Source: Microcystaceae cyanobacterium (GTDB lineage Bacteria > Cyanobacteriota > Cyanobacteriia > Cyanobacteriales > Microcystaceae). From it: a DNA stretch of 64,000 bases. The first letter of the stretch is position 1. Each line of letters starts with the position of its first letter. The DNA is taken from positions 50,277 through 114,276 of the forward strand of contig JBGTGT010000121.1 in the NCBI GenBank assembly GCA_041746575.1, in the 5' to 3' direction. The notes under the pieces are model-generated. The model was not told the DNA's origin and did not search any database. It saw only the letters and a list, made by a program, of their open reading frames with translations. Both the position numbers and the translations under genes were made by a program. Below, in pieces: positions 1 through 64,000 of the stretch.

Positions 1-327
1 TTTTTGGATATTATCAAGATGGGATAAGGTAGAATCAAGGTTCTTCCGTTGTTCCATTTTACTGAGAAAATAACCTGTCATCATGGCAGATGCTAAAAGG
101 TTGGCAAAATTTTCTCGGTCCGTCGTAATCTGAACATTGAAGGCATCAACAGGTAGCATACCGACTAATCCTTGCACATTTTGTGTAATAATGTCTTTGA
201 TCTCTGGACTAGCGGACTGGGCAATCCGTGCCAAGGTTTCAGGATGCTGTTGTTGAAGATACTGAATCAGTGAGTTGATGTCTTGTTCTTCCGGTTCGGA
301 CGCAAAGAAATCTAAGTTAAATACCAT
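1..327 (-). CDS. DUF760 domain protein (3' end runs off window)
   Basis: Manual translation from ATG at 327: MVFNLDFFASEPEEQDINSLIQYLQQQHPETLARIAQSASPEIKDIITQNVQGLVGMLP...ITTDRENFANLLASAMMTGYFL. Typical cyanobacterial DUF760; not in the ORF track because it is truncated. Confidence 0.85.
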   Translation of the reverse strand, partial: MVFNLDFFASEPEEQDINSLIQYLQQQHPETLARIAQSASPEIKDIITQNVQGLVGMLPVDAFNVQITTDRENFANLLASAMMTGYFLSKMEQRKNLDSTLSHLDNIQK

Positions 328-520
328 TAGAACTCCGAGTTAGGAATCTGCTTGCCTTTTACTGTGACACACTTTACTGCCAAGCGACAAGAGTTTAATG
401 TTTCTATGATAGCTTGGTTCTCAAAATTTAGCTTCATTAAAGGAAATCAGAAACAGGTGTTCGGTTTTAAGGATTGAATTTAAGCCGCATCCCTCACACC
501 TTCTTATAACTGTTCGCTGT

Positions 521-1468
521 TCAGTAAAGCGATTTAATCCAATGCCATTCCGCTTCTAAACCTTCTCTTAAACTCACCTTCGGCTGATAACCTAAAATTT
601 CCCTTGCTTTTGTCACATCTGCCGCTGTATGTCGTGCATCTCCCATGGCTGTTTCTTGATAATTTCGTTGAATAGAAAATCCAACAATTTGGTCAATTTG
701 ATCAAGAATGTCCTGTAAAACGACCCTACTTCCCCCACCAATGTTGATAATTTCGCCAATTGCTTCAGGAACAGCGGCCGCCAGCAAATTTCCAGCAACT
801 ACATCCTCTACATAGGTAAAATCTCGTGTTTGCTGTCCATCTCCATAAATCGGAATCGCTTCCCCCACAATGGCCGCACGAAAAAACTTATGAAATCCCA
901 TATCTGGCCGTTGACGCGGCCCATAAACAGAGAAATAGCGCAAAATGGTGATAGGAACCTTAAAATTTTGACAATAAAGCTGACATAAGCGTTCTGCTGC
1001 CAGTTTAGTAATACCGTAGGGGGAAACGGGTTGAGGACAGAGGATTTCAGGGGTGGGAAAGGTTTCGGCGTTGCCATAGATCGAAGAGGTGGAAGCATGG
1101 ACAAAACGCTTTAAATTCGGCGAATTTTTGGCTGCTTCAAGGATAATCTGGGTCGCATTAATATTTCGTTCTGTATAATCTAAAAAACTTTTGCCCCAAC
1201 TCGCTCTGACGCCAGCTTGTGCGGCTTGGTGATAGATAACTTCTACTTGTTTGAGCAAACTTATCCAGTCTAAGTCTTGAATACTCGCTTCAATCAACTC
1301 AAACGATTTATATGACTGCAGGAAAGCCACATTTTTACGCTTTAATTGGGGGTCGTAATAGTCGTTAAAGTGATCAATGCCAATGACATGATTTCCTTGT
1401 TTTAATAAGGTTTCGGCTAAATTTGAGCCAATAAAGCCGGCAACACCGGTAACAATCGCAATAGTCAT
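521..1468 (-). CDS. NAD-dependent epimerase/dehydratase (extended SDR, UDP-glucuronate/glucose epimerase-like)
   Basis: TGVAGFIGS Rossmann motif, AAQAGVR, YGITK (YxxxK), YGPRQRPDM. Confidence 0.92.
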   Translation of the reverse strand: MTIAIVTGVAGFIGSNLAETLLKQGNHVIGIDHFNDYYDPQLKRKNVAFLQSYKSFELIEASIQDLDWISLLKQVEVIYHQAAQAGVRASWGKSFLDYTERNINATQIILEAAKNSPNLKRFVHASTSSIYGNAETFPTPEILCPQPVSPYGITKLAAERLCQLYCQNFKVPITILRYFSVYGPRQRPDMGFHKFFRAAIVGEAIPIYGDGQQTRDFTYVEDVVAGNLLAAAVPEAIGEIINIGGGSRVVLQDILDQIDQIVGFSIQRNYQETAMGDARHTAADVTKAREILGYQPKVSLREGLEAEWHWIKSLY

Positions 1469-1547
1469 AGAATTGAGTAGATAAACTGAATCATTTTTAG
1501 TTCCCCCTAAGATAACAGGTTTAAGGCTTAATTTCGCTTTTTCTCAG

Positions 1548-2396
1548 TTATGGATTAGAGACATCAAAAGTATTACAGGCATCGGGATTTCCGGTACTTA
1601 GCCCTTTTTGAAACCAGCGTACCCGTTGCGCCGAACTGCCGTGGGTAAAGGCATCCGGTCGAACATATCCTTTAGCTTGTCTTTGAAGTTGGTCATCTCC
1701 AATATTAGCGGCGGCGTTCATTGCTTCTTCAATATCGCCCGGTTCAAGGGTTTGACGACTGCGATCGGAATGATAAGCCCATACCCCAGCAAAACAATCT
1801 GCCTGTAATTCTAAGCGAACTGAAAGCTGATTGCCTTGTACTTTACCGGTGCGTTGCTGAGCAGAATGGACTTGTTGAGAAATGCCGAGAAGGGTTTGGA
1901 CGTGGTGGCCAATTTCATGGGCAATGACATACGCTTGGGCGAAATCTCCCGGCGAATTGTGACGGTTCTTTAATTGTTGGAAAAAGCTAGTATCTAGATA
2001 AACTTTGCGGTCATTGGGACAATAAAAAGGACCCATCGCCGCTTGGGCAAATCCACAAGCTGATTGAACTGCCCCTGAAAACAAAACTAATTTGGGTTCT
2101 TGGTATCTTAAACCCGATTGACGGAAGATCCCTTGCCAAGTGTCTTCCGTATCTGCTAAAACCACTTTAACGAAATCGGTAGTTTGGTCGGAAACGGGCG
2201 AATCTTGGGCTGAATTTGAAGTAGGTGCGTTTGTTACAGGGGCTTGCTGTAAAATAACACTGGGGTCAATCCCTAAAAATAAGGCCGCCAAAACCAAAAG
2301 AACAGTGCCAATTCCTCCACCAACAGCCACCGTTCCTGACCCCATGCCTCGTCTATCTTCAACGTTGTCGCTTTTGCGACCCATTTGCCAACGCAT
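1548..2396 (-). CDS. Neutral zinc metallopeptidase, YpfJ family
   Basis: N-terminal RKSDNVEDRR, GPFYCP, AHEIGHHVQ (HExxH), ELQADCFAG, THGSSAQR. Confidence 0.92.
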   Translation of the reverse strand: MRWQMGRKSDNVEDRRGMGSGTVAVGGGIGTVLLVLAALFLGIDPSVILQQAPVTNAPTSNSAQDSPVSDQTTDFVKVVLADTEDTWQGIFRQSGLRYQEPKLVLFSGAVQSACGFAQAAMGPFYCPNDRKVYLDTSFFQQLKNRHNSPGDFAQAYVIAHEIGHHVQTLLGISQQVHSAQQRTGKVQGNQLSVRLELQADCFAGVWAYHSDRSRQTLEPGDIEEAMNAAANIGDDQLQRQAKGYVRPDAFTHGSSAQRVRWFQKGLSTGNPDACNTFDVSNP

Positions 2397-2489
2397 AAGT
2401 TCCCACCCTTTACTGAAAAGTTTCCCTACATTATAAAAGTGATTTTTCGGAAATCTACGGCAAAATAAAAAAAGATTTACTCATTTAAA

Positions 2490-3068
2490 GTGATGGCTAA
2501 GGGGAAAAAACACGATCTACGCTGGATCAAAAAAACGGTTAAGCTAGAAGAGGGACACAATTGGCAGTCTCAACCAGATTCTCAGATTTTTGTGGCAGGA
2601 AGGGGCGCATTACGCTTTGATGTTCCGCAAAATTGGCACTTAGAACCCAAAGAAGATTCTTTTCGCTTTTCAGACAAAAAACCGCCCGATGATAATTGCT
2701 GTCTAGAAGCTTCTTTCAATTTATTGCCTCCCAATGACTGGTCAGATTTTCCCTTAATTCCACTTTTAAAAAAAATAGTCAAAGATGATTCTCGTCATCC
2801 GATTGAAACGGGAAAAGTCATTCACCTAAAACGACAAACAGCGCGAATTGTTTGGACAGAAATTAAGTTTATTGACCCTCACGAAAATCGTCCTGCTTAT
2901 TCTCGCATTGCCGTTGGTTTAGGGTCTGGCGTGCAATGTTTAATTACCTTTGACTATTGGGAAGATGAAGCCGAACCATTAACGCCTATTTGGGATAAAG
3001 TAATGAACTCTTTGGTGCTAGGTTTATTTATCCGTGACCCTAGAACGGGATTTGCTTATCCTGATTAA
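2490..3068 (+). CDS. Conserved hypothetical cyanobacterial protein
   Basis: 192-aa ORF filling the gap between neighbours, with protein-like composition. Confidence 0.7.
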   Translation: MMAKGKKHDLRWIKKTVKLEEGHNWQSQPDSQIFVAGRGALRFDVPQNWHLEPKEDSFRFSDKKPPDDNCCLEASFNLLPPNDWSDFPLIPLLKKIVKDDSRHPIETGKVIHLKRQTARIVWTEIKFIDPHENRPAYSRIAVGLGSGVQCLITFDYWEDEAEPLTPIWDKVMNSLVLGLFIRDPRTGFAYPD

Positions 3069-3141
3069 ATGTCGCAAAACGTTGTAAGGCAACACCTGAC
3101 ATGTCCAGACCTTTTTACCGACAAAACCTTAAATTAAACGG

Positions 3142-4083
3142 TTAAACAGTTGCTGTATCCTTATCTATATCCACTGCTGGTAAGGCATGAGGCATTTTAA
3201 GTTTAGGTAAAAATTGACGAATTAGACCAATGGTAACGGCAGGCAGTTCCAATTGAGGCGTAAAGCCCACATCGTCTAATTCGTATAGAATGCGAATGGC
3301 ATTGGGATTCATCTGCTGAAGACGACGACCGACTTCAGGCCCTGTATATTCAGATTTTCGACCCCATATTAAAGCCGTGGGAACCGATAACTGACAAATA
3401 GATTCGGTGAGATCAAAGCAAAGATCTCCTCGTACAAACGATAAGGCGGCATATTCAGCATTAGGTTGCTGCGCTGATTGTAAATAAGCTTCCACTATTT
3501 CAGGGTACACTCTTTCTTTACGAGCAAATTGACGCTCTTCTAAAAAGCGACTAATGCCGAAAGCGGTCGCAATACCTGTACTGTAAAGTAAACGGTCAAT
3601 AATTGGGGTTCCTGCTAGCTGGGTAAAGAAATTGTCTTGATAATCCTTACTCAATTCATTTAATCCAGCCGCCGTGACTAAAATCAAGGATTTGAATCTT
3701 TCTGGATTAGCGATCGCCACTCGAAGGGTAAAAGCAGCTGTTAATCCAGACGCAATAACGGTCATCGGAGTTTGGCAGGTTTGAGCTAAAAATTCGGCAA
3801 TCGTTGTCGTATAGTCTTGAATTTGATAGTTGCGTTCTGGATGTTCTGAACGACCCCAACCTAGCATATCAGGGGCAAGGATGCGGTATTCTGAGGCAAA
3901 TGCAGGATAAACTTTTGACCATTCATAAGCGGAAGAACCACCTCCCAAACCATGTAAAAAAACGAATGTTTCTTGAGAATTGGCTTGATTATTCTGCCAA
4001 GGTGCTTGATCATTGGTATAGTAAGTCAGTCTGCCTAAACGGGTTTGAATATTATTTTGACTAAAACCAAGGGGGATAAACAT
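3142..4083 (-). CDS. Alpha/beta fold hydrolase
   Basis: FLHGLGGGSS, APDMLGWGRS. Likely start is MFIPLGF at 4083; the ORF track extends to 4131. Confidence 0.88.
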   Translation of the reverse strand: MFIPLGFSQNNIQTRLGRLTYYTNDQAPWQNNQANSQETFVFLHGLGGGSSAYEWSKVYPAFASEYRILAPDMLGWGRSEHPERNYQIQDYTTTIAEFLAQTCQTPMTVIASGLTAAFTLRVAIANPERFKSLILVTAAGLNELSKDYQDNFFTQLAGTPIIDRLLYSTGIATAFGISRFLEERQFARKERVYPEIVEAYLQSAQQPNAEYAALSFVRGDLCFDLTESICQLSVPTALIWGRKSEYTGPEVGRRLQQMNPNAIRILYELDDVGFTPQLELPAVTIGLIRQFLPKLKMPHALPAVDIDKDTATV

Positions 4084-4264
4084 AGCGCACTCTCTGGTTA
4101 ATTTTGCAATGAAAATTTTGGTTATTTTCATGTACTTTAAAGATGAAGTAATTGATCATTATTTCCATCTCTCTGTAGAAAGAAATGATCAATTTTTGCA
4201 GAAGTTGAAAAGTCAATAGTCCCAATAATAGTCATTGCAATCGTTTAAAATTGCTCATGGATAT

Positions 4265-5491
4265 TTATTGAGGATGACCGCATTTTTTACAATAACCTAA
4301 CTCTTTATAGGTTAATCTATGACAGTGAGAACATTCTGTATATTGATGATAACCACAATGAGGACAATAAACATCTTGGGAACGAATTTTCTTTGCGCAG
4401 TGGAGACAACGCATTTTTTGAAAGCGATTGGTGATTTGATTTTTACGGTTGAAAATAAAAATTTGTGACAGTTTGATAATACCAAAACCGAGAAGTGGAA
4501 CCAAGAGAATATATATGTATCTAACTAAAAAGGAAAGTCGTCCTAAGATTTTGCGAATAGTATTCAGTAGAAAATTTAAAATGACATCCAATTGAATAAA
4601 TTCAAAAATCTTAAAAATTAGAGGAATAAAAAAGATAATAAGTAAGTGCCAAGTGATTAATTCAATTAGCCCATATCCTTTACTTTGAGCAAAAAGATAA
4701 ATTCCTAGAGCAAATAATATTAAAGGAATCAAAAAGAGAAGTTGAAAAAGAAGTTGAATCATTGGATGCCAAAAAGAAGCTTTCTGATAGCCATTTTCAA
4801 CAAGATTAAATTGAGTTTTATTATTGAGGAAGTTGAGAAATGAGATATTTGTATTGATATTTAGAAGTTGTTTTTTCTGCGCTTCAGTTTCCTGTTGAAG
4901 GTTGGTTATTTTGCGTTGATTGCTTTCGATTTGTGCTTGTGCTTTTTCGGCACTGACGTTATTGATAGATTGCGCTCTTTTTTGACCTGCAATTTTTTCT
5001 AAAAGGGTTGAATCATACTGGGAGCGAATCGTACGATTTTCTTTTTCTAATTGACTTATCTGTTCTTGTTTTTGTTGAATGAGTTCGAGTTTTTTTTGAT
5101 TGTTTTGATGATTGATTTGATCTTGATATCTGGCGTATTTTAAACAAATTTCGCTTACTTCGCCTAATTGATTGGTAGCCGCTTGTCGGTAAGTATCTTC
5201 AAGGTTAAATGATTTTCTGCTTGAATTCATCAAGCTCCTTTTGATTTTATCAAACGCTCTATTAGGCTCTGTTGATTGACGGTAATCTTTCCATTCGCGA
5301 TAACAAGGGTAAGCTTGAGAAGGACTTAAATGCCACGTACTGATTTCCTGTAGTCCTGCAAAAACATGGGTTAAAATAAAGATATCAATGAGAACAATGA
5401 CAACAATACTGACTTTATTGAGAGGTTCATTGTTGATCGTGCGAGAACGATTAAAAAATTGTTGAAACCAACGACGAATCGATGTAAACAT
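4265..5491 (-). CDS. Membrane protein with coiled-coil periplasmic region and C-terminal double zinc ribbon
   Basis: N-terminal TM, Q/K/E-rich coiled coil, several TMs, four CxxC pairs at the C-terminus (CLHC, CPHC, CSHC, CKKC). Confidence 0.8.
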   Translation of the reverse strand: MFTSIRRWFQQFFNRSRTINNEPLNKVSIVVIVLIDIFILTHVFAGLQEISTWHLSPSQAYPCYREWKDYRQSTEPNRAFDKIKRSLMNSSRKSFNLEDTYRQAATNQLGEVSEICLKYARYQDQINHQNNQKKLELIQQKQEQISQLEKENRTIRSQYDSTLLEKIAGQKRAQSINNVSAEKAQAQIESNQRKITNLQQETEAQKKQLLNINTNISFLNFLNNKTQFNLVENGYQKASFWHPMIQLLFQLLFLIPLILFALGIYLFAQSKGYGLIELITWHLLIIFFIPLIFKIFEFIQLDVILNFLLNTIRKILGRLSFLVRYIYILLVPLLGFGIIKLSQIFIFNRKNQITNRFQKMRCLHCAKKIRSQDVYCPHCGYHQYTECSHCHRLTYKELGYCKKCGHPQ

Positions 5492-5617
5492 TAAAGCTTA
5501 ACCCCCAGACTCTATTCCATAAGATGGACAAAATTAAAAGACAAAAAATCTATCATGGTGCGTTGAAAATCATTTATAATTTATAAATCCCTCTTCATCA
5601 TTTTAAAGGAGTAAGTT

Positions 5618-7306
5618 ATCGAAACGATCTATGGAAATTTACAAGGACTAAAACCCAGTCAACTTAAACAACTTCAACGACTTTATCATCAAAAACAAAT
5701 AGGCGATCGCTTAACTTCCGCAGACTTTGCTGAACGTTTAGCCGCTATCAGTACAGATATTAAACAACCGATCTGTGTCTATATTAACCGCCGAGGTCAA
5801 GTGATTCGGGTTGGTATCGGTACTCCTCGTCAAACCCAAATTCCTCCCTTAGAATTGCCGCGATACGGTGCAGAACGTCTCTGTGGAATTCGTTGTATCG
5901 CCACCCAATTAAAACCTGACCCCCCTACTGTATCAAGTTTAACCGCTATGGTATTACAGCGTCTAGATGGGCTGGTAACTCTCACCTTAACGGGGAGTGG
6001 TAAAGAACGACGAGGCGGTGGCAGGACAGGTTATGTCGAAAATGCTTATTTCGCTCATTTGTTGCCGCACAAAGACGGAAATAACGAAGATATTCATGAA
6101 TACTGCACGGTTTCGGAGGCATTAACCCTTGAGTCCTTAAATGAACAGGATTTTTTGGCGTTCGTCGAAGGATTAGAAGCGGAATTCCAACGAGAATTTC
6201 TAGGGCAAAAAGTCGATATTGAGCAAGATAGAGTCATTATCGTCGGTCTTCAGAGACAATCTACCCCAGAAGACCAATTTCAGACGCAGATGCAAGAATT
6301 ATCTCGCCTAGTTGACACGGCAGGGGGAGAAGTCCTGACCACCCTCACCCAAAAGCGTTCTGCTTCCCACCCACAAACAGTGGTAGGAAAGGGTAAAATT
6401 CAGGAAATTGCCTTACAAGTTCAGACATTAGGCGCAAATTTGGTCGTATTTGACCATGATCTTTCCCCGACTCAAGCCCGAAATCTGGAAAATCAGCTGG
6501 GTGTTAGTGTCGTTGACCGTACTGAAGTGATTTTAGATATTTTTGCTCAGCGCGCTCAATCTAGAGCAGGTAAGCTTCAAGTTGAATTGGCACAACTAGA
6601 ATATAAACTTCCTCGCTTAACCGGAAGAGGCCGAGCCATGTCCCGTCTAGGGGGAGGCATCGGCACGAGAGGTCCAGGAGAAACCAAGCTAGAAACAGAA
6701 AAAAGGACAATTAGTCGTCGAATTAGCCGCTTACAACAAGAAGTCAACCAACTACAAGCTCATCGCTCTCGTTTACGGCAACAAAGGCAAGATAACGATA
6801 TTCCTACCATTGCCATCGTCGGCTATACTAATGCGGGTAAATCGACTCTAATCAATGCCTTGACAAATTCGTCGGTTTATACAGCTGATCAATTATTCGC
6901 CACCTTAGATCCCACCACGCGCCGTCTCTCGATTCCTATCCCTTCGACGGGAGAGCCAAAAACAGTATTATTGACCGATACGGTGGGTTTTATTCATGAA
7001 TTGCCCCCCTCCCTCGTAGATGCCTTCCGTGCAACCTTAGAAGAAGTCACAGAAGCAGATGCGTTGCTTCACGTTGTAGATCTTTCTCATCCGGCTTGGC
7101 AACAACAAATTACAGATGTGACAGAGATTTTGGACGATATCTTATTATTTAATGAGGATATTCTCCTAGCTTTTAATAAAATTGATCGAGTCGAGGGAGA
7201 GACCTTAGATAGAGCAAAAATGCTCTTTCCAAAAGCGGTTTTTATGTCCGCTAGTTGTCGCTATGGATTAGAAACCTTAAGACAAAGATTAGGAGAAATA
7301 GAGTAA
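5618..7306 (+). CDS. hflX: GTPase HflX (long cyanobacterial form; probable ATC start)
   Basis: GYTNAGKST, DQLFATLDPT, DTVGF, NKID, GTRGPGETKLE. The frame is open 61 codons upstream of the tracked GTG (5801), reading IETIYGNLQGLKPSQLKQLQRLY, with SD AAGGAG at 5606-5611. Confidence 0.93.
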   Translation: METIYGNLQGLKPSQLKQLQRLYHQKQIGDRLTSADFAERLAAISTDIKQPICVYINRRGQVIRVGIGTPRQTQIPPLELPRYGAERLCGIRCIATQLKPDPPTVSSLTAMVLQRLDGLVTLTLTGSGKERRGGGRTGYVENAYFAHLLPHKDGNNEDIHEYCTVSEALTLESLNEQDFLAFVEGLEAEFQREFLGQKVDIEQDRVIIVGLQRQSTPEDQFQTQMQELSRLVDTAGGEVLTTLTQKRSASHPQTVVGKGKIQEIALQVQTLGANLVVFDHDLSPTQARNLENQLGVSVVDRTEVILDIFAQRAQSRAGKLQVELAQLEYKLPRLTGRGRAMSRLGGGIGTRGPGETKLETEKRTISRRISRLQQEVNQLQAHRSRLRQQRQDNDIPTIAIVGYTNAGKSTLINALTNSSVYTADQLFATLDPTTRRLSIPIPSTGEPKTVLLTDTVGFIHELPPSLVDAFRATLEEVTEADALLHVVDLSHPAWQQQITDVTEILDDILLFNEDILLAFNKIDRVEGETLDRAKMLFPKAVFMSASCRYGLETLRQRLGEIE

Positions 7307-7427
7307 AATTCAGGACAAAGGAAGCAGAATAGAAAAATTTCAAATGAGCGGTTGTCCGTTTCAATAATCTATGCTACCGTTCTCTTCTTTTTAACACCTA
7401 TTTAAAGGCGTGTCAATTTATAGATCA

Positions 7428-8747
7428 ATGTACCCTAAAATTGTGGCTTATTCTTATACCAATCCTTTACTCGCGTCTCCTCCTAATTCAGCAATATGGG
7501 GATGGGAAATTGAGCAAATTTATCAAGACGTTGGACAGCGACAGCAATACTATCAACTCTTACAAGATTGTCAAATTGATCCTCCTCAGTATTTATTAAT
7601 TCGTCGCTTAGATGAATTGGGTAACACCTTAGTAGAAATCCAAAAAAACGTGTCTTTATTGGAATCTTTTAATATCGAAATTATTGCAATTGAGCAAGAT
7701 TATTATTCATCTCAGTTTAAAGAGCAGGATTCTGTAAAGATAAGAGAAAAGTTAAGTCAGCTTTCGCAAGAAATTACGGATAACCAGTATAAAAACCGCT
7801 TAAAAGAAGGTCATGCCAAAAATCGAATTCAATTCTTACCTCCCCCCGGAAAAGCACCCTATGGGTATCGTAGAGGTCAAGATCGTTATATTATTGACCG
7901 AAGCACTTCACCTATTGTTAAAGCCTTTTTTGACCACTTTCTTCTCTTTGGCAATTTAAGAGATGCTGTTCGATTTATTGAAAAAAAATACAATAAAAAA
8001 GTTTCCGTTTCAACCGCAAAAAAATGGTTAACGCATCCTGTTTATCGGGGAAATATAGGATATAAAAACAAGGAAATTATTCCTGACACTCATCTTTCTA
8101 TTTTATCGAGAGAAGAAGCGGCACAAATTGATCGATTATTACGACGAAATTGTCAATTTTCGCCTCGAAATGCCAGCGCGCCTCGTTCTTTGGCTGGATT
8201 AGTGACTTGTCAAAACTGTCAAGCTAAAATGAATATTATTCGAGTCCGTCCTTCCTCCCAATCAACCGAATATCTTTATCTACGCTCAACTGATTGTCCG
8301 TTGAAACCGAAATGTAAAGCAATTACTTATCAAACCTTTTTAGAGAAAACAATTCAAAAAATCTGTTGTGAATTACCCCAAGAAGTGGCAAAATTACAAT
8401 TACCCAATATTACCTTAATTAAAACTCACTTAGAAACGGCGATCGCTCAAAAACAAGAAATGATTCAAACCGTTCAATCGCTTCAAGAACAAGGTATCTT
8501 AGATCCAGAAACGACGCAATTAAGAATTTATAAAATCAAGACTGAAATTGCTCAATTAAAATTCCAAGTTGACCAATTACCCCCTGAAAATTTGATCCGC
8601 CTTACGCAAGATGTTGCCTTAGAAGAATTTTGGCTTGACTTATCTGAATCCGAAAGACGGTTTTATTTCCGAGAGTTCATTAAATCTATTGAAATTATCC
8701 GAGAAAATCAGCAAACTTTTGAGTTAAGATTGCAATTTGTTTTCTAA
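7428..8747 (+). CDS. Large serine recombinase-family protein (resolvase-like N-terminus, recombinase domain, Zn ribbon, coiled coil)
   Basis: GKAPYGY, WLTHPVYRG, LAGLVTCQNCQAKM...C..C, and C-terminal ERRFYFREFIKSIEI typical of LSR C-terminal regions. Confidence 0.82.
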   Translation: MYPKIVAYSYTNPLLASPPNSAIWGWEIEQIYQDVGQRQQYYQLLQDCQIDPPQYLLIRRLDELGNTLVEIQKNVSLLESFNIEIIAIEQDYYSSQFKEQDSVKIREKLSQLSQEITDNQYKNRLKEGHAKNRIQFLPPPGKAPYGYRRGQDRYIIDRSTSPIVKAFFDHFLLFGNLRDAVRFIEKKYNKKVSVSTAKKWLTHPVYRGNIGYKNKEIIPDTHLSILSREEAAQIDRLLRRNCQFSPRNASAPRSLAGLVTCQNCQAKMNIIRVRPSSQSTEYLYLRSTDCPLKPKCKAITYQTFLEKTIQKICCELPQEVAKLQLPNITLIKTHLETAIAQKQEMIQTVQSLQEQGILDPETTQLRIYKIKTEIAQLKFQVDQLPPENLIRLTQDVALEEFWLDLSESERRFYFREFIKSIEIIRENQQTFELRLQFVF

Positions 8748-9101
8748 TTGATTGACTCTGATTTCTAAATCTCTAACTTTTTCCTTTAATTCGATTAATA
8801 AAGTAGCAAATCGTTCCATCAAGGGGTCACTTCGCCCAATTAATTCACCGTCGATTACTTGGGGAAAAACGTTAGTATTGGGATTGACAGAAGGCGCAGA
8901 TGAACCCGATGAAGATTGCTGTAAACGCCGGACATTAGCTTCAAGAGAACGGATTCTCACCTCCAAACTTCTTAGATCTGATCTTAAAATACTTTGAGGA
9001 TCTAAAGCCATACTTGGCGTTAAATTGCTTAATACCCATAAGACCAAAAGAAGCAGAATAATACTCACAATCGATCTAACTTTTTTAAAAAAAGGACTCA
9101 T
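8724..9101 (-). CDS. Hypothetical exported coiled-coil protein
   Basis: Signal/TM segment followed by coiled coils (LEVRIRSLEANVRRL; FATLLIELKEKVRDLE). Confidence 0.7.
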   Translation of the reverse strand: MSPFFKKVRSIVSIILLLLVLWVLSNLTPSMALDPQSILRSDLRSLEVRIRSLEANVRRLQQSSSGSSAPSVNPNTNVFPQVIDGELIGRSDPLMERFATLLIELKEKVRDLEIRVNQLENKLQS

Positions 9102-9212
9102 CTTAGTGCTATCAGTTCAACTATTAATCATTATATCAAGGGTCTTAATTCTTAAAAGAATCAGCACAAAAAATGTTACCCTGTAAAAAGCATTAAACCT
9201 ATCAAAATTTTT

Positions 9213-10229
9213 ATGAATCGTGCAATTGCGAGAATTTTGGATGCAAATTTAGATAGAGCCAGAGAAGGTGTAAGAATTATCGAAGAATGGTGTCGTTTTG
9301 CTTTAAATAATCCAGAACTAGCTGATAAGTGTAAACAGATGCGCCAAGCGATCGCACAATGGCATACGCTTGATCTCAAAATGGCCAGAGATACCCCCAA
9401 CGATGCGGGAACGCAACTATCTCATCCCCAAGAAGAAACGCGCCAGAGTATTGAGCATTTATTACAAGTTAACTGCGGACGATTACAAGAAGCCTTACGG
9501 GTGCTAGAAGAATATGGTAAACTTTATAAAATAGAAATGGGACAAGCCTTTAAAACCCTTCGTTATCAAGCTTATACTCTCGAAAGTGAACTTTTTATGG
9601 CAAATAATCTGCAAAATTTACCACACATTCCCCTTTATTTGGTTACTTCTCCCTCGGAAAATCTTTTGACGGTGGTTGAATCAGCCTTAAAAGGGGGACT
9701 GAAATTAGTGCAATATCGTGACAAAAATAGCGATGACGCCCTATGCTATCAAAATGCGCTCAAATTAAAAGAATTATGTTACAACTACAATGCGATATTC
9801 TTAGTTAATGATCGAGTCGATTTAGCCCTTGCCGTCAACGCAGATGGTGTCCATTTAGGACAGCGAGATCTCCCCATTGACGTTACCCGAAACTTATTAG
9901 GAAAAAACGCAATTATTGGACGTTCTACCACTAATCCAACTGAAATGACTAAAGCAGTGCAGGAAGGCGCAGACTATATCGGTGTTGGACCTGTTTACGC
10001 CACACCAACCAAAGCCGAAAAAAAACCTGCCGGATTAGAATATGTACAGTATGCCGTCAAAAACTGCCCTATTCCTTGGTTTTGTGTAGGAGGAATTAAT
10101 TTAGATAACCTCAGCATCGTCAAACAGGCAGGAGGAAAACAATTCGCTGTTGTCCGAGCAATCATGGAAGCAGATAATCCCCAAAAGGTGACGGAGACAT
10201 TTTTACAAGAATTAAGCACTATCTATTAG
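9213..10229 (+). CDS. thiE: Thiamine phosphate synthase (cyanobacterial form with N-terminal ThiD2-like domain)
   Basis: RILDANLDRAREG N-domain, VQYRDK, NDRVDLA, GVHLGQ, GPVYATPTK. Confidence 0.95.
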   Translation: MNRAIARILDANLDRAREGVRIIEEWCRFALNNPELADKCKQMRQAIAQWHTLDLKMARDTPNDAGTQLSHPQEETRQSIEHLLQVNCGRLQEALRVLEEYGKLYKIEMGQAFKTLRYQAYTLESELFMANNLQNLPHIPLYLVTSPSENLLTVVESALKGGLKLVQYRDKNSDDALCYQNALKLKELCYNYNAIFLVNDRVDLALAVNADGVHLGQRDLPIDVTRNLLGKNAIIGRSTTNPTEMTKAVQEGADYIGVGPVYATPTKAEKKPAGLEYVQYAVKNCPIPWFCVGGINLDNLSIVKQAGGKQFAVVRAIMEADNPQKVTETFLQELSTIY

Positions 10230-10323
10230 TCTGCTCAACCCTTAATTTTGGGTTATTTAATAATTAAAATTATCCCTAATATTTCCTGCTATACTAACGC
10301 TTAATTGAATCAAATTCAAGTTA

Positions 10324-11295
10324 ATGAGAAAAATGAATTTATTAAGTATTATTATACTATCTCTGTTGGGAATACTTTTGATGACCGAATTAGGATTGCG
10401 ATTAATTGGGGGATTAGGTAAAAGGGTAACTTTCATACCAGATGAAGAAATTGGTTATTTATTAGCCCCCAATCAAAACGTGCGTCGTTTTGGCAAAACT
10501 ACCCTCGTCAATCAGTATTCAATGCGAAGCGCATCCATAGAAAAAGAGCGTCCCAAAGATACTTTGCGGGTTTTAATGTTAGGAGATTCTATTATTAATG
10601 GGAATTGGTGGACTGACCAAAAAGCCGTACTTTCTGAAGTGATTGAAAAGCAAATTCATGCACCTAATTTTAAGCAAATTGAGGTCTTAAATGCCTCGGC
10701 TAATTCTTGGAATCCGCGCAATCAGATTGCCTATCTTAGACGATTTGGCACGTTTGATGCTCAGTTGATTATCCTTGTGATTAACACTGACGATTTGTCC
10801 GGACAAGCACCGACCTTTTTACCCGTTGGTAATGATTTAAACTATCCTGATAATCAGCCGAATTCTGCTATAGGCGAAATTTTAGAACGACAATTTTTTC
10901 CGCCGAAACAGGTTGTTATTCCTAAAGAGAAAATCGGTCTTAATAAGAAAAATTTAGAAGCAATTAAACAAATTAAAGAAGTCGCCAAACAATCTTCAGC
11001 AAAATTTATCCTTGCTATCACACCTTTACGCCGAGAAGCCACTGATAATCCTGAAAATTATGATAAAAGAGCGAGAAATCGTTTATATGATTGGGTCAAA
11101 GAAAATGAAGTTACTTTTATCAATTTTTTGCCTATTTTTCAACAATATAACTCTCCTAATTCTCTGTACCGCGATCATATTCACCTCAGTCCACTCGGGG
11201 ATGCAATTGTAGCGGATACCCTAACGAAAGCGATTAATCAGCAATTCGTTAATCTCGTTCCCAACCCAAATAAAATAACCCAATCCGAAAAATAA
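10324..11295 (+). CDS. SGNH/GDSL hydrolase family protein
   Basis: N-terminal anchor, LGDSI motif, DHIHLS (DxxH). Confidence 0.88.
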   Translation: MRKMNLLSIIILSLLGILLMTELGLRLIGGLGKRVTFIPDEEIGYLLAPNQNVRRFGKTTLVNQYSMRSASIEKERPKDTLRVLMLGDSIINGNWWTDQKAVLSEVIEKQIHAPNFKQIEVLNASANSWNPRNQIAYLRRFGTFDAQLIILVINTDDLSGQAPTFLPVGNDLNYPDNQPNSAIGEILERQFFPPKQVVIPKEKIGLNKKNLEAIKQIKEVAKQSSAKFILAITPLRREATDNPENYDKRARNRLYDWVKENEVTFINFLPIFQQYNSPNSLYRDHIHLSPLGDAIVADTLTKAINQQFVNLVPNPNKITQSEK

Positions 11296-11446
11296 ATCGG
11301 ACAGAAATTGATCATTTATTAAAATAATCATCCTAACATTTAATTTAAATGCCTCAGAATTTGTGTTTAATCTAATAGGATTTTTACAAAAGAACTCTAC
11401 TTAATCGTATAATATTTAATATAAAACGCCCTATATAACTGAATCT

Positions 11447-12145
11447 ATGGTAGAAAAATACGATATTCTCCATCGCATTGAACACTTACCGAGCTATGGC
11501 TTATTAATTTTAACCTTAAAGCCTGAACAAAAGGTCTGGGTAGAGTCATCCGCAATAGCTGCCAGCGACCCTGTCATTATCAGGCAGGATAATCCCTACA
11601 GTTCAAAATTAAAGGAATTACAACAAAATTTGGCTGAAATTTCGCTTTGCCTCTCAGAATTTACCATCGGTAACCATAAAGGGGATTTGTACGTGACTCC
11701 TGCTCTACCTGGGGCGATTCGTCATTATTATGTCAAACAAAAGCGCGGTTTGATGATTCAATCTTCCTGTTTTTTAGCCTGTAGTGAAGGGGTAAATATT
11801 GAGAGTAAATTTGCCGATATCAAAAGTTTTTTTGGTGGAGAATCTATATTTTTATTAAAAACTGTCGGTAGAGGAGATCTTTGGTTTAGTGCCTACGGCA
11901 GTATTATTGAAGTAGAAGTGTCAGGAGACCATGTAGTCGATACGGGGTACGTGGTGGCCTTTGAAGAAAGCTTAAGCTATCGCCTCGAAAAAATGCGAAA
12001 TTTATCTCTAAAAACCGTTGATAAGAATTTATTTGGCTGTGAAGGATTAGTGTGTCGCTTTCAAGGCCAAGGTAAACTGTGGTTACAATGTCGTCAGTTA
12101 TCTTCTCTCATCAATTTTGTTAAACCCCTCACCCGCCTTATCTAA
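11447..12145 (+). CDS. TIGR00266 / AIM24 family protein
   Basis: FFGGESIFLL, VVDTGYVVAFE, EGLVCRFQGQGKLWLQ. Confidence 0.85.
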   Translation: MVEKYDILHRIEHLPSYGLLILTLKPEQKVWVESSAIAASDPVIIRQDNPYSSKLKELQQNLAEISLCLSEFTIGNHKGDLYVTPALPGAIRHYYVKQKRGLMIQSSCFLACSEGVNIESKFADIKSFFGGESIFLLKTVGRGDLWFSAYGSIIEVEVSGDHVVDTGYVVAFEESLSYRLEKMRNLSLKTVDKNLFGCEGLVCRFQGQGKLWLQCRQLSSLINFVKPLTRLI

Positions 12146-12392
12146 AGCTTGAATCATCAGTCATTCACTCCCATAGGAATTGTCAGGGTTTCGACTCAAT
12201 CTTCAGGAACAAAACAGCCTTTTCTTATCTTAAAGAACTTCTAAGTAAAATTTAATCGTTTCTTCTCTGTTTTTTCTCTACTAATACAAGAAGGCAAAGA
12301 CCAAGGATTAATAATGTCTTAATAAATTCTTTTTTAAATCGCGGTAAAATCTATCGAAGGAAAACAATCTCTAGGGATTAAAAATCGAAGTT

Positions 12393-13598
12393 ATGAATAT
12401 AATACAACTAGATTTACGCCAGACAATTATTGTTGCCATTTTAGTCCTGTATCTCGGTAAGTATTTAACCCAAAAGATTCGCTTATTGCGGAATTTTAAC
12501 ATCCCAGATGCGGTTTCTGGCGGCGTATTAGCTTCTTTAATGTTAGGAATTATTTACGGCGTTTCTCAAGTTCAAGTCGAATTTGCACTCAATATTCGAG
12601 ATGCTTTTTTAATCATTTTTTTTACAACAATTGGACTTTCTTCTAAACTCAGCACCCTCTTAAAAGGAGGAAAACCCCTACTCATCTTATTGGCGGTGGC
12701 AGTCAGTTATCTATTCATCCAAAATTTGACAGGTGTGGTCATCGCGGCTCTGACAGGGCTAGATTTGCCCGTGGGGTTACTCTCAGGTTCAGTTTCGTTA
12801 AGTGGCGGCCACGGAACGGCGATCGCTTGGTCTCCCATTTTCAGAGACACTCACGGTATTGCCAATGCGGCCGAAATTGGCATTGCTAGTGCGACCTTTG
12901 GGTTAATTTTAGGGGGAATTATCGGAGGACCGGTCGCAAAATGGTTGATTACCCGAAATAAACTTCAGCCCCATGCTTCCGATTCTCTGACTATTGGTAT
13001 TAGACACGGGCAGAAAAATGTCAAAATTGACTACAATACAATGTTACATTCCCTTTTGGTCATTGGAATCACTATTGGTTTAGGCATTCAGATTAACGAA
13101 GTCGCCGCCTCGGCAGGGTTAAGGTTGCCCGATTTCGTTGCCTGTTTATTTGCTGGAATTATCTTGACCAATACCATCCCTCTTTTATTTAAACGCTTTC
13201 CTTGGCCGGCAAATACGCCCTCTTTGGCACTGATTGGGGATCTGAGTCTGGGATTGTTCTTGGCAATATCACTGATGAGCTTGCAATTGTGGACGTTGGC
13301 GGGAATGGGGAGGGCGATCGCTCTGTTGCTCTTAGCCCAGTTATTGGCTAGTATCTTTTATACTATTTGGGTCGTTTTCCCGATTATGGGTAAAAACTAT
13401 GATGCCTCAGTGATTTCGGCCGGTTATCTGGGACTGGCTCTCGGTGCAACCCCAACAGCGATCGCTAATATGACAGCCGTCACCTCACAATTTGGGGCAT
13501 CTCCCCAAGCCTTTATCATTCTTCCCCTTGTCGGTGCTTTTTTTATTGATATTGCCAATGCGTTTGTTATCCAAAAGTTTTTGAATTTCATCGGCTAA
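12393..13598 (+). CDS. gltS: Sodium/glutamate symporter
   Basis: Polytopic membrane protein with FFTTIGL, GGHGTA, GATPTAIANM, VGAFFID. Confidence 0.93.
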   Translation: MNIIQLDLRQTIIVAILVLYLGKYLTQKIRLLRNFNIPDAVSGGVLASLMLGIIYGVSQVQVEFALNIRDAFLIIFFTTIGLSSKLSTLLKGGKPLLILLAVAVSYLFIQNLTGVVIAALTGLDLPVGLLSGSVSLSGGHGTAIAWSPIFRDTHGIANAAEIGIASATFGLILGGIIGGPVAKWLITRNKLQPHASDSLTIGIRHGQKNVKIDYNTMLHSLLVIGITIGLGIQINEVAASAGLRLPDFVACLFAGIILTNTIPLLFKRFPWPANTPSLALIGDLSLGLFLAISLMSLQLWTLAGMGRAIALLLLAQLLASIFYTIWVVFPIMGKNYDASVISAGYLGLALGATPTAIANMTAVTSQFGASPQAFIILPLVGAFFIDIANAFVIQKFLNFIG

Positions 13599-13643
13599 AT
13601 ACAACGGAAGTGCTGCTTCTCCATCATCAATTTTTGTCGTGGG

Positions 13644-14525
13644 TTACGTTTCACTGTCCTCCTTCATCCAAGCGAGACATTGTTGCATTTGTTTTCTCAT
13701 CGTTTTTAAGTCACTCTGATAACGACGACCATGCCCCGGTAAAACCCATTCAAAGGAATAATTGGCTAGTTTTTCCATGGATTTAATCTGTTCTGACCAA
13801 GAATACCAACAAAAGCGACGAAATCCAAATAAATGATTCAAATGAGGAGAAAAAGCCAAATGATCTCCCGTAAAAAGAAATTTTTGACGATAAAGTAGCA
13901 CCGTATGCCCTTTTGTATGACCAGGGACAGGAATAATCAATACTTCATCATCTAACGAGTAAGGAGAGTATCCCGATAAAGGCATTTCCACCCCTTGGGT
14001 GTCAGCATTGATTTCATCTTGATGGAGAATGCGAATACAATTAAAATATTCCTGAAATTTAGCGTGATCAGCCACATCATCCCGATGAGTGAGATAATGA
14101 TAACGAATTCCGCCCATTGCTTCAATTTGCTGAACCAGTGGTTTATTAAAGCGAGGAGAATCAATTAAAATGTTGCCTTCTGGACGTTGAATAAAGTAAC
14201 TCGCCGCTCCATAGGATTTTTCTGAATGATAACCGCAATAATAAACATTTTCAGCGATCAATAAGGGAAAAGTAGATTGGACTGCTCTAATCTTTTGGGG
14301 TTTTTCCATCGTGCCAATCGAAGCCGTCGGACAAGCTAAAAGAGCCTGTAGAGCCTGAATTTCTTCTTTTTCGTCACTAGGTTGCTGATAAACAGCGGAC
14401 TGATCCCCTTTTCGCCCAAAAACAGCCGGAGAAACCCAGCGACAAGTATCACAATCAATGCACGTTTGATCAACGTAGAAATTCCCTGCGACATTTTCTG
14501 CCCGTCGCTTTTCGAGGGTAGCCAT
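13644..14525 (-). CDS. Ferredoxin-fused metallo-beta-lactamase fold hydrolase
   Basis: CIDCDTC...CP ferredoxin N-terminus; THRDDVADH, PGHTKGH, FTGDH, LPGHG. Confidence 0.9.
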   Translation of the reverse strand: MATLEKRRAENVAGNFYVDQTCIDCDTCRWVSPAVFGRKGDQSAVYQQPSDEKEEIQALQALLACPTASIGTMEKPQKIRAVQSTFPLLIAENVYYCGYHSEKSYGAASYFIQRPEGNILIDSPRFNKPLVQQIEAMGGIRYHYLTHRDDVADHAKFQEYFNCIRILHQDEINADTQGVEMPLSGYSPYSLDDEVLIIPVPGHTKGHTVLLYRQKFLFTGDHLAFSPHLNHLFGFRRFCWYSWSEQIKSMEKLANYSFEWVLPGHGRRYQSDLKTMRKQMQQCLAWMKEDSET

Positions 14526-14735
14526 AATAAAGCCTCAATTTAAGCTAATTTGCTCAAACCATTAAGGAAAATCACCCCTCAAGTCTCTTTTTTCAGTTAG
14601 AGAAAATCCCTAATGATCATTATTTATCGTACTATCTATGATCAATCGACAATCGAAAATTTGCAAGCCCCTTTTCTGAAGTCGTCCTATAAACAATAGT
14701 AAAAAGACCGTCTTTTTCGTTAGGATGAAAGGCTT

Positions 14736-15374
14736 TTACGCTTCAACAGAATGCCGAATTTTTTGAACCCATTGACTTAAATGATCCCGATTGAGACGAT
14801 AACTGAGGGGATGGGCGATTAAATGGGCAGTGCTTTCAAAAAGCGTATCAATTTCAATTAAACCATTTTCCCGTAACGTTTTTCCGGTGGACACTAAATC
14901 CACAATCGCTTCCGACATCCCCGTAATCGGGCCTAATTCTACTGAGCCGTAGAGCGGAATAATCTCGACGGGTAAATCTAAGCCGCGAAAATAATTCTTT
15001 GCACAATTGACGAATTTTGAAGCCACCCGTCCATTAGGGGGTAATTCCACCGGACGACGGTAAGGACTCGAAGCGGGAACAGCCACTGACATTCGGCAAT
15101 AACCAAAGCGTAAATCCGCTAAATTGGCGACTTGTGCCGTTTTTTCTAACAAAACATCATAACCGACAATACCTAGCTGTGCTTGGCCATATTCAACATA
15201 AACAGGGACATCTTGCGCCCTCACCAGTAATGCCTTGGCGGTTTGAGTCGGATCAGTAATTTGCAATTGCCGGTTACTCTCATCTAGAAAAGCACTAAAA
15301 TCTAAGCCCATCTGCTGAAAGCGGCGAATACTGTCCCTTAATAAAGCACCTTTAGGCAATGCAATGGTTAACAT
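14736..15374 (-). CDS. hisG: ATP phosphoribosyltransferase (short form)
   Basis: [39 protein letters not shown]. Start placed at ATG 15374. Confidence 0.95.
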
Positions 15375-15581
15375 AAAAAATTTAACATCCAAACAATAAA
15401 GCAATATAGCTAGTTTATCGGATCATGTTCCGAACGAACTGAAACAGGCGATATCATTCCTCTCGTCATAACGCAGTTAACTTAATCACCCGATTTTGGA
15501 GAGTTTCGTCACAATCATTTGATTAAAATTTGATTATCGTGTCCATATATATATAATTTCACTTTTGGAGACGGTCAGTAT

Positions 15582-15926
15582 ATGGCAGAATCAATAACAG
15601 ACTTATTTACAGAATTACAAACTGAAAGATATTCTAAGAAGAACAAATCCCTTGATCAAAGAAAATACGTTCGATTTACTCACAATAAAGGAAAACAGCT
15701 ATTTATAAAACTAAAAAATGCCAAGGGAGAATGGGTAGAACCTCATGCTTTCATTAATAATGAATCCTTTGGGGGATTTGGTATCTTGATTGTTTCACCC
15801 GTTGCCCTCGTCGTCAATCAACCTTGTCAGGTGAATGTGCCAGGCGTAGGGTGGGTACAAAGTCAGATTGCTTGGATTAAGTATTTACATGAGTCACTTC
15901 AAGAAATTGGCTTAAAATATTGTTAA
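15582..15926 (+). CDS. Small PilZ-like domain protein
   Basis: RKYVR (RxxxR) and NESFGG (D/NxSxxG) motifs, beta-rich C-terminus ending IGLKY. Confidence 0.65.
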   Translation: MAESITDLFTELQTERYSKKNKSLDQRKYVRFTHNKGKQLFIKLKNAKGEWVEPHAFINNESFGGFGILIVSPVALVVNQPCQVNVPGVGWVQSQIAWIKYLHESLQEIGLKYC

Positions 15927-15959
15927 TGCAAGCCCTTTTGAAAGAAATCCCTTTGCAAA

Positions 15960-16823
15960 ATGCCACAAATTACGGGGAAAACCCAGCTTTTAGGGGTGAT
16001 TGGCGATCCGATCACCCACTCTCTATCGCCGGTAATGCACAATGCAGCGATCGCCGCTTTAAATTTGGATTACTGTTATCTTCCCTTCGCCATCAAAACA
16101 GAACATCTAGAAAATGCCTTAAAAGGGTTTGAAAGCACAGGCATCAAAGGTTTTTCGGTTACTATTCCCCATAAACAGTCAATCATTCCTTTTTTGGCGG
16201 AAATATCTCCAGAGGCAGAGTTAATCGGTGCAGTGAATACGGTTTGCTCCACTGAAAAGGGTTGGTATGGCACAAATACGGATGTAAATGGCTTTATATC
16301 ACCGTTAAAAAAATTGGATATCTCTTGGCAAAGAATTACGCCGGTTATCTTAGGTAATGGGGGGGCGGCGCGAGCGGTAACATTGGGATGTTGGCAGCTC
16401 GGTTGTCCTGAAATTCACGTGGTGGGGCGCAATGCAAAGACATTAGATGATTTTTGGCAAAGTTGGCAAAATACTCCCCTTAAAAACCATATTAAGATAC
16501 ACTACTGGGAAAATATGTTAGGGGTGCTATCTCAGACAAAATTACTAATTAATACGACCCCTGTTGGCATGACTCCCCACGAAAAGCAATCACCCATTCC
16601 TCGGGAAATGATCGAAAAGCTATCAACAGATGCGATCGCCTATGATCTGATTTATACACCGAATCCGACGTTATTCCTAAAACTGGCGCAACAACAGGGG
16701 ACAATCATAATTGATGGCTTAGAAATGTTAGTCCAGCAAGGGGCAGTCGCTTTAGAATTATGGTTAGAGCAACCCGTTCCTGTGGATGTCATGAGACAAG
16801 CGTTAAGGGACTATTTAGCATAA
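15960..16823 (+). CDS. aroE: Shikimate dehydrogenase
   Basis: GDPITHSLSP, VTIPHK, AVNT, NTD, GNGGAARA, DLIYTP, DGLEML. Confidence 0.95.
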   Translation: MPQITGKTQLLGVIGDPITHSLSPVMHNAAIAALNLDYCYLPFAIKTEHLENALKGFESTGIKGFSVTIPHKQSIIPFLAEISPEAELIGAVNTVCSTEKGWYGTNTDVNGFISPLKKLDISWQRITPVILGNGGAARAVTLGCWQLGCPEIHVVGRNAKTLDDFWQSWQNTPLKNHIKIHYWENMLGVLSQTKLLINTTPVGMTPHEKQSPIPREMIEKLSTDAIAYDLIYTPNPTLFLKLAQQQGTIIIDGLEMLVQQGAVALELWLEQPVPVDVMRQALRDYLA

Positions 16824-16846
16824 TTCCCGTTTGCTCTCTGCCTCGT

Positions 16847-19480
16847 TTATTGCCAATTTCCCACCAAAATAAAAGGTGACCAATAGTACGGATGAGCATA
16901 CCATTGATTATTTAATAATTTCATCTGTGCGCGCTGAACGGCTTCTGCTTTAGAGATTTTTTCGGCAGGATTGGCGAGATTTTCATAGAAATGACTCATA
17001 AATTCGGCTGTTCCTTGGTCATCAACCGACCATAAGGTGGCAAGGGTACTTCTAGCACCCGATTTTACGGCAATACCGGCTAAGCCTAGGGCAGCCCGTT
17101 GATCGCCTGCGGCTGTTTCGCAAGCACTAAGAACGAGTAATTCAAGGGATTGATTGCGCTGTAGGCGATTTAATTCTAGCAAACTGGTTAATTCACTTAT
17201 ATTCAGAGTATTTTGCCAGATAACGATATAGGTTTTTTCAAGGTTAGAACTAAAGACGCCATGGGTGGCTAAATGAACAATCGGAAAAGTGGAGTTTCTA
17301 AAAGCCCGTTCAAGATTTTGAAGGATGAGCTTCTCATTTTTCAGAACAAGACTATCCGGTGCTGCAATTTGTTGAATTTTGGCTAATTCTATGTCGACGT
17401 AAGGTAAAGCAATTTTATCTTGTTGTTCAACGGTAATGCCACCTAACAGCATAGAGAGCGGTTGAAGAGAGGTATTTGACGAAGGAAATAGTTGTAATCC
17501 AGGTGTCACGGCAACTCGATACTTCTGAATCAAATATTCTCGTTTAATGGGATCAGAAACTAAGGCAGATAGAGGAGTATTGCGTAAACTGCCGTCTGGA
17601 ACAATAACTAAGGTTTTAATATTAAATTTTTCTAATATTTCTTCAGAAGGACGAATTAACCAGTCATATAATTGAGAGCCGGGGGCCATAAAATCCCAGC
17701 GACTGCGGATGACAACCGTATAGCGAAACCGGGCAATGACTTTTTCTAGGATGCTTTGAGGAACAAGGGTTTCATAATAGGTTAAGGGTTGTCCGGGGAT
17801 GCTGAGAATAACGCCTAAACGATCCGTTAAAATGAGAGGGTAAAGAATGGCCGCCGTGGAATCGTTAAATTTTCTTTGGCTATTTTCTGGGGTTTCTAGT
17901 TGAGCATCAATGCTTTCTAGCTGTTGTATGCAATTATCCTGAAAAAAGTTATTCAAGCTAACGATTTGCAGAGATTCCATCACTTGACGGGCTTCAATGA
18001 GATGAGCTTGACTGGGTTGTTCTCCCTTTGGCGATTGCAATAAAAGACGAACCGCCTCTCGGTATAAATTTTCACCCCCTTCTTGAAAAGCAAACTGGGC
18101 TTCTCGATTAGCCGCAATTTCTCCACTAATTTTGCGGTGCGTTTGGATAGCACTACGGTAGGCGGCGATTGCCGCTTCTATCTGCTGCTGTTGAGCTAAA
18201 ATTCGTCCGAGTTGCCATTGCCAAATATAGACAATCTCTTGTGCATTAAGAGATTCTGAGATCGATAAAGCTTTTTCAGTTAATTGGTAAGCACTTGACC
18301 ATTGTTGTCTTTTTTCATCAATCCTACCTAAAATTCCCAGTGAATAGGCAATTAAACGCTGATCAGCTAATTGCTGACTTTGTTGTAACGTTGTTTGAGC
18401 TAAGGTTTCGAGTTGTTGCCAAGACACGTAAGGTAAAAGGTCAGGATTTTGGCTTTTGAGTTGAATTAATTGGTTAAGATGGGTCAAAGACAATTCAATC
18501 TGACTGTGACTGACAGGGAGTTGCTTAAGCTGTTGTTCAACATCGGGAAGCAGTGCCAAGGTGGTTTTAAGTTTTGGGGGATTTGAAGTTAAAGAAAGAC
18601 TGATTTGCAATAACTTAGCTTCTATTTGCGTAAATATACTCGATTTTTCGGCTTTTATCCTTTGATAAGCCTCAAAAGCTCCTTCCTTTTGTCCTTGGAG
18701 TTGCAGGGTTTTACCCACACTCAGCCAAAGTTCGCCTTGAGGATAGTCTGCCGGAATTTGAGGTTGAATGGCTTGAACCAGATATAGCGATTCTTCAAAA
18801 CGCCCTAATTTCCGTAAGACATCGCCCAATGTCAGCCATCCTGACAGATTTACGCCTTCCAAGGGAAAATCAATGCGCCCTAATTGCTGATCAATATCAT
18901 CAAGTGTTAAGTCTGCACAGGTAGAAGCAGACAAGTCAAGGGATTTTAAGATAACTCGACAAGAAAAGCGGAATTTCCCTAGGGAGTTATAAGCTCTTAC
19001 CTGATTAACTCGGCTTAATAAGACTCCTTTTGGATCTTTACCTTGTTCATACAAAGTTTCAGACTGTCGCCAAGCCGTTAAGGCGGATTGACTTTGACCG
19101 CGCATCAATTCCAATGTTCCTTGATTATTATAGGCCTGCGCTAAGGTCTGAGGGTCTTTTTGGTTTTGCAGTAACGCAACACTTTGCTGAATCGTCATTT
19201 CTGCTAAATCCCATTGACCGAATTGAGCATAAACAAGGGCAAGTTTACTTAAAATTCGTCCTTTATCTCTTAAGTTGTTTTGTTTTTCCGATAAAGCTAA
19301 AGCATATTCCCACTTTTGTTGTGCTGATGTCCAATCTCCTTGGCGAAAAGCCTGTTCAGCTTGTATTTCCGACGACAAGCCTAAAAGGGGAGGTTGAGCG
19401 CGAAGTGACTGTGTCCATCCCCCTAAATCGAGAGCCAAGACGAATCCGACTAGAATTAAGGCCAAAAAACGACGTTTCAT
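16847..19480 (-). CDS. TPR-repeat + CHAT (caspase-like HetF) domain protein
   Basis: Signal peptide, TPR helices, IVPDG, HLATHG and VLSACET dyad, TLWSVDD, HPYYWSPF. Confidence 0.92.
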   Translation of the reverse strand: MKRRFLALILVGFVLALDLGGWTQSLRAQPPLLGLSSEIQAEQAFRQGDWTSAQQKWEYALALSEKQNNLRDKGRILSKLALVYAQFGQWDLAEMTIQQSVALLQNQKDPQTLAQAYNNQGTLELMRGQSQSALTAWRQSETLYEQGKDPKGVLLSRVNQVRAYNSLGKFRFSCRVILKSLDLSASTCADLTLDDIDQQLGRIDFPLEGVNLSGWLTLGDVLRKLGRFEESLYLVQAIQPQIPADYPQGELWLSVGKTLQLQGQKEGAFEAYQRIKAEKSSIFTQIEAKLLQISLSLTSNPPKLKTTLALLPDVEQQLKQLPVSHSQIELSLTHLNQLIQLKSQNPDLLPYVSWQQLETLAQTTLQQSQQLADQRLIAYSLGILGRIDEKRQQWSSAYQLTEKALSISESLNAQEIVYIWQWQLGRILAQQQQIEAAIAAYRSAIQTHRKISGEIAANREAQFAFQEGGENLYREAVRLLLQSPKGEQPSQAHLIEARQVMESLQIVSLNNFFQDNCIQQLESIDAQLETPENSQRKFNDSTAAILYPLILTDRLGVILSIPGQPLTYYETLVPQSILEKVIARFRYTVVIRSRWDFMAPGSQLYDWLIRPSEEILEKFNIKTLVIVPDGSLRNTPLSALVSDPIKREYLIQKYRVAVTPGLQLFPSSNTSLQPLSMLLGGITVEQQDKIALPYVDIELAKIQQIAAPDSLVLKNEKLILQNLERAFRNSTFPIVHLATHGVFSSNLEKTYIVIWQNTLNISELTSLLELNRLQRNQSLELLVLSACETAAGDQRAALGLAGIAVKSGARSTLATLWSVDDQGTAEFMSHFYENLANPAEKISKAEAVQRAQMKLLNNQWYAHPYYWSPFILVGNWQ

Positions 19481-19626
19481 GAAAATGCCATCAAGACCCA
19501 AATTTATTACTGTTAACACTATTTTTACAGTTTTTGGGGTGAGATTAACCTTATGATAAGATTAAAGGTTTAAAAAAGACTGCTCAAGTTTTTCCTAAAG
19601 TAATTGGTTAACCTCTTCCCTAAATT

Positions 19627-20154
19627 ATGAAACATACGCTTTCCGTTTTAGTTGAAGATGAAGCGGGCGTTCTGACCCGTATTGCTGGACTTTTTGCCCG
19701 TCGCGGCTATAATATTGAAAGTTTAGCGGTTGGATCGGCCGAACAATCTGGAATTTCTCGTATTACTATGGTTGTACCCGGTGATGATAATACAATTGAA
19801 CAAATCACTAAACAACTCTACAAACTGATCAATGTGCTAAAAGTACAAGATATCACCCAAACGCCTTGTGTGGAACGGGAATTAATGCTGATTAAAGTCA
19901 ATGCCAACTCTACAAATCGTCATGAAGTGGTGGAAGTGGCGCAAGTATTTCGGGCCCGAGTAGTGGATATGTCCGATGATACCGTGACCGTAGAAGTAGT
20001 GGGAGATCCGGGTAAAATGGTGGCTATTCTGCAGATGTTGCATAAATTTGGTTTGCGAGAAATTGCCCGTACCGGTAAGATTGCTCTAGCGAGGGAATCT
20101 AAAGTTAATACGGAGTCGCTGAAACAGGATTTAGCGGTTAAGGTCTTAAATTAA
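19627..20154 (+). CDS. ilvN: Acetolactate synthase small (regulatory) subunit
   Basis: [36 protein letters not shown] domain. Confidence 0.95.
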
Positions 20155-20248
20155 AGCGTTTTACTGACGGGAAAATTTTTAGATTGCTAATGGGATTATT
20201 TTTTTCCTTGTCTTGTAAACGAGAGTCAATCTAAACTCTAAAATCAAG

Positions 20249-21406
20249 ATGACAGATTCAGCTGGCAATATTTTAATCGTTGACGATACACCGAATAATT
20301 TACGGTTATTATCAACGATTTTAGTTGATCATGGCTATGTAGTCCGCAAGGCACTTAATGGCAAAATCGCCCTAAATACCGTGCATCAAGTGCCACCTGA
20401 TTTAATTTTACTGGATATTAATATGCCAGAGAGCAATGGCTATGAGGTTTGTGAGACCTTAAAAGCAGACCGTCAAACCCAAGAAATTCCGATTATTTTT
20501 ATGAGTGCGCTAGATGATGTTTTGGATAAGGTAAAAGCCTTTAGAGTGGGCGGTGTAGATTATATTACAAAACCCTTTCAAGCTGAAGAAGTGATTGCTA
20601 GAATTGAACATCAATTGACGATTCAAAAGCAAAAAAGACAATTACAATTAGAAGTTCAAGAGCGCAAAAAAGCCGAAGAATCCTTGCAAGTTTACCTTCA
20701 TGCAGTGTCTCACGATTTGCGTAATCCTGTTTTAGGAATGGGGATGGTTTTACAGAATTTACTGAACAAGGCTCAGTCACATCCTGAGATGGCAATTGCG
20801 ACAACGGTATTAGAAAGAATGAAGGAAAGTTGCGATCGCCAATTAAATCTAATTAATTCCTTGGTGGAAACACAACAGTTTGAAACAGAGGGAATGATCC
20901 TTAATAGTCAACCGTTAAATATAACTGAACTAATCAGAAATTTAAGTCAAGATTGGCAACCGTTTTTTCAGAAAGATCAAACGACTTTAAAAACAAAAAT
21001 TGACGCTAATTTACCCTTGATTACCGCTGACAAAGATCAACTTTTACGGGTTTTTGAAAATTTAATTACCAACGCAATCAAGCATAATCCGACAGGAATC
21101 ACCCTGACTATCGGGGCTGTTTTTAAGGAGAAAAAAGTCATTTATGTTAGCATTCAAGATAGTGGATTAGGGATTGAACCCGAACAAATGCCAACCCTTT
21201 TTCAACGTTACCAAAGAGGAAAAAAAGCTCAGAAAACAGTAGGTTTGGGGTTAGGATTATACTTATGTCGCTTAATTATTGAAGCCCACGGGGGTGAAAT
21301 GGGCGTAGAATCCGTTTTAGGTGAGGGAACAACTTTCTGGTTTACCTTGCCGGTGGCAAGGGAGTGGGGAGGTCGGAATCGGGAGTTAGAAATAGACGAA
21401 TCCTAA
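20249..21406 (+). CDS. Hybrid response regulator / histidine kinase (REC-HisKA-HATPase)
   Basis: ILIVDD, LLDINMP, ITKPF; SHDLRNP; NLITNAIKH, DSGLG, GLGLGL. Confidence 0.93.
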   Translation: MTDSAGNILIVDDTPNNLRLLSTILVDHGYVVRKALNGKIALNTVHQVPPDLILLDINMPESNGYEVCETLKADRQTQEIPIIFMSALDDVLDKVKAFRVGGVDYITKPFQAEEVIARIEHQLTIQKQKRQLQLEVQERKKAEESLQVYLHAVSHDLRNPVLGMGMVLQNLLNKAQSHPEMAIATTVLERMKESCDRQLNLINSLVETQQFETEGMILNSQPLNITELIRNLSQDWQPFFQKDQTTLKTKIDANLPLITADKDQLLRVFENLITNAIKHNPTGITLTIGAVFKEKKVIYVSIQDSGLGIEPEQMPTLFQRYQRGKKAQKTVGLGLGLYLCRLIIEAHGGEMGVESVLGEGTTFWFTLPVAREWGGRNRELEIDES

Positions 21407-21618
21407 AACCCCTGTGAATTGGGTATCAATCCAAAATCTACAATCGTTTGACACTTTTTGGGGATTACTGCGTCACCATGCCCAGTGTAAGTATTATGGC
21501 TGTTGACGGGAAGATAAGAGATTAGAAATTTCTGACGACGGACTTCTACCATAAACGTCACCCAAGGCGGTTATAATGCCTAACAATTGCTAGACGAATG
21601 TTGATTTAGATAAAAACT

Positions 21619-22125
21619 ATGGCATTGGCATCTTATTCTCCCCGTTCTCCTAAGTCGCACCCTCGAAACAAAACCATTGAGTCGCGTCGTCGCTCAAGAC
21701 GGGTACCTCCCGCTAACGTCAAGCCGGGGAAGGTTTATGCTTTGCCAACCCCTCCCTCTCAACCCCTTTCTCCTAAACTGCATTTTCTGCAAACCCTTCA
21801 AAAAACCTTTTCCTGTCTGTCTTTTGCTCTTGTTTGCGCCGCTTTAGGGACGTATGGGTGGACAGTTTACGCCCCGAAGCTTTGGAGTCAAGAATATCGC
21901 AAACTAGAAGCCTTGCAACAGCATGAACGCCAGTTAACAGCAACTAATGAAATTTTAAAAAATCAATTAGCCAATCAAGCCGAACAACCCAATTCCCGAT
22001 TATCACAGGTTAAACCGAGTGATAACATTTTTATTACTGTTAAACCCGCCTCTCAACCGTCTCCCTTCTCGAAAGCCCCAATTATCCAATCTTCTCCGAT
22101 CACCGCTCAACCCATTGCTTACTAA
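21619..22125 (+). CDS. Bitopic coiled-coil protein upstream of ftsI (FtsL-like)
   Basis: Basic N-terminus, one TM, then coiled coil WSQEYRKLEALQQHERQLTATNEILKNQL; directly precedes the PBP gene. Confidence 0.7.
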   Translation: MALASYSPRSPKSHPRNKTIESRRRSRRVPPANVKPGKVYALPTPPSQPLSPKLHFLQTLQKTFSCLSFALVCAALGTYGWTVYAPKLWSQEYRKLEALQQHERQLTATNEILKNQLANQAEQPNSRLSQVKPSDNIFITVKPASQPSPFSKAPIIQSSPITAQPIAY

Positions 22126-22159
22126 GAAGGTCGTTTTTTCAGCCCAATATAATGTGATA

Positions 22160-23980
22160 ATGACGAATTCTTTTCGTAAATCATCCTCCTCGCACTCTCG
22201 TTCTTCGGCTTCTCGCAGAGGACGGGATAAACAACGGTTGACCTCACCGTCTAGAAGATTCCGTTCCTCCCAAAATCGACGGAAACCGACCCCTTTACCG
22301 ACACTACGACTATTAATAGTATGGGGTGCCTTAGCGGCGGCCATGGTCGGATTAGGTTGGCAAGCCTATCAATTACAAATCGTACAGGGAGATATCTTAA
22401 AAAAGAAAGCCCAATCTCAACAAACCACTACCTTGCGTCCTTTTATTCCCCGACGCTCCATTATTGATCGTCAAGGGAATGTCGTTGCAGTCGATAAAGT
22501 GGTTTATAGTCTTTTTGTTCATCCTAAGTTATTCAAAATTTCTCAAGAAGACATGGCGGCTCGATTAGTACCCTTATTGAAAGATAGCTCTCCTGATCAG
22601 CTGATTAAACGATTTAAACAACAAGCGTCAGGTATTCGTATCGCTTATGCCTTAACCGAAGCAGAAGCCAATAATATTAAAGCCCTGTCTTTAGATGGGT
22701 TAGAATTAATTGAACATTACGCTCGCATTTATCCTCAGAAAACAACGGTCGCAGATGTAGTTGGATATGTGGATCAAGATCGTCTGCCTCAGGCGGGCAT
22801 CGAACGCAGTCAAACGAATCTCTTAGAACGTGAAGCGAAAAATTTAATAATCCGACGGTCGGGAAATGGCACCATTATGCCTGCCTATTTACCCAATGAC
22901 TTGATTAAATCTAATGATTGGCGGTTAAAGCTGACTCTCGATCTTAGACTACAGCGAGCAGCCCGTAACGCTTTGAAGCAACAATTAGCAAAGTATAAGG
23001 CCAAGAAAGGGGCAGTCATCGTGATGGATGCCACAGATGGGTCGTTATTGGCCTTAGTCTGTGAACCGACCTACGATCCCAATGAATACTATAAAGCAGA
23101 TGTGTCTTTGTTTAAAAATTGGACGGTGAGTGATCTTTATGAACCGGGTTCGACATTTAAGCCGATCAATATTGCGATCGCATTAGATACGAAGACCGTT
23201 ACACCTAATACCATTGTCAATGATTCGGGATCGGTCACGGTGGATGGTTGGGATATCTTAAACGCCAGTAAAAAAGGCTATGGAGCAATTAATATTACCA
23301 AAGTTCTGCAAACCTCTAGCAATGTGGGCATGGTTCAAGTGATGCGCCGTTTAGCTAAAAAAGATTATTATCAATGGTTGCGCAAATTAGGCTTAGGGCA
23401 AAAAACGGGAATCGATTTACCGGGAGAAGCGGCAGGACATCTCAAAAGTGAGGAAATTTTTACAGAACGAGCCATTGAAGCGGCAACAGCTTCCTTCGGT
23501 CAAGGTTTTTCGCTGACACCGATTAAATTGGTTCAATTACACGGTGCCTTAGCCAATGGGGGCAAATTAGTCACCCCCCATCTGACGGCTGGATTGGTGG
23601 ACGGAGAGGGCAATCTTCATTGGCAACCGGATTATCCCGTCAAACAGATATTTTCGGCGGAAAATAGTCGGGAAGTCACTCTTATGATGGAAAAAGTCGT
23701 CAGCGAAGGCACAGGGGAACCCGCCAAGATTGCTGGTTATCGGATTGGAGGAAAAACAGGAACAGCGCAAAAAGCCGCCCCAAGGGGAGGATATTTAACG
23801 AATGCTAAAATCACAAGCTTTGTATCCGTTTTACCCATTGAAAATCCTCGTTATGTGGTGTTAGCAGTGGTAGATGAGCCGAAAGGGGATAATACGTTTG
23901 GGTCGACTGTAGCCGCCCCTATTGCGAAACAGGTCATGGAAGCGTTAATTTCTTTACAAGGGATTCCCCCATCTCAGTAA
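22160..23980 (+). CDS. ftsI: Class B penicillin-binding protein (FtsI/PBP3-like transpeptidase)
   Basis: YEPGSTFK (SxxK), SSN, KTGTAQK. Start placed at ATG 22160 after the upstream gene's stop. Confidence 0.88.
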   Translation: MTNSFRKSSSSHSRSSASRRGRDKQRLTSPSRRFRSSQNRRKPTPLPTLRLLIVWGALAAAMVGLGWQAYQLQIVQGDILKKKAQSQQTTTLRPFIPRRSIIDRQGNVVAVDKVVYSLFVHPKLFKISQEDMAARLVPLLKDSSPDQLIKRFKQQASGIRIAYALTEAEANNIKALSLDGLELIEHYARIYPQKTTVADVVGYVDQDRLPQAGIERSQTNLLEREAKNLIIRRSGNGTIMPAYLPNDLIKSNDWRLKLTLDLRLQRAARNALKQQLAKYKAKKGAVIVMDATDGSLLALVCEPTYDPNEYYKADVSLFKNWTVSDLYEPGSTFKPINIAIALDTKTVTPNTIVNDSGSVTVDGWDILNASKKGYGAINITKVLQTSSNVGMVQVMRRLAKKDYYQWLRKLGLGQKTGIDLPGEAAGHLKSEEIFTERAIEAATASFGQGFSLTPIKLVQLHGALANGGKLVTPHLTAGLVDGEGNLHWQPDYPVKQIFSAENSREVTLMMEKVVSEGTGEPAKIAGYRIGGKTGTAQKAAPRGGYLTNAKITSFVSVLPIENPRYVVLAVVDEPKGDNTFGSTVAAPIAKQVMEALISLQGIPPSQ

Positions 23981-24126
23981 TCAGCCATCACATTCCCCAT
24001 CCCATCTGTTTTTAAAAGTAGAGTAGGGGTTGCCTTTCGTCACGCAACTTAAGTTAACCGAATGGCGTCGTAATGAAGTGGCAATTCTTAAATTGAGCCG
24101 TGTCTTGCAAGTGGATTCTTTGTCCT

Positions 24127-25248
24127 ATGAAGCGTACTCCCCTACACTTTTATTTAAGCATATTTCTAGGATTATTAAGTCCATTCAGTGCTAATCCGGT
24201 TAAAGCTGTGACCTTTGAGCAGCAGGAAGTGAATCAATCTGATTTTATTGCCATCGCTCGTCCTTACGGTCAAAATAAATATGATTTGTTAATCTTGCAA
24301 CAAATTCCGGGGCAACGACAATGTTGGCAAGAAATGACAGGAAATCCCACCTTAGTTGAACCTTTACTCTTAAATTTCGACTTTACAGGCAATTGTGAAC
24401 GTAGTACGGACAGTAACGGCTATTCGATTCGGATCGATCAGCAAGATTATGGCTTAAATTATCTTTTAAGATTAGTGGAACGTAACGGGGAATTAGTCTT
24501 AGTCGGAGCGCATCGCAGTAACGCGAATCAACCTGAAATTATTGTGGGCAGAACCCACGGTTTGAGTCAAGGATTTTTAAAAATACACCTTGAGCCGGGA
24601 TGGCGATTTACCAAACGGTCTTATCAAGGTCAAGTCTTAGGCCACGTCTATTTAACGGGGGATAGTTCTGCTTTACGTTCGCCCAATCCCGCTTCATCCT
24701 CAGTGAGCGTCACCCCAGATGAGACGGACTCTAATTCTAATGGCGATGCTGTTAGAGAATTAACCTTCACAGCCAATGGAAAACCAGAAAGGGCTCCTTC
24801 ACCTGTTCTTCCTTCTTCTCCTCCTGTCTTACCTACTATAGCCCCCTCTCCTTCCCCTGGGGAGACGACTTTATCCCCTCCAACGCCCTCATCCGCTCCT
24901 ACTTTTTCCGAGTTGCCCCCTTTGCCTGTTCCGCCACAAGTCAATCAAAGTACGATCATCCCTCCTCCTGATCCTAGTAATGCCAATCGTTCTAGCTTAT
25001 CTCAAGTGATGACGGGTCTCTCACGACCCCAAGGGGGAACCTCCGAGGTGACGGGATATCGAGTTCTGGTGAATGCCAGCACGAATAATCAACGAACACA
25101 GGTAAAAAACCTTTATCCTGACGCATTTCCTACCCGTTATCAAGGGCGATCGCTGTGGCAAATTGGTCTTTTTAGCACTCGTGAAAATGCTGAAAAAGCC
25201 TTAGCAGATTTTAAAAATCAAGGAATTAGCGGACTTATTATTCCTTAA
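24127..25248 (+). CDS. DUF3747 domain protein with Pro-rich linker and C-terminal SPOR-like domain
   Basis: LLLNFDFTGNCERSTDSNGYSIR, GWRFTKRSYQG; C-terminal WQIGLFSTRENAE. Confidence 0.85.
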   Translation: MKRTPLHFYLSIFLGLLSPFSANPVKAVTFEQQEVNQSDFIAIARPYGQNKYDLLILQQIPGQRQCWQEMTGNPTLVEPLLLNFDFTGNCERSTDSNGYSIRIDQQDYGLNYLLRLVERNGELVLVGAHRSNANQPEIIVGRTHGLSQGFLKIHLEPGWRFTKRSYQGQVLGHVYLTGDSSALRSPNPASSSVSVTPDETDSNSNGDAVRELTFTANGKPERAPSPVLPSSPPVLPTIAPSPSPGETTLSPPTPSSAPTFSELPPLPVPPQVNQSTIIPPPDPSNANRSSLSQVMTGLSRPQGGTSEVTGYRVLVNASTNNQRTQVKNLYPDAFPTRYQGRSLWQIGLFSTRENAEKALADFKNQGISGLIIP

Positions 25249-25359
25249 ATCCCAGAAATCAAAAACAGAGAACGGTTAGCAAAAAAAGAAAATCAAGATT
25301 TAATGTTTGATCGTCATTTTCTTTGAGCCCCTTGTCCTCTGTCTCGTCTGAAAGGCTTG

Positions 25360-26052
25360 TTAAAAACGAATTTCCCGTGTCGGTTGACCGGCAGAAGGGA
25401 TCCGAATATAGCTGGGATTTTGCAGCACAGAGGTATTGAAAGGATTGGGTAAATCTCTGGTGCGAATCAGCGTGTGATCCATTTGTTGATTCATGGCATC
25501 TTGATAAATCGTTCCCACTAATTCCCCATCATTGGCGATCATTCTATCCATAAAAGAATTTTCCCAATTGCGCCAGCCAAAGATTAAATTGGCTTGACCG
25601 GAAAGATTGGTAAGTCCAAAAAAATTGCCTGTATCATTGAAAAATGCTCGTCGAATCATATCGTTGGTGGAAATACCGACTGGTTCATTCCCTTGGGGGG
25701 CAGGTTGAATGACCGTATTGCCCTTTTGAGACAAACGATTTTCCAAAGCTTCCAGACAGGAATTGAGGCCGGCTGCAAACTCATCACGGGTTAAAGCCCG
25801 ATTGCCGCGATAGGTTCGATCCGGATAACCCTCAATACAGCCATAATCTTCTACTAGGTTTTTTAACGCTTGAAATGACCAGTCATTAGGGGAAACGTCT
25901 CGCAGTTGGTTTACGCTATTAACTTGAGCGAGAGAGGGTTGATACGGTTGCAGGGGAGACTCATCGGCTGCTGCGCCAGCAGTCATGAGCAGCGCTAATC
26001 CAAAGGTTAGGGAATTAACCTGAGAAAATTGCCCAATAGATTTAGAAATCAT
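25360..26052 (-). CDS. S-layer homology (SLH) domain protein, porin-like N-terminus
   Basis: QVNSVNQLRDVSPNDWSFQALKNLVEDYGCIEGYPDRTYRGNRALTRDEFAAGLNSCL. Confidence 0.85.
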   Translation of the reverse strand: MISKSIGQFSQVNSLTFGLALLMTAGAAADESPLQPYQPSLAQVNSVNQLRDVSPNDWSFQALKNLVEDYGCIEGYPDRTYRGNRALTRDEFAAGLNSCLEALENRLSQKGNTVIQPAPQGNEPVGISTNDMIRRAFFNDTGNFFGLTNLSGQANLIFGWRNWENSFMDRMIANDGELVGTIYQDAMNQQMDHTLIRTRDLPNPFNTSVLQNPSYIRIPSAGQPTREIRF

Positions 26053-26227
26053 TAATAACTCCTCACAAAAGAGATTTCTTGAGAATTTGAAGCAGTTCGA
26101 GGTGGACAATATGCTTAAATAGATCCTAAGCGTGATTTCACCCCTGCTAAAGCAGAGATTTTAGCTAAATTTTAACTGAAATTTCGCAACGAGAACAGCT
26201 ATTTTTACCCTTCGTATTAATTTCGTC

Positions 26228-26842
26228 ATGACCCTGACCCCTTCGTCTCCGACCTTTGAACTGGCTACGGCAGATTTGACCCTTTTGAAAGCCTATTTAT
26301 TGCACCTTTTAGTGACTTTAGCTTACAAAGAAGGAGAATTCACCCTCTCATCAGGACAGAACAGTTCTTACTATATTAATGGTAAACAAGTGACCCTCAC
26401 TGCCCAAGGAGCATTAACGCTCGGACGATTGATTTTATCCCTCCTGCCGCCGGACACCGATGCTGTAGCCGGATTAACCTTAGGGGCAGATCCCATGGTA
26501 ACCGCCGTTAGTGTAGTGTCTGCCTATGAAAATTGCCCAATTCCCGCCTTAATTATCCGTAAAGAAGCCAAAAGCCACGGAACAAGAGCTTATATTGAAG
26601 GGCCGAGTTTACCTGAGCAAGCGAAGGTCGTTGTTTTAGAAGATGTTGTCACTACTGGACACTCTGCGCTGTTAGCGGTTGAACGCCTTAAACAGGCAGG
26701 ATATCAAGTTAAACAAATTATTGCGTTAGTAGATCGAGAACAAGGAGGAAAAGCGTTTTATAATGCTAAAAATCTTGATTTTAAGGCTATTTTCTCTATT
26801 CAAGATCTACAGTCTGCCTATGCCAACCCCAATAAAGATTAA
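26228..26842 (+). CDS. pyrE: Orotate phosphoribosyltransferase
   Basis: FTLSSGQNSSYY, RKEAKSHG, VLEDVVTTG PRPP loop. Confidence 0.95.
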   Translation: MTLTPSSPTFELATADLTLLKAYLLHLLVTLAYKEGEFTLSSGQNSSYYINGKQVTLTAQGALTLGRLILSLLPPDTDAVAGLTLGADPMVTAVSVVSAYENCPIPALIIRKEAKSHGTRAYIEGPSLPEQAKVVVLEDVVTTGHSALLAVERLKQAGYQVKQIIALVDREQGGKAFYNAKNLDFKAIFSIQDLQSAYANPNKD

Positions 26843-27044
26843 TTTTGCAAGAACTTTACGTCCATTTACCGATCATCCGTAATAAAATAGACAGAAATTT
26901 CTTGATTGTTTCGCTTTTAATCCAAATACCTGATCCATGGCACTTTTTGCCCGTTATCAGGAACAGATTAGGGGTCAGTGTAGATCCTATCTCTTAATAA
27001 AGTGTATTATGCTATTGCCTAAATGGGTGTGAGGAGTCAACGAA

Positions 27045-27857
27045 ATGCAATTGCGCGAAAGTGCTTTAAATGTTCTTAAAGAAACCAGCCGAACCTTCTA
27101 TATTCCGATTAGTCGTTTACCTGATCAATTACAGGAAGCGGTAGCAGCAGCTTACCTCTGTATGCGAGCGATTGATGAAGTAGAAGATCACCAAAACCTT
27201 GATAATTTTACTAAAGCCAAGATTTTACGCAAAATTAGCTTAAATCTACAATCAGGAACCCATACTTCCCGTCCTGATGATTTCGTTAAAGGGCTAGCTC
27301 TCTATCAGCCTTTTTTACCAGAAGTCACCCTCAGAATCGGAGAATGGGCATTATTAGCTCCTAGCTCAATCTCTCCTCGGATTTGGGAAGCCACCGCCAC
27401 GATGGCTGATCGCATGGCTTACTGGGCGGAAAATAACTGGGAGATCAACACCGAACGGGATTTAGATCAATATACCTTTAGCGTTGCTGGATCGGTGGGT
27501 TTACTTTTATCCGATTTATGGGCGTGGTATGATGGTACCCAGACAGATCGTTTAGATGCGATCGGTTTTGGTCGAGGGTTACAGGCAGTGAATATTGCCC
27601 GTAATTATCGGGATGATTTACGTAGAGGCGTGAGTTTTTTCCCAAAAGGATGGGTTTCCTCTGACGTTCATAATTATGCTCGACGCAACCTTGCTTTAGC
27701 GGATCGATATACTCAATCTTTACCCCCTGGGCCAGCTTTAGATTTCTGTCGTATTCCTCTTGCTTTAGCCCACGGCACGATACAAGTCTTAGCCTTAGGC
27801 AAAGAAAAACTAAGTCGTCGCGACGTCATGGCTTTAGTTGAACAAGTGAGCCATTAA
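27045..27857 (+). CDS. Squalene/phytoene synthase family protein (squalene synthase-like)
   Basis: SRTFY, AIDEVED, VAGSVG, LQAVNI. Confidence 0.88.
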   Translation: MQLRESALNVLKETSRTFYIPISRLPDQLQEAVAAAYLCMRAIDEVEDHQNLDNFTKAKILRKISLNLQSGTHTSRPDDFVKGLALYQPFLPEVTLRIGEWALLAPSSISPRIWEATATMADRMAYWAENNWEINTERDLDQYTFSVAGSVGLLLSDLWAWYDGTQTDRLDAIGFGRGLQAVNIARNYRDDLRRGVSFFPKGWVSSDVHNYARRNLALADRYTQSLPPGPALDFCRIPLALAHGTIQVLALGKEKLSRRDVMALVEQVSH

Positions 27858-27887
27858 ATCCCTTAAAATAAGCATCTGTGCTTGTTC

Positions 27888-27926
27888 AAAATCCTTAATC
27901 CGTTCAGCTCAGAGATTAAGGATTTT
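27888..27926. terminator. Bidirectional terminator-like hairpin between convergent genes
   Basis: 13-bp perfect inverted repeat AAAATCCTTAATC (27888-27900) / GATTAAGGATTTT (27914-27926). Confidence 0.65.
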
Positions 27927-27952
27927 ACCGGATCGCAACGACAGATGAAATT

Positions 27953-28786
27953 TTAGCTCAACCAAATTCTGGGGTAAATTCCAGCCCATTGTAGCTGAAT
28001 TCTTCTTAATAAATGCCAAATCTGCACAAACCAGTGACGTGCCTCTGCCGTCGAATGACCTCTATAGCGACAAATAACCCCATCCCCTAACGATTGGGTG
28101 ACTCCCACTTGACCTTTACCGTCTAAATTGCGCCATAGTTCTCGAATTTGCTCTATTGTTTGAGAATTGACTGATTTTCCCAAATAAATGAAGCTACCGG
28201 CTACAGCGCATCCCTTTAAGCTATTGGCAGAATGAATAAACTCGCCCCCTGTTAAGTGTTGACGATCAATCCATAAGGGGTGTCCATTTTGGCGAATTTC
28301 TGTCTGCGATCGCCACTCTCCTGCGGTAAATTGTTCGCCTCTTGCGGTTCGTCCAAAGCGGGTGATCTCCCAACTAAAAAGGGTCGCAGTCGGAGCTAAA
28401 TTGACCTGTAAAGATTGTTGATAGTTTGCTTGGTTAAAAATAATATTTTCTTGGGGAAACCATTCTAAAACGGCATTTTCTGCGAGATCAAGAACAATCG
28501 TTTGTTGGGTGGGTTGATCGTTACTACCGTAAATTTTACTCGCGGCGGCGGTGGTGAGTAACGCTTTGGCATGGGGTTTCAGGTAAATCTGCTGGGCAAG
28601 GCGATCGCCCCCTACCATTCCCCCAGCGGTGTGTAAAATAATGCTATGGCAAATTTCTTTATCTTCAGGATAAAATGGTCGTTGAATTTTTAGAGGAGCT
28701 TGACTATATTGATCGGTAATTAAGGTTTGCTGATTGTGATAGGTATAAGTTAAATTTAAGTGACCTTGCCATCCCATTTGTGTCAT
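27953..28786 (-). CDS. ureD: Urease accessory protein UreD
   Basis: PLKIQRPFYPE, HTAGGMVGGD, TTAAASKIY, LEWFPQENI, GRTARGE. Confidence 0.93.
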   Translation of the reverse strand: MTQMGWQGHLNLTYTYHNQQTLITDQYSQAPLKIQRPFYPEDKEICHSIILHTAGGMVGGDRLAQQIYLKPHAKALLTTAAASKIYGSNDQPTQQTIVLDLAENAVLEWFPQENIIFNQANYQQSLQVNLAPTATLFSWEITRFGRTARGEQFTAGEWRSQTEIRQNGHPLWIDRQHLTGGEFIHSANSLKGCAVAGSFIYLGKSVNSQTIEQIRELWRNLDGKGQVGVTQSLGDGVICRYRGHSTAEARHWFVQIWHLLRRIQLQWAGIYPRIWLS

Positions 28787-28807
28787 GAAAAAACTAAAAG
28801 TAAAGAT

Positions 28808-29242
28808 TTATTTTTCAGAAGGAATTCGCTCAACTCTAAAGTTTTCAATATTGTCTTCATAGCGACCAAAAATGACTTTAATGGCATTATAACTAATCGC
28901 TGTCGAAACGCCACGGGGTTCGGGGCATTCCACTTTTAAAAGACTTTGAAACCCCGTTTCATCAATATAGAACTTTTTTGAACAAAGAGGACTAATAAAG
29001 CCTTCAATGGCCAATTGGTTGAGGGCGGCTATCCCTAATGGACTATTAAGAATATATTGCCATGTTTGGTTTTCTTGTTCAGTGGTCATTGGTTGCCATG
29101 AAGGAGATTCAGCAAATGCGGTTGCAGAAAAAGTGATTATTCCTAATAGAAAACTCACCTGAAAAGCGATCCTTTTGCGTTGCTTATTTAACAGGGTGTG
29201 ACTCATTGTAGATTGTGCTTGTTGTACATTGAAACGGCTCAA
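28808..29242 (-). CDS. Hypothetical exported protein
   Basis: Signal-like segment, SPLGIAALNQLAIEGFI core, two Cys. Confidence 0.65.
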   Translation of the reverse strand: MSRFNVQQAQSTMSHTLLNKQRKRIAFQVSFLLGIITFSATAFAESPSWQPMTTEQENQTWQYILNSPLGIAALNQLAIEGFISPLCSKKFYIDETGFQSLLKVECPEPRGVSTAISYNAIKVIFGRYEDNIENFRVERIPSEK

Positions 29243-29272
29243 TTGTCATTCTCTCCTAGCGTATTCGCCCAA

Positions 29273-30313
29273 TTATTGAACGGTTTTTGCTAACTTTCTA
29301 ACGGTCTGGTAAATTTCAGGCAGACGCTTATAGGCCGCCGCAACTTTGAGAAATAACGCGTGAGACATCGCTGGGATGCCGGAAACCACTTCCCCTGCGG
29401 GAATATCATTGTGAATACCCGCTTTCGCCGATGCGATCGCCCCATCACCGATTTTGGCTTGGTTAGCAATGCCGACTTGTCCAGCTAAAATCACCCGATT
29501 GCCGACGGTAACTCCCCCTGCAAGCCCGACTTGTCCAGCTAAGGCACAGTTTTCGCCGATTTGACAGCCATGTCCGATATGAACGAGGTTATCCAGTTTG
29601 GTTTGGCGACGAATAAGGGTTTCTCCGACGGCTGGGCGATCAACTGCACTATTACAGCCAATTTCAACCCCATCTTCGAGAATAACGTAACCGGATTGTT
29701 CCATTTTGAACCATCCTTCGGGAATCGGCACAAAACCAAAGCCTTCTGATCCAATCACTGCCCCACTGTGGACGACGCAATCTTGGCCAATTTGACTGCG
29801 CTCGTGGATAGTACAATTAGCGTGAAGAGTGGTGCGATCGCCAATGACTACATCGGGATAAATCACAACATTGGGATGAATACAGACATTATCACCGATT
29901 TTAGCCCCAGACTGAATCACTACATTTGCGCCAATTGCAATATCTTTTCCTAACATCACAGAAGGCTCAATCACCGCAGAAGAATGAATGCCGTTACTGA
30001 GACGAAAGGGTTGATAAAATAATTTAATCACATGAGCAAAGGCCAAACGCGGCTGTTCAGTGGACAGCCAACTAATGCCCAAATCCGTCGCTTTTGAGGT
30101 TAATATATTGTTTACTGGCAAAATTAGAGCAGAAGCTTCAGTTTTATCCATCATCTTACCAAACTTGCCCCCTTCAATGTAACTGATGCTATTAGGGATG
30201 GTTTGATCAATGGCTGTAATGCCGGTAATATCGGGATCATGGTTGGGGACATCCGTTAAACTAGCAGAATGGACAAGAGGCTGAAGATTTGCGACAATTT
30301 TACTAAATTTCAT
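29273..30313 (-). CDS. lpxD: UDP-3-O-(3-hydroxymyristoyl)glucosamine N-acyltransferase
   Basis: Hexapeptide repeats, GSEGFGF, KLDNLVHIGH. Confidence 0.95.
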   Translation of the reverse strand: MKFSKIVANLQPLVHSASLTDVPNHDPDITGITAIDQTIPNSISYIEGGKFGKMMDKTEASALILPVNNILTSKATDLGISWLSTEQPRLAFAHVIKLFYQPFRLSNGIHSSAVIEPSVMLGKDIAIGANVVIQSGAKIGDNVCIHPNVVIYPDVVIGDRTTLHANCTIHERSQIGQDCVVHSGAVIGSEGFGFVPIPEGWFKMEQSGYVILEDGVEIGCNSAVDRPAVGETLIRRQTKLDNLVHIGHGCQIGENCALAGQVGLAGGVTVGNRVILAGQVGIANQAKIGDGAIASAKAGIHNDIPAGEVVSGIPAMSHALFLKVAAAYKRLPEIYQTVRKLAKTVQ

Positions 30314-30501
30314 GACAATTTTTTACCATTCGTTGATGAATACTATACAAGGAAAATGACCTCAACAACTTTAAACATCAATAGCCAATTAAAGGGGTTC
30401 AACTCGCAAACGGGGGGAACTTTTTCGGACGAGAGCGATTCTATCTTAGATAGCCTAAACATAGGCGTTAGGCGGGGTAAATTCATGTCTGAGAGGAAAG
30501 A

Positions 30502-31974
30502 ATGACTCATAGTGCTAAAAAACTGACCTTAACCCCTCAAGTAAAGTCAAAAATTAGGGTTTATCAACCCAATAAAACAACGGTTACTTCAGCTTTTCCG
30601 AGTGAATCCCCCATTCCCGTGTCTTTGCGTCCCAAACTGCCTAAAAAAGCCATTCAGTGCAATTCTAAGCGATTTTCTCCCATTTATAAAGGCTTTGTTT
30701 GGGGGGTGGTTGTGGGAGCAACGGCCTTAGCGTCGGCGATTTTCGGTGCCACAGTAGCATCTATTAATCCTGTCGTTAAGCAATTGCCAATTTTAGGACA
30801 AAATCTGGCGACAATATCCCATTTTTCTTTGTTACCCCGTCCTCTTGATCGTCCTGTTCATGTTTTAGTTTTAGGAATTGATCGGGTGTTAGATGCCCCA
30901 AAAGGAAGTCCGAAAGCGTTAGACGGACGTAGTGATACAATCCTTTTATTGAGATTTGATCCGGCTGATCAATCGCTTAAAATGCTGTCTATTCCCAGAG
31001 ATAGTCGGGTAGAAATTCCGGGGGTAGGATACAAGAAAATTAATGATGCCAATGTGGTGGGAGGAGTCAGTTTAGCGACGAAAGTGGTGAGTCAAACCCT
31101 AGGTGATGTGCCGATTGATCGGTATATACGAGTGACAACGGATGTATTTGTAGAGTTGGTTGATTTATTGGGTGGGGTAGATATTTTTGTGCCTCAGGAT
31201 ATGAACTATCGAGATCAAACGCAAAATTTAGAAATTGACTTAAAAAAAGGCTGGCAAGCTTTAAATGGTCAGCAAGCAGAACAATTTGCTCGTTTTCGCA
31301 ATTCTCAACAGGGAGATATTGGACGAGTTCAACGACAGCAGATGTTACTGAAAGCCATACAAAGGAAGGCAGTTAGTCCGCTCTTTTTGCCCAAATTACC
31401 GCAAGCCATTGAAATTTTGCAAAAAAGTATGGATACCAATCTCAGTAATGAGGAAATTATCTGTTTAGCCAATTTTGGTCGAGAAATTCCCAAAGAAAAT
31501 CTAAAAATGGTGTTATTGCCTGGCCGTTTTAGTCAGCCCCACGAATATGATGGTCTGAGTTATTGGGATATTTCAGGAGAAAAAAACAACATTAAGCAAA
31601 TTATGGCAAATTATTTTGACAATGAACCCCAAAGTGCTACTTTGTCCGAAAAATCTCCTCATAACCTACGAATTGCTTTACAAAATGCTAGCGATGATCC
31701 CCATCTCGCTAGACAAGTGAAGCGTCGTTTGATTGAACAAAACTTTAATCATGTGTTTGTGATTCAAGATTCTTTACAAGTTTTAGCGGAAACGGAAGTG
31801 GTCGTGCAAAAGGGGGATTTAATGGGGGCGCAACAGTTGCAAAGCCAGTTAGGAATCGGTAAAGTAGAAGCATCATCAACGGGTGACCTAGATTCCGATA
31901 TTACGATTCGCATCGGTTTGGATGCCAAACGCTTGAATGGGAGTGAGGGTTTTCTAAAGTCAGCTCATCGCTAA
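30502..31974 (+). CDS. LCP (LytR-CpsA-Psr) family protein with LytR_C domain
   Basis: GRSDTI, SIPRDS, FARFR, GDIGRVQRQQ. Confidence 0.93.
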   Translation: MTHSAKKLTLTPQVKSKIRVYQPNKTTVTSAFPSESPIPVSLRPKLPKKAIQCNSKRFSPIYKGFVWGVVVGATALASAIFGATVASINPVVKQLPILGQNLATISHFSLLPRPLDRPVHVLVLGIDRVLDAPKGSPKALDGRSDTILLLRFDPADQSLKMLSIPRDSRVEIPGVGYKKINDANVVGGVSLATKVVSQTLGDVPIDRYIRVTTDVFVELVDLLGGVDIFVPQDMNYRDQTQNLEIDLKKGWQALNGQQAEQFARFRNSQQGDIGRVQRQQMLLKAIQRKAVSPLFLPKLPQAIEILQKSMDTNLSNEEIICLANFGREIPKENLKMVLLPGRFSQPHEYDGLSYWDISGEKNNIKQIMANYFDNEPQSATLSEKSPHNLRIALQNASDDPHLARQVKRRLIEQNFNHVFVIQDSLQVLAETEVVVQKGDLMGAQQLQSQLGIGKVEASSTGDLDSDITIRIGLDAKRLNGSEGFLKSAHR

Positions 31975-32025
31975 ATCGTTAAGAAAAAACGGTTTTCTCA
32001 GTGAAATTGATTGTATTCTTGATTT

Positions 32026-32571
32026 ATGGGCATAAATCTAATGATTAAAACCCTTCTGCAACGCTTTTGGACGCTTATCGTGATTCTTTTCCTAGCGATC
32101 GCTTGGGTTCTACTGGATGCCTCAGTGGCGATTGCTCAAGAGAAAACGGTAAATCATACCTATGGAGAATTGCGACAGGCGGATTTTTCTCACCAAGATT
32201 TGTTTGGGGGGGTTTTTGCCGCAGCAGATATGCGAGAAGCAAATTTTGAAGGATCTGACCTTTCTTATGCCATTATGACGCAAGGGGTACTATTAAATGC
32301 TAATTTACGAGATGTTAATTTCACGGGAGCGTTAATCGACCGAGTCACCTTTGATTTTGCGGATTTAACCAATGCAATTTTAACCGATGCGATCGCTACT
32401 CGGACACGGTTTTATGATGCCATTATTACAGGTGCAGATTTTAGCAATGCGGTGATTGATGGCTATCAAGTAGCGTTAATGTGTAAGTATGCAGATGGGG
32501 TAAATTCGGCAACAGGGGTATCTACAAGAGAGAGTTTAGGGTGTCGGGAAACCGCTTCTTCAAATCCCTAA
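32026..32571 (+). CDS. Pentapeptide repeat protein (lumenal type)
   Basis: Signal peptide, A(D/N)LxG-type repeats, C-terminal [11 protein letters not shown]. Confidence 0.92.
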
Positions 32572-32766
32572 AAATGCTCTAAAAAAAAGTTTTATTTGTT
32601 TTAAACTCGAGCAAGCGATCACCTTACCTTTTGTAATTACTGCTCTCGTCATTCTTGTTAAAATTTAGTGACTTATTTTAATTATAAGCAACTTTTTCTA
32701 AAATTAGTTAATAGTTGAGTCATAGGAGTTTCCACTCTAGTTCTACTCCTTTGATGGAAGACTAAC

Positions 32767-34179
32767 TTAAATCACTTTTTCTCTTCTTTCAATTTTAGAA
32801 GGAATTTCTGCCCGTCGCAATACATCACCAAAATGACTGGTTATACCGACATCACCCACTAAAATAATTCCTTCATTAATTTTATTAACAGTTGAAATTA
32901 ACTGTCTTAGTTTTTCTAATCCTTGTGTTACATTAAATCGATGATAAGATGAAACGTTACCCGGATAAATTGTATTACCTAAACTCCTAGTTGCACCTTG
33001 ATGAAATTGAACAATCCAAATTGTTTTAGCATCAGCTACCCATTCCATTCTCACTACGCCTAATTGTTGTGCCGCTTGTTCATAAAGATTTCTGACCGAC
33101 TGAATAATATAATTGGGAAGTACGCTCCGTTGTTTTTGTCCTATCATAAATTCTTCTCCATATCCCTTTGTTCCTTCTATAAGAATCTCTCCATTTTCGT
33201 CAGTAATTAATGCACCAGAATACTCTGCATCGATTCCTGATTGCGCTAAAATAGAAGCAATTGCGTTACCATCGGGATCTTCTTGTTTCATTAAATTAAA
33301 AGGATCACACCATCCCCGTTTAGTGGTAAATTTTCCGGGGATTTGAACAGTAGGACAAGTGCGAATCCAAGTTTCACTAAATCCCGTCAATTGACCAAAA
33401 GTAAAGGGAGATACGTTGCGACTAATAACGGTAGTTAAAGGAACTTTAAATCCCGATAAATGAGCAATTAATAGGCCATAAGCTTTATCTCCAATAAACT
33501 GACTAAAACGATTTGGCCAATATATCTTAGCAGTTGCATGGCTAATTCCTACTTCTTCAAGTTCCCAAATTATTGTATGTTCACGCTGAAAACCACGACG
33601 CAAAGGATGAATACTAAATTCAACACGAGTTTGAGGCGAATAATCTAAAAAAGGATTAAAATTGTAGACTGTTTCTAAGAGTTGAAGTCCAAGTTGACGA
33701 GGTAAAGAAGCAGTACCGGGTTTTTCGACACAGCGAGGGGTATCACAGGGTGCAAATTCAATCACATTCCCTAATAAAACCCCTGAAACACCACCATCAC
33801 AGATATCAATAGTTTCATTGACAATAGTATAAAGTCCCTCACCTGCTAAACGTTGCAAGGTTTCTTGTATGATGTTGACTTCTTGGAGTCCATAGACAAA
33901 TTCTCGACTTTTGGGATCTTTAGGATCAAAACTACGAATATTAACCGATTTTTCAGAAGATTGCGCTAGAATTGCGCTAACTGCTTCACTCACTGAATCA
34001 AATTGGTCATTATCTTCGTAGCCATAAATTCTGCTGTAGCGTTGTTCTAATGTGGGGTCAAAACTCACAAATTGAGCAACATTTGCTTTAATAGCTAAGT
34101 TATTGAGAATAGCGTCTTTATAGTGCATTGTCTTTCCATCTATCTTTAATTTTTGGCTGAAATTGATAGAAGAGGTCAC
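32767..34179 (-). CDS. Uncharacterised dikinase-like protein: tandem ATP-grasp (PPDK_N-like) modules plus phospho-His swivel domain
   Basis: C-half GDKA..VP..WIRT..GKFTT..LAQ..SGA..IEG..GYGE..MEW..WIVQ follows the PEP-synthase nucleotide-domain motif order; ends GITSHFGDVLRRAEIP. The GTG start overlaps the upstream stop (GTGA). Confidence 0.7.
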   Translation of the reverse strand: MTSSINFSQKLKIDGKTMHYKDAILNNLAIKANVAQFVSFDPTLEQRYSRIYGYEDNDQFDSVSEAVSAILAQSSEKSVNIRSFDPKDPKSREFVYGLQEVNIIQETLQRLAGEGLYTIVNETIDICDGGVSGVLLGNVIEFAPCDTPRCVEKPGTASLPRQLGLQLLETVYNFNPFLDYSPQTRVEFSIHPLRRGFQREHTIIWELEEVGISHATAKIYWPNRFSQFIGDKAYGLLIAHLSGFKVPLTTVISRNVSPFTFGQLTGFSETWIRTCPTVQIPGKFTTKRGWCDPFNLMKQEDPDGNAIASILAQSGIDAEYSGALITDENGEILIEGTKGYGEEFMIGQKQRSVLPNYIIQSVRNLYEQAAQQLGVVRMEWVADAKTIWIVQFHQGATRSLGNTIYPGNVSSYHRFNVTQGLEKLRQLISTVNKINEGIILVGDVGITSHFGDVLRRAEIPSKIERREKVI

Positions 34180-34805
34180 AACTTTTCTAAATTACTTAAG
34201 ATCTCTTCTATAAAACAGATGTTTCCTTTTCGTTCTTTCAATTGTAAGATAGCTTGGCGAATTAGACTAATCCCAAGTTCAATCTCCAGTTTTTTATGAT
34301 CTTCATTAAAGGTAGGAATTCCTTTTTTTTTCGCTATCCAAAACTCATAAACACATCCATTACTATATTGCCAATCATTAATGAAGAAAGCAGTAGTAAT
34401 ATAACGTTCAATCACTTGTTGCCAAAAATAATGCCAATCTCGTTGTGTCCAATCTGGGATATGGGGAATGGCAGTTGGATCAATTACAATTTTACCTGTT
34501 TTATGGCGCAATTGTTGAATAAATTTCTGTGCTTGTTGACGATTGGGTTCAATGACTTCTTGATAATGATGTTGATGATAGGTTTTATCTGCGCTATCTA
34601 TATCAGCGAAGTTTTTACCAATTCGTTCTAACCAATTAAGATACCGTTTTCCTGATGTAATGGGAGAACTACAATAAAAAACTTCATCTGTGTCTATAAC
34701 GCTTTTATAGACTTCTAGCATCATACACATATTAACGTCACTATCTTTATGATTTTGAGAGATGTCAATTTGGGTTGAATGGTTTGTAGGTGGTACGCTT
34801 AACAT
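34176..34805 (-). CDS. Nucleoside 2'-deoxyribosyltransferase-fold / DUF4406-like protein
   Basis: FYCSSPITSG and FFINDWQYSNGCVYEFWIAKKKGIP match the NDT/DUF4406 pattern Yx(S/A)GP...W..S.G...E...A...G.P. Confidence 0.7.
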   Translation of the reverse strand: MLSVPPTNHSTQIDISQNHKDSDVNMCMMLEVYKSVIDTDEVFYCSSPITSGKRYLNWLERIGKNFADIDSADKTYHQHHYQEVIEPNRQQAQKFIQQLRHKTGKIVIDPTAIPHIPDWTQRDWHYFWQQVIERYITTAFFINDWQYSNGCVYEFWIAKKKGIPTFNEDHKKLEIELGISLIRQAILQLKERKGNICFIEEILSNLEKL

Positions 34806-34826
34806 ATAATTAATAAAAAAGATGTA

Positions 34827-35426
34827 CTATTGTTTGGCTTCAACTTTTTGGATTAGAGAATAAATATCTTTTGAAAGAATATCTAGATTTTTATTGATTT
34901 CTTCAAATTGATTTTTTTCTGGACTAAGTTGTGGACTAAAATCTATCCACTGAAAGAATTTATTAAAAAACAAGAAAACTAAAGTAGCTAAAAGAAGAAA
35001 TCCTAAAAAATTGACTGCTTGACTAACTTGCCACCAAGGTTTAGCTTTGTAGAAATTTGTGTAATGTGTAATTGACCAATATTTTTGAGAAAATTGATCA
35101 TTCAGCTTACCTTCTATTTCTTCTAAATGTTCTCTAGTTGTTTTTCCATAACGATTCATAGGAATATAAATGGCAAGAAACCAACAAGCAAGAGGGATAA
35201 GTGAAATAAATAAGATAATTTCGGGAGGAAAAAAAGTAGCTTTATAACCAAAAGTTAGAATCCCAGCAGAGAGTAAAGCCATATATTGGAAAATTTGCCA
35301 AATAGCTTTATAAATATTCTCATAGCGTTGTGCAGCTTGTTCATATTCTATTTTAAAAAGATCAAGAGTTCGTTCCCAATCTTGTTCATTGAGTAAATTG
35401 TCTTGAGAAGGATGTTCTGTTGTCAT
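34827..35426 (-). CDS. Hypothetical 3-TM membrane protein (effector-like)
   Basis: Helix LFKIEYEQAAQRYE, TM hairpin, amphipathic REHLEEIE segment, third TM, C-terminal coiled coil. Confidence 0.72.
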   Translation of the reverse strand: MTTEHPSQDNLLNEQDWERTLDLFKIEYEQAAQRYENIYKAIWQIFQYMALLSAGILTFGYKATFFPPEIILFISLIPLACWFLAIYIPMNRYGKTTREHLEEIEGKLNDQFSQKYWSITHYTNFYKAKPWWQVSQAVNFLGFLLLATLVFLFFNKFFQWIDFSPQLSPEKNQFEEINKNLDILSKDIYSLIQKVEAKQ

Positions 35427-35485
35427 AGCTTCAAAAATCCTTTTTAAAAAATTGTTTAACTTAATGGGAAAATTAGAGTAGCAAA

Positions 35486-35507
35486 GGTGGGTATAAAACC
35501 CACCCTA
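35486..35507. repeat. REP-like palindrome after carB
   Basis: GGTGGGT-ATAAA-ACCCACC(CTA); reads TAGGGTGGG...CCCACC on the minus strand. Confidence 0.5.
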
Positions 35508-35523
35508 ACTGAAAGTTAAACGC

Positions 35524-38500
35524 TTAAGAATGATAATCCTGAATCGCTTTAACATCTAAGTCTTCATTCTGTAAAGAACGAATCGCTGCAACCGTCGCTT
35601 TTGCTCCTGCAATAGTCGTAATAATGGGTAACTTGTAGTCCAAAGCGGCACGACGAATTTTGCGTCCATCCATTTGGGGTTCTTCGCCGCCGGGGGTATT
35701 AATAATAAATTGAATCTGTTTATTTTTAATCCAATCTACCACATGGGGACGACCTTCATGGAGTTTTAAGACTACTTCTACCCCTTCAATGCCATTGTCG
35801 GTTAAAACTTTTTGGGTTCCGGATGTGGCGACAATTTTAAATCCTAAATTGACTAAATCTTTTGCAACAGGAACAGTCGCTAGTTTATCACGATCGCTCA
35901 TAGAAATAAATACGGTGCCTGTAGTGGCCAAATCAACACCGGCTGCCATTTCTGCTTTAGCAAACGCTTTGCCAAAGTCGCTATCAATGCCCATTACTTC
36001 ACCCGTAGAACGCATTTCTGGCCCTAATAACGTATCTGCACCGGGGAATTTACTAAAAGGTAAAACGGCTTCTTTGACGGCGATATGAGTGGGAACAATT
36101 TCATCAATTACCCCTAATTCTTCTAGCGTTTTTCCTGACATCACTAAAGAGGCAATTTTCGCTAACGGCCGTCCGGTTGCTTTAGATACATAGGGTACAG
36201 TCCGAGAGGCACGGGGATTCGCTTCTAAGATATACACTTGTTCGCCTTGTACAGCGTATTGAATATTCATCAACCCTACTACATTCAACGCATTGGCAAG
36301 TTGGGTTGTCCATTGACGAATCGTATCTATAACCGCAGCAGAAAGGGTCGTAAACGGTAAAGAACAGGCAGAATCTCCGGAATGAACCCCTGCTTCTTCA
36401 ATATGCTCCATAATTCCCCCAATAACGACCTTACCTGTGAGGTCAGATAAAGCATCCACATCTACTTCAATGGCATTTTCGAGGAATTTATCGATTAAAA
36501 TGGGGTGGTCGGGTTCAATTTGCACTGCATAGGTCATATAGCGTTCTAATTCTTCATCAGAATAGACGATTTCCATAGCACGACCCCCCAGAACATAGGA
36601 CGGACGTACCACTACAGGATAGTTAATCTGAGACGCTACTGCAAGAGATTCTTCGTAACTGCGAGCAATGCCATTTGGTGGCTGTTTAATATTTAGTCCA
36701 TGGAGAATTCGCTCGAATCGTTCTCGATCTTCAGCAGTATCAATGGAATCGGGGGAGGTCCCCCAAATTTTGGTTTGAACAGGACAATCGGGACTATCAA
36801 GGTATTTTTGCAGAGGAACAGCCAATTTTAGGGGGGTTTGACCGCCAAATTGCACGATGATACCGACAGGATTTTCCGCTTCAATGATATTGAGGACATC
36901 CTCTTTGGTAAGGGGTTCAAAATAAAGGCGATCGCTGGTATCATAATCGGTGGAGACGGTTTCTGGATTAGAATTGACCATAATTGTCTCAAATCCGGCA
37001 TCAGACAGGGCAAAGGACGCATGGCAACAGCAATAGTCAAATTCTATCCCTTGTCCAATCCGATTGGGTCCACCCCCCAAAATCATGACCTTGGGTTTAT
37101 CAATCGGGGTGACTTCGGTTTCATCGGGTTCATAGGTAGAGTAATAATAAGGCGTATAAGCTTCAAATTCTGCCGCACAGGTATCTACCACCTTATAAAC
37201 GGGAACAATGCCTAATTCCTTACGATAGGCGCGAACTTCATCCTCTTTTGTTTTTGTGGCAAAGGCCATTTGATAGTCACTGAACCCTTGTTGCTTAATT
37301 AAACGCATTTGTGGCGCAGTAATTTGTTTTAGAGGGGTATTTTTGAGAAATTTTTCAGTTTGAACTAAATCGTATAATTTATCTAAGAACCAGATGTCAA
37401 TGGCCGTTAATTCGTGAATTTCCTCCACTGTCATTCCCATTTTCATGGCATGATAGATAGAGTAAACCCGTTCAGGGTTGGGGGTACGTAAGCTGGCACG
37501 GATTTGAGACAGAGAAGGCAAGGTTTCGTTACGCTCACAACCAAAGCCGTGACGACCTGTTTCAAGCGATCTTAAGGCTTTTTGAAAAGACTCTTGAAAA
37601 GTTCGACCAATTGCCATCGCTTCCCCAACAGATTTCATCTGGGTGGTTAAAATGGGTTGGGAGCCGGGAAATTTCTCAAAGGTAAAGCGAGGAATCTTGG
37701 TTACGACGTAGTCAATGGTGGGTTCAAAAGAAGCTGGAGTTTTCTGCGTAATATCATTGGAAATTTCATCTAAAGTGTAACCCACTGCTAATTTTGCCGC
37801 AAATTTGGCAATGGGGAATCCTGTGGCTTTCGACGCTAAAGCCGAAGACCGTGATACGCGAGGATTCATCTCAATAACAATGACATCGCCGTTGGTGGGG
37901 TTTATAGAAAATTGAATATTAGAACCCCCCGTTTCTACGCCAATTTCTCGAATAATGGCCATAGAATAATCTCTTAAACGCTGATATTCTTTATCGGTTA
38001 AGGTTTGTGCCGGCGCAACGGTGATAGAATCCCCAGTATGGACGCCCATCGGGTCAAAGTTTTCAATCGAACAGATAATAACAACATTATCCGCTAAGTC
38101 TCGCATGACCTCCAATTCGTATTCTTTCCAGCCTAAGAGCGATTTTTCTACCAAAATTTGCGATACAGGAGACATATCTAGTCCATATTGTGCCATTTCT
38201 TCATATTCTTCTTGGTTATAAGCAATGCCTCCCCCTGATCCGCCTAAGGTAAACGCAGGACGAATAATGAGGGGATAAGAACCAATTTTTGCAACCGCCG
38301 CTTTGGCTTCGTCCATATTGGTGACAATTTCCGATGGACAACAGGGAACACCGATTTTTCTCATCGCTTCTCGGAATAAATCCCTGTCTTCTGCTTTTTC
38401 GATGGCAGGAAGTTTTGCCCCGATCAATTCTACATTATATTGCTCTAATACTCCCGTTTTTGCCAGAGTAACCGCAAGATTTAAGGCGGTTTGACCTCCC

Positions 38501-38769
38501 ATCGTCGGCAATAAAGCATCAGGACGTTCTTTCGCAATAACTTTGGCGATAATCTCGGGGGTTAGGGGTTCGATATAAGTCCGATTTGCCATTTCTGGGT
38601 CGGTCATGATAGATGCAGGGTTAGAATTGACTAAAACAACTTCATATCCTTCTTCTCGCAGAGCTTTACAGGCTTGTGTTCCTGAATAGTCAAATTCGCA
38701 AGCTTGTCCGATGACAATGGGACCTGCACCTAAAATGAGAATCTTGTTTAAATCGTCGCGGCGTGGCAT
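35524..38769 (-). CDS. carB: Carbamoyl-phosphate synthase large subunit
   Basis: MPRRDD...[17 protein letters not shown], two ATP-grasp halves, MGS domain, 1081 aa. Confidence 0.98.
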
Positions 38770-39161
38770 AGGCTTTCTTGATACAATTACGAGTCTAAAT
38801 CTCCATCATTGTATCGGCTATTTCTGCTCAGGATACGCTTTTCTTTATTTAGGTTTAATGACTTTTGTCTAGATTTTTAGGCACCTGTCTTTTAAGGTTA
38901 TTATTTTAGTAACTTATTTTTCTGAGTAATAATGAGGGTTCTTGAGATAAAAATTATACTTCAAAAATTTGTTTAACGGTTGACTTTAGATTTGGAAAAA
39001 GCTCAGATTGTATTTCTTGTTCTTCTATGAATTCGCTTTACCGTTAGCTAATTTGCTTTCCTACTCAAGAAGATAAAATATAACAGATTTTACGCCGCTT
39101 TAATTCCGTCTAGTATCATAGAAAAATGGACTCAATCACAATCAATTCATTAAGCGTCGTC

Positions 39162-40964
39162 ATGTCTGAACAAGCAGAACCCATTAAACTCCCTCGTACC
39201 AGTGAATCAGAAAGCCTGAAACGGATTCGTCATACTGCCTCTCATGTCATGGCTATGGCAGTGCAGAAACGCTTTCCTAAAGCACAAGTGACCATTGGAC
39301 CTTGGACAGAAACAGGATTTTACTATGATTTTGATGTCCCTGAACCTTTCACTGAAAAGGATCTTAAAGACATTAAAAAAGAAATGATCAAAATTATCAA
39401 CAAAAACCTACCTGTTACTTGTGAAGAAGTGAGCCGTGAAGAAGCAGAAAAACGGATTAAAGCGATTAATGAACCTTATAAATTGGAAATTCTGGCAGGA
39501 ATTCAAGAACCCATTACAGTCTATCATTTAGGCGACCAATGGTGGGATCTCTGCGCAGGTCCCCATCTGGAAACCACAGGGGAATTAAACCCTAAAGCGT
39601 TTGATTTAGAAACGGTGGCAGGAGCATACTGGCGGGGCGATGAAACCAAAGCCCAACTTCAGCGTATCTACGGCACAGCATGGGAAATCCCAGAACAGTT
39701 AGCTGAATATAAACGGCGCAAAGAAGAAGCTTTAAAGCGAGATCATCGTAAATTAGGCAAAGAACTTGGATTGTTCATTTTTTCTGACTCAGTGGGTCCC
39801 GGACTTCCTTTATGGACTCCCAAAGGAACCCTTATTCGGTCAACCTTAGAGGATTTCTTGAAACAAGAACAGATTAAGCGGGGTTATCTTCCCGTTGTTA
39901 CACCTCACATCGGCAGAGTTGATTTATTTAAGGTTTCAGGTCACTGGCAAAATTATAAAGAAGATATGTTCCCCATGATGGCGGAAAACTTAGACGAAGC
40001 TTCAAAAGAAGTAGGTTTTGTCTTAAAACCAATGAATTGTCCTTTTCATATCCAAATTTATAAGAGTGAGTTACGCTCTTACCGAGACTTGCCGATGCGA
40101 TTGGCGGAATTTGGCACGGTGTATCGTTATGAACAATCTGGGGAATTGGGCGGATTAACCCGTGTTCGAGGCTTTACAGTAGATGATTCTCATCTTTTCG
40201 TCACCCCAGAACAGTTAGATGATGAATTCTTGAGCGTTGTGGATTTAATTCTTGCTGTCTTTGAGAGTTTGCAACTGAAGAATTTTAAAGCACGCTTAAG
40301 TTTCCGTGATCCTGAGTCGGATAAATATATTGGCTCTGATGAAGCGTGGCAAAAAGCAGAAAATGCCATTCGTCGTGCGGTTCAAACCCTCGATATGAAC
40401 TATTTTGAAGCACCTGGAGAAGCCGCTTTTTATGGACCTAAACTAGACTTTATTTTCCAAGATGCTCTAGAAAGGGAATGGCAACTAGGAACAGTACAAG
40501 TAGATTACAATTTGCCGGAACGCTTTGACCTTGAATACATGGCTGAAGATGGGGAAAGAAAACGTCCCGTGATGATTCACCGTGCGCCGTTTGGGTCGTT
40601 AGAACGCTTAATTGGCATCTTAATTGAAGAATATGCTGGTGATTTTCCCCTATGGTTGTCTCCTGTACAGATTCGTCTATTACCTGTTAGTAACGCTCAG
40701 TTAAACTATGCGAAAACGGTGGTTGCTCAGATGTTAACAGTCGGAATCCGTGCCGAGGTAGATACTTCAGGAGAAAGATTAGCGAAACTCATTCGCAATG
40801 CTGAGAAAGAGAAAATCCCTGTCATGGCTGTTGTAGGTGCGAAAGAAGTAGAATCTGAAGCTTTGAGCGTTCGCACTCGTGTATCGGGAGAATTAGGCGC
40901 AATTTTAGTAACTGAGGTGATCGATAAAATGACCCATGCTATCACAAATCATAGCAATTTTTAA
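39162..40964 (+). CDS. thrS: Threonine--tRNA ligase
   Basis: RHTASH, DLCAGPH, RDHRKLG, KPMNCPFH, YGPKLD, HRAPFGS. Confidence 0.97.
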   Translation: MSEQAEPIKLPRTSESESLKRIRHTASHVMAMAVQKRFPKAQVTIGPWTETGFYYDFDVPEPFTEKDLKDIKKEMIKIINKNLPVTCEEVSREEAEKRIKAINEPYKLEILAGIQEPITVYHLGDQWWDLCAGPHLETTGELNPKAFDLETVAGAYWRGDETKAQLQRIYGTAWEIPEQLAEYKRRKEEALKRDHRKLGKELGLFIFSDSVGPGLPLWTPKGTLIRSTLEDFLKQEQIKRGYLPVVTPHIGRVDLFKVSGHWQNYKEDMFPMMAENLDEASKEVGFVLKPMNCPFHIQIYKSELRSYRDLPMRLAEFGTVYRYEQSGELGGLTRVRGFTVDDSHLFVTPEQLDDEFLSVVDLILAVFESLQLKNFKARLSFRDPESDKYIGSDEAWQKAENAIRRAVQTLDMNYFEAPGEAAFYGPKLDFIFQDALEREWQLGTVQVDYNLPERFDLEYMAEDGERKRPVMIHRAPFGSLERLIGILIEEYAGDFPLWLSPVQIRLLPVSNAQLNYAKTVVAQMLTVGIRAEVDTSGERLAKLIRNAEKEKIPVMAVVGAKEVESEALSVRTRVSGELGAILVTEVIDKMTHAITNHSNF

Positions 40965-40984
40965 CGGGTTAAGGAAGGAATAAT

Positions 40985-41040
40985 GCAGTCACCCGTATTG
41001 GATTAATTCAGTCTGGGTAACTGTTTCTTTTTTTTCTTTT
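40985..41040 (+). terminator. Rho-independent terminator after thrS
   Basis: Imperfect stem GCAGTCACCC...GGGTAACTGT followed by a long T tract. Confidence 0.65.
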
Positions 41041-41081
41041 CTTATAATTTTTATCAGGTAATTTATTAGCGATTAACGCTC

Positions 41082-41654
41082 ATGTCAATAACCTAAACGA
41101 AACGATTAAATCTTGAATTATTTCCTCAGCAATCTTATCTTGATATTAAATCCGCTTGGGAATATATCAATAGCGAAACTCGTCAGAAACCCACGCCGAA
41201 AATTCATCATAGTCGCTTCCAATTAAAATTAGCGAGTCATATTGATTCAATCGCTAAACTCGAAAAAATTGCTTTAGCATTTCCTGAATTATGTTGCACT
41301 TTTGGTCAGCAATTAATTGTTCATGATATTGTCGTACTTCTTTGGGATAAAATTCCCTTAACGGACACAGAAGAACCTGAAAACACGGTAATTTCCTTTG
41401 CACCCGATTGGGCAATTTGAATTTTATCTCCCAACCAATCCATCACAAAAGTAATAGATAATCTTATTTTCTGTCTAGAGAATAGAGATAAACTCGGATG
41501 GTTAATTAATCCAGATGAACGATCAATTTTTGTGTTTAAAGTGAATCAAACCCCCAAAATTTATCATCTTGATTCAGAAGAAACCTTACCTGTTTTAGAA
41601 CCGATTAAACTTAATTTAACTATTTCTCAGATTTTCGATTGGTTAAAAATATAA
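41082..41654 (+). pseudogene. Uma2 family endonuclease pseudogene
   Basis: 191 codons in one frame (WEYINSE..QKP, FPELCCTFG, APDWAI*ILSP, GWLINPDE, IFDWL) with in-frame stops TAA 41094-41096 and TGA 41418-41420. Confidence 0.88.
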
Positions 41655-41738
41655 ATTATTATTCAAGTTTCTTGTATTCCTTCGCAGATGATAATTTTGA
41701 ATCTAGTAACTCATTTCTTATATAAATTTGTGTTGATT

Positions 41739-41760
41739 TAGGGTGAGTTTTCTCACCCTA
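41739..41760. repeat. REP-like palindrome / terminator hairpin
   Basis: TAGGGTGAG-TTTT-CTCACCCTA, a perfect 9-bp stem between the convergent Uma2 pseudogene and icd. Confidence 0.6.
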
Positions 41761-41887
41761 GAAGGTATCTGTAAAATCAATCTTAAGGGACTGTTTAAGA
41801 CTTGCGCTTCTACTGTTTCAGGATTAATCTCTGTCTGACCAACAAAAGGGTTTAGTCTTTTATTGATAGATACCCTCTAACCGAATT

Positions 41888-43315
41888 TTAATCGTCAAAA
41901 TGATCAATAATAGCACTAGCAAATTCCGAACACTTCAAAGGCGGATTAACAGGCGGTTCCATTAACCTTGCTAAATCATAGGTCACTTCCCGATTAGCGA
42001 TCGCCGCACCGATACCTTTCTTAATCAAATCGGCCGCTTCTTGCCATCCCATATACTCTAGCATCATCACTCCAGATAAAATAACAGAACCAGGATTAAT
42101 TCGGTCTAAACCAGCATGTTTAGGAGCAGTTCCGTGAGTTGCCTCAAAAATTGCACAATTATCGCCAATATTCGCCCCTGGCCCCATGCCTAATCCGCCA
42201 ACAATAGCCGCCGCCGCATCGGAGAGGTAATCCCCATTGAGGTTCATGGTTGCTAGGATAGAATATTCGTCAGGACGAGTTTGAATTTGTTGAAAAATAC
42301 TGTCTGCAATACGATCATTGACCATTATCTTGTCTTTCCATTTACCGTCACCGTGAGTCTCCCAAATTGTATCTAATACGCCTTTAACTTCTGCACAAGC
42401 TTGCTCTTTTTTCTCTGGTGTTAAGGCGTCATACCCCGGTTCAACTTGGCGAGCGTTATCCTCAATCGAAATTTCCGAATTATGCTCTTTATTACTCAAA
42501 ATCCATGATTCTCGTTCAGTAACACAACTATCTCGAAACTCGATTGTCGCTAGTTCGTAACCCCAATTCCGAAAGGCTCCTTCAGTGTATTTCATAATAT
42601 TGCCTTTATGCACAAGAGTCACCTGTTGCTTGGCTTTAGGCAGGCGTAAGGCGTGTTCCATCGCACGACGAACCAAACGCTGCGAACCGATTTTACTGAT
42701 GGGTTTGATGCCGATACCCGAATCAAGAGGAATTTGCTTCTTGCCGTGTTCAGGCGTCGCAGGGATTAAGTCAGTATTAAGATAATTAATCAGTTTATCA
42801 GCAATTTCACTGCCTTGCTTCCACTCAATCCCCAAGTAGATGTCTTCCGTGTTTTCTCGATAGACGATCACATCTAGTTTCTCTGGACTTTTGTGGGGAG
42901 AAGGCGTACCAGGATAGTAACGACAGGGACGTACACAGGCGTATAAGGTGAAAATTTGTCGTAAAGCAACGTTTAAAGACCGAATTCCCCCACCAATAGG
43001 CGTGGTTAGAGGGCCTTTGATGGCGATACCATATTCTTGGATGGCGTTTAAGGTATCTTGAGGAAGATATTGGTACGTCCCATAAACATCACAAGCTTCA
43101 TCCCCTGCATACACTTTAAACCAGTTAATTTTGCGTTTTCCCCCATAGGCTGTTTCCACGGCGGCGTTAATCACTTGTTCGGTAGCCGGCCAAATATCGA
43201 CTCCTGTTCCGTCGCCCTGAATGAAGGGAATTATAGGGTCATCAGGAACAAGGGGTTTACCCTCTTTAAAGGTAATTTTAGACCCTGTAGAAGGAGGTGT
43301 CAGTTTTTCGTACAT
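41888..43315 (-). CDS. icd: NADP-dependent isocitrate dehydrogenase
   Basis: [51 protein letters not shown]. Confidence 0.97.
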
Positions 43316-43774
43316 AGCAGTAACGCTCAGAAATTTTGTATCGCTTAATTATAGCGGTAGGTTTTTCAGATAAGCTCAAAGCGATCGCTGTTTTTTCAGA
43401 AATAATGTTAAGAATTGCTGATACGCTTTTTTAGTCAATCGTATTGAATCTAGTCTTATTACTTTGTCTCTCACTTTTTGGGTTAATTAAATGAATTCTC
43501 CTTTTTAAATGTGTTTCTCTATCTTGAGATTTTCTTGTTGAGAAATATTGATATATTGAGTGACTCAATTCTTAATTTCTTCTCAACGATGTGCCTTCAA
43601 GAAAATCTGAATATTTCTTTTCTCACAAGCTTTTAATAACTTAAAAAAGATTTATTTGAAAGTAGAAATGTAAATTCAAGTTTCAACCTCGGTATAATCC
43701 ACCGTTTAGCAGTTTCCAACCTTTAAAATGGATTGAGGGAGTTGCAAAAAAGAGCGATCATTTTTTCGGCAATG

Positions 43775-45415
43775 CTACTTTTTAAACTTCATTTGTAACC
43801 AAGATTTTGGATTTTTAGGCGTTTCCTGAGGTTGATTAACTTCTAGATTCAACAAAGGTAAAGTTTCCTCTGTCTTCGTCAATTCTTCAGAAGACGTCTC
43901 TGGCGTTTCCCCCGCCAGATATTGCCTTAAAGCCGTAACATCGCCACGGCTAGCCGCCGCTTTGACATTGCGCTGTAGATGAGCATGAGCGATCGCGTCC
44001 TCTTTAGAGCGAGAACTGGTATTAAAACAGTGTTCCAGATCTTTATAGATACCAATACGACGGATTTTCGTGAAATGTTGTCGTTCGGTATCCAACAATT
44101 TGGCCATTAATTCAAGGTGCATGGCGTCCTCTTGACAAATTTCGCATAAAATATCCCATTCGTCACTACCAAGGAGTTTAGGGTCGTCTGCCCCCAATCG
44201 GGGGTCTTGGAATGGCTGTTTCATTACGTCTTGGTAAATTTTGGGCAAACTGTCATCAAATTCGTGTTTTTCTTCTAACCAAATCCGCCGAATTTCGCTT
44301 AATTCTTCGGGAGTAATTAAGATAACTTCTTTGTATTCATCGGGAGCATTTTCACGAACAGAAACTTGTGCTTCTAATACCCTTTTTAACCAATATTCAC
44401 GCCATTCTCGCAGATAGGGGCCAGGAATCGGTTCAATTTTTTCTGAGCCAAATAATTCGACTTTGCCGTACAAACGACGGAAATCTCGACGATATTTATC
44501 CTTGGGTTCATCTAATTCGTTGCGAATGTCTAGTAAGGGCTGTAACCATTCTTTTTCAACATCATTTTGAATCATTGCCTCCATGGATTTATCTTTGCTC
44601 ACCATGGTGCATACCCAACAACCAAACCGAGAATCGCCACAGCTAGCGGTAGAAGTATCTACAACAAGAGGACATTCATTATCCGCCGTTGCCCCTCGAT
44701 ACATGGTGAATAAATCCTTATTACTGATTCCCCAAGGGTTTTCCCACTGCATCAAATACATCCAAACTTCATCTGTCTGCCAATCTTCAATGGGAGTATA
44801 AATAAGAGAATTAGGAAGACGAGAATTAGGACTCAGTCGCTCTCTTACTCTTCCCTCTTGGTGTTTTTTCATGGTTGCTGCACGCGCCGCACTTTCTGAT
44901 TTGCGTGAACCTAAAACGACGATAGTTTCTCCGTTTGCTCTAACCATGTTACGAATGAAATAGTTAACAGGCTGGATTTTCATTCTATCGGTACACCAGC
45001 GAAATCCATGACGGGGAGCAGGATAGCCTTTGCCAATTAAACAAACCCAAAAAGTAGCACGAATCAAAGGGTGTAATAAGTGGGCATGAAAGGGCATTTT
45101 TTGCTTTATTGCCGCCTGAGTCACTTTGTCTAAACACTTACGAACCCAAACAGATACCACTGGATTCTCAACAAATGTGTCGGTCGTAATAATATGTATT
45201 GTTTTTTGTCGCTTTTCGTAGGGGAGAGATGCGATCGCATTCCAGATTAACTGAAGGATTGCTGTACTATCTTTTCCCCATGAAACGCCAATAATCCAAG
45301 GAATACTATCTGCACAATATAAATTTTGAATTTCTTGGCTTAATTTCTCTATATCCTTAACAAGTTCATCTAAGCTACGGTTATGAAAGAGAGAGGATTG
45401 AACAATATTCATCAT
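43775..45415 (-). CDS. dndC: DNA phosphorothioation sulfurtransferase DndC
   Basis: PWIIGVSWGKDS, TDTFVENP, GKGYPAP..FRWCTDRMKI, ECPLVVD..CGDSRFGCWVCT, PGPY, EIRRIW. Confidence 0.93.
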   Translation of the reverse strand: MMNIVQSSLFHNRSLDELVKDIEKLSQEIQNLYCADSIPWIIGVSWGKDSTAILQLIWNAIASLPYEKRQKTIHIITTDTFVENPVVSVWVRKCLDKVTQAAIKQKMPFHAHLLHPLIRATFWVCLIGKGYPAPRHGFRWCTDRMKIQPVNYFIRNMVRANGETIVVLGSRKSESAARAATMKKHQEGRVRERLSPNSRLPNSLIYTPIEDWQTDEVWMYLMQWENPWGISNKDLFTMYRGATADNECPLVVDTSTASCGDSRFGCWVCTMVSKDKSMEAMIQNDVEKEWLQPLLDIRNELDEPKDKYRRDFRRLYGKVELFGSEKIEPIPGPYLREWREYWLKRVLEAQVSVRENAPDEYKEVILITPEELSEIRRIWLEEKHEFDDSLPKIYQDVMKQPFQDPRLGADDPKLLGSDEWDILCEICQEDAMHLELMAKLLDTERQHFTKIRRIGIYKDLEHCFNTSSRSKEDAIAHAHLQRNVKAAASRGDVTALRQYLAGETPETSSEELTKTEETLPLLNLEVNQPQETPKNPKSWLQMKFKK

Positions 45416-45506
45416 TAAAAATCCCGTAATTTCCTCGATACCTAGACAATTGTAAGGCCGCTATGATGAAAAAATTAATAAATACTGACGCTTAATCATA
45501 CTACTC

Positions 45507-46763
45507 ATGTTAGAACAAACCCCTCCAGACCCTATCACAGAACAAATAAACGTAGACAGCGAACTCAAAGGGCATCTACAAGACATTCAGCAACAATTCA
45601 ATCAAGCCCTCAATACCTATTTTGGGCAATTTTATCGTGAAACGTGCTATCTTGGTTTGATGTTTGAGCAAGGCAAACGAAAAATGATTCAAATCAACGT
45701 TCCTGCTCATGATTTGCCCGTTTTGCTTCAAGCTAAACCCTCAGACAATAATGACCCTGATTCAGGCAAAAACCGTCCTGAAGTCAAAGGACATACAGAA
45801 GAAGTCAAGGAATACATTCTCAAACGAGTCAAACACCATAAACCTTGGATTTTAGGAACCTTAACCGCTAATATTGACCCTAATAAAATAGAAATTCTCG
45901 AGCTTGGCCGAGGAATTTGCTTTGTGGTCATTCCCAGAGGGGTAAAACTCGATATTACCGATGGACAGCATCGCAAACGAGCTATTCATCAACTGATTGA
46001 AAGTTCCAACGGGGAACTAATTGGCGATAACGACTTTCCGATTACCTTAGTGCTAGAACCCGATTTTCAGCAATGTCAAACTGATTTCCGAGATATGGCA
46101 CAAACGAGAGCTTTAGATAAGTCTCTACTCATTTCTTTTGGTGAATTTGAAGGTTCTGTCGGTATTACCAAAAAAATTCTCGAAACGGTGCCGATGTTTA
46201 ACGGCAAAACCGAAAAAATCAAAGGTACACCTTCCCCGAAACACAAACATATCTATACGGTCAATTTTTTAGATAAAATGGTGAGTAGTGCTTTTGCCAA
46301 TGATCCCAGTGATCCCCTAGAAAATATCAATGTAGATGAAGCATCCAGAGCTTTGAGCCACTGTCTTAATCTATTTTTCTCAGAATGTCAGCAAACAAAG
46401 CTTATTTCAAGCGTTTCTGCCTATGATTTAACAGTCAAGCAGGTCGAGAATTTTCAGAACACGTGTGTCTTAGGTCGTAGTGTTGGAGTAGAAATTTTAG
46501 GACGATTGTTCTACTGCACTTATGATGCTGAAATCATCACCTTTGATCACTTTAAGGTATCTCAATTAGCCCAGTTGGATTGGTCCGCCGGAAGCGAACT
46601 TTGGCGAGATAATGTTGTTAAAATTGATCCCAATCCTCGCAATCCTGAGAAAATTTACCGATTTATTGCAACGATGAGTTCCATCCGAATCGCTGTTATA
46701 CAAGCCAAACGTCAACTCGGTTGGCTCAATCAAAATACTGACAATGCTCCCCAATTGATCTAA
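45507..46763 (+). CDS. dndB: DGQHR-domain DNA sulfur modification protein, DndB family
   Basis: ITDGQHR motif, CQTDFRD, adjacent to dndC. Confidence 0.85.
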   Translation: MLEQTPPDPITEQINVDSELKGHLQDIQQQFNQALNTYFGQFYRETCYLGLMFEQGKRKMIQINVPAHDLPVLLQAKPSDNNDPDSGKNRPEVKGHTEEVKEYILKRVKHHKPWILGTLTANIDPNKIEILELGRGICFVVIPRGVKLDITDGQHRKRAIHQLIESSNGELIGDNDFPITLVLEPDFQQCQTDFRDMAQTRALDKSLLISFGEFEGSVGITKKILETVPMFNGKTEKIKGTPSPKHKHIYTVNFLDKMVSSAFANDPSDPLENINVDEASRALSHCLNLFFSECQQTKLISSVSAYDLTVKQVENFQNTCVLGRSVGVEILGRLFYCTYDAEIITFDHFKVSQLAQLDWSAGSELWRDNVVKIDPNPRNPEKIYRFIATMSSIRIAVIQAKRQLGWLNQNTDNAPQLI

Positions 46764-46806
46764 AATAAGGTGTGAGTGTTCGTTGCGCTGTTCCCTAACT
46801 TTTCTT

Positions 46807-48255
46807 TCAAATCCGACAGCCATCTAATTTACGCGCGATCGCGATAATCCAACCCCGGAACCCCCAAAACTGCATTCCTAACATCGGTAGATGTCCTTTA
46901 GGAGAATTTAACGAAAAAATCAAACCTTTATAAGGTTGCCACCCTTGGGGTGTTCGCCAACCCACCGTTTCCGCAAAATTACGCCAAATCTCTGCATCAT
47001 AACTATCCCATCCCCCCAATTGTCGGTAAATATCCCGTTGCACTGAAAAGCCAAAATGTTGCTGACTATAGTCTACCCATAAGCGATCAATCAACAAAAA
47101 ATCCTCACAAGACATCATATCCAAGTGAGATTCATCGATCCATCCCGCTTTTTCCCGTCCTGCGACTTGTAAAATCAGTTGGCCTGTTTTTCTATCTGCC
47201 TCCTGCCAATTTCCCTCCGCTAACAGGTGCTGTAACGGGTTATAGTCAACCCCTTGAGATGAAACGAAGAGCGCAGGAGAAGCAACCACAGCCGATTTTT
47301 CAGAAGAAGTCGCCGAATAATGGCCATTGACAGGATTAACATTAGATTTTATTAGACTCACACGGGATGTCTTTGTTTGCCGACTAGAATGTTTGGAGGG
47401 AGAAGACGTTGACGGCAAACTCGGCGTAACGGCTGACGTAGGAGGATAAAGTAAGGTTAGCCAATCCGGAATAGACTGAGGACGATGGTTGGGAATCAGT
47501 TCCATCCCTAACAAAATTGCCTGATTAATCGTATCACTGATTTCGGGATTATGCTCTTTAGGGGGAATCAATTTAGCCCCCTGTTGACGAAATTGGGCGG
47601 GGAAAGGTAACTGTAGCGTCAAAGTATAGTATAAAGTAGCGGCCAAGGCATAAACATCGGTATAGGCTCCTCTTTTCGCTCTTAATTCATATTGTTCAAT
47701 GGGGGCATAGGATTCAGTGCGAGAATTGGTATGAGTTTGCGTCCTATCTTGTACGAAGTCCCGTGCTAACCCGAAATCAATTAAAACTGCCTTCATATCG
47801 GTTTTTCTCAGCATAATATTCCCCGGTTTAACATCCCGATGAATAAATCCTTGCTGATGAATATAATTTAAAGCATCCCCCATCTGAAAAATGTATTTTA
47901 AGGCTTCTTCTTCCGATAATCCCGACTTGTAATGAGCATATTGCTGTAGAGTTCCCCCCGGAATATATTCCATCACCAAGCACCATAAAGCTTCTTCCTG
48001 GCACACATTTTCCACCCGAATAATATGGGGATGATTGCACCGAGCCAAACGAAACGCTTCTTGGATAAATCGCTCTTGATGTTTAGGAAAATCAGATTCG
48101 TTCTGAATTAAAGCATTTAAAGTTTTAATCGCTACATATTCCCCTGATAATTGTTCCTGCGCCCGATAGGTAACACCGACTCCCCCATAGCCCAGCAATT
48201 TATCAAAAATATAGCGTCCATTTTGAATTTTATGTCCAGCTTTCCAGTGACTCAT
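46807..48255 (-). CDS. Ser/Thr protein kinase with C-terminal GUN4 domain
   Basis: GYGGVG, VAIK, HRDVKPGN, DFG; GUN4 region WQEADRKT..IDRLW..HFGFSVQ..PKGHLP. Confidence 0.93.
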   Translation of the reverse strand: MSHWKAGHKIQNGRYIFDKLLGYGGVGVTYRAQEQLSGEYVAIKTLNALIQNESDFPKHQERFIQEAFRLARCNHPHIIRVENVCQEEALWCLVMEYIPGGTLQQYAHYKSGLSEEEALKYIFQMGDALNYIHQQGFIHRDVKPGNIMLRKTDMKAVLIDFGLARDFVQDRTQTHTNSRTESYAPIEQYELRAKRGAYTDVYALAATLYYTLTLQLPFPAQFRQQGAKLIPPKEHNPEISDTINQAILLGMELIPNHRPQSIPDWLTLLYPPTSAVTPSLPSTSSPSKHSSRQTKTSRVSLIKSNVNPVNGHYSATSSEKSAVVASPALFVSSQGVDYNPLQHLLAEGNWQEADRKTGQLILQVAGREKAGWIDESHLDMMSCEDFLLIDRLWVDYSQQHFGFSVQRDIYRQLGGWDSYDAEIWRNFAETVGWRTPQGWQPYKGLIFSLNSPKGHLPMLGMQFWGFRGWIIAIARKLDGCRI

Positions 48256-48525
48256 GTTTCTTGTCAGACAGGTGAGTGAGTAACGAACGGGTGAGGTAAC
48301 CTCAATATAGGGATAGAGGAATGAATATTTTCCTTGTGTTAACCCCGCTAACCCCTCCTACTCATAGACGAACGGGGGACTGATCAAGTACGGATTGATC
48401 GGAGTCAGTATTTTACCTATTATAAACGGGGATGATTGAGAATCCAGCATGGCCTCGTCTGTGAACTTGATCTCAGTGTTCCCCTTTTCTCTCTCAAAAG
48501 TGACATCTTTTTGCCCCAGTTGAGA

Positions 48526-49287
48526 TTAATGTCCCGTTAATTTCACTAGGCCAATTCCCCCAAAATATAATCCTAGCACGGCACTTGCTAACAGCGATTG
48601 AGTCAAAGGATCAGTGGAAGGGGTCAAAACCGCTCCCAAAATTACTGCCCCCAAAACGACGATACGCCATCCTTTTAACATCTGTTGGGAGGAAATAATA
48701 TTTAAATAACCCAAAATCATCTGAATCACAGGAATTTGAAAAGCCAATCCCACACTGAACATTAAAAGCAAAATAAACTCAAAATACTGCTCGATTGACC
48801 AAGCCTGTTCGACGACATCCGCCCCATAGGTAATAAAGAAGTTCAAAGCCGCCGGAACGAGAATAAAATAGGCAAATCCTAACCCCACAAAAAAGAGAAT
48901 GCTAGAACCCAAGACAACAGGAGCCAGAAGACGACGTTCTCGACGGGTAAGGCCAGGTAAGACAAATTGAATGATTTGATAGAGAATAAAAGGACTAGCT
49001 ATCAAGACGCCACTGTAACCTGCGACTTTAAGGGAGACAAAAAAGAATTCTCCCGGCGCAAGTTGTAAAAATCTCACCTCTTTTGCCGGAAACTGCAATA
49101 CCTGTACGAGAGGACGCACAAAAATAAAGCAAATCACCATCCCAACCGCCACGGCAATCAATGCATAAAAGATGCGATACCGTAATTCCTCTAGATGGTC
49201 AAACAGCGACATTTCCGCCTCATCAGGGAGTTCATCTAAATCGTCATCTTCTTTCTGAGGAGAGGGGGGTTTTAGATCGGTAGTCAT
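48526..49287 (-). CDS. tatC: Twin-arginine translocase subunit TatC
   Basis: [29 protein letters not shown]. Confidence 0.96.
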
Positions 49288-49455
49288 GGCAATGGTTTAG
49301 GATAGTCTCAGCTGTATCTTCTTTAGCATAGCAGAGAGATTATCAGGGAATTGGGTTGCTTGAAACTTCTGGGGTTAACTCTTTACTGAGGACAAAATTT
49401 AAGGCTTTTACACCTTAAGAATCGGCTTCATGTTAAACTACTCTAAGAGTAAATT

Positions 49456-49532
49456 TTCGGTAGTATAATTCGTGATTAAAGCGTTTCTCCGAATCTGATT
49501 CCTACTTCCACCTTTGATTTTGGAGAATTTTG
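49456..49532 (+). promoter_or_regulatory. Conserved rbp 5' leader (TTCGG box, TCTCCGAA box, RBS)
   Basis: TTCTCCGAA (49485-49493) is complementary to TTTGGAGAA (49519-49527, contains the RBS); upstream TTCGG at 49456-49460. Confidence 0.6.
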
Positions 49533-49778
49533 ATGACAATTTATGTAGGTAACTTATCTTTTCAAGTCACTGAAAACGATCTAAAAGAAGTATTTACCGA
49601 ATATGGCACCGTCACAAAACTCAGCCTGCCTAAAGATAGAGATACCGGGCGGATGCGCGGTTTTGCCTTTGTTGAGATGGGAACTGATGCAGAAGAAGAA
49701 ACAGCTATCCGCACCCTTAACGGTGCTGAATGGATGGGGCGTCAATTAAAAGTTAATAAAGCTCGCCCTCGCTCCTGA
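49533..49778 (+). CDS. rbp: RRM RNA-binding protein (Rbp family)
   Basis: IYVGNL (RNP2), RGFAFVEM (RNP1), WMGRQLKVNKARPR. Confidence 0.93.
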   Translation: MTIYVGNLSFQVTENDLKEVFTEYGTVTKLSLPKDRDTGRMRGFAFVEMGTDAEEETAIRTLNGAEWMGRQLKVNKARPRS

Positions 49779-49897
49779 TATGGCGATTTTCTAGATAAAC
49801 AGGACAAAAGTGTTGCTATCCGCTACAGATCAAGCAGATGGGACAATTTGTTCCCAATGAGCAACTGATAACTAATCTATCGAGGTAAGGAAATGAG

Positions 49898-50092
49898 ATG
49901 GCTCAGATAAAACTTGGCGAAAATGAAGGAATTGAATCAGCCTTACGTCGATTTAAGATCAAAGTGCGTCACGCAGGTATCTTTTCTGACGTTAAGAAAA
50001 ACCGCTATTTTGAAACCCCCATTGAGAAAAGTAAACGTAAAGCACTCGCCAGACAAAAACAGCGTAAAGGACGACGACGGTACCAAACGTAG
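49898..50092 (+). CDS. rpsU: 30S ribosomal protein S21
   Basis: [14 protein letters not shown]...[18 protein letters not shown] upstream. Confidence 0.93.
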
Positions 50093-50264
50093 CTCAAAAA
50101 AAGCCATAGAGGGAAATCTTCGCCTAATACATATCTTTAAGACTTGTTACTGTAAAAGCACCCAGAAAACACGCCTTTTCTCGACATTTGACGGGGTGCA
50201 GCACTTATTTGATTAACTCAGCCACTCATTTAAAGGGCGATCGCACCTCCTCCACCGTAAAAAT

Positions 50265-50945
50265 ATGTGTTTTTCGGCATCAGCCAGTTTTATCGCTAGT
50301 GCTTTATTGATATCATCGGGGATTTATGGCGTCAGTAGCGTGATTCAGACACATCATTATGCTTATTTACCGATAGGGAGTATCCCAATTCTCTTCGGTA
50401 TTCAGCAGGGATGGGAAGGAATGATTTGGCTTTCGTTTAATGATAATATTCCTCAAGTAACGAGAACTTACGCCCTTGGCTTTTTATTTTTTTCCCATTT
50501 TCTATGGCTATTTTGGATGACACTTTCTGCTCTGACATTAGAAACAAGACCAATTATTCAAAAAGTCTTGGCAGGATTGATGGTCATGGGTATTTTGTAT
50601 GGGATTTTTTTGTATTTTCCTCTTCTTTTTTATCCTGATTGGCTATCAGTTCAGGTGTTTAAAGGGTCAATTCGTTATCAAATTCAGGTTCTTAGTACAG
50701 GAATTATTTCTCCCTATCTGGGAATTTTCTTATATATTTGTGTCTCCTTAATTGGTTTATTTCTTTCGAGCAAAAAGGAATTAAATTATTTAGGAGGAAT
50801 GCTTTTAGGGGCATTTATCTTAACCGAAGTGTTGCTTGATTATGCTTTTATTTCAGTTTGGTGTTTCTTGGCGGCAACTATTTCTTTTTATTTGATTTAC
50901 TTCGTTTATTCTGAAAATTTTTTGCCGAAAACGCCTGAGAGATAA
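50265..50945 (+). CDS. DUF6629-like polytopic membrane protein
   Basis: MCFSASASF start, FGIQQGWEG, FISVWCFLAA. Confidence 0.8.
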   Translation: MCFSASASFIASALLISSGIYGVSSVIQTHHYAYLPIGSIPILFGIQQGWEGMIWLSFNDNIPQVTRTYALGFLFFSHFLWLFWMTLSALTLETRPIIQKVLAGLMVMGILYGIFLYFPLLFYPDWLSVQVFKGSIRYQIQVLSTGIISPYLGIFLYICVSLIGLFLSSKKELNYLGGMLLGAFILTEVLLDYAFISVWCFLAATISFYLIYFVYSENFLPKTPER

Positions 50946-50981
50946 ACCCTTTTATTCCTCCAAAATGGGTCATCCTTTTTT

Positions 50982-52274
50982 TCAATGGACAGGTAACTGA
51001 TTACGGGTAGGATCACCTAAGAAAACCTCGCTAATAGAAGTATCAATGATATTACTGGGAATAATGTGCCAGTGATTCCCAATTTGTTGTAAAAATCTAT
51101 CTTGTTCTGCTCTAAATCGCTCAATACCACTTCCCGAATTAATTAAAGTAAACCAAACATACCCTCTTTCTTCGGTGGGAATTAACCCAGCTAAAGCACT
51201 GACTTGATTTAATGTTCCTGTCTTAATCGCAACCCCTTCCGGAATCGCTCGCCATTGCATTGTTCCCGTCCTATCTCTTCCCGCTACAGGGAATAAATCC
51301 GCCACAGAAAAAGGATTATCTTCTAACTTCTCCTCTAACGCTATTAACATTTTCGCCGCCGCATGGGGAGAAATACGATTTTCTACCCCTAATCCTGAAC
51401 CATTAATCAATTGAATCTCATCAGGGGAAAATTTGCCTGCTCGTGCAGCCGTCTGTGCCACCACCTTCGCCCCTCCCACCGCTTGTCCTAGTATCTCCGC
51501 CATTGCATTGTTACTATAAATATTCATTTGTTTGAGAATTTCTGCCAAAGTGAGGGATTGATGGCTCAAACGCAATTGTGCTTCCGATGGCAAAACTGAT
51601 GACACTTGTAATTGACCTGCAATGCTTAAAAGCGGACGAGGGGTACTCAGGGGCAAATTGCCATAAGCTTTTTCGACCAAAGGAGTCCATTTACGAGAAT
51701 CTAGTGCAACTTTTACTGCTTCTGCTGACTTTTGATTATTTTCTTGGAAATTCATAGCAAAGTTGCCCACAATAATTAAATTTCCTTTAACTTGCCGAAT
51801 GCCCAACTGATTTAGAGCATTGCCTAAAGCGATCGCCTCTTCCCAGACAAAAAAAGGATCATGACCACCTCTAATTAATAAATCTCCCCGAAGAACGCCA
51901 TTTTCTAACGTCCCTGTTGTGTATATCTCCGTAATAAAACGATAATCTGTGTTCCACGTTTCGAGTGCGGCTAGAGAAGTGGCAATTTTAGTAAGAGAAG
52001 CCGCTGATAGGGGCAAATAAGCCTGATTTTCTCCCAAAGCCGCCCATTCTGTTTGTAACCAAACCCCTTGACGATGGCGATCATAACCCAATTGGGTCAA
52101 GCGAGTTAAATAATTTTCAATCAGTTGAGCGACTTGAGGATCAGGATCACTCGGCACATTAAAGACTTTGGCTGTCGGCCAATTCACTAGGGGAAACGAT
52201 TCAAGCGATGTCTTTTGTCCCCCCAAAAAGCTCAAAGCGATCCCCATCCCCGCCAAAAGTAATCCCTTAATCAT
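50982..52274 (-). CDS. D-alanyl-D-alanine carboxypeptidase/endopeptidase (peptidase S13, DacB-like)
   Basis: AASLTK (SxxK), YSNN (SxN), NGSGL, KTGTL. Confidence 0.9.
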   Translation of the reverse strand: MIKGLLLAGMGIALSFLGGQKTSLESFPLVNWPTAKVFNVPSDPDPQVAQLIENYLTRLTQLGYDRHRQGVWLQTEWAALGENQAYLPLSAASLTKIATSLAALETWNTDYRFITEIYTTGTLENGVLRGDLLIRGGHDPFFVWEEAIALGNALNQLGIRQVKGNLIIVGNFAMNFQENNQKSAEAVKVALDSRKWTPLVEKAYGNLPLSTPRPLLSIAGQLQVSSVLPSEAQLRLSHQSLTLAEILKQMNIYSNNAMAEILGQAVGGAKVVAQTAARAGKFSPDEIQLINGSGLGVENRISPHAAAKMLIALEEKLEDNPFSVADLFPVAGRDRTGTMQWRAIPEGVAIKTGTLNQVSALAGLIPTEERGYVWFTLINSGSGIERFRAEQDRFLQQIGNHWHIIPSNIIDTSISEVFLGDPTRNQLPVH

Positions 52275-52439
52275 GTTAGAACCTCCTCACTGCGTGGCAT
52301 AATCTTAGTAGAGTGATTGATTGGCTCCTTTTGTACCATTAATCCCCCAACCTTGCCCATCTTCTCAATTGAAAAATCTCAGTTTAGAAAAATCGAGGGC
52401 ATCTGCTAAAATTTTGAAGGCTTCTATCATCGAAATTCA

Positions 52440-53495
52440 ATGGCATCAACGCGCGCACGAATTGCAGTAGACGCTATGGGAGGAGACTACGCCCCCAACG
52501 AAATTGTTGCGGGAGCGATCCGCGCCTCCGAAGAGCTAGACGTCGAGATTTTATTAGTAGGTGATCGCCCTGCCTTAGAATCTTGCCTCACCCACCATTC
52601 TCATCCGCAGAACTTGACCATTGTTGAGGCGGATGGGGTTGTAGATATGCACGAAGAACCCCTAGTCGCTTTAAGGCGGAAACCTCAGTCTTCGATCAAT
52701 GTGGCGATGAATCAGGTCAAACAGGGACAAGCCGATGGGGTGGTATCGGCTGGCCATTCTGGAGCGGCAATGGCTGCCGCCTTACTCAGATTAGGACGCT
52801 TACCCGGCATTGATCGCCCGGCTATCGGTGCTGTTTTACCGACCCTTTTAGCGGGAAAATCAGTCATCGTGCTAGACGTAGGGGCAAACGTTGACAGTAA
52901 ACCCAAATATTTAGAGCAGTTTGCCATTATGGGGACAATCTATAGCCAATATGTCATTGGGGTGGAATCCCCCAAAGTGGGCTTACTCAATATTGGAGAA
53001 GAACCTGGCAAAGGCAATGATTTATCCCTAAAAACCCACGAGTTGCTTCAAGAAAACCCCAATATTCCTTTTGTGGGGAACGCTGAAGGTCGGGATGTCA
53101 TGAAAGGGGAGTTTGATGTCATCGTTTGTGATGGCTTTATTGGCAATATTCTCTTAAAATTTGCTGAATCGGTCGGCTCTGTTCTCTTACAAATCATGTT
53201 AGAAGAACTTCCCCAAGGTCTTAACGGAAAACTGGGATCAGCCCTGCTCAAACCCAATCTCAAACGGGTCAAGCAACGGATGGATTATGCTGAGCACGGG
53301 GGTGCGCTCCTGTTCGGCGTAGATGGCATTTGTATTATTAGTCATGGCAGTTCCCAATCCCCCGCGATTTTTAACGCCATTCGTTTGGCTAAGGAAGCCT
53401 ACGATAATCAAGTGCTAGAACGGATTCAAAACGCTAACCAATATCAAACTAATTCGTCTCCTACGCTATCTGAGACAGTTCATCAAGAATCTTAA
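52440..53495 (+). CDS. plsX: Phosphate acyltransferase PlsX
   Basis: IAVDAMGGDYAP, SAGHSGA, DVGAN, NIGEE, CDGFIGN, SHGSS. Confidence 0.96.
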   Translation: MASTRARIAVDAMGGDYAPNEIVAGAIRASEELDVEILLVGDRPALESCLTHHSHPQNLTIVEADGVVDMHEEPLVALRRKPQSSINVAMNQVKQGQADGVVSAGHSGAAMAAALLRLGRLPGIDRPAIGAVLPTLLAGKSVIVLDVGANVDSKPKYLEQFAIMGTIYSQYVIGVESPKVGLLNIGEEPGKGNDLSLKTHELLQENPNIPFVGNAEGRDVMKGEFDVIVCDGFIGNILLKFAESVGSVLLQIMLEELPQGLNGKLGSALLKPNLKRVKQRMDYAEHGGALLFGVDGICIISHGSSQSPAIFNAIRLAKEAYDNQVLERIQNANQYQTNSSPTLSETVHQES

Positions 53496-53551
53496 ACACT
53501 ATCGCTTGTTTTTGATTCATCATTCATTTTTAAGCAAGAGGAAGGCGAGTT

Positions 53552-54547
53552 TTGAACTCATTTGGCACTGGATTGAGAATTATGGGAAGTGGCTCGGCTG
53601 TACCTGCTCAGATTCTCACAAACAACGATCTCAGTCAGATGGTAGAGACCTCTGATGAGTGGATTACCACCCGAACGGGGATTCAACAGCGACACTTAGG
53701 ATCACAAGGGGAGACTTTGGGCAGTCTATCCACACAGGCGGCGATGGAAGCTCTAAAATCTGCCAACATTTCTTCAAATGATGTAGATTTGATTATTTTA
53801 GCCACTTCAACTCCTGACGATTTATTCGGCACAGCCTGTCAAATTCAACGGGATTTAGAAGCAACCCAAGCCGTAGCCTTTGATTTAACGGCAGCTTGTT
53901 CAGGTTTTGTGTTTGGTTTGATTACGGCGGCTCAATTCATTCGAGCAGGAACCTATCGGACGGCGTTAGTAATTGGGGGTGAAGTATTATCCCGTTGGGT
54001 GGATTGGTCTGACCGAACGACCTGTATTTTATTCGGAGACGGGGCAGGGGCAGTAGTCTGTCAAGCGACAGAAATCGATCAATTGCTTGGTTTTGCGATG
54101 TACAGTGATGGCAGTTTAAACCACTGTCTTAATTTGAACTATCAGTCCCAGTTAACCCCCTTAAATTCAGCCCTTTCAGTCCATCAGGGAACATTTCACC
54201 CGATTACAATGAATGGACGGGAAGTGTATCGTTTTGCCGTGGCTAAAGTGCCAGAAGTAATTGAAAAAGCTCTCTTCCAAGCCAAATTGACAACCCACGA
54301 TATTGATTGGCTTATTCTTCATCAAGCAAATCAACGAATTATGGATGCCGTCGCTGATCGCCTGAAAATTGCCCCTGAAAAGGTGATTAGCAATTTAAGT
54401 GAATATGGCAACACTTCTTCTGCTTCTATTCCTTTAGCACTAAACGAAGCCGTTAGACAAGGCAAAATTAAGGGGGGTGATGTAATTGCAACCTCTGGTT
54501 TTGGGGCAGGTTTATCTTGGGGAGCGGCCATTTTTCGCTGGGGATAG
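53552..54547 (+). CDS. fabH: Beta-ketoacyl-ACP synthase III
   Basis: TSDEWI, AACSGF, FGDGAGA, HQAN, YGNTSSAS, GFGAGL; TTG start. Confidence 0.96.
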   Translation: MNSFGTGLRIMGSGSAVPAQILTNNDLSQMVETSDEWITTRTGIQQRHLGSQGETLGSLSTQAAMEALKSANISSNDVDLIILATSTPDDLFGTACQIQRDLEATQAVAFDLTAACSGFVFGLITAAQFIRAGTYRTALVIGGEVLSRWVDWSDRTTCILFGDGAGAVVCQATEIDQLLGFAMYSDGSLNHCLNLNYQSQLTPLNSALSVHQGTFHPITMNGREVYRFAVAKVPEVIEKALFQAKLTTHDIDWLILHQANQRIMDAVADRLKIAPEKVISNLSEYGNTSSASIPLALNEAVRQGKIKGGDVIATSGFGAGLSWGAAIFRWG

Positions 54548-54649
54548 CCTCAGTCGGTAGGAGGTCATATTCACTCCAATTTCCCTACTTTCATGATAGA
54601 AACAGCAATGAGTTACAATAAAAGTTTGAGTATTACAGCGTAAATTATT

Positions 54650-55738
54650 ATGGGGAATACGTTTGGCCATCTTTTTCGCATTACCACCTTTGGAGAATCT
54701 CATGGGGGGGGAGTCGGCGTAATTATTGATGGTTGTCCGCCTCGTTTAGCGATTACCCCAGAAGAGATTCAAATTGAACTTGATCGCCGCAAACCGGGTC
54801 AAAGTAAGATTACAACCCCTCGACGAGAACAGGATCACTGTGAAATTCTCTCGGGGATATTTCAAGGGCAAACCCTTGGTACGCCGATCATGATCTTAGT
54901 CCGCAATCAAGATGCGCGATCGCAAGATTACTCAGAAATGTCCGAAAAATATCGCCCTTCCCATGCGGATGCTACCTACGACGCAAAATATGGCCTGCGC
55001 AATTGGCAAGGAGGAGGTCGTTCTTCAGCAAGAGAAACCATTGGTCGAGTGGCCGCAGGAGCGATCGCCAAAAAAATCCTTAAACAGGTCGCTGATACAG
55101 AAATTATCGCCTATGTTAAGCAAATTAAGGATCTAAAAGCCATAATCAACCCCAATACGGTCACTTTAGACCAAGTCGAAGCCAATATTGTCCGTTGTCC
55201 TGATGGGGATTGTGCCGAACGCATGATTAATCTTATTGATCAAATTCGTAAAGAAAAAGATTCTATCGGTGGGATTGTGGAGTGTGTTGCCCGCAATATA
55301 CCAAAAGGATTAGGAAGTCCCGTATTTGACAAATTAGAGGCAGATTTAGCCAAAGGAATCATGTCCTTACCCGCCAGTAAAGGCTTTGAAATTGGCTCAG
55401 GATTCGCAGGAACAACCTTAACGGGACGAGAACACAATGATGAGTTTTACACCGATAAAAAAGGGGAAATTCGCACTGTTACCAATCGATCGGGTGGTAT
55501 TCAGGGGGGAATCAGTAACGGCGAAAATATCGTCATTCGGACTGCTTTTAAGCCCACTGCCACCATTGGACAAGAACAAAGAACAGTGACAAAGACGGGC
55601 GAAGAAACGACTTTAGCGGCAAAAGGTCGTCATGATCCCTGTGTTTTACCCCGTGCTGTGCCGATGGTAGAGGCAATGGTCGCTCTAGTGCTGTGTGACC
55701 ATCTTTTGCGTCATCATGGACAGTGTAAGGTTTTTTAA
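54650..55738 (+). CDS. aroC: Chorismate synthase
   Basis: [38 protein letters not shown]. Confidence 0.97.
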
Positions 55739-55800
55739 GAGGTGCGAGGTTCAATTAAACGAAAAAAACCTAAAACCTAACCCCTAATACTTTACTTCTC

Positions 55801-56190
55801 TTAAAAAGCATCTAAATCAATCGCTTTTGATCCTCCCGCTTTAAGTTGTTGTAATAACTGTCCTAACTGTTTCCAGACTAATCCGGCGATAAAAATGGTA
55901 ATCGGCAGAGAGATAGCATAAGATACCCAACGATTCGGTAGAAAAATTTCTAATCCAGAGGAGAGAAAGATGCAAATTCCCACACAAATTCCAAAAAAAG
56001 GAAATAATAAAGGACTATCCGTCAACTTAAAGTCACTATCCTTTGGGTTTTTTAGCCAGACTTTTACCCATTCTTTGAGGGTGGCTTCAAAAGCGAGTCC
56101 GCAAGTAATTCCTGTCACTAATCCCACAACGAGAAGAAAATAGGGAGGTTGAGGTAAAAAATAATAATAGTCGTTGGGAATGTCCATCAT
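55801..56190 (-). CDS. Conserved cyanobacterial 3-TM hypothetical protein
   Basis: PPYFLL..CGLAFEATLK, three hydrophobic segments, GGSKAIDLD C-terminus. Confidence 0.75.
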   Translation of the reverse strand: MMDIPNDYYYFLPQPPYFLLVVGLVTGITCGLAFEATLKEWVKVWLKNPKDSDFKLTDSPLLFPFFGICVGICIFLSSGLEIFLPNRWVSYAISLPITIFIAGLVWKQLGQLLQQLKAGGSKAIDLDAF

Positions 56191-56402
56191 ATCATTTGAG
56201 CAAAAGACCATCTAAAATCCTATCACAAGTTGAGTTCGGAATCAGAATTGATGGGGAAAATAGAATTAATTAGACAATTTCCAGCGTTTCTCTTTTGCCG
56301 TACGATACACCTTAAAATGATCATCAATTTCGTGGGTTTAATTAACTTTTCAAGACATTAAATTTGCCTGAGTTGAGCGTTAGACAAAAGCGAGATGATA
56401 GA

Positions 56403-57518
56403 CTAAAAAGAAGTTGTCCTCAAAGATTGCACCCGATTCAATGGCCAAGAAATTTTATAAGCTTTGCCAAAAATTAATTCTTGAGGTAAAAATCCCCACA
56501 CATGAGAATCTAAACTATCATTGCGATTGTCGCCCAAAAGAAAATAAGCGTTGGGTGGAACTTTCAGCGAATTTAAATGATAAAGGGGAGGTTGTGCAAT
56601 ATAAGGCTCGTTTAATGCTTGCTCATTGAGATAGACTTGATTTTGTCGCACCGAGATACTATCTCCCGGCAGTCCGATTACCCGTTTAATAAAGAACTCA
56701 GCAGTCTCTGTTTCTGCGTCTTTTAAGGCTTCAGGGGGATGAAAAACAACAATATCGCCCCGTTGAGGCTGATAATTGGTCGATTGGGTCACTAATACGC
56801 GATCACCTACCTGTAGTGTCGGCATCATGGAGGGACTGGGAATGATAAACTGTTCAAAGTGATGATCGAGCCATTTTGGCAGATAAGTCCCTAATAAGCC
56901 TGTAAAAAAGACAATTCCTGCTAAAATTGCTACCAAAGATCGTTTTTTGTCGGTAGGATGTTGAGGAAAAGCGAGGTAAACATCGTAAATCGCAATTGCT
57001 GTCAATAGCGGAACGGCAAAAAGGAGAATATCTGAAAAATTATTCAGTTGTAAAAAAATTAAGCTGATACAGAGTAAAATTAACCCTAAAATAGAGCGAC
57101 TGAGATAGATGTGTCCTAATCCGGGTAATATGCGCGAAATGAAGACAGCAAACCACGGATTTTTATGCTTACGGGGGATTTTTTCAGCGTTTTCATGTTT
57201 TTGGTGATGATGTACATCTAGAAGCGCATCAAGCATATTAAACAGATAAAAAACCCCTGCTAAAAGCAGGATAATGAATCCCCTCAAAATCTTGCCATCG
57301 GGCGCAAAAATCGACCAAACCCCACTGATCAGCAAAGTGAGTTGAAAAGTAAAAAAAATAAGTCCTTTAATCGGTTTTCCCGCATAAAACTGCCCGATAC
57401 CGGGAAAAAACATCGATAAATTAGCCGCTAACCAAGGATCTTTTTTCAAGAGAGAGACTTCCCCTGAAGTGCTTAATAGTCGCCTTTCTTTCAGAAATAA
57501 GGTGTGGAGTGGGGTCAT
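56403..57518 (-). CDS. lepB: Signal peptidase I with extended N-terminal membrane domain
   Basis: IPSPSMMPTL (Ser), FIKRVIGLPGD (Lys), GDNRNDSLDSHVWG. Confidence 0.9.
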   Translation of the reverse strand: MTPLHTLFLKERRLLSTSGEVSLLKKDPWLAANLSMFFPGIGQFYAGKPIKGLIFFTFQLTLLISGVWSIFAPDGKILRGFIILLLAGVFYLFNMLDALLDVHHHQKHENAEKIPRKHKNPWFAVFISRILPGLGHIYLSRSILGLILLCISLIFLQLNNFSDILLFAVPLLTAIAIYDVYLAFPQHPTDKKRSLVAILAGIVFFTGLLGTYLPKWLDHHFEQFIIPSPSMMPTLQVGDRVLVTQSTNYQPQRGDIVVFHPPEALKDAETETAEFFIKRVIGLPGDSISVRQNQVYLNEQALNEPYIAQPPLYHLNSLKVPPNAYFLLGDNRNDSLDSHVWGFLPQELIFGKAYKISWPLNRVQSLRTTSF

Positions 57519-57695
57519 ATTAAATCCAGTTTGCAAAGAATGGGGGGAGACAAGGGGTTACCATAGTTAGGGGGTTGGGTCATTAATTGAGAAGGGACAG
57601 ATGATAGCAGGAGGGGCCAGGAAATCCCCAATTTTTTCCCTATTATCGAAGATGAGATCTCCGTTAACAATGATCTCGATCAACGTTTACAAAAA

Positions 57696-58004
57696 TTAAC
57701 TTAAACCCGTTAAGCGGGGTTGCATCGTCTCCCATGTCAATCCCTGTTCGAGATATTGAGGATTCTGGGAGTTATAAGGACTTTTAAGACGATCAATGCG
57801 AATAATTGTAGCTTCCTCTGGTAAAATAGGAATATCAGGATTAAATTCGGTTGAATTCATTAAAGAACTCGAAAATCCTTTATAAATCATAATCTGATCT
57901 CTTTGCTCATTGTATTGAATCGTCACCAACAGAATTTCATGGGGATGGTGTTGGCTATACTGTTCGAGTTGTTGCGCTTGGGAAGGAGAATCATTCATTG
58001 TCAA
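57696..58004 (-). CDS. Conserved cyanobacterial/plastid hypothetical protein
   Basis: LEQYS..P.E, IYKGFSSSL, IDRLKSPY motifs. Confidence 0.75.
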   Translation of the reverse strand: MTMNDSPSQAQQLEQYSQHHPHEILLVTIQYNEQRDQIMIYKGFSSSLMNSTEFNPDIPILPEEATIIRIDRLKSPYNSQNPQYLEQGLTWETMQPRLTGLS

Positions 58005-58202
58005 TCAATAAAAATTAAAATTTAACGATTTTTAAGATAGCAATTAAACGAATATCCTTGAGTAACCTAAGTAAGAATAAAGCGATCGCTTTTTAAAGAA
58101 TTTTGTGGAATCTATGTGGGGAATCTCAATAAACCCTTATGATGGTAACAGAGGAACGTTTATCCTCTCAGTTACGTGATTCCTTTATGGCTTTCCCCCA
58201 AG

Positions 58203-58619
58203 ATGTCGGCTATTACTCTGACCTTACTCCATCCCACCAAAAACCTTCCGATGCAGAATTGGGCGTTTAATACGGAAACGGTCATTCGGATTGGTCGTTC
58301 AACAGAGAATCATGTGGTTTTGTATAGTGCTGTCGTATCTCGTCACCATCTTGAAATTCGGCGTAATGGTCTAAAGTGGGAAGTGGTCAATTTAGGCGCA
58401 AATGGGACTTATCTCAATGGTAATGAAAAACCGACCCCCAAAATCCCTGTTACAGATGGTATGATTGTCCGTTTAGCCTTGACTGGCCCCAAAATTCAAA
58501 TTAATATTGAACCTGAACTATCCCCCGTCAAGCGTCAACTGGCTGAACTGCAAAAAAATGTTGAGCAAACTGCAACCCTCAAAAAAGCAGAAGAAGATTG
58601 CGATACGCTTATTAATTAG
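58203..58619 (+). CDS. FHA domain protein
   Basis: IRIGRS, VVSRHH, GANGTYLNG. Confidence 0.9.
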   Translation: MSAITLTLLHPTKNLPMQNWAFNTETVIRIGRSTENHVVLYSAVVSRHHLEIRRNGLKWEVVNLGANGTYLNGNEKPTPKIPVTDGMIVRLALTGPKIQINIEPELSPVKRQLAELQKNVEQTATLKKAEEDCDTLIN

Positions 58620-58632
58620 AAAATCTCGATTT

Positions 58633-59886
58633 TCATTTTTGAGTTCTAGAATAGACGACGGCTTCTACTAAACCAATGGCAATAAAATTTGTGAGTAAGG
58701 CTGAGCGTCCGTAACTCATCCAAGGCAAGGGAATACCTGTAATGGGGGCTAATCCTACCGTCATACTAATATTAATCACCACCTGAAAAGCGATCATAGA
58801 TAATACGCCAATCGCTAACAATGAGCCAAAATTATCCTTAGTCTGATTAGCGATCATCACTAAGCGCAAACAAATGAGCCAAAAAGCCAGCAGAACGGTC
58901 ATAGCACCGATAAAACCTAATTCTTCCCCTACTGCTGAGAAAATAAAATCGGTATGCTGTTCGGGAATAAAATTTAACTGAGTTTGAGTACCATGGAATA
59001 AGCCGCGTCCCCACCATTCCCCTGAACCAATAGCAATACGAGATTGAATCAGTTGATAGCCGCCTCCTAGGGGGTTTTTTTCGGGGTTAAGAAATAAAGT
59101 TAACCGATCTTTTTGATAATCCTTCAATAATCCCCAAAAAATACCGCTTAACTTCCCTGCGCCAAAGTTTGCGAGAATTACGCCAATAGTACTTAACCAT
59201 CGCCAAGGCAGGGTTAACCAAGCAATGATCCCCATGCCTAACGCCCAGATTATCCAAGCCGGAAAAGATAAATTAAAGACAATCGCGGAAATAATGGGAG
59301 ATATCATAATAATCACCCATCCTAGACTCATATTTGCCCAGTAAAGCATCCCCAAGGTAATTGCCCCAAAGACTAACCCTGTTCCTAAATCGGGTTGCGC
59401 CATAATTAAGAGCCAAGGGACACTGGCAATCCCCAGAATTTTCAAAACAACGGGAATCGTGTTGGCGGACTGTCGCTGTAAAAGGGCGGCTAGGGTAATA
59501 ATTAGGCCAACTTTAGCAAATTCTGAGGGTTGAACATTAAAACTTCCAATATTAATCCAACTTCGCGCACCGTTTGCGGTAACGCCAATAATGACAACTG
59601 CAATTAAAGAGAGATTTGTCAGGGCATACGTGACCCAATGCCAACGCATCAAGGCTTTATAGGGAGAAAGTGCCAACCCTAAGGCTATTCCTAAGCCAAT
59701 TAAACCGAATAACCAGTGTTGAAACCAATCTACCGACTTTTCGTGTAATTCTGTACTCCGAATTAAAAGACCGCTTAAAACCGTTAAGCCAACAACAAGG
59801 CACAGCAAAGTCCAATCTAATTCAGGAAAAATCTTGGATTTTCTGGATCTTGGATATCTATAGCGCAATCGGGAACGAAGCAACAT
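58633..59886 (-). CDS. rodA: Rod shape-determining protein RodA (SEDS)
   Basis: GARSWI, QPSEFAK, QPDLGT, IPEQHTDFIF, GIPLPWMSYG. Confidence 0.95.
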   Translation of the reverse strand: MLLRSRLRYRYPRSRKSKIFPELDWTLLCLVVGLTVLSGLLIRSTELHEKSVDWFQHWLFGLIGLGIALGLALSPYKALMRWHWVTYALTNLSLIAVVIIGVTANGARSWINIGSFNVQPSEFAKVGLIITLAALLQRQSANTIPVVLKILGIASVPWLLIMAQPDLGTGLVFGAITLGMLYWANMSLGWVIIMISPIISAIVFNLSFPAWIIWALGMGIIAWLTLPWRWLSTIGVILANFGAGKLSGIFWGLLKDYQKDRLTLFLNPEKNPLGGGYQLIQSRIAIGSGEWWGRGLFHGTQTQLNFIPEQHTDFIFSAVGEELGFIGAMTVLLAFWLICLRLVMIANQTKDNFGSLLAIGVLSMIAFQVVINISMTVGLAPITGIPLPWMSYGRSALLTNFIAIGLVEAVVYSRTQK

Positions 59887-59919
59887 AGCAGTTTCAGTCT
59901 TTGTTCATTAGGATCATTA

Positions 59920-60981
59920 TTAAGAGTAGGCGGCGATGGACACCTTAGCGGCCGTTTGTTGAGCAATTGCAGTTAAAGCTTGCGCAGAGGCTGAGTCAGG
60001 TGCAGCCATCACAATGGGAATACCCATATCTCCCCCTTCCCTAAGGGCGATTTCTAAAGGAACACAACCCAAAAGGGGAACGTTAAGTTCTTTTGACGCT
60101 TTTTCCCCTCCTCCTGAACCAAATAAGTCATATTGGCGGTCAGATAAATCCGGCGGAATAAAATAACTCATATTCTCGACAATCCCTAAGACGTTAACCC
60201 CTAATTGTTCAAACATTTTTAAGCCGCGACGGGCATCCAGTAAAGAAACGGTCTGAGGAGTTGTTACAATGACCACACCAGCAATAGGAACAGCTTGAGC
60301 AAGCGTTAATTGAGCATCTCCAGTTCCAGGGGGCATATCCACTACTAAATAGTCCAATTCACCCCAATTTACTTGATAAAGAAATTGACGAATAATGCCA
60401 TTTAACATCGGTCCTCGCCACATGACAGGTTGGTCGGTATCAATTAAAAAGCCCATAGAGACCATTTTTACGCCATAGTTAAAGGCCGGTTCGAGAATTT
60501 CGCCGTTACTATCTTTCTGGGTAGTTATTTCTACATTTGCCAACCCCAACATCGTTGGTGCATTCGGCCCATAAATATCTGCATCTAACAATCCGACTTT
60601 TGCGCCCATTTTTGCTAAGGCGACGGCCATATTGACGGCAACCGTACTTTTACCCACTCCTCCTTTGCCACTGGACACCGCAATGATATTTTTAATACCG
60701 GGAACGCCTTGTTGATGGGGTAAGGGTTTCTGTTGAGGGGTTTCGGCGGTGACTTCTACTTGTACCTCTTCAATATCAGGCAGTTGTTTAACTGCTTTTT
60801 GACAGTCTTCGACAATAAATTCCCGTAAAGGACAGGCTGGTGTGGTTAAAACAAGGGTAAATCTTACTTTTTTGCCGTCTATTGCCACGTTACGAATCAT
60901 GTTGAGATCAACGAGGCTCTTTTGTAATTCCGGATCTTGGACGGGGCGTAATACGTCTAAAATGGTTTGAATGTCTGTCAT
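59920..60981 (-). CDS. mrp: Mrp/NBP35 (ApbC) Fe-S cluster carrier ATPase
   Basis: DUF59-like N-terminus, SGKGGVGKST, DADIYGP, WRGPM, DMPPGTGD, ENMS. Confidence 0.95.
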   Translation of the reverse strand: MTDIQTILDVLRPVQDPELQKSLVDLNMIRNVAIDGKKVRFTLVLTTPACPLREFIVEDCQKAVKQLPDIEEVQVEVTAETPQQKPLPHQQGVPGIKNIIAVSSGKGGVGKSTVAVNMAVALAKMGAKVGLLDADIYGPNAPTMLGLANVEITTQKDSNGEILEPAFNYGVKMVSMGFLIDTDQPVMWRGPMLNGIIRQFLYQVNWGELDYLVVDMPPGTGDAQLTLAQAVPIAGVVIVTTPQTVSLLDARRGLKMFEQLGVNVLGIVENMSYFIPPDLSDRQYDLFGSGGGEKASKELNVPLLGCVPLEIALREGGDMGIPIVMAAPDSASAQALTAIAQQTAAKVSIAAYS

Positions 60982-61077
60982 AATGGCTGGGTTATTAAAA
61001 ATAAATAAAAAGAGGTTTAAGGGATCGCCCCTTTTAAGATAAAGTCCAATTTCTTATTATGACGCAAAGGGGAAATT

Positions 61078-61530
61078 TTAAGTTAATTCTGTAGTGTAGC
61101 CAAAAAAATCAATGCGATAGTCTGTAATTTTAATTCCTGTTTGATTTTCAACCTTTTTAATCAAGTCTTCGGGTAATTCGACCTGAATGTCAATAATTTG
61201 ATGGGTGTCTAAACAATTAATATGGCTATGGGTGTCACTGGTACAACCATAGAGACGACCATCACAACGTTCGACACATTCAATAATTCCCTGATGGGAT
61301 AAGGCTTCTAGGTTCTGGTACACTGAGGTGTGACCAATGTCCTTGCCCTGCTGATTCAGACGGTCATAAATTGCCCTCGCCGAAAGATGCTCCTGTGTTT
61401 GCCAGAGTAATTCAAGGACGTAACGGCGTTGACGACTGACTCGCATTCCTAAAGACCGACATCGTTCTAAAGCATCATTTAATGAGCGAATTGGCGTATT
61501 TTGGGGGGATTGGATAGACGGATTAGTCAT
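61078..61530 (-). CDS. Fur family transcriptional regulator (FurC/PerR-like)
   Basis: GMRVSRQR, HLSA, IGHTSVYQNL, HSHINC. Confidence 0.9.
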   Translation of the reverse strand: MTNPSIQSPQNTPIRSLNDALERCRSLGMRVSRQRRYVLELLWQTQEHLSARAIYDRLNQQGKDIGHTSVYQNLEALSHQGIIECVERCDGRLYGCTSDTHSHINCLDTHQIIDIQVELPEDLIKKVENQTGIKITDYRIDFFGYTTELT

Positions 61531-61677
61531 GGCCTTGTCATTTTCACATTAAGTTAAACTCATTACCAGTTCCAGTTTAACTTAGACAGCTGAATCGAAA
61601 TAAATCGCCTCAGGTAAAAATTCACAATAAGACGCTAGGATAGGTGGGTAAATGCGTTCCGTCTTCGTACAACTTGA

Positions 61678-63153
61678 ATGGTTATGGCTGTGTTGTGGCT
61701 GAGTAAAATGAATCGTCCCCTTCCGATTTTATTGAGTTTGATGACGGGAGGACTGATTTTTATTGGCTTAATGACGGTAAAATTGACGGAAAGGCCGACA
61801 AAACAGGCAGAATTAGAAAAATTAACGGTGGTTGCCGCACCGGAAACCCTTTCAGTGGAAATTGAAGCAAGCGGCACAGTGCAACCAGTTGATAGAGTGA
61901 ATATCAGCCCGAAAGTGGCAGGAAGAATAGAGAGACTCCTAGTTGATCAAGGTGTAATTGTTAAAAGAGGTCAACCTTTAGCGATTATGGAAAATCGGGA
62001 GATTCAAGCTCAAGGATTGCAATCTCAAGCCAAGTTAAAAGAAGCAATTGCGGCTTATGAAACAGCTAGAATCCGCATTCCCAGCGAAATCAAACAAGCA
62101 GAAATGCGCTTCGAGCAGGCGAAAGCCAGCTTCTTAGAAAGTCAATCTCGCTTCAAACAAGCTCAGGCAAGGATTCCGGGAGAAATCAATCAATTTGAGG
62201 CACAAGTAAAGTCGGCTGAATCTCGCTTTAAACTGTCTGAAGTGCGTCTGCAACGCAACCAAGAGTTACTCAAAGAAGGGGCGATTTCTAATGATCAGTT
62301 TGATGAAGCCTTAAATGAGTATTACAACGCCGCCGCTAATTTGCGAGAAGCCCAACAACGTTTTGAACAATCCAAAGGAACAGCGTCTCCTGAAGTGCAA
62401 GAATTACAACAAGCGATTATCCAAGAACAAGCCACGGCGGCTGAGACAAAAATTGCCCTAGAACAACGCAAAAGCACCGCACAGGCAGAATTAGCTCAGT
62501 TACAGGCCGCCGCAGAAGCCGCTAAAGCCGAAATGGAACGGATTCGTGTTCAGTATGAAGATAGTCTCATTCGGGCGCCGTTTGATGGCATTATTACGCA
62601 AAAATACGCTGATGTGGGGGCATTTGTCACCCCAACAACCTCTGCTTCTAGTACCGCCTCTGCTACCTCTAGTTCGATTTTAGCGATCGCCAGAGGTACG
62701 GAAATCGTTGTTAAAGTGCCAGAAGTGGATATTGCGCTAGTCCGGATGAATCAGCCTGTCAGTATTCAAGCAGATGCTTTCCCCAACCGTGAATTTCAAG
62801 GAAGAGTGACGCGAATTGCCCCAGAAGCGATCGTAGAAGATAATGTTACTTCTTTTGAAGCGACGATTGGATTAATGGACGAAAAACAGCCGTTATTGTC
62901 GAATATGAATGTAGATGTTACCTTTTTAGGGCAAGAGCTAAATAATGTCTTGGTTGTACCTACGGTGGCCATTGTGACGCAAAAAGGGGAAACGGGAGTG
63001 ATGATCCCCGATATGGAAGATAAACCCAAATTTCAACCCGTTACTATTGGCTTAGTTTTAGACGATAAAACCCAGATAATCTCAGGATTAGCTCCTGGTC
63101 AAAGGGTATTTATTGATTTACCTGAAGATTCTCAGAAAAAAGAAGATAAATAA
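61678..63153 (+). CDS. Efflux RND/ABC membrane-fusion (periplasmic adaptor) protein
   Basis: N-terminal anchor, ISPKVAGRI, long coiled coil, IRAPFDGII, VPTVAI. Confidence 0.92.
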   Translation: MVMAVLWLSKMNRPLPILLSLMTGGLIFIGLMTVKLTERPTKQAELEKLTVVAAPETLSVEIEASGTVQPVDRVNISPKVAGRIERLLVDQGVIVKRGQPLAIMENREIQAQGLQSQAKLKEAIAAYETARIRIPSEIKQAEMRFEQAKASFLESQSRFKQAQARIPGEINQFEAQVKSAESRFKLSEVRLQRNQELLKEGAISNDQFDEALNEYYNAAANLREAQQRFEQSKGTASPEVQELQQAIIQEQATAAETKIALEQRKSTAQAELAQLQAAAEAAKAEMERIRVQYEDSLIRAPFDGIITQKYADVGAFVTPTTSASSTASATSSSILAIARGTEIVVKVPEVDIALVRMNQPVSIQADAFPNREFQGRVTRIAPEAIVEDNVTSFEATIGLMDEKQPLLSNMNVDVTFLGQELNNVLVVPTVAIVTQKGETGVMIPDMEDKPKFQPVTIGLVLDDKTQIISGLAPGQRVFIDLPEDSQKKEDK

Positions 63154-63154
63154 G

Positions 63155-63637
63155 GCTTAATTTCTCTTTTTATTACCTATCTCCGGTTTCAATGGATCAT
63201 GATGTCGAATTATATTCAACAGATGAATCAAAAAGAAAAAGAAGTTGTAACCCTACAACTTTTGGAAACTCAAGATGACATCGTTTCTCCTCAAAATAAT
63301 ATTGATGTTGTAACTGGAAAATAATTTTATTATTTTGATGTTCTTAATAGCGATCATATAAATGTTGTTCAGCTAAATGAAGATCCAGAGAAAAAAAATA
63401 TTTGAAAAGGCTTTAACTCATTCTTTATCCCCTCAGCATTTATTAGAGAAACCTGTTTTAAAGATTGATGATTTGAATGATAAGCCACTACCAAAATCGC
63501 AAACAATGGTTACAGATATTATTTTTGTCATTCATGGTATTTGCGATCAGGGATTTTGGACTAAAAAAATTGCTCGAAAAATTCGATGTCTAAGTGATGA
63601 GCAAGAAAAGGAAAGATTACTCAGCTTATCTAATTAA
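63155..63637 (+). pseudogene. Internal fragment of an alpha/beta-hydrolase-like gene (stop, frameshift, truncated)
   Basis: Reads ..LRFQWIMM..LQLLETQDDIVSPQNNIDVVTGK*FYYFDVLNSDHINVV, then shifts frame to ..IIFVIHGICDQGFWTKKIARK; ends just before the IS remnant. Confidence 0.55.
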
Positions 63638-63638
63638 A

Positions 63639-63863
63639 TAATTGCTCAGTTGAAGATAATACCATTTTTCAAAAAGTGTGAGAGACTTAGAGCAGGTTAA
63701 AATAAGGAGAAGAAAAATGACAGGAGTGCCTCAAATAGAAATCAAGGAATCAGCGGAAGAATTGAAAGGATTAAGGAAAAAGCAAAGCAGTAGCTGAGGG
63801 TTTGCTAAAGTACAATGCCTCTACCTGTTAAAGATTAAAGCAGTAGAAACCGTCAGATACTTA
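63639..63863 (+). mobile_element. IS630-family transposase remnant (left part; internal stop; cut by a second IS)
   Basis: SD AAGGAG then ATG 63717: MTGVPQIEIKESAEELKGLRKKQSSS*GFAKVQCLYLLKIKAVETVRYL, resembling cyanobacterial IS630 HTH N-termini; TGA at 63795. Left boundary is approximate. Confidence 0.65.
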
Positions 63864-64000
63864 GGGAAGTCCAGAAAATAAAGTCTGCAATTAAGAAGAA
63901 GCAGCATCATAATAAATATCGACAAACCATCTACTCAACTGTTCAGAGCGATGTATTTTGGATTCAACGTGTTTCATCTCTTTTGTGGTCAAAGTAATGC
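63864..64000 (-). mobile_element. Right end of an ISAzo13-family element (transposase C-terminus + terminal IR)
   Basis: Minus-strand frame 63998->63891 reads ITLTTKEMKHVESKIHRSEQLSRWFVDIYYDAASS*, resembling ISAzo13 C-termini. End sequence GGGAAGTCCAGAAAATAAAGT is preceded by TTA (candidate 3-bp target). Confidence 0.65.

Follow-up and report, generated by a model that had tools for sequence, protein, structure and literature searches.

A sporadic three-gene cassette pairing a dikinase-like with an NDT-like protein: an unproven candidate for a new kind of conflict system

The cassette and its surroundings

The window, a 64,000-nucleotide stretch of DNA from a Microcystaceae cyanobacterium, contains a cassette of three co-directional minus-strand ORFs between a carB-like ORF and a convergent ORF (Table 1), and the coordinates bear out the arrangement given in the initial annotation. 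Genes 1 and 2 are separated by a gap of 21 nt (34806-34826). Genes 2 and 3 had been described as joined by a GTGA stop/start overlap at 34176-34179; the overlap is present in the sequence, but the GTG start is probably unused, since the window's own database entry for gene 3 has 453 residues, homologues cover 94-99% of the 470-aa query (mostly 95-96%) and cyanobacterial relatives start at a Met or Leu aligned with M18 (ATG 34128). Relatives in other phyla carry N-terminal extensions, which are unconserved. With a start at this ATG, the junction of genes 2 and 3 is therefore probably a 47-nt gap.

The cassette occupies the lowest-GC stretch of the window, in agreement with the AT-richness first reported. 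GC averages 0.409 over the window (sd 0.024) and 0.341 in the cassette; values that low occur in only 3 of 614 sliding 2660-nt windows, all three of which overlap the cassette. The absence of HIP1 octamers was likewise correctly noted (the window has 30, but the stretch from 32397 to 36927 has none); however, about 1.25 would be expected in the cassette, so the absence is not significant alone and we dropped it as evidence.

Two flanking hairpins had been proposed. The upstream stem-loop at -17.3 kcal/mol is strong (z -4.5, none of 200 shuffles as good); the downstream one, at about 32720-32754, is at chance level (z -0.66, 43/200 shuffles as good). The simplest reading of the upstream hairpin is that it is probably the carB terminator, in which case the cassette would need its own promoter, which we would place in 35427-35485. 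A promoter consensus scan gave sites no more frequent than chance. Four DNA metagenome runs of one study contain the stretch, and no RNA run is listed.

Table 1. Positions of the cassette genes, flanking features and proposed catalytic codons in the window
Feature	Position	Strand	Description
Gene 1	34827-35426	-	ORF of 199 aa, ATG start
Gene 2	34176-34805	-	ORF of 209 aa, ATG start
Gene 3 ('BIG')	32767-34179	-	ORF of 470 aa, GTG start; more likely 453 aa from ATG 34128
Putative carB (carB-like ORF)	35524-38769	-	1081 aa
Putative pentapeptide gene (label from the initial annotation)	32026-32571	convergent to cassette	181 aa
Stem-loop, probably carB terminator	35486-35505	-	between carB and gene 1
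E154 codon of gene 2	34344-34346	-	in motif S148-x-G150-C151-x-x-E154
H432 codon of gene 3	32833-32835	-	H449 in 470-aa numbering; motif T430-S431-H432...R438

Predicted folds and catalytic residues

Gene 3 (BIG) is predicted to encode a truncated dikinase-like protein with an ATP-grasp domain and a C-terminal phospho-His-type motif. A sequence search of solved structures returned nothing useful, only chance-level ICT1 rows. VIA fold matches of the AF2 model (pLDDT 90.5) were led by rifampin phosphotransferase (RPH) 5hv1, with Z 12.5 over residues 204-381 (167 aligned, rmsd 3.1), followed by the RPH ATP domain 5hv6 (Z 11.3), HpeI (Z 9.1) and PPDK 1vbg (Z 8.5), and Foldseek hits at E 4e-5 to 3e-4 included ATP-grasp ligases as well as RPH (RPH 2.3e-4). 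By fold, the model thus matches a PPDK_N-type ATP-grasp domain, with faint sequence support: PPDK_N is matched by 3 of 28 members, at E 0.021 or weaker. The 'double ATP-grasp' that had been suggested stands only in part; a dikinase-type ATP-grasp domain is found, but for residues 1-194 the resemblance to ATP-grasp-type chains is only moderate (Z 8.1 and 6.5).

The C-terminal end of gene 3 is an invariant TSHxxxxxRxxxIPS, which lines up with the motif around the phospho-His in PEP-utilising enzymes. T430, S431, H432 and R438 are identical in all 28 sequences, and H432 of the 453-aa form is the residue first proposed as catalytic H449. In hhalign comparisons with a PEP-utiliser domain encoded in the same genome, GITSHFGDVLRRAEIPS of gene 3 fell on GMTSHAAILAREVGIPA (E 0.025 and E 0.064), the match at E 0.025 spanning only 30 columns; against the N-terminal 450 residues of a PpsA-like protein of that genome, only the His motif aligned and the ATP-grasp did not. 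Pfam PF00391, which matches three other genes of the same genome, misses the His region of gene 3, where the stretch after the His is shorter than the Pfam PEP-utiliser domain. No acceptor-binding third domain was found: gene 3 ends 21 residues past the His, with no extra domain in the model. The VIA and hhalign matches are consistent with the original call of a dikinase-type ATP-grasp plus phospho-His motif.

VadK (Rv1127c) of M. tuberculosis provides a precedent for this arrangement. According to the available text of its description, it is a truncated PPDK with only ATP and His domains, which autophosphorylates (PMC13400623). Like gene 3, it lacks an acceptor (PEP/pyruvate) domain, is of similar size and has its His (H422) near the C-terminus, and it acts through partner proteins (PMC13400623). 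In that text, however, the partners are methylcitrate-cycle enzymes rather than an NDT-like protein. VadK is also described there as derived from PPDK (PMC13400623), whereas gene 3 is missed by PF00391 and matches PPDK_N only faintly, the two having been compared by description. The best structural matches of gene 3, RPH (5hv1) and HpeI (9goj), are small-molecule dikinases that combine ATP-grasp with a swivel His. RPH differs in having its own rifampin-binding domain. HpeHI is a two-component dikinase and, in the text available, indicates that the parts of such an enzyme can be distributed between two proteins (PMC12167813); unlike in gene 3, its His lies with the substrate domain and not with the ATP-grasp domain. 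Neither RPH nor HpeHI has an NDT-like or membrane partner.

Gene 2 appears from its AF2 model (pLDDT 89.9) to encode a 209-aa protein of the NDT/DrHyd superfamily, of DUF4406-like type. VIA fold matches with Z 9.3 to 5.5 span NDTs, MilB, RCL and ThsB/TIR (1t1j Z 9.3; 7m5h Z 8.0; the 2'-deoxyribosyltransferases 7o62 Z 7.7 and 6evs Z 7.6; MilB Z 6.8; ThsB Z 6.5), and agree with a Rossmann-like three-layer fold of the NDT/TIR type. Foldseek matches were weak (TIR E 0.06; NDT 8rh3 probability 0.82), and a sequence search of solved structures gave nothing useful. Gene 2 itself falls below the Pfam DUF4406 gathering cut-off (15.6 vs 22 bits, E 0.022, residues 96-164). Within its family 18 of 30 members match DUF4406 at E <= 0.1 (best 3.7e-4), and the orthologue on a Burkholderia gladioli plasmid bears the RefSeq name 'DUF4406 domain-containing protein'.

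The SxGCxxE motif of gene 2 is invariant in all 30 aligned sequences, and its Glu, E154, falls inside the DUF4406-matched stretch. From its position in the motif, we infer that E154 is the counterpart of the NDT catalytic Glu. The NDT-like fold with a conserved Glu that had been assigned to gene 2 is thus upheld by the fold matches, DUF4406 and the motif, and the Glu proposed as catalytic is an invariant column. The fold is shared with the NDT/DrHyd superfamily (NDTs, MilB, DNPH1/RCL; DUF4406) and with TIR, and the invariant acidic residue in an SxGxxxE-type motif is a further, probable resemblance. In contrast, the sub-cut-off DUF4406 score, a long helical insert and an invariant Cys, C151, three residues ahead of E154, set gene 2 apart; this Cys could act as a phospho-acceptor. 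To our knowledge, no characterised member of the superfamily is paired or fused with a dikinase. The available text on the TIR-DrHyd-SLOG clade describes it as comprising nucleotide-processing enzymes of conflict systems (PMC9503650).

Gene 1 is predicted to encode a 199-aa inner-membrane protein with a cytosolic N-terminal helix, three TM helices (the number first described) and a C-terminal coiled tail. A hydrophobicity scan gave segments 63-91 and 133-161, and the count of three TM helices was reached by dividing segment 63-91 into two by eye. The protein is apparently a distant relative of the 8xMP/RipA family: it matches Pfam 8xMP (PF24838) near full-length (profile 3-134 of 136, E 7.7e-5) but weakly, at 23 bits against a gathering cut-off of 30, and 12 of its 30 nearest Atlas clusters are labelled 8xMP (top score 0.92). 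No NCBIfam family matched, nor did any transporter family in Pfam or NCBIfam. A core of E27, Y28, A32, R34, Y35, Y39, W43, F46, Y48, P78, L79, W82, P89, Y93 and E105 is kept in 12 relatives.

Linkage, distribution and neighbours

Loci were collected by an alignment-based scan of one genome for each of 185,579 species (a single-protein search gave no loci). Gene 3 gave 306 matching stretches, and the 80 kept are 80 distinct loci. ORFs were assigned by family HMMs; all-against-all clustering lumped the families of gene 1 (TM), gene 2 (NDT), gene 3 (BIG) and partner X (below), owing to fusions and over-long ORFs.

Genes 2 and 3 form a real unit. At 50 of the 80 loci, in many phyla, gene 2 is either next to gene 3 or no more than 3.5 kb away, and the two are a single NDT::BIG ORF at four loci and in 28 of the best 150 cluster representatives. 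Among 151 genomes of one Acidobacteriota family, the Pyrinomonadaceae, seven have both genes, always about 50-130 nt apart, one has gene 3 alone, none has gene 2 alone and 143 have neither. For loci with gene 3 but no gene 2, a genome-wide search yielded no gene 2 relative in any of 5/5 genomes, and the positive control detected one in 3/3. A complex of genes 2 and 3, predicted with alignments, scored 0.27 and 0.02 against a mark of 0.32.

The TM gene is present at 15/80 loci and at none of the nine viral-contig loci. The order TM-NDT-BIG is kept at 13 of these 15 (L010 and L072 depart), in cyanobacterial, Acidobacteriota, Bacteroidota, Nitrospiraceae and Alcaligenaceae records, and at one locus, L068, TM and NDT are fused. 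The predicted co-occurrence of the three genes therefore holds for genes 2 and 3 and, in part, for gene 1. The third gene can be exchanged: its place is taken by an 8xMP-like TM protein, a TM plus GAF-like protein (Y), a phosphoesterase-like plus TM protein (X) or an IetA/TRIP13-like AAA+ ATPase. For Y, all ten rows of an Atlas structure search were GAF clusters (TM-score 0.38-0.49), and the C-terminal domain of X is weakly like the GAF-like domain of Y. Among the partner families, hhalign detected weak X-Y similarity only (E 0.016); the 8xMP-like protein matched none of X, Y and the AAA+ protein. Solved structures, searched by sequence, yielded nothing useful for Y, and only Rv0805 at E 0.5 for X.

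The cassette is sporadic and foreign-looking. Gene 3 occurs in 4 of 41 close relatives and in neither same-genus genome; class-wide, it is present in one of 401 cyanobacterial genomes, the window's own, and it is found in 8/151 genomes of the Pyrinomonadaceae family. Matches also lie on 14 plasmids, 10 of them conjugative, and the B. gladioli cassette is bordered by IS110 elements. The family amounts to more than 2,500 proteins and, in a separate count, to 636 clusters at 50% identity, with 46-74% sequence identity across phyla. INPHARED phages gave no gene 3 match; IMG/VR gave nine gene 3 loci. The synteny predicted for relatives, with carB directly beside the pentapeptide gene, was not seen: in all four relatives matching both, the genes are on different contigs, so that no empty site is demonstrable. 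One same-genus genome has other cargo downstream of carB, an AAA_15-type ATPase fragment.

The defence-island context expected from the initial annotation proved mixed. Strong defence neighbours occur at 5/17 TM- and AAA+-type loci and are absent at 12/17; for the other two types they occur at 2/12 loci, with a third ambiguous, and are absent at 9/12, all of these being raw counts. Examples are PDC-M06B directly upstream and an MNT/HepT pair downstream at L001, a TIR/ThsB-like gene at L022, DUF5131 (PDC-M30B/M41B) at L057 and L076, type IIG restriction-modification with PDC-S37/Hhe at L076, type III restriction-modification directly upstream at L068, RmrA at L011 and DruA at L018. Many loci, however, lie in ordinary chromosomal surroundings, and in Pyrinomonadaceae, Thermoanaerobaculia and Saccharibacteria these settings are conserved (ABC transporter, AddAB-like genes, ribosomal-protein operon). 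Gene 3 also repeatedly adjoins HD + HD_assoc dNTPase-like genes (L074, L063, L103 and L104, the loci covered by the domain scan), and a gene of the same cluster, c108, is beside it at L079. At L080 it is accompanied by an adenylosuccinate-synthetase-like gene fused to a kinase, with DUF7002, a context repeated on three Rhizobiaceae plasmids by RefSeq annotation; a TGT-like gene is near it at L062, and at L107 gene 3 sits in a phage replication module.

A possible conflict system and its alternatives

The claim that the combination is not a named system agrees with our searches. PADLOC-DB v2 (2023) has no family matching any of the three proteins at E <= 1, or partner X or Y at E <= 1e-8, and no description of the gene combination was found in the literature searched (subscription journals and the newest papers lie outside that search). 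Small enzyme genes with a small TM protein, swappable outputs, patchy distribution and some defence-island neighbours are features shared with CBASS, Pycsar and Thoeris variants. In contrast to these, the cassette has no CD-NTase, cyclase or canonical TIR: Pfam, NCBIfam and PADLOC scans found no CD-NTase, nucleotide cyclase or TIR family in the three proteins, TIR/ThsB structures being lower-ranked fold relatives of gene 2 only, and its enzyme-TM fusion is atypical for a diffusible signal.

These results suggest, tentatively, that the cassette is a horizontally acquired three-gene conflict system with a two-part enzyme core, most likely acting against phage by abortive infection. The two enzymes probably act on nucleotides. 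Gene 3, as a PPDK/RPH-type enzyme, would bind ATP in its ATP-grasp domain and autophosphorylate on C-terminal His432; since an acceptor domain is missing from gene 3 itself, its phospho-His would serve the active site of gene 2 (E154, C151). Gene 2 would bind a nucleotide or NAD-like ribosyl compound as substrate, and together, on a trigger such as phage infection, the pair would make or modify a phosphorylated nucleotide-derived product, perhaps a second messenger gating the membrane protein. Gene 1, an 8xMP/RipA-like oligomeric 3-TM protein, would be the swappable output module, activated by the enzyme pair or its product, and would damage the membrane.

This conflict-system model draws on the folds and motifs, the linkage of genes 2 and 3, the linked gene 1 and modular third position, the foreign, sporadic character, the defence-type neighbours and the VadK and HpeHI precedents. 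Against it stand the absence of PADLOC matches, the loci lacking defence neighbours, the conserved chromosomal settings, the short hhalign match and PF00391 miss in the His region, and a cross-phylum identity unusually high for a defence gene. In addition, gene 3 occurs alone, including in the L107 phage module and beside the HD genes, and a bound complex would account for the TM::NDT and NDT::BIG fusions more readily than a messenger that diffuses freely. A more specific version is rather unlikely: that this is a new immune chemistry in which the swivel-His dikinase and TIR/NDT enzyme make a phosphorylated ribosyl/nucleotide product from ATP and a nucleotide or NAD, read by interchangeable 8xMP-type, GAF-like TM or AAA+ outputs, with phage-borne lone dikinases using or countering the same chemistry.

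The same fusions suggest one bound complex, and could mean instead that the NDT::dikinase pair is itself the effector, destroying, converting or re-phosphorylating (deoxy)nucleotides, for example by depletion or by making an abnormal nucleotide, with the membrane, GAF-like or AAA+ partner as sensor, anchor or regulator. The effectors of retrons include NDT-type proteins, and MilB and DNPH1 are nucleotide hydrolases, roles that fit this possibility, as does the finding that gene 3 without gene 2 is still beside nucleotide-enzyme genes (HD dNTPase-like, adenylosuccinate-synthetase-like, TGT-like) and in the L107 replication module. However, TM and GAF-like ligand-binding partners look more like ligand-gated outputs and pool depletion does not obviously need a membrane anchor, and we regard such a role as rather unlikely.

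An accessory small-molecule kinase system, serving uptake and salvage or detoxification of nucleoside-like compounds by transferring the phosphate of the phospho-His onto a substrate that the NDT-like protein would hold at the membrane, seems unlikely. By analogy it would resemble antibiotic inactivation by rifampin phosphotransferase, or PTS-type group translocation; the closest solved relatives of gene 3 are small-molecule dikinases (RPH Z 12.5, HpeI Z 9.1; PMC12167813, in the text available), many loci are chromosomal and non-defence, sequence conservation is high and the invariant Cys151 beside Glu154 could accept phosphate. Yet the AAA+ and TM/GAF-like variants are unlike transporters, no transporter family matches gene 1, the distribution is sporadic (1/401 cyanobacterial and 8/151 Pyrinomonadaceae-family genomes), and restriction, TIR or toxin-antitoxin genes adjoin several loci. 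Finally, it is improbable that 8xMP/RipA-like genes travel alone through variable regions and that genes 2 and 3 are the whole system, as the scarcity of the TM family and its absence from viral contigs might imply, because five distant lineages share the gene order and the close spacing (21 nt in the window), TM is fused to NDT at L068 and other architectures fill the third position with another membrane or ATPase gene.

The cassette is thus a good candidate, though an unproven one, for a novel type of conflict (anti-phage) system. Its gene 2/3 pair represents a widespread family that has no functional annotation in the records examined, and would join two catalytic principles that are each well understood, phospho-His swivel transfer and NDT/TIR-type ribosyl chemistry; no characterised example of this combination came to light. 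As a defence system, the cassette would bring a new enzyme logic to bacterial immunity and a testable role for the obscure 8xMP/RipA membrane family; as a metabolic one, it would reveal a nucleotide-directed dikinase of a new type. Under both readings, it is clear which catalytic residues to mutate, and the experiments are simple.

A three-gene cassette downstream of carB

The three genes between carB and the convergent pentapeptide gene are arranged head to tail, and encode an 8xMP/RipA-like membrane protein (gene 1, TM), an NDT/DUF4406-like protein (gene 2, NDT) and a dikinase-like protein (gene 3, BIG). What the initial annotation observed in this cassette was confirmed with minor corrections. 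Both the 21-nt gap separating genes 1 and 2 and the GTGA overlap that it described are present in the sequence. Since the database entry for the window's own gene 3 protein is 453 aa long, homologues span 94–99% (mostly 95–96%) of the 470-aa form, and cyanobacterial relatives start at a Met or Leu aligned with ATG 34128, this codon is probably the true start, giving a product of 453 aa; the N-terminal extensions of gene 3 in other phyla are not conserved.

The cassette is indeed AT-rich, as had been remarked, with a GC content of 0.341 against a window mean of 0.409 (sd 0.024), the lowest of any stretch in the window. Hairpins had been proposed on both flanks: that after carB is a strong stem-loop (z -4.5), whereas the downstream one is at chance level (z -0.66). 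The cassette contains no HIP1 octamer, as claimed, but with 30 copies of GCGATCGC in the 64 kb (positions 1-64000; 0.45 expected from shuffles) only about 1.25 would be expected there, so that the absence is not significant. The abundance of HIP1 fits a cyanobacterial genome.

Coordinates of the cassette genes and of features at related loci (L, loci with a gene 3 relative, except L085, which is from G002, a same-genus genome)
Feature	Locus	Position	Strand	Description
Gene 1	window	34827-35426	minus	ORF, 199 aa
Gene 2	window	34176-34805	minus	ORF, 209 aa
Gene 3	window	32767-34179	minus	ORF, 470 aa from GTG
Stem-loop	window	35486-35505		after carB
PDC-M06B	L001	5624-6205		193 aa
MNT/HepT pair	L001	10205-11061		toxin-antitoxin type
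Two short ORFs	L085 (G002)	397-1132	carB strand	
DUF5131 protein	L057	5864-6415		
DUF5131 protein	L076	9480-10214		
Convergent block	L094	9243-14020		
Convergent block	L096	9167-11459		
Convergent block	L097	8359-12941		
Convergent block	L080	9365-11658		
AddAB-like genes	L033	9383-16500		
AddAB-like genes	L043	9383-16410		
Nuclease and helicase	L096	518-6357		
TGT-family gene	L062	9446-10456		336 aa
Gene 3 alone	L107	1-11431		IMG/VR
Gene 3 alone	L103	4611-9689		IMG/VR
Gene 3 alone	L104	1-4440		IMG/VR

Predicted folds and active sites

Gene 3 matched nothing in Pfam, NCBIfam or PADLOC. Its homologues nevertheless number more than 2,500, clustering at 50% identity leaves 636 representatives, and identities across phyla are 46–74%. 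An alignment-based AF2 model was confident (pLDDT 90.5), and its exhaustive comparison with structures related residues 204-381 to rifampin phosphotransferase (5hv1, Z 12.5), 112-377 to the ATP domain of rifampin phosphotransferase (5hv6, Z 11.3), 153-390 to HpeI (Z 9.1), 205-383 to pyruvate phosphate dikinase (1vbg, Z 8.5) and 1-201 to ATP-grasp-type chains (4xyl and 7lgm, Z 8.1 and 6.5); the ATP-grasp fold was also returned by Foldseek. An invariant C-terminal motif, T-S-H...R...I-P-S, aligned exactly on the phospho-His motif G-M-T-S-H-A-A-I-L-A-R-E-V-G-I-P-A in a PEP-utiliser domain from another gene of this genome, although this hhalign match was weak (E 0.025, 30 columns), and the Pfam PEP-utiliser model did not detect the His region. 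The His is residue 432 of the 453-aa form (H432; H449 in the 470-aa numbering). The protein ends 21 residues past it and so lacks an acceptor domain. Among described proteins the closest in architecture is VadK from M. tuberculosis, a truncated PPDK that autophosphorylates on a His near its own C-terminus (PMC13400623). HpeHI shows that a dikinase of this type can be split over two polypeptides (PMC12167813).

The match of the window's gene 2 protein to DUF4406 was weak (E 0.022); matches to this family were found in 18 of 30 relatives, and in RefSeq the orthologue from a Burkholderia gladioli plasmid carries the name 'DUF4406 domain-containing protein'. Its AF2 model (pLDDT 89.9) was closest to NDT-superfamily structures and then to TIR/ThsB domains, the matches including 1t1j (Z 9.3), 7m5h (Z 8.0), two 2'-deoxyribosyltransferases (Z 7.7 and 7.6) and MilB (Z 6.8). 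These values are moderate, yet the matches are mutually consistent. Twelve columns are invariant across 30 sequences, among them S148, G150, C151 and E154, the last being the catalytic Glu proposed at the outset.

In the gene 1 protein, three hydrophobic helices are preceded by a conserved N-terminal helix on the cytosolic side (LEYExAAxRYENIYKAIW). The protein matched Pfam 8xMP over nearly its full length, under the cut-off, and 8xMP-labelled clusters were its nearest language-model neighbours. The original domain calls are supported.

Conserved linkage and alternative partners

The prediction that these genes co-occur elsewhere held for genes 2 and 3, and in part for gene 1. A survey for gene 3 relatives, using one genome per species, gave 306 stretches, and family HMMs detected gene 2 in 50 and gene 1 in 15 of the best 80 loci. 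The parts are tied together by fusions: genes 2 and 3 form a single ORF (NDT::BIG) in four of these 80, one natural example being that in L060, and the same holds for 28 of the best 150 cluster representatives, while L068 carries a TM::NDT fusion. In the family of 151 genomes around one type B genome (see below), gene 3 was present in eight and gene 2 in seven, all seven of which also carried gene 3, at most about 130 nt away; since these genomes are kin, the counts carry no statistic.

Four architectures recur. Type A (TM-NDT-BIG), with an 8xMP-like third component, is that of the window and of cyanobacterial, Acidobacteriota, Bacteroidota, Nitrospiraceae and Alcaligenaceae records. Type B (BIG-NDT-Y; 13 Pyrinomonadaceae loci) has a protein Y with 4-6 TM segments and a C-terminal domain for which an Atlas structure search with a low-confidence model returned GAF clusters in 10 of 10 rows (TM-score 0.38-0.49). 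Type C (BIG-X-NDT; 12 loci in Gemmatimonadota and Thermoanaerobaculia) has a protein X with TM segments and a C-terminal domain weakly resembling that of Y (E 0.016); one of three X proteins tested had a weak metallophosphoesterase signature (E 0.003). In type AAA (AAA+ ATPase-NDT-BIG; L052, L060, L075 and L076) the third component is an IetA/TRIP13-like ATPase. This type is also found on the B. gladioli plasmid, where the ATPase is an ATP-binding protein by annotation, and on four viral contigs, with the AAA confirmed in two.

Gene 2 escaped the family HMMs at about 30 of the 80 loci, some of which end at a contig boundary. In three Saccharibacteria gene 3 has an NDT-like protein as its neighbour, albeit a divergent one (hhalign E 1.3e-4). 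At other such loci the neighbours are AddAB-like nuclease-helicase genes, dNTPase-like genes of the HD/HD_assoc kind, or DUF7002 along with a PurA-like gene that is fused to a kinase. In five of five genomes with such loci the gene 2 profile found nothing anywhere, and it was positive in three of three control genomes. The HD pairing is present on two viral contigs (L103 and L104) and recurs in bacterial L074 and L063; by sequence clustering, the same gene cluster also adjoins gene 3 in L079. In L107 a lone gene 3 sits in a phage replication module with clamp, RecA, DnaB, primase, RuvC and PD-(D/E)XK genes. The partners of the dikinase-like protein therefore extend beyond the operon originally described and centre on nucleotides.

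Several of these neighbourhoods deserve separate mention. L107, L103 and L104, in which the gene 3 homologue stands alone, are predicted phage genomes. On Rhizobium/Agrobacterium plasmids and a Qipengyuania chromosome, gene 3 lacks an NDT partner and adjoins a convergent block containing an adenylosuccinate-synthetase-like gene with a fused kinase (L080 is the one locus where the domains were confirmed, the plasmids relying on RefSeq annotation), a ~230-aa gene (identified as DUF7002 in L080) and, frequently, a metallophosphoesterase; this looks like a second nucleotide-centred gene set. In Thermoanaerobaculia chromosomes (L033, L043) gene 3 directly adjoins genes for a PD-(D/E)XK protein resembling AddB and a UvrD helicase-nuclease resembling AddA, and on a plasmid of Agrobacterium rubi (L096) it has neighbours annotated as PD-(D/E)XK nuclease and UvrD-helicase; the recurrence in lineages so far apart may be more than coincidence. 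In Aminicenantes (L062), the gene after gene 3 encodes a protein of the TGT (queuine tRNA-ribosyltransferase) family (E 2e-41), another base-exchange enzyme at the position usual for the NDT-like gene.

Mobility, context and proposed role

Gene 3 was found in four of 41 close relatives, the window's own genome included, in neither of two same-genus genomes (one just 77% complete), and in one of 401 genomes in an even class-wide sample, again the window's own. It is carried by 14 plasmids, 10 of them conjugative. Cultured carriers include Aphanothece sacrum and the host of the B. gladioli plasmid. In a Crocosphaera record (L001) the cassette also lies behind a 1081-aa ORF, the length of carB. 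There, a PADLOC candidate protein, PDC-M06B (E 4e-25), lies between this ORF and the TM gene, and an MNT/HepT-type pair lies downstream of the cassette; neither is present in the window.

Since AAA_15-type ATPase fragments follow carB in one same-genus genome (G002) and other genes in the second (G001), the site may be a variable cargo spot in the genus. The fragments in G002 are two short ORFs at the cassette's counterpart position; the first opens like an ATPase of the AAA_15/SMC type (E 5e-5) and has the look of a gene that was split or has decayed. The expectation that relatives would have carB directly next to the pentapeptide gene failed: the two are unlinked there, and therefore no empty site could be demonstrated.

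PADLOC placed strong defence-type neighbours at five of 17 type A/AAA loci (L001, L022, L057, L068 and L076) and clear ones (RmrA, DruA) at two of 12 type B/C loci, with one more ambiguous; these counts have no matched background and are suggestive only. Two unrelated loci have a DUF5131 protein (PDC-M30B/M41B, E down to 1e-105) immediately next to the cassette, on the upstream side in one and, in the other, downstream and on the opposite strand.

We consider it firm that genes 2 and 3 are a conserved, often fused enzyme unit, that their presumptive catalytic centres are both invariant, that the third gene is modular, being a small membrane protein in the window, and that the cassette is foreign and patchy in distribution. 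Read most economically, the cassette would be a conflict system whose dikinase charges its own His from ATP and serves the active site of the NDT-like protein, the membrane protein acting as output. The GAF-like partner domains argue for a diffusible product, the enzyme-membrane protein fusions for a bound complex instead. A role in the nucleotide pool, and a non-immune role as a small-molecule kinase, are both live alternatives. The defence role and signalling mechanism put forward in the initial annotation are plausible but unproven. We found no publication describing the dikinase-NDT combination, although newer or subscription-only work could have escaped us, and the PADLOC 2023 models do not contain it. 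We regard the cassette as a well-defined candidate, open to experimental test, for a variant of the conflict systems that combine enzymes with a membrane effector; its dikinase-NDT core is unprecedented.
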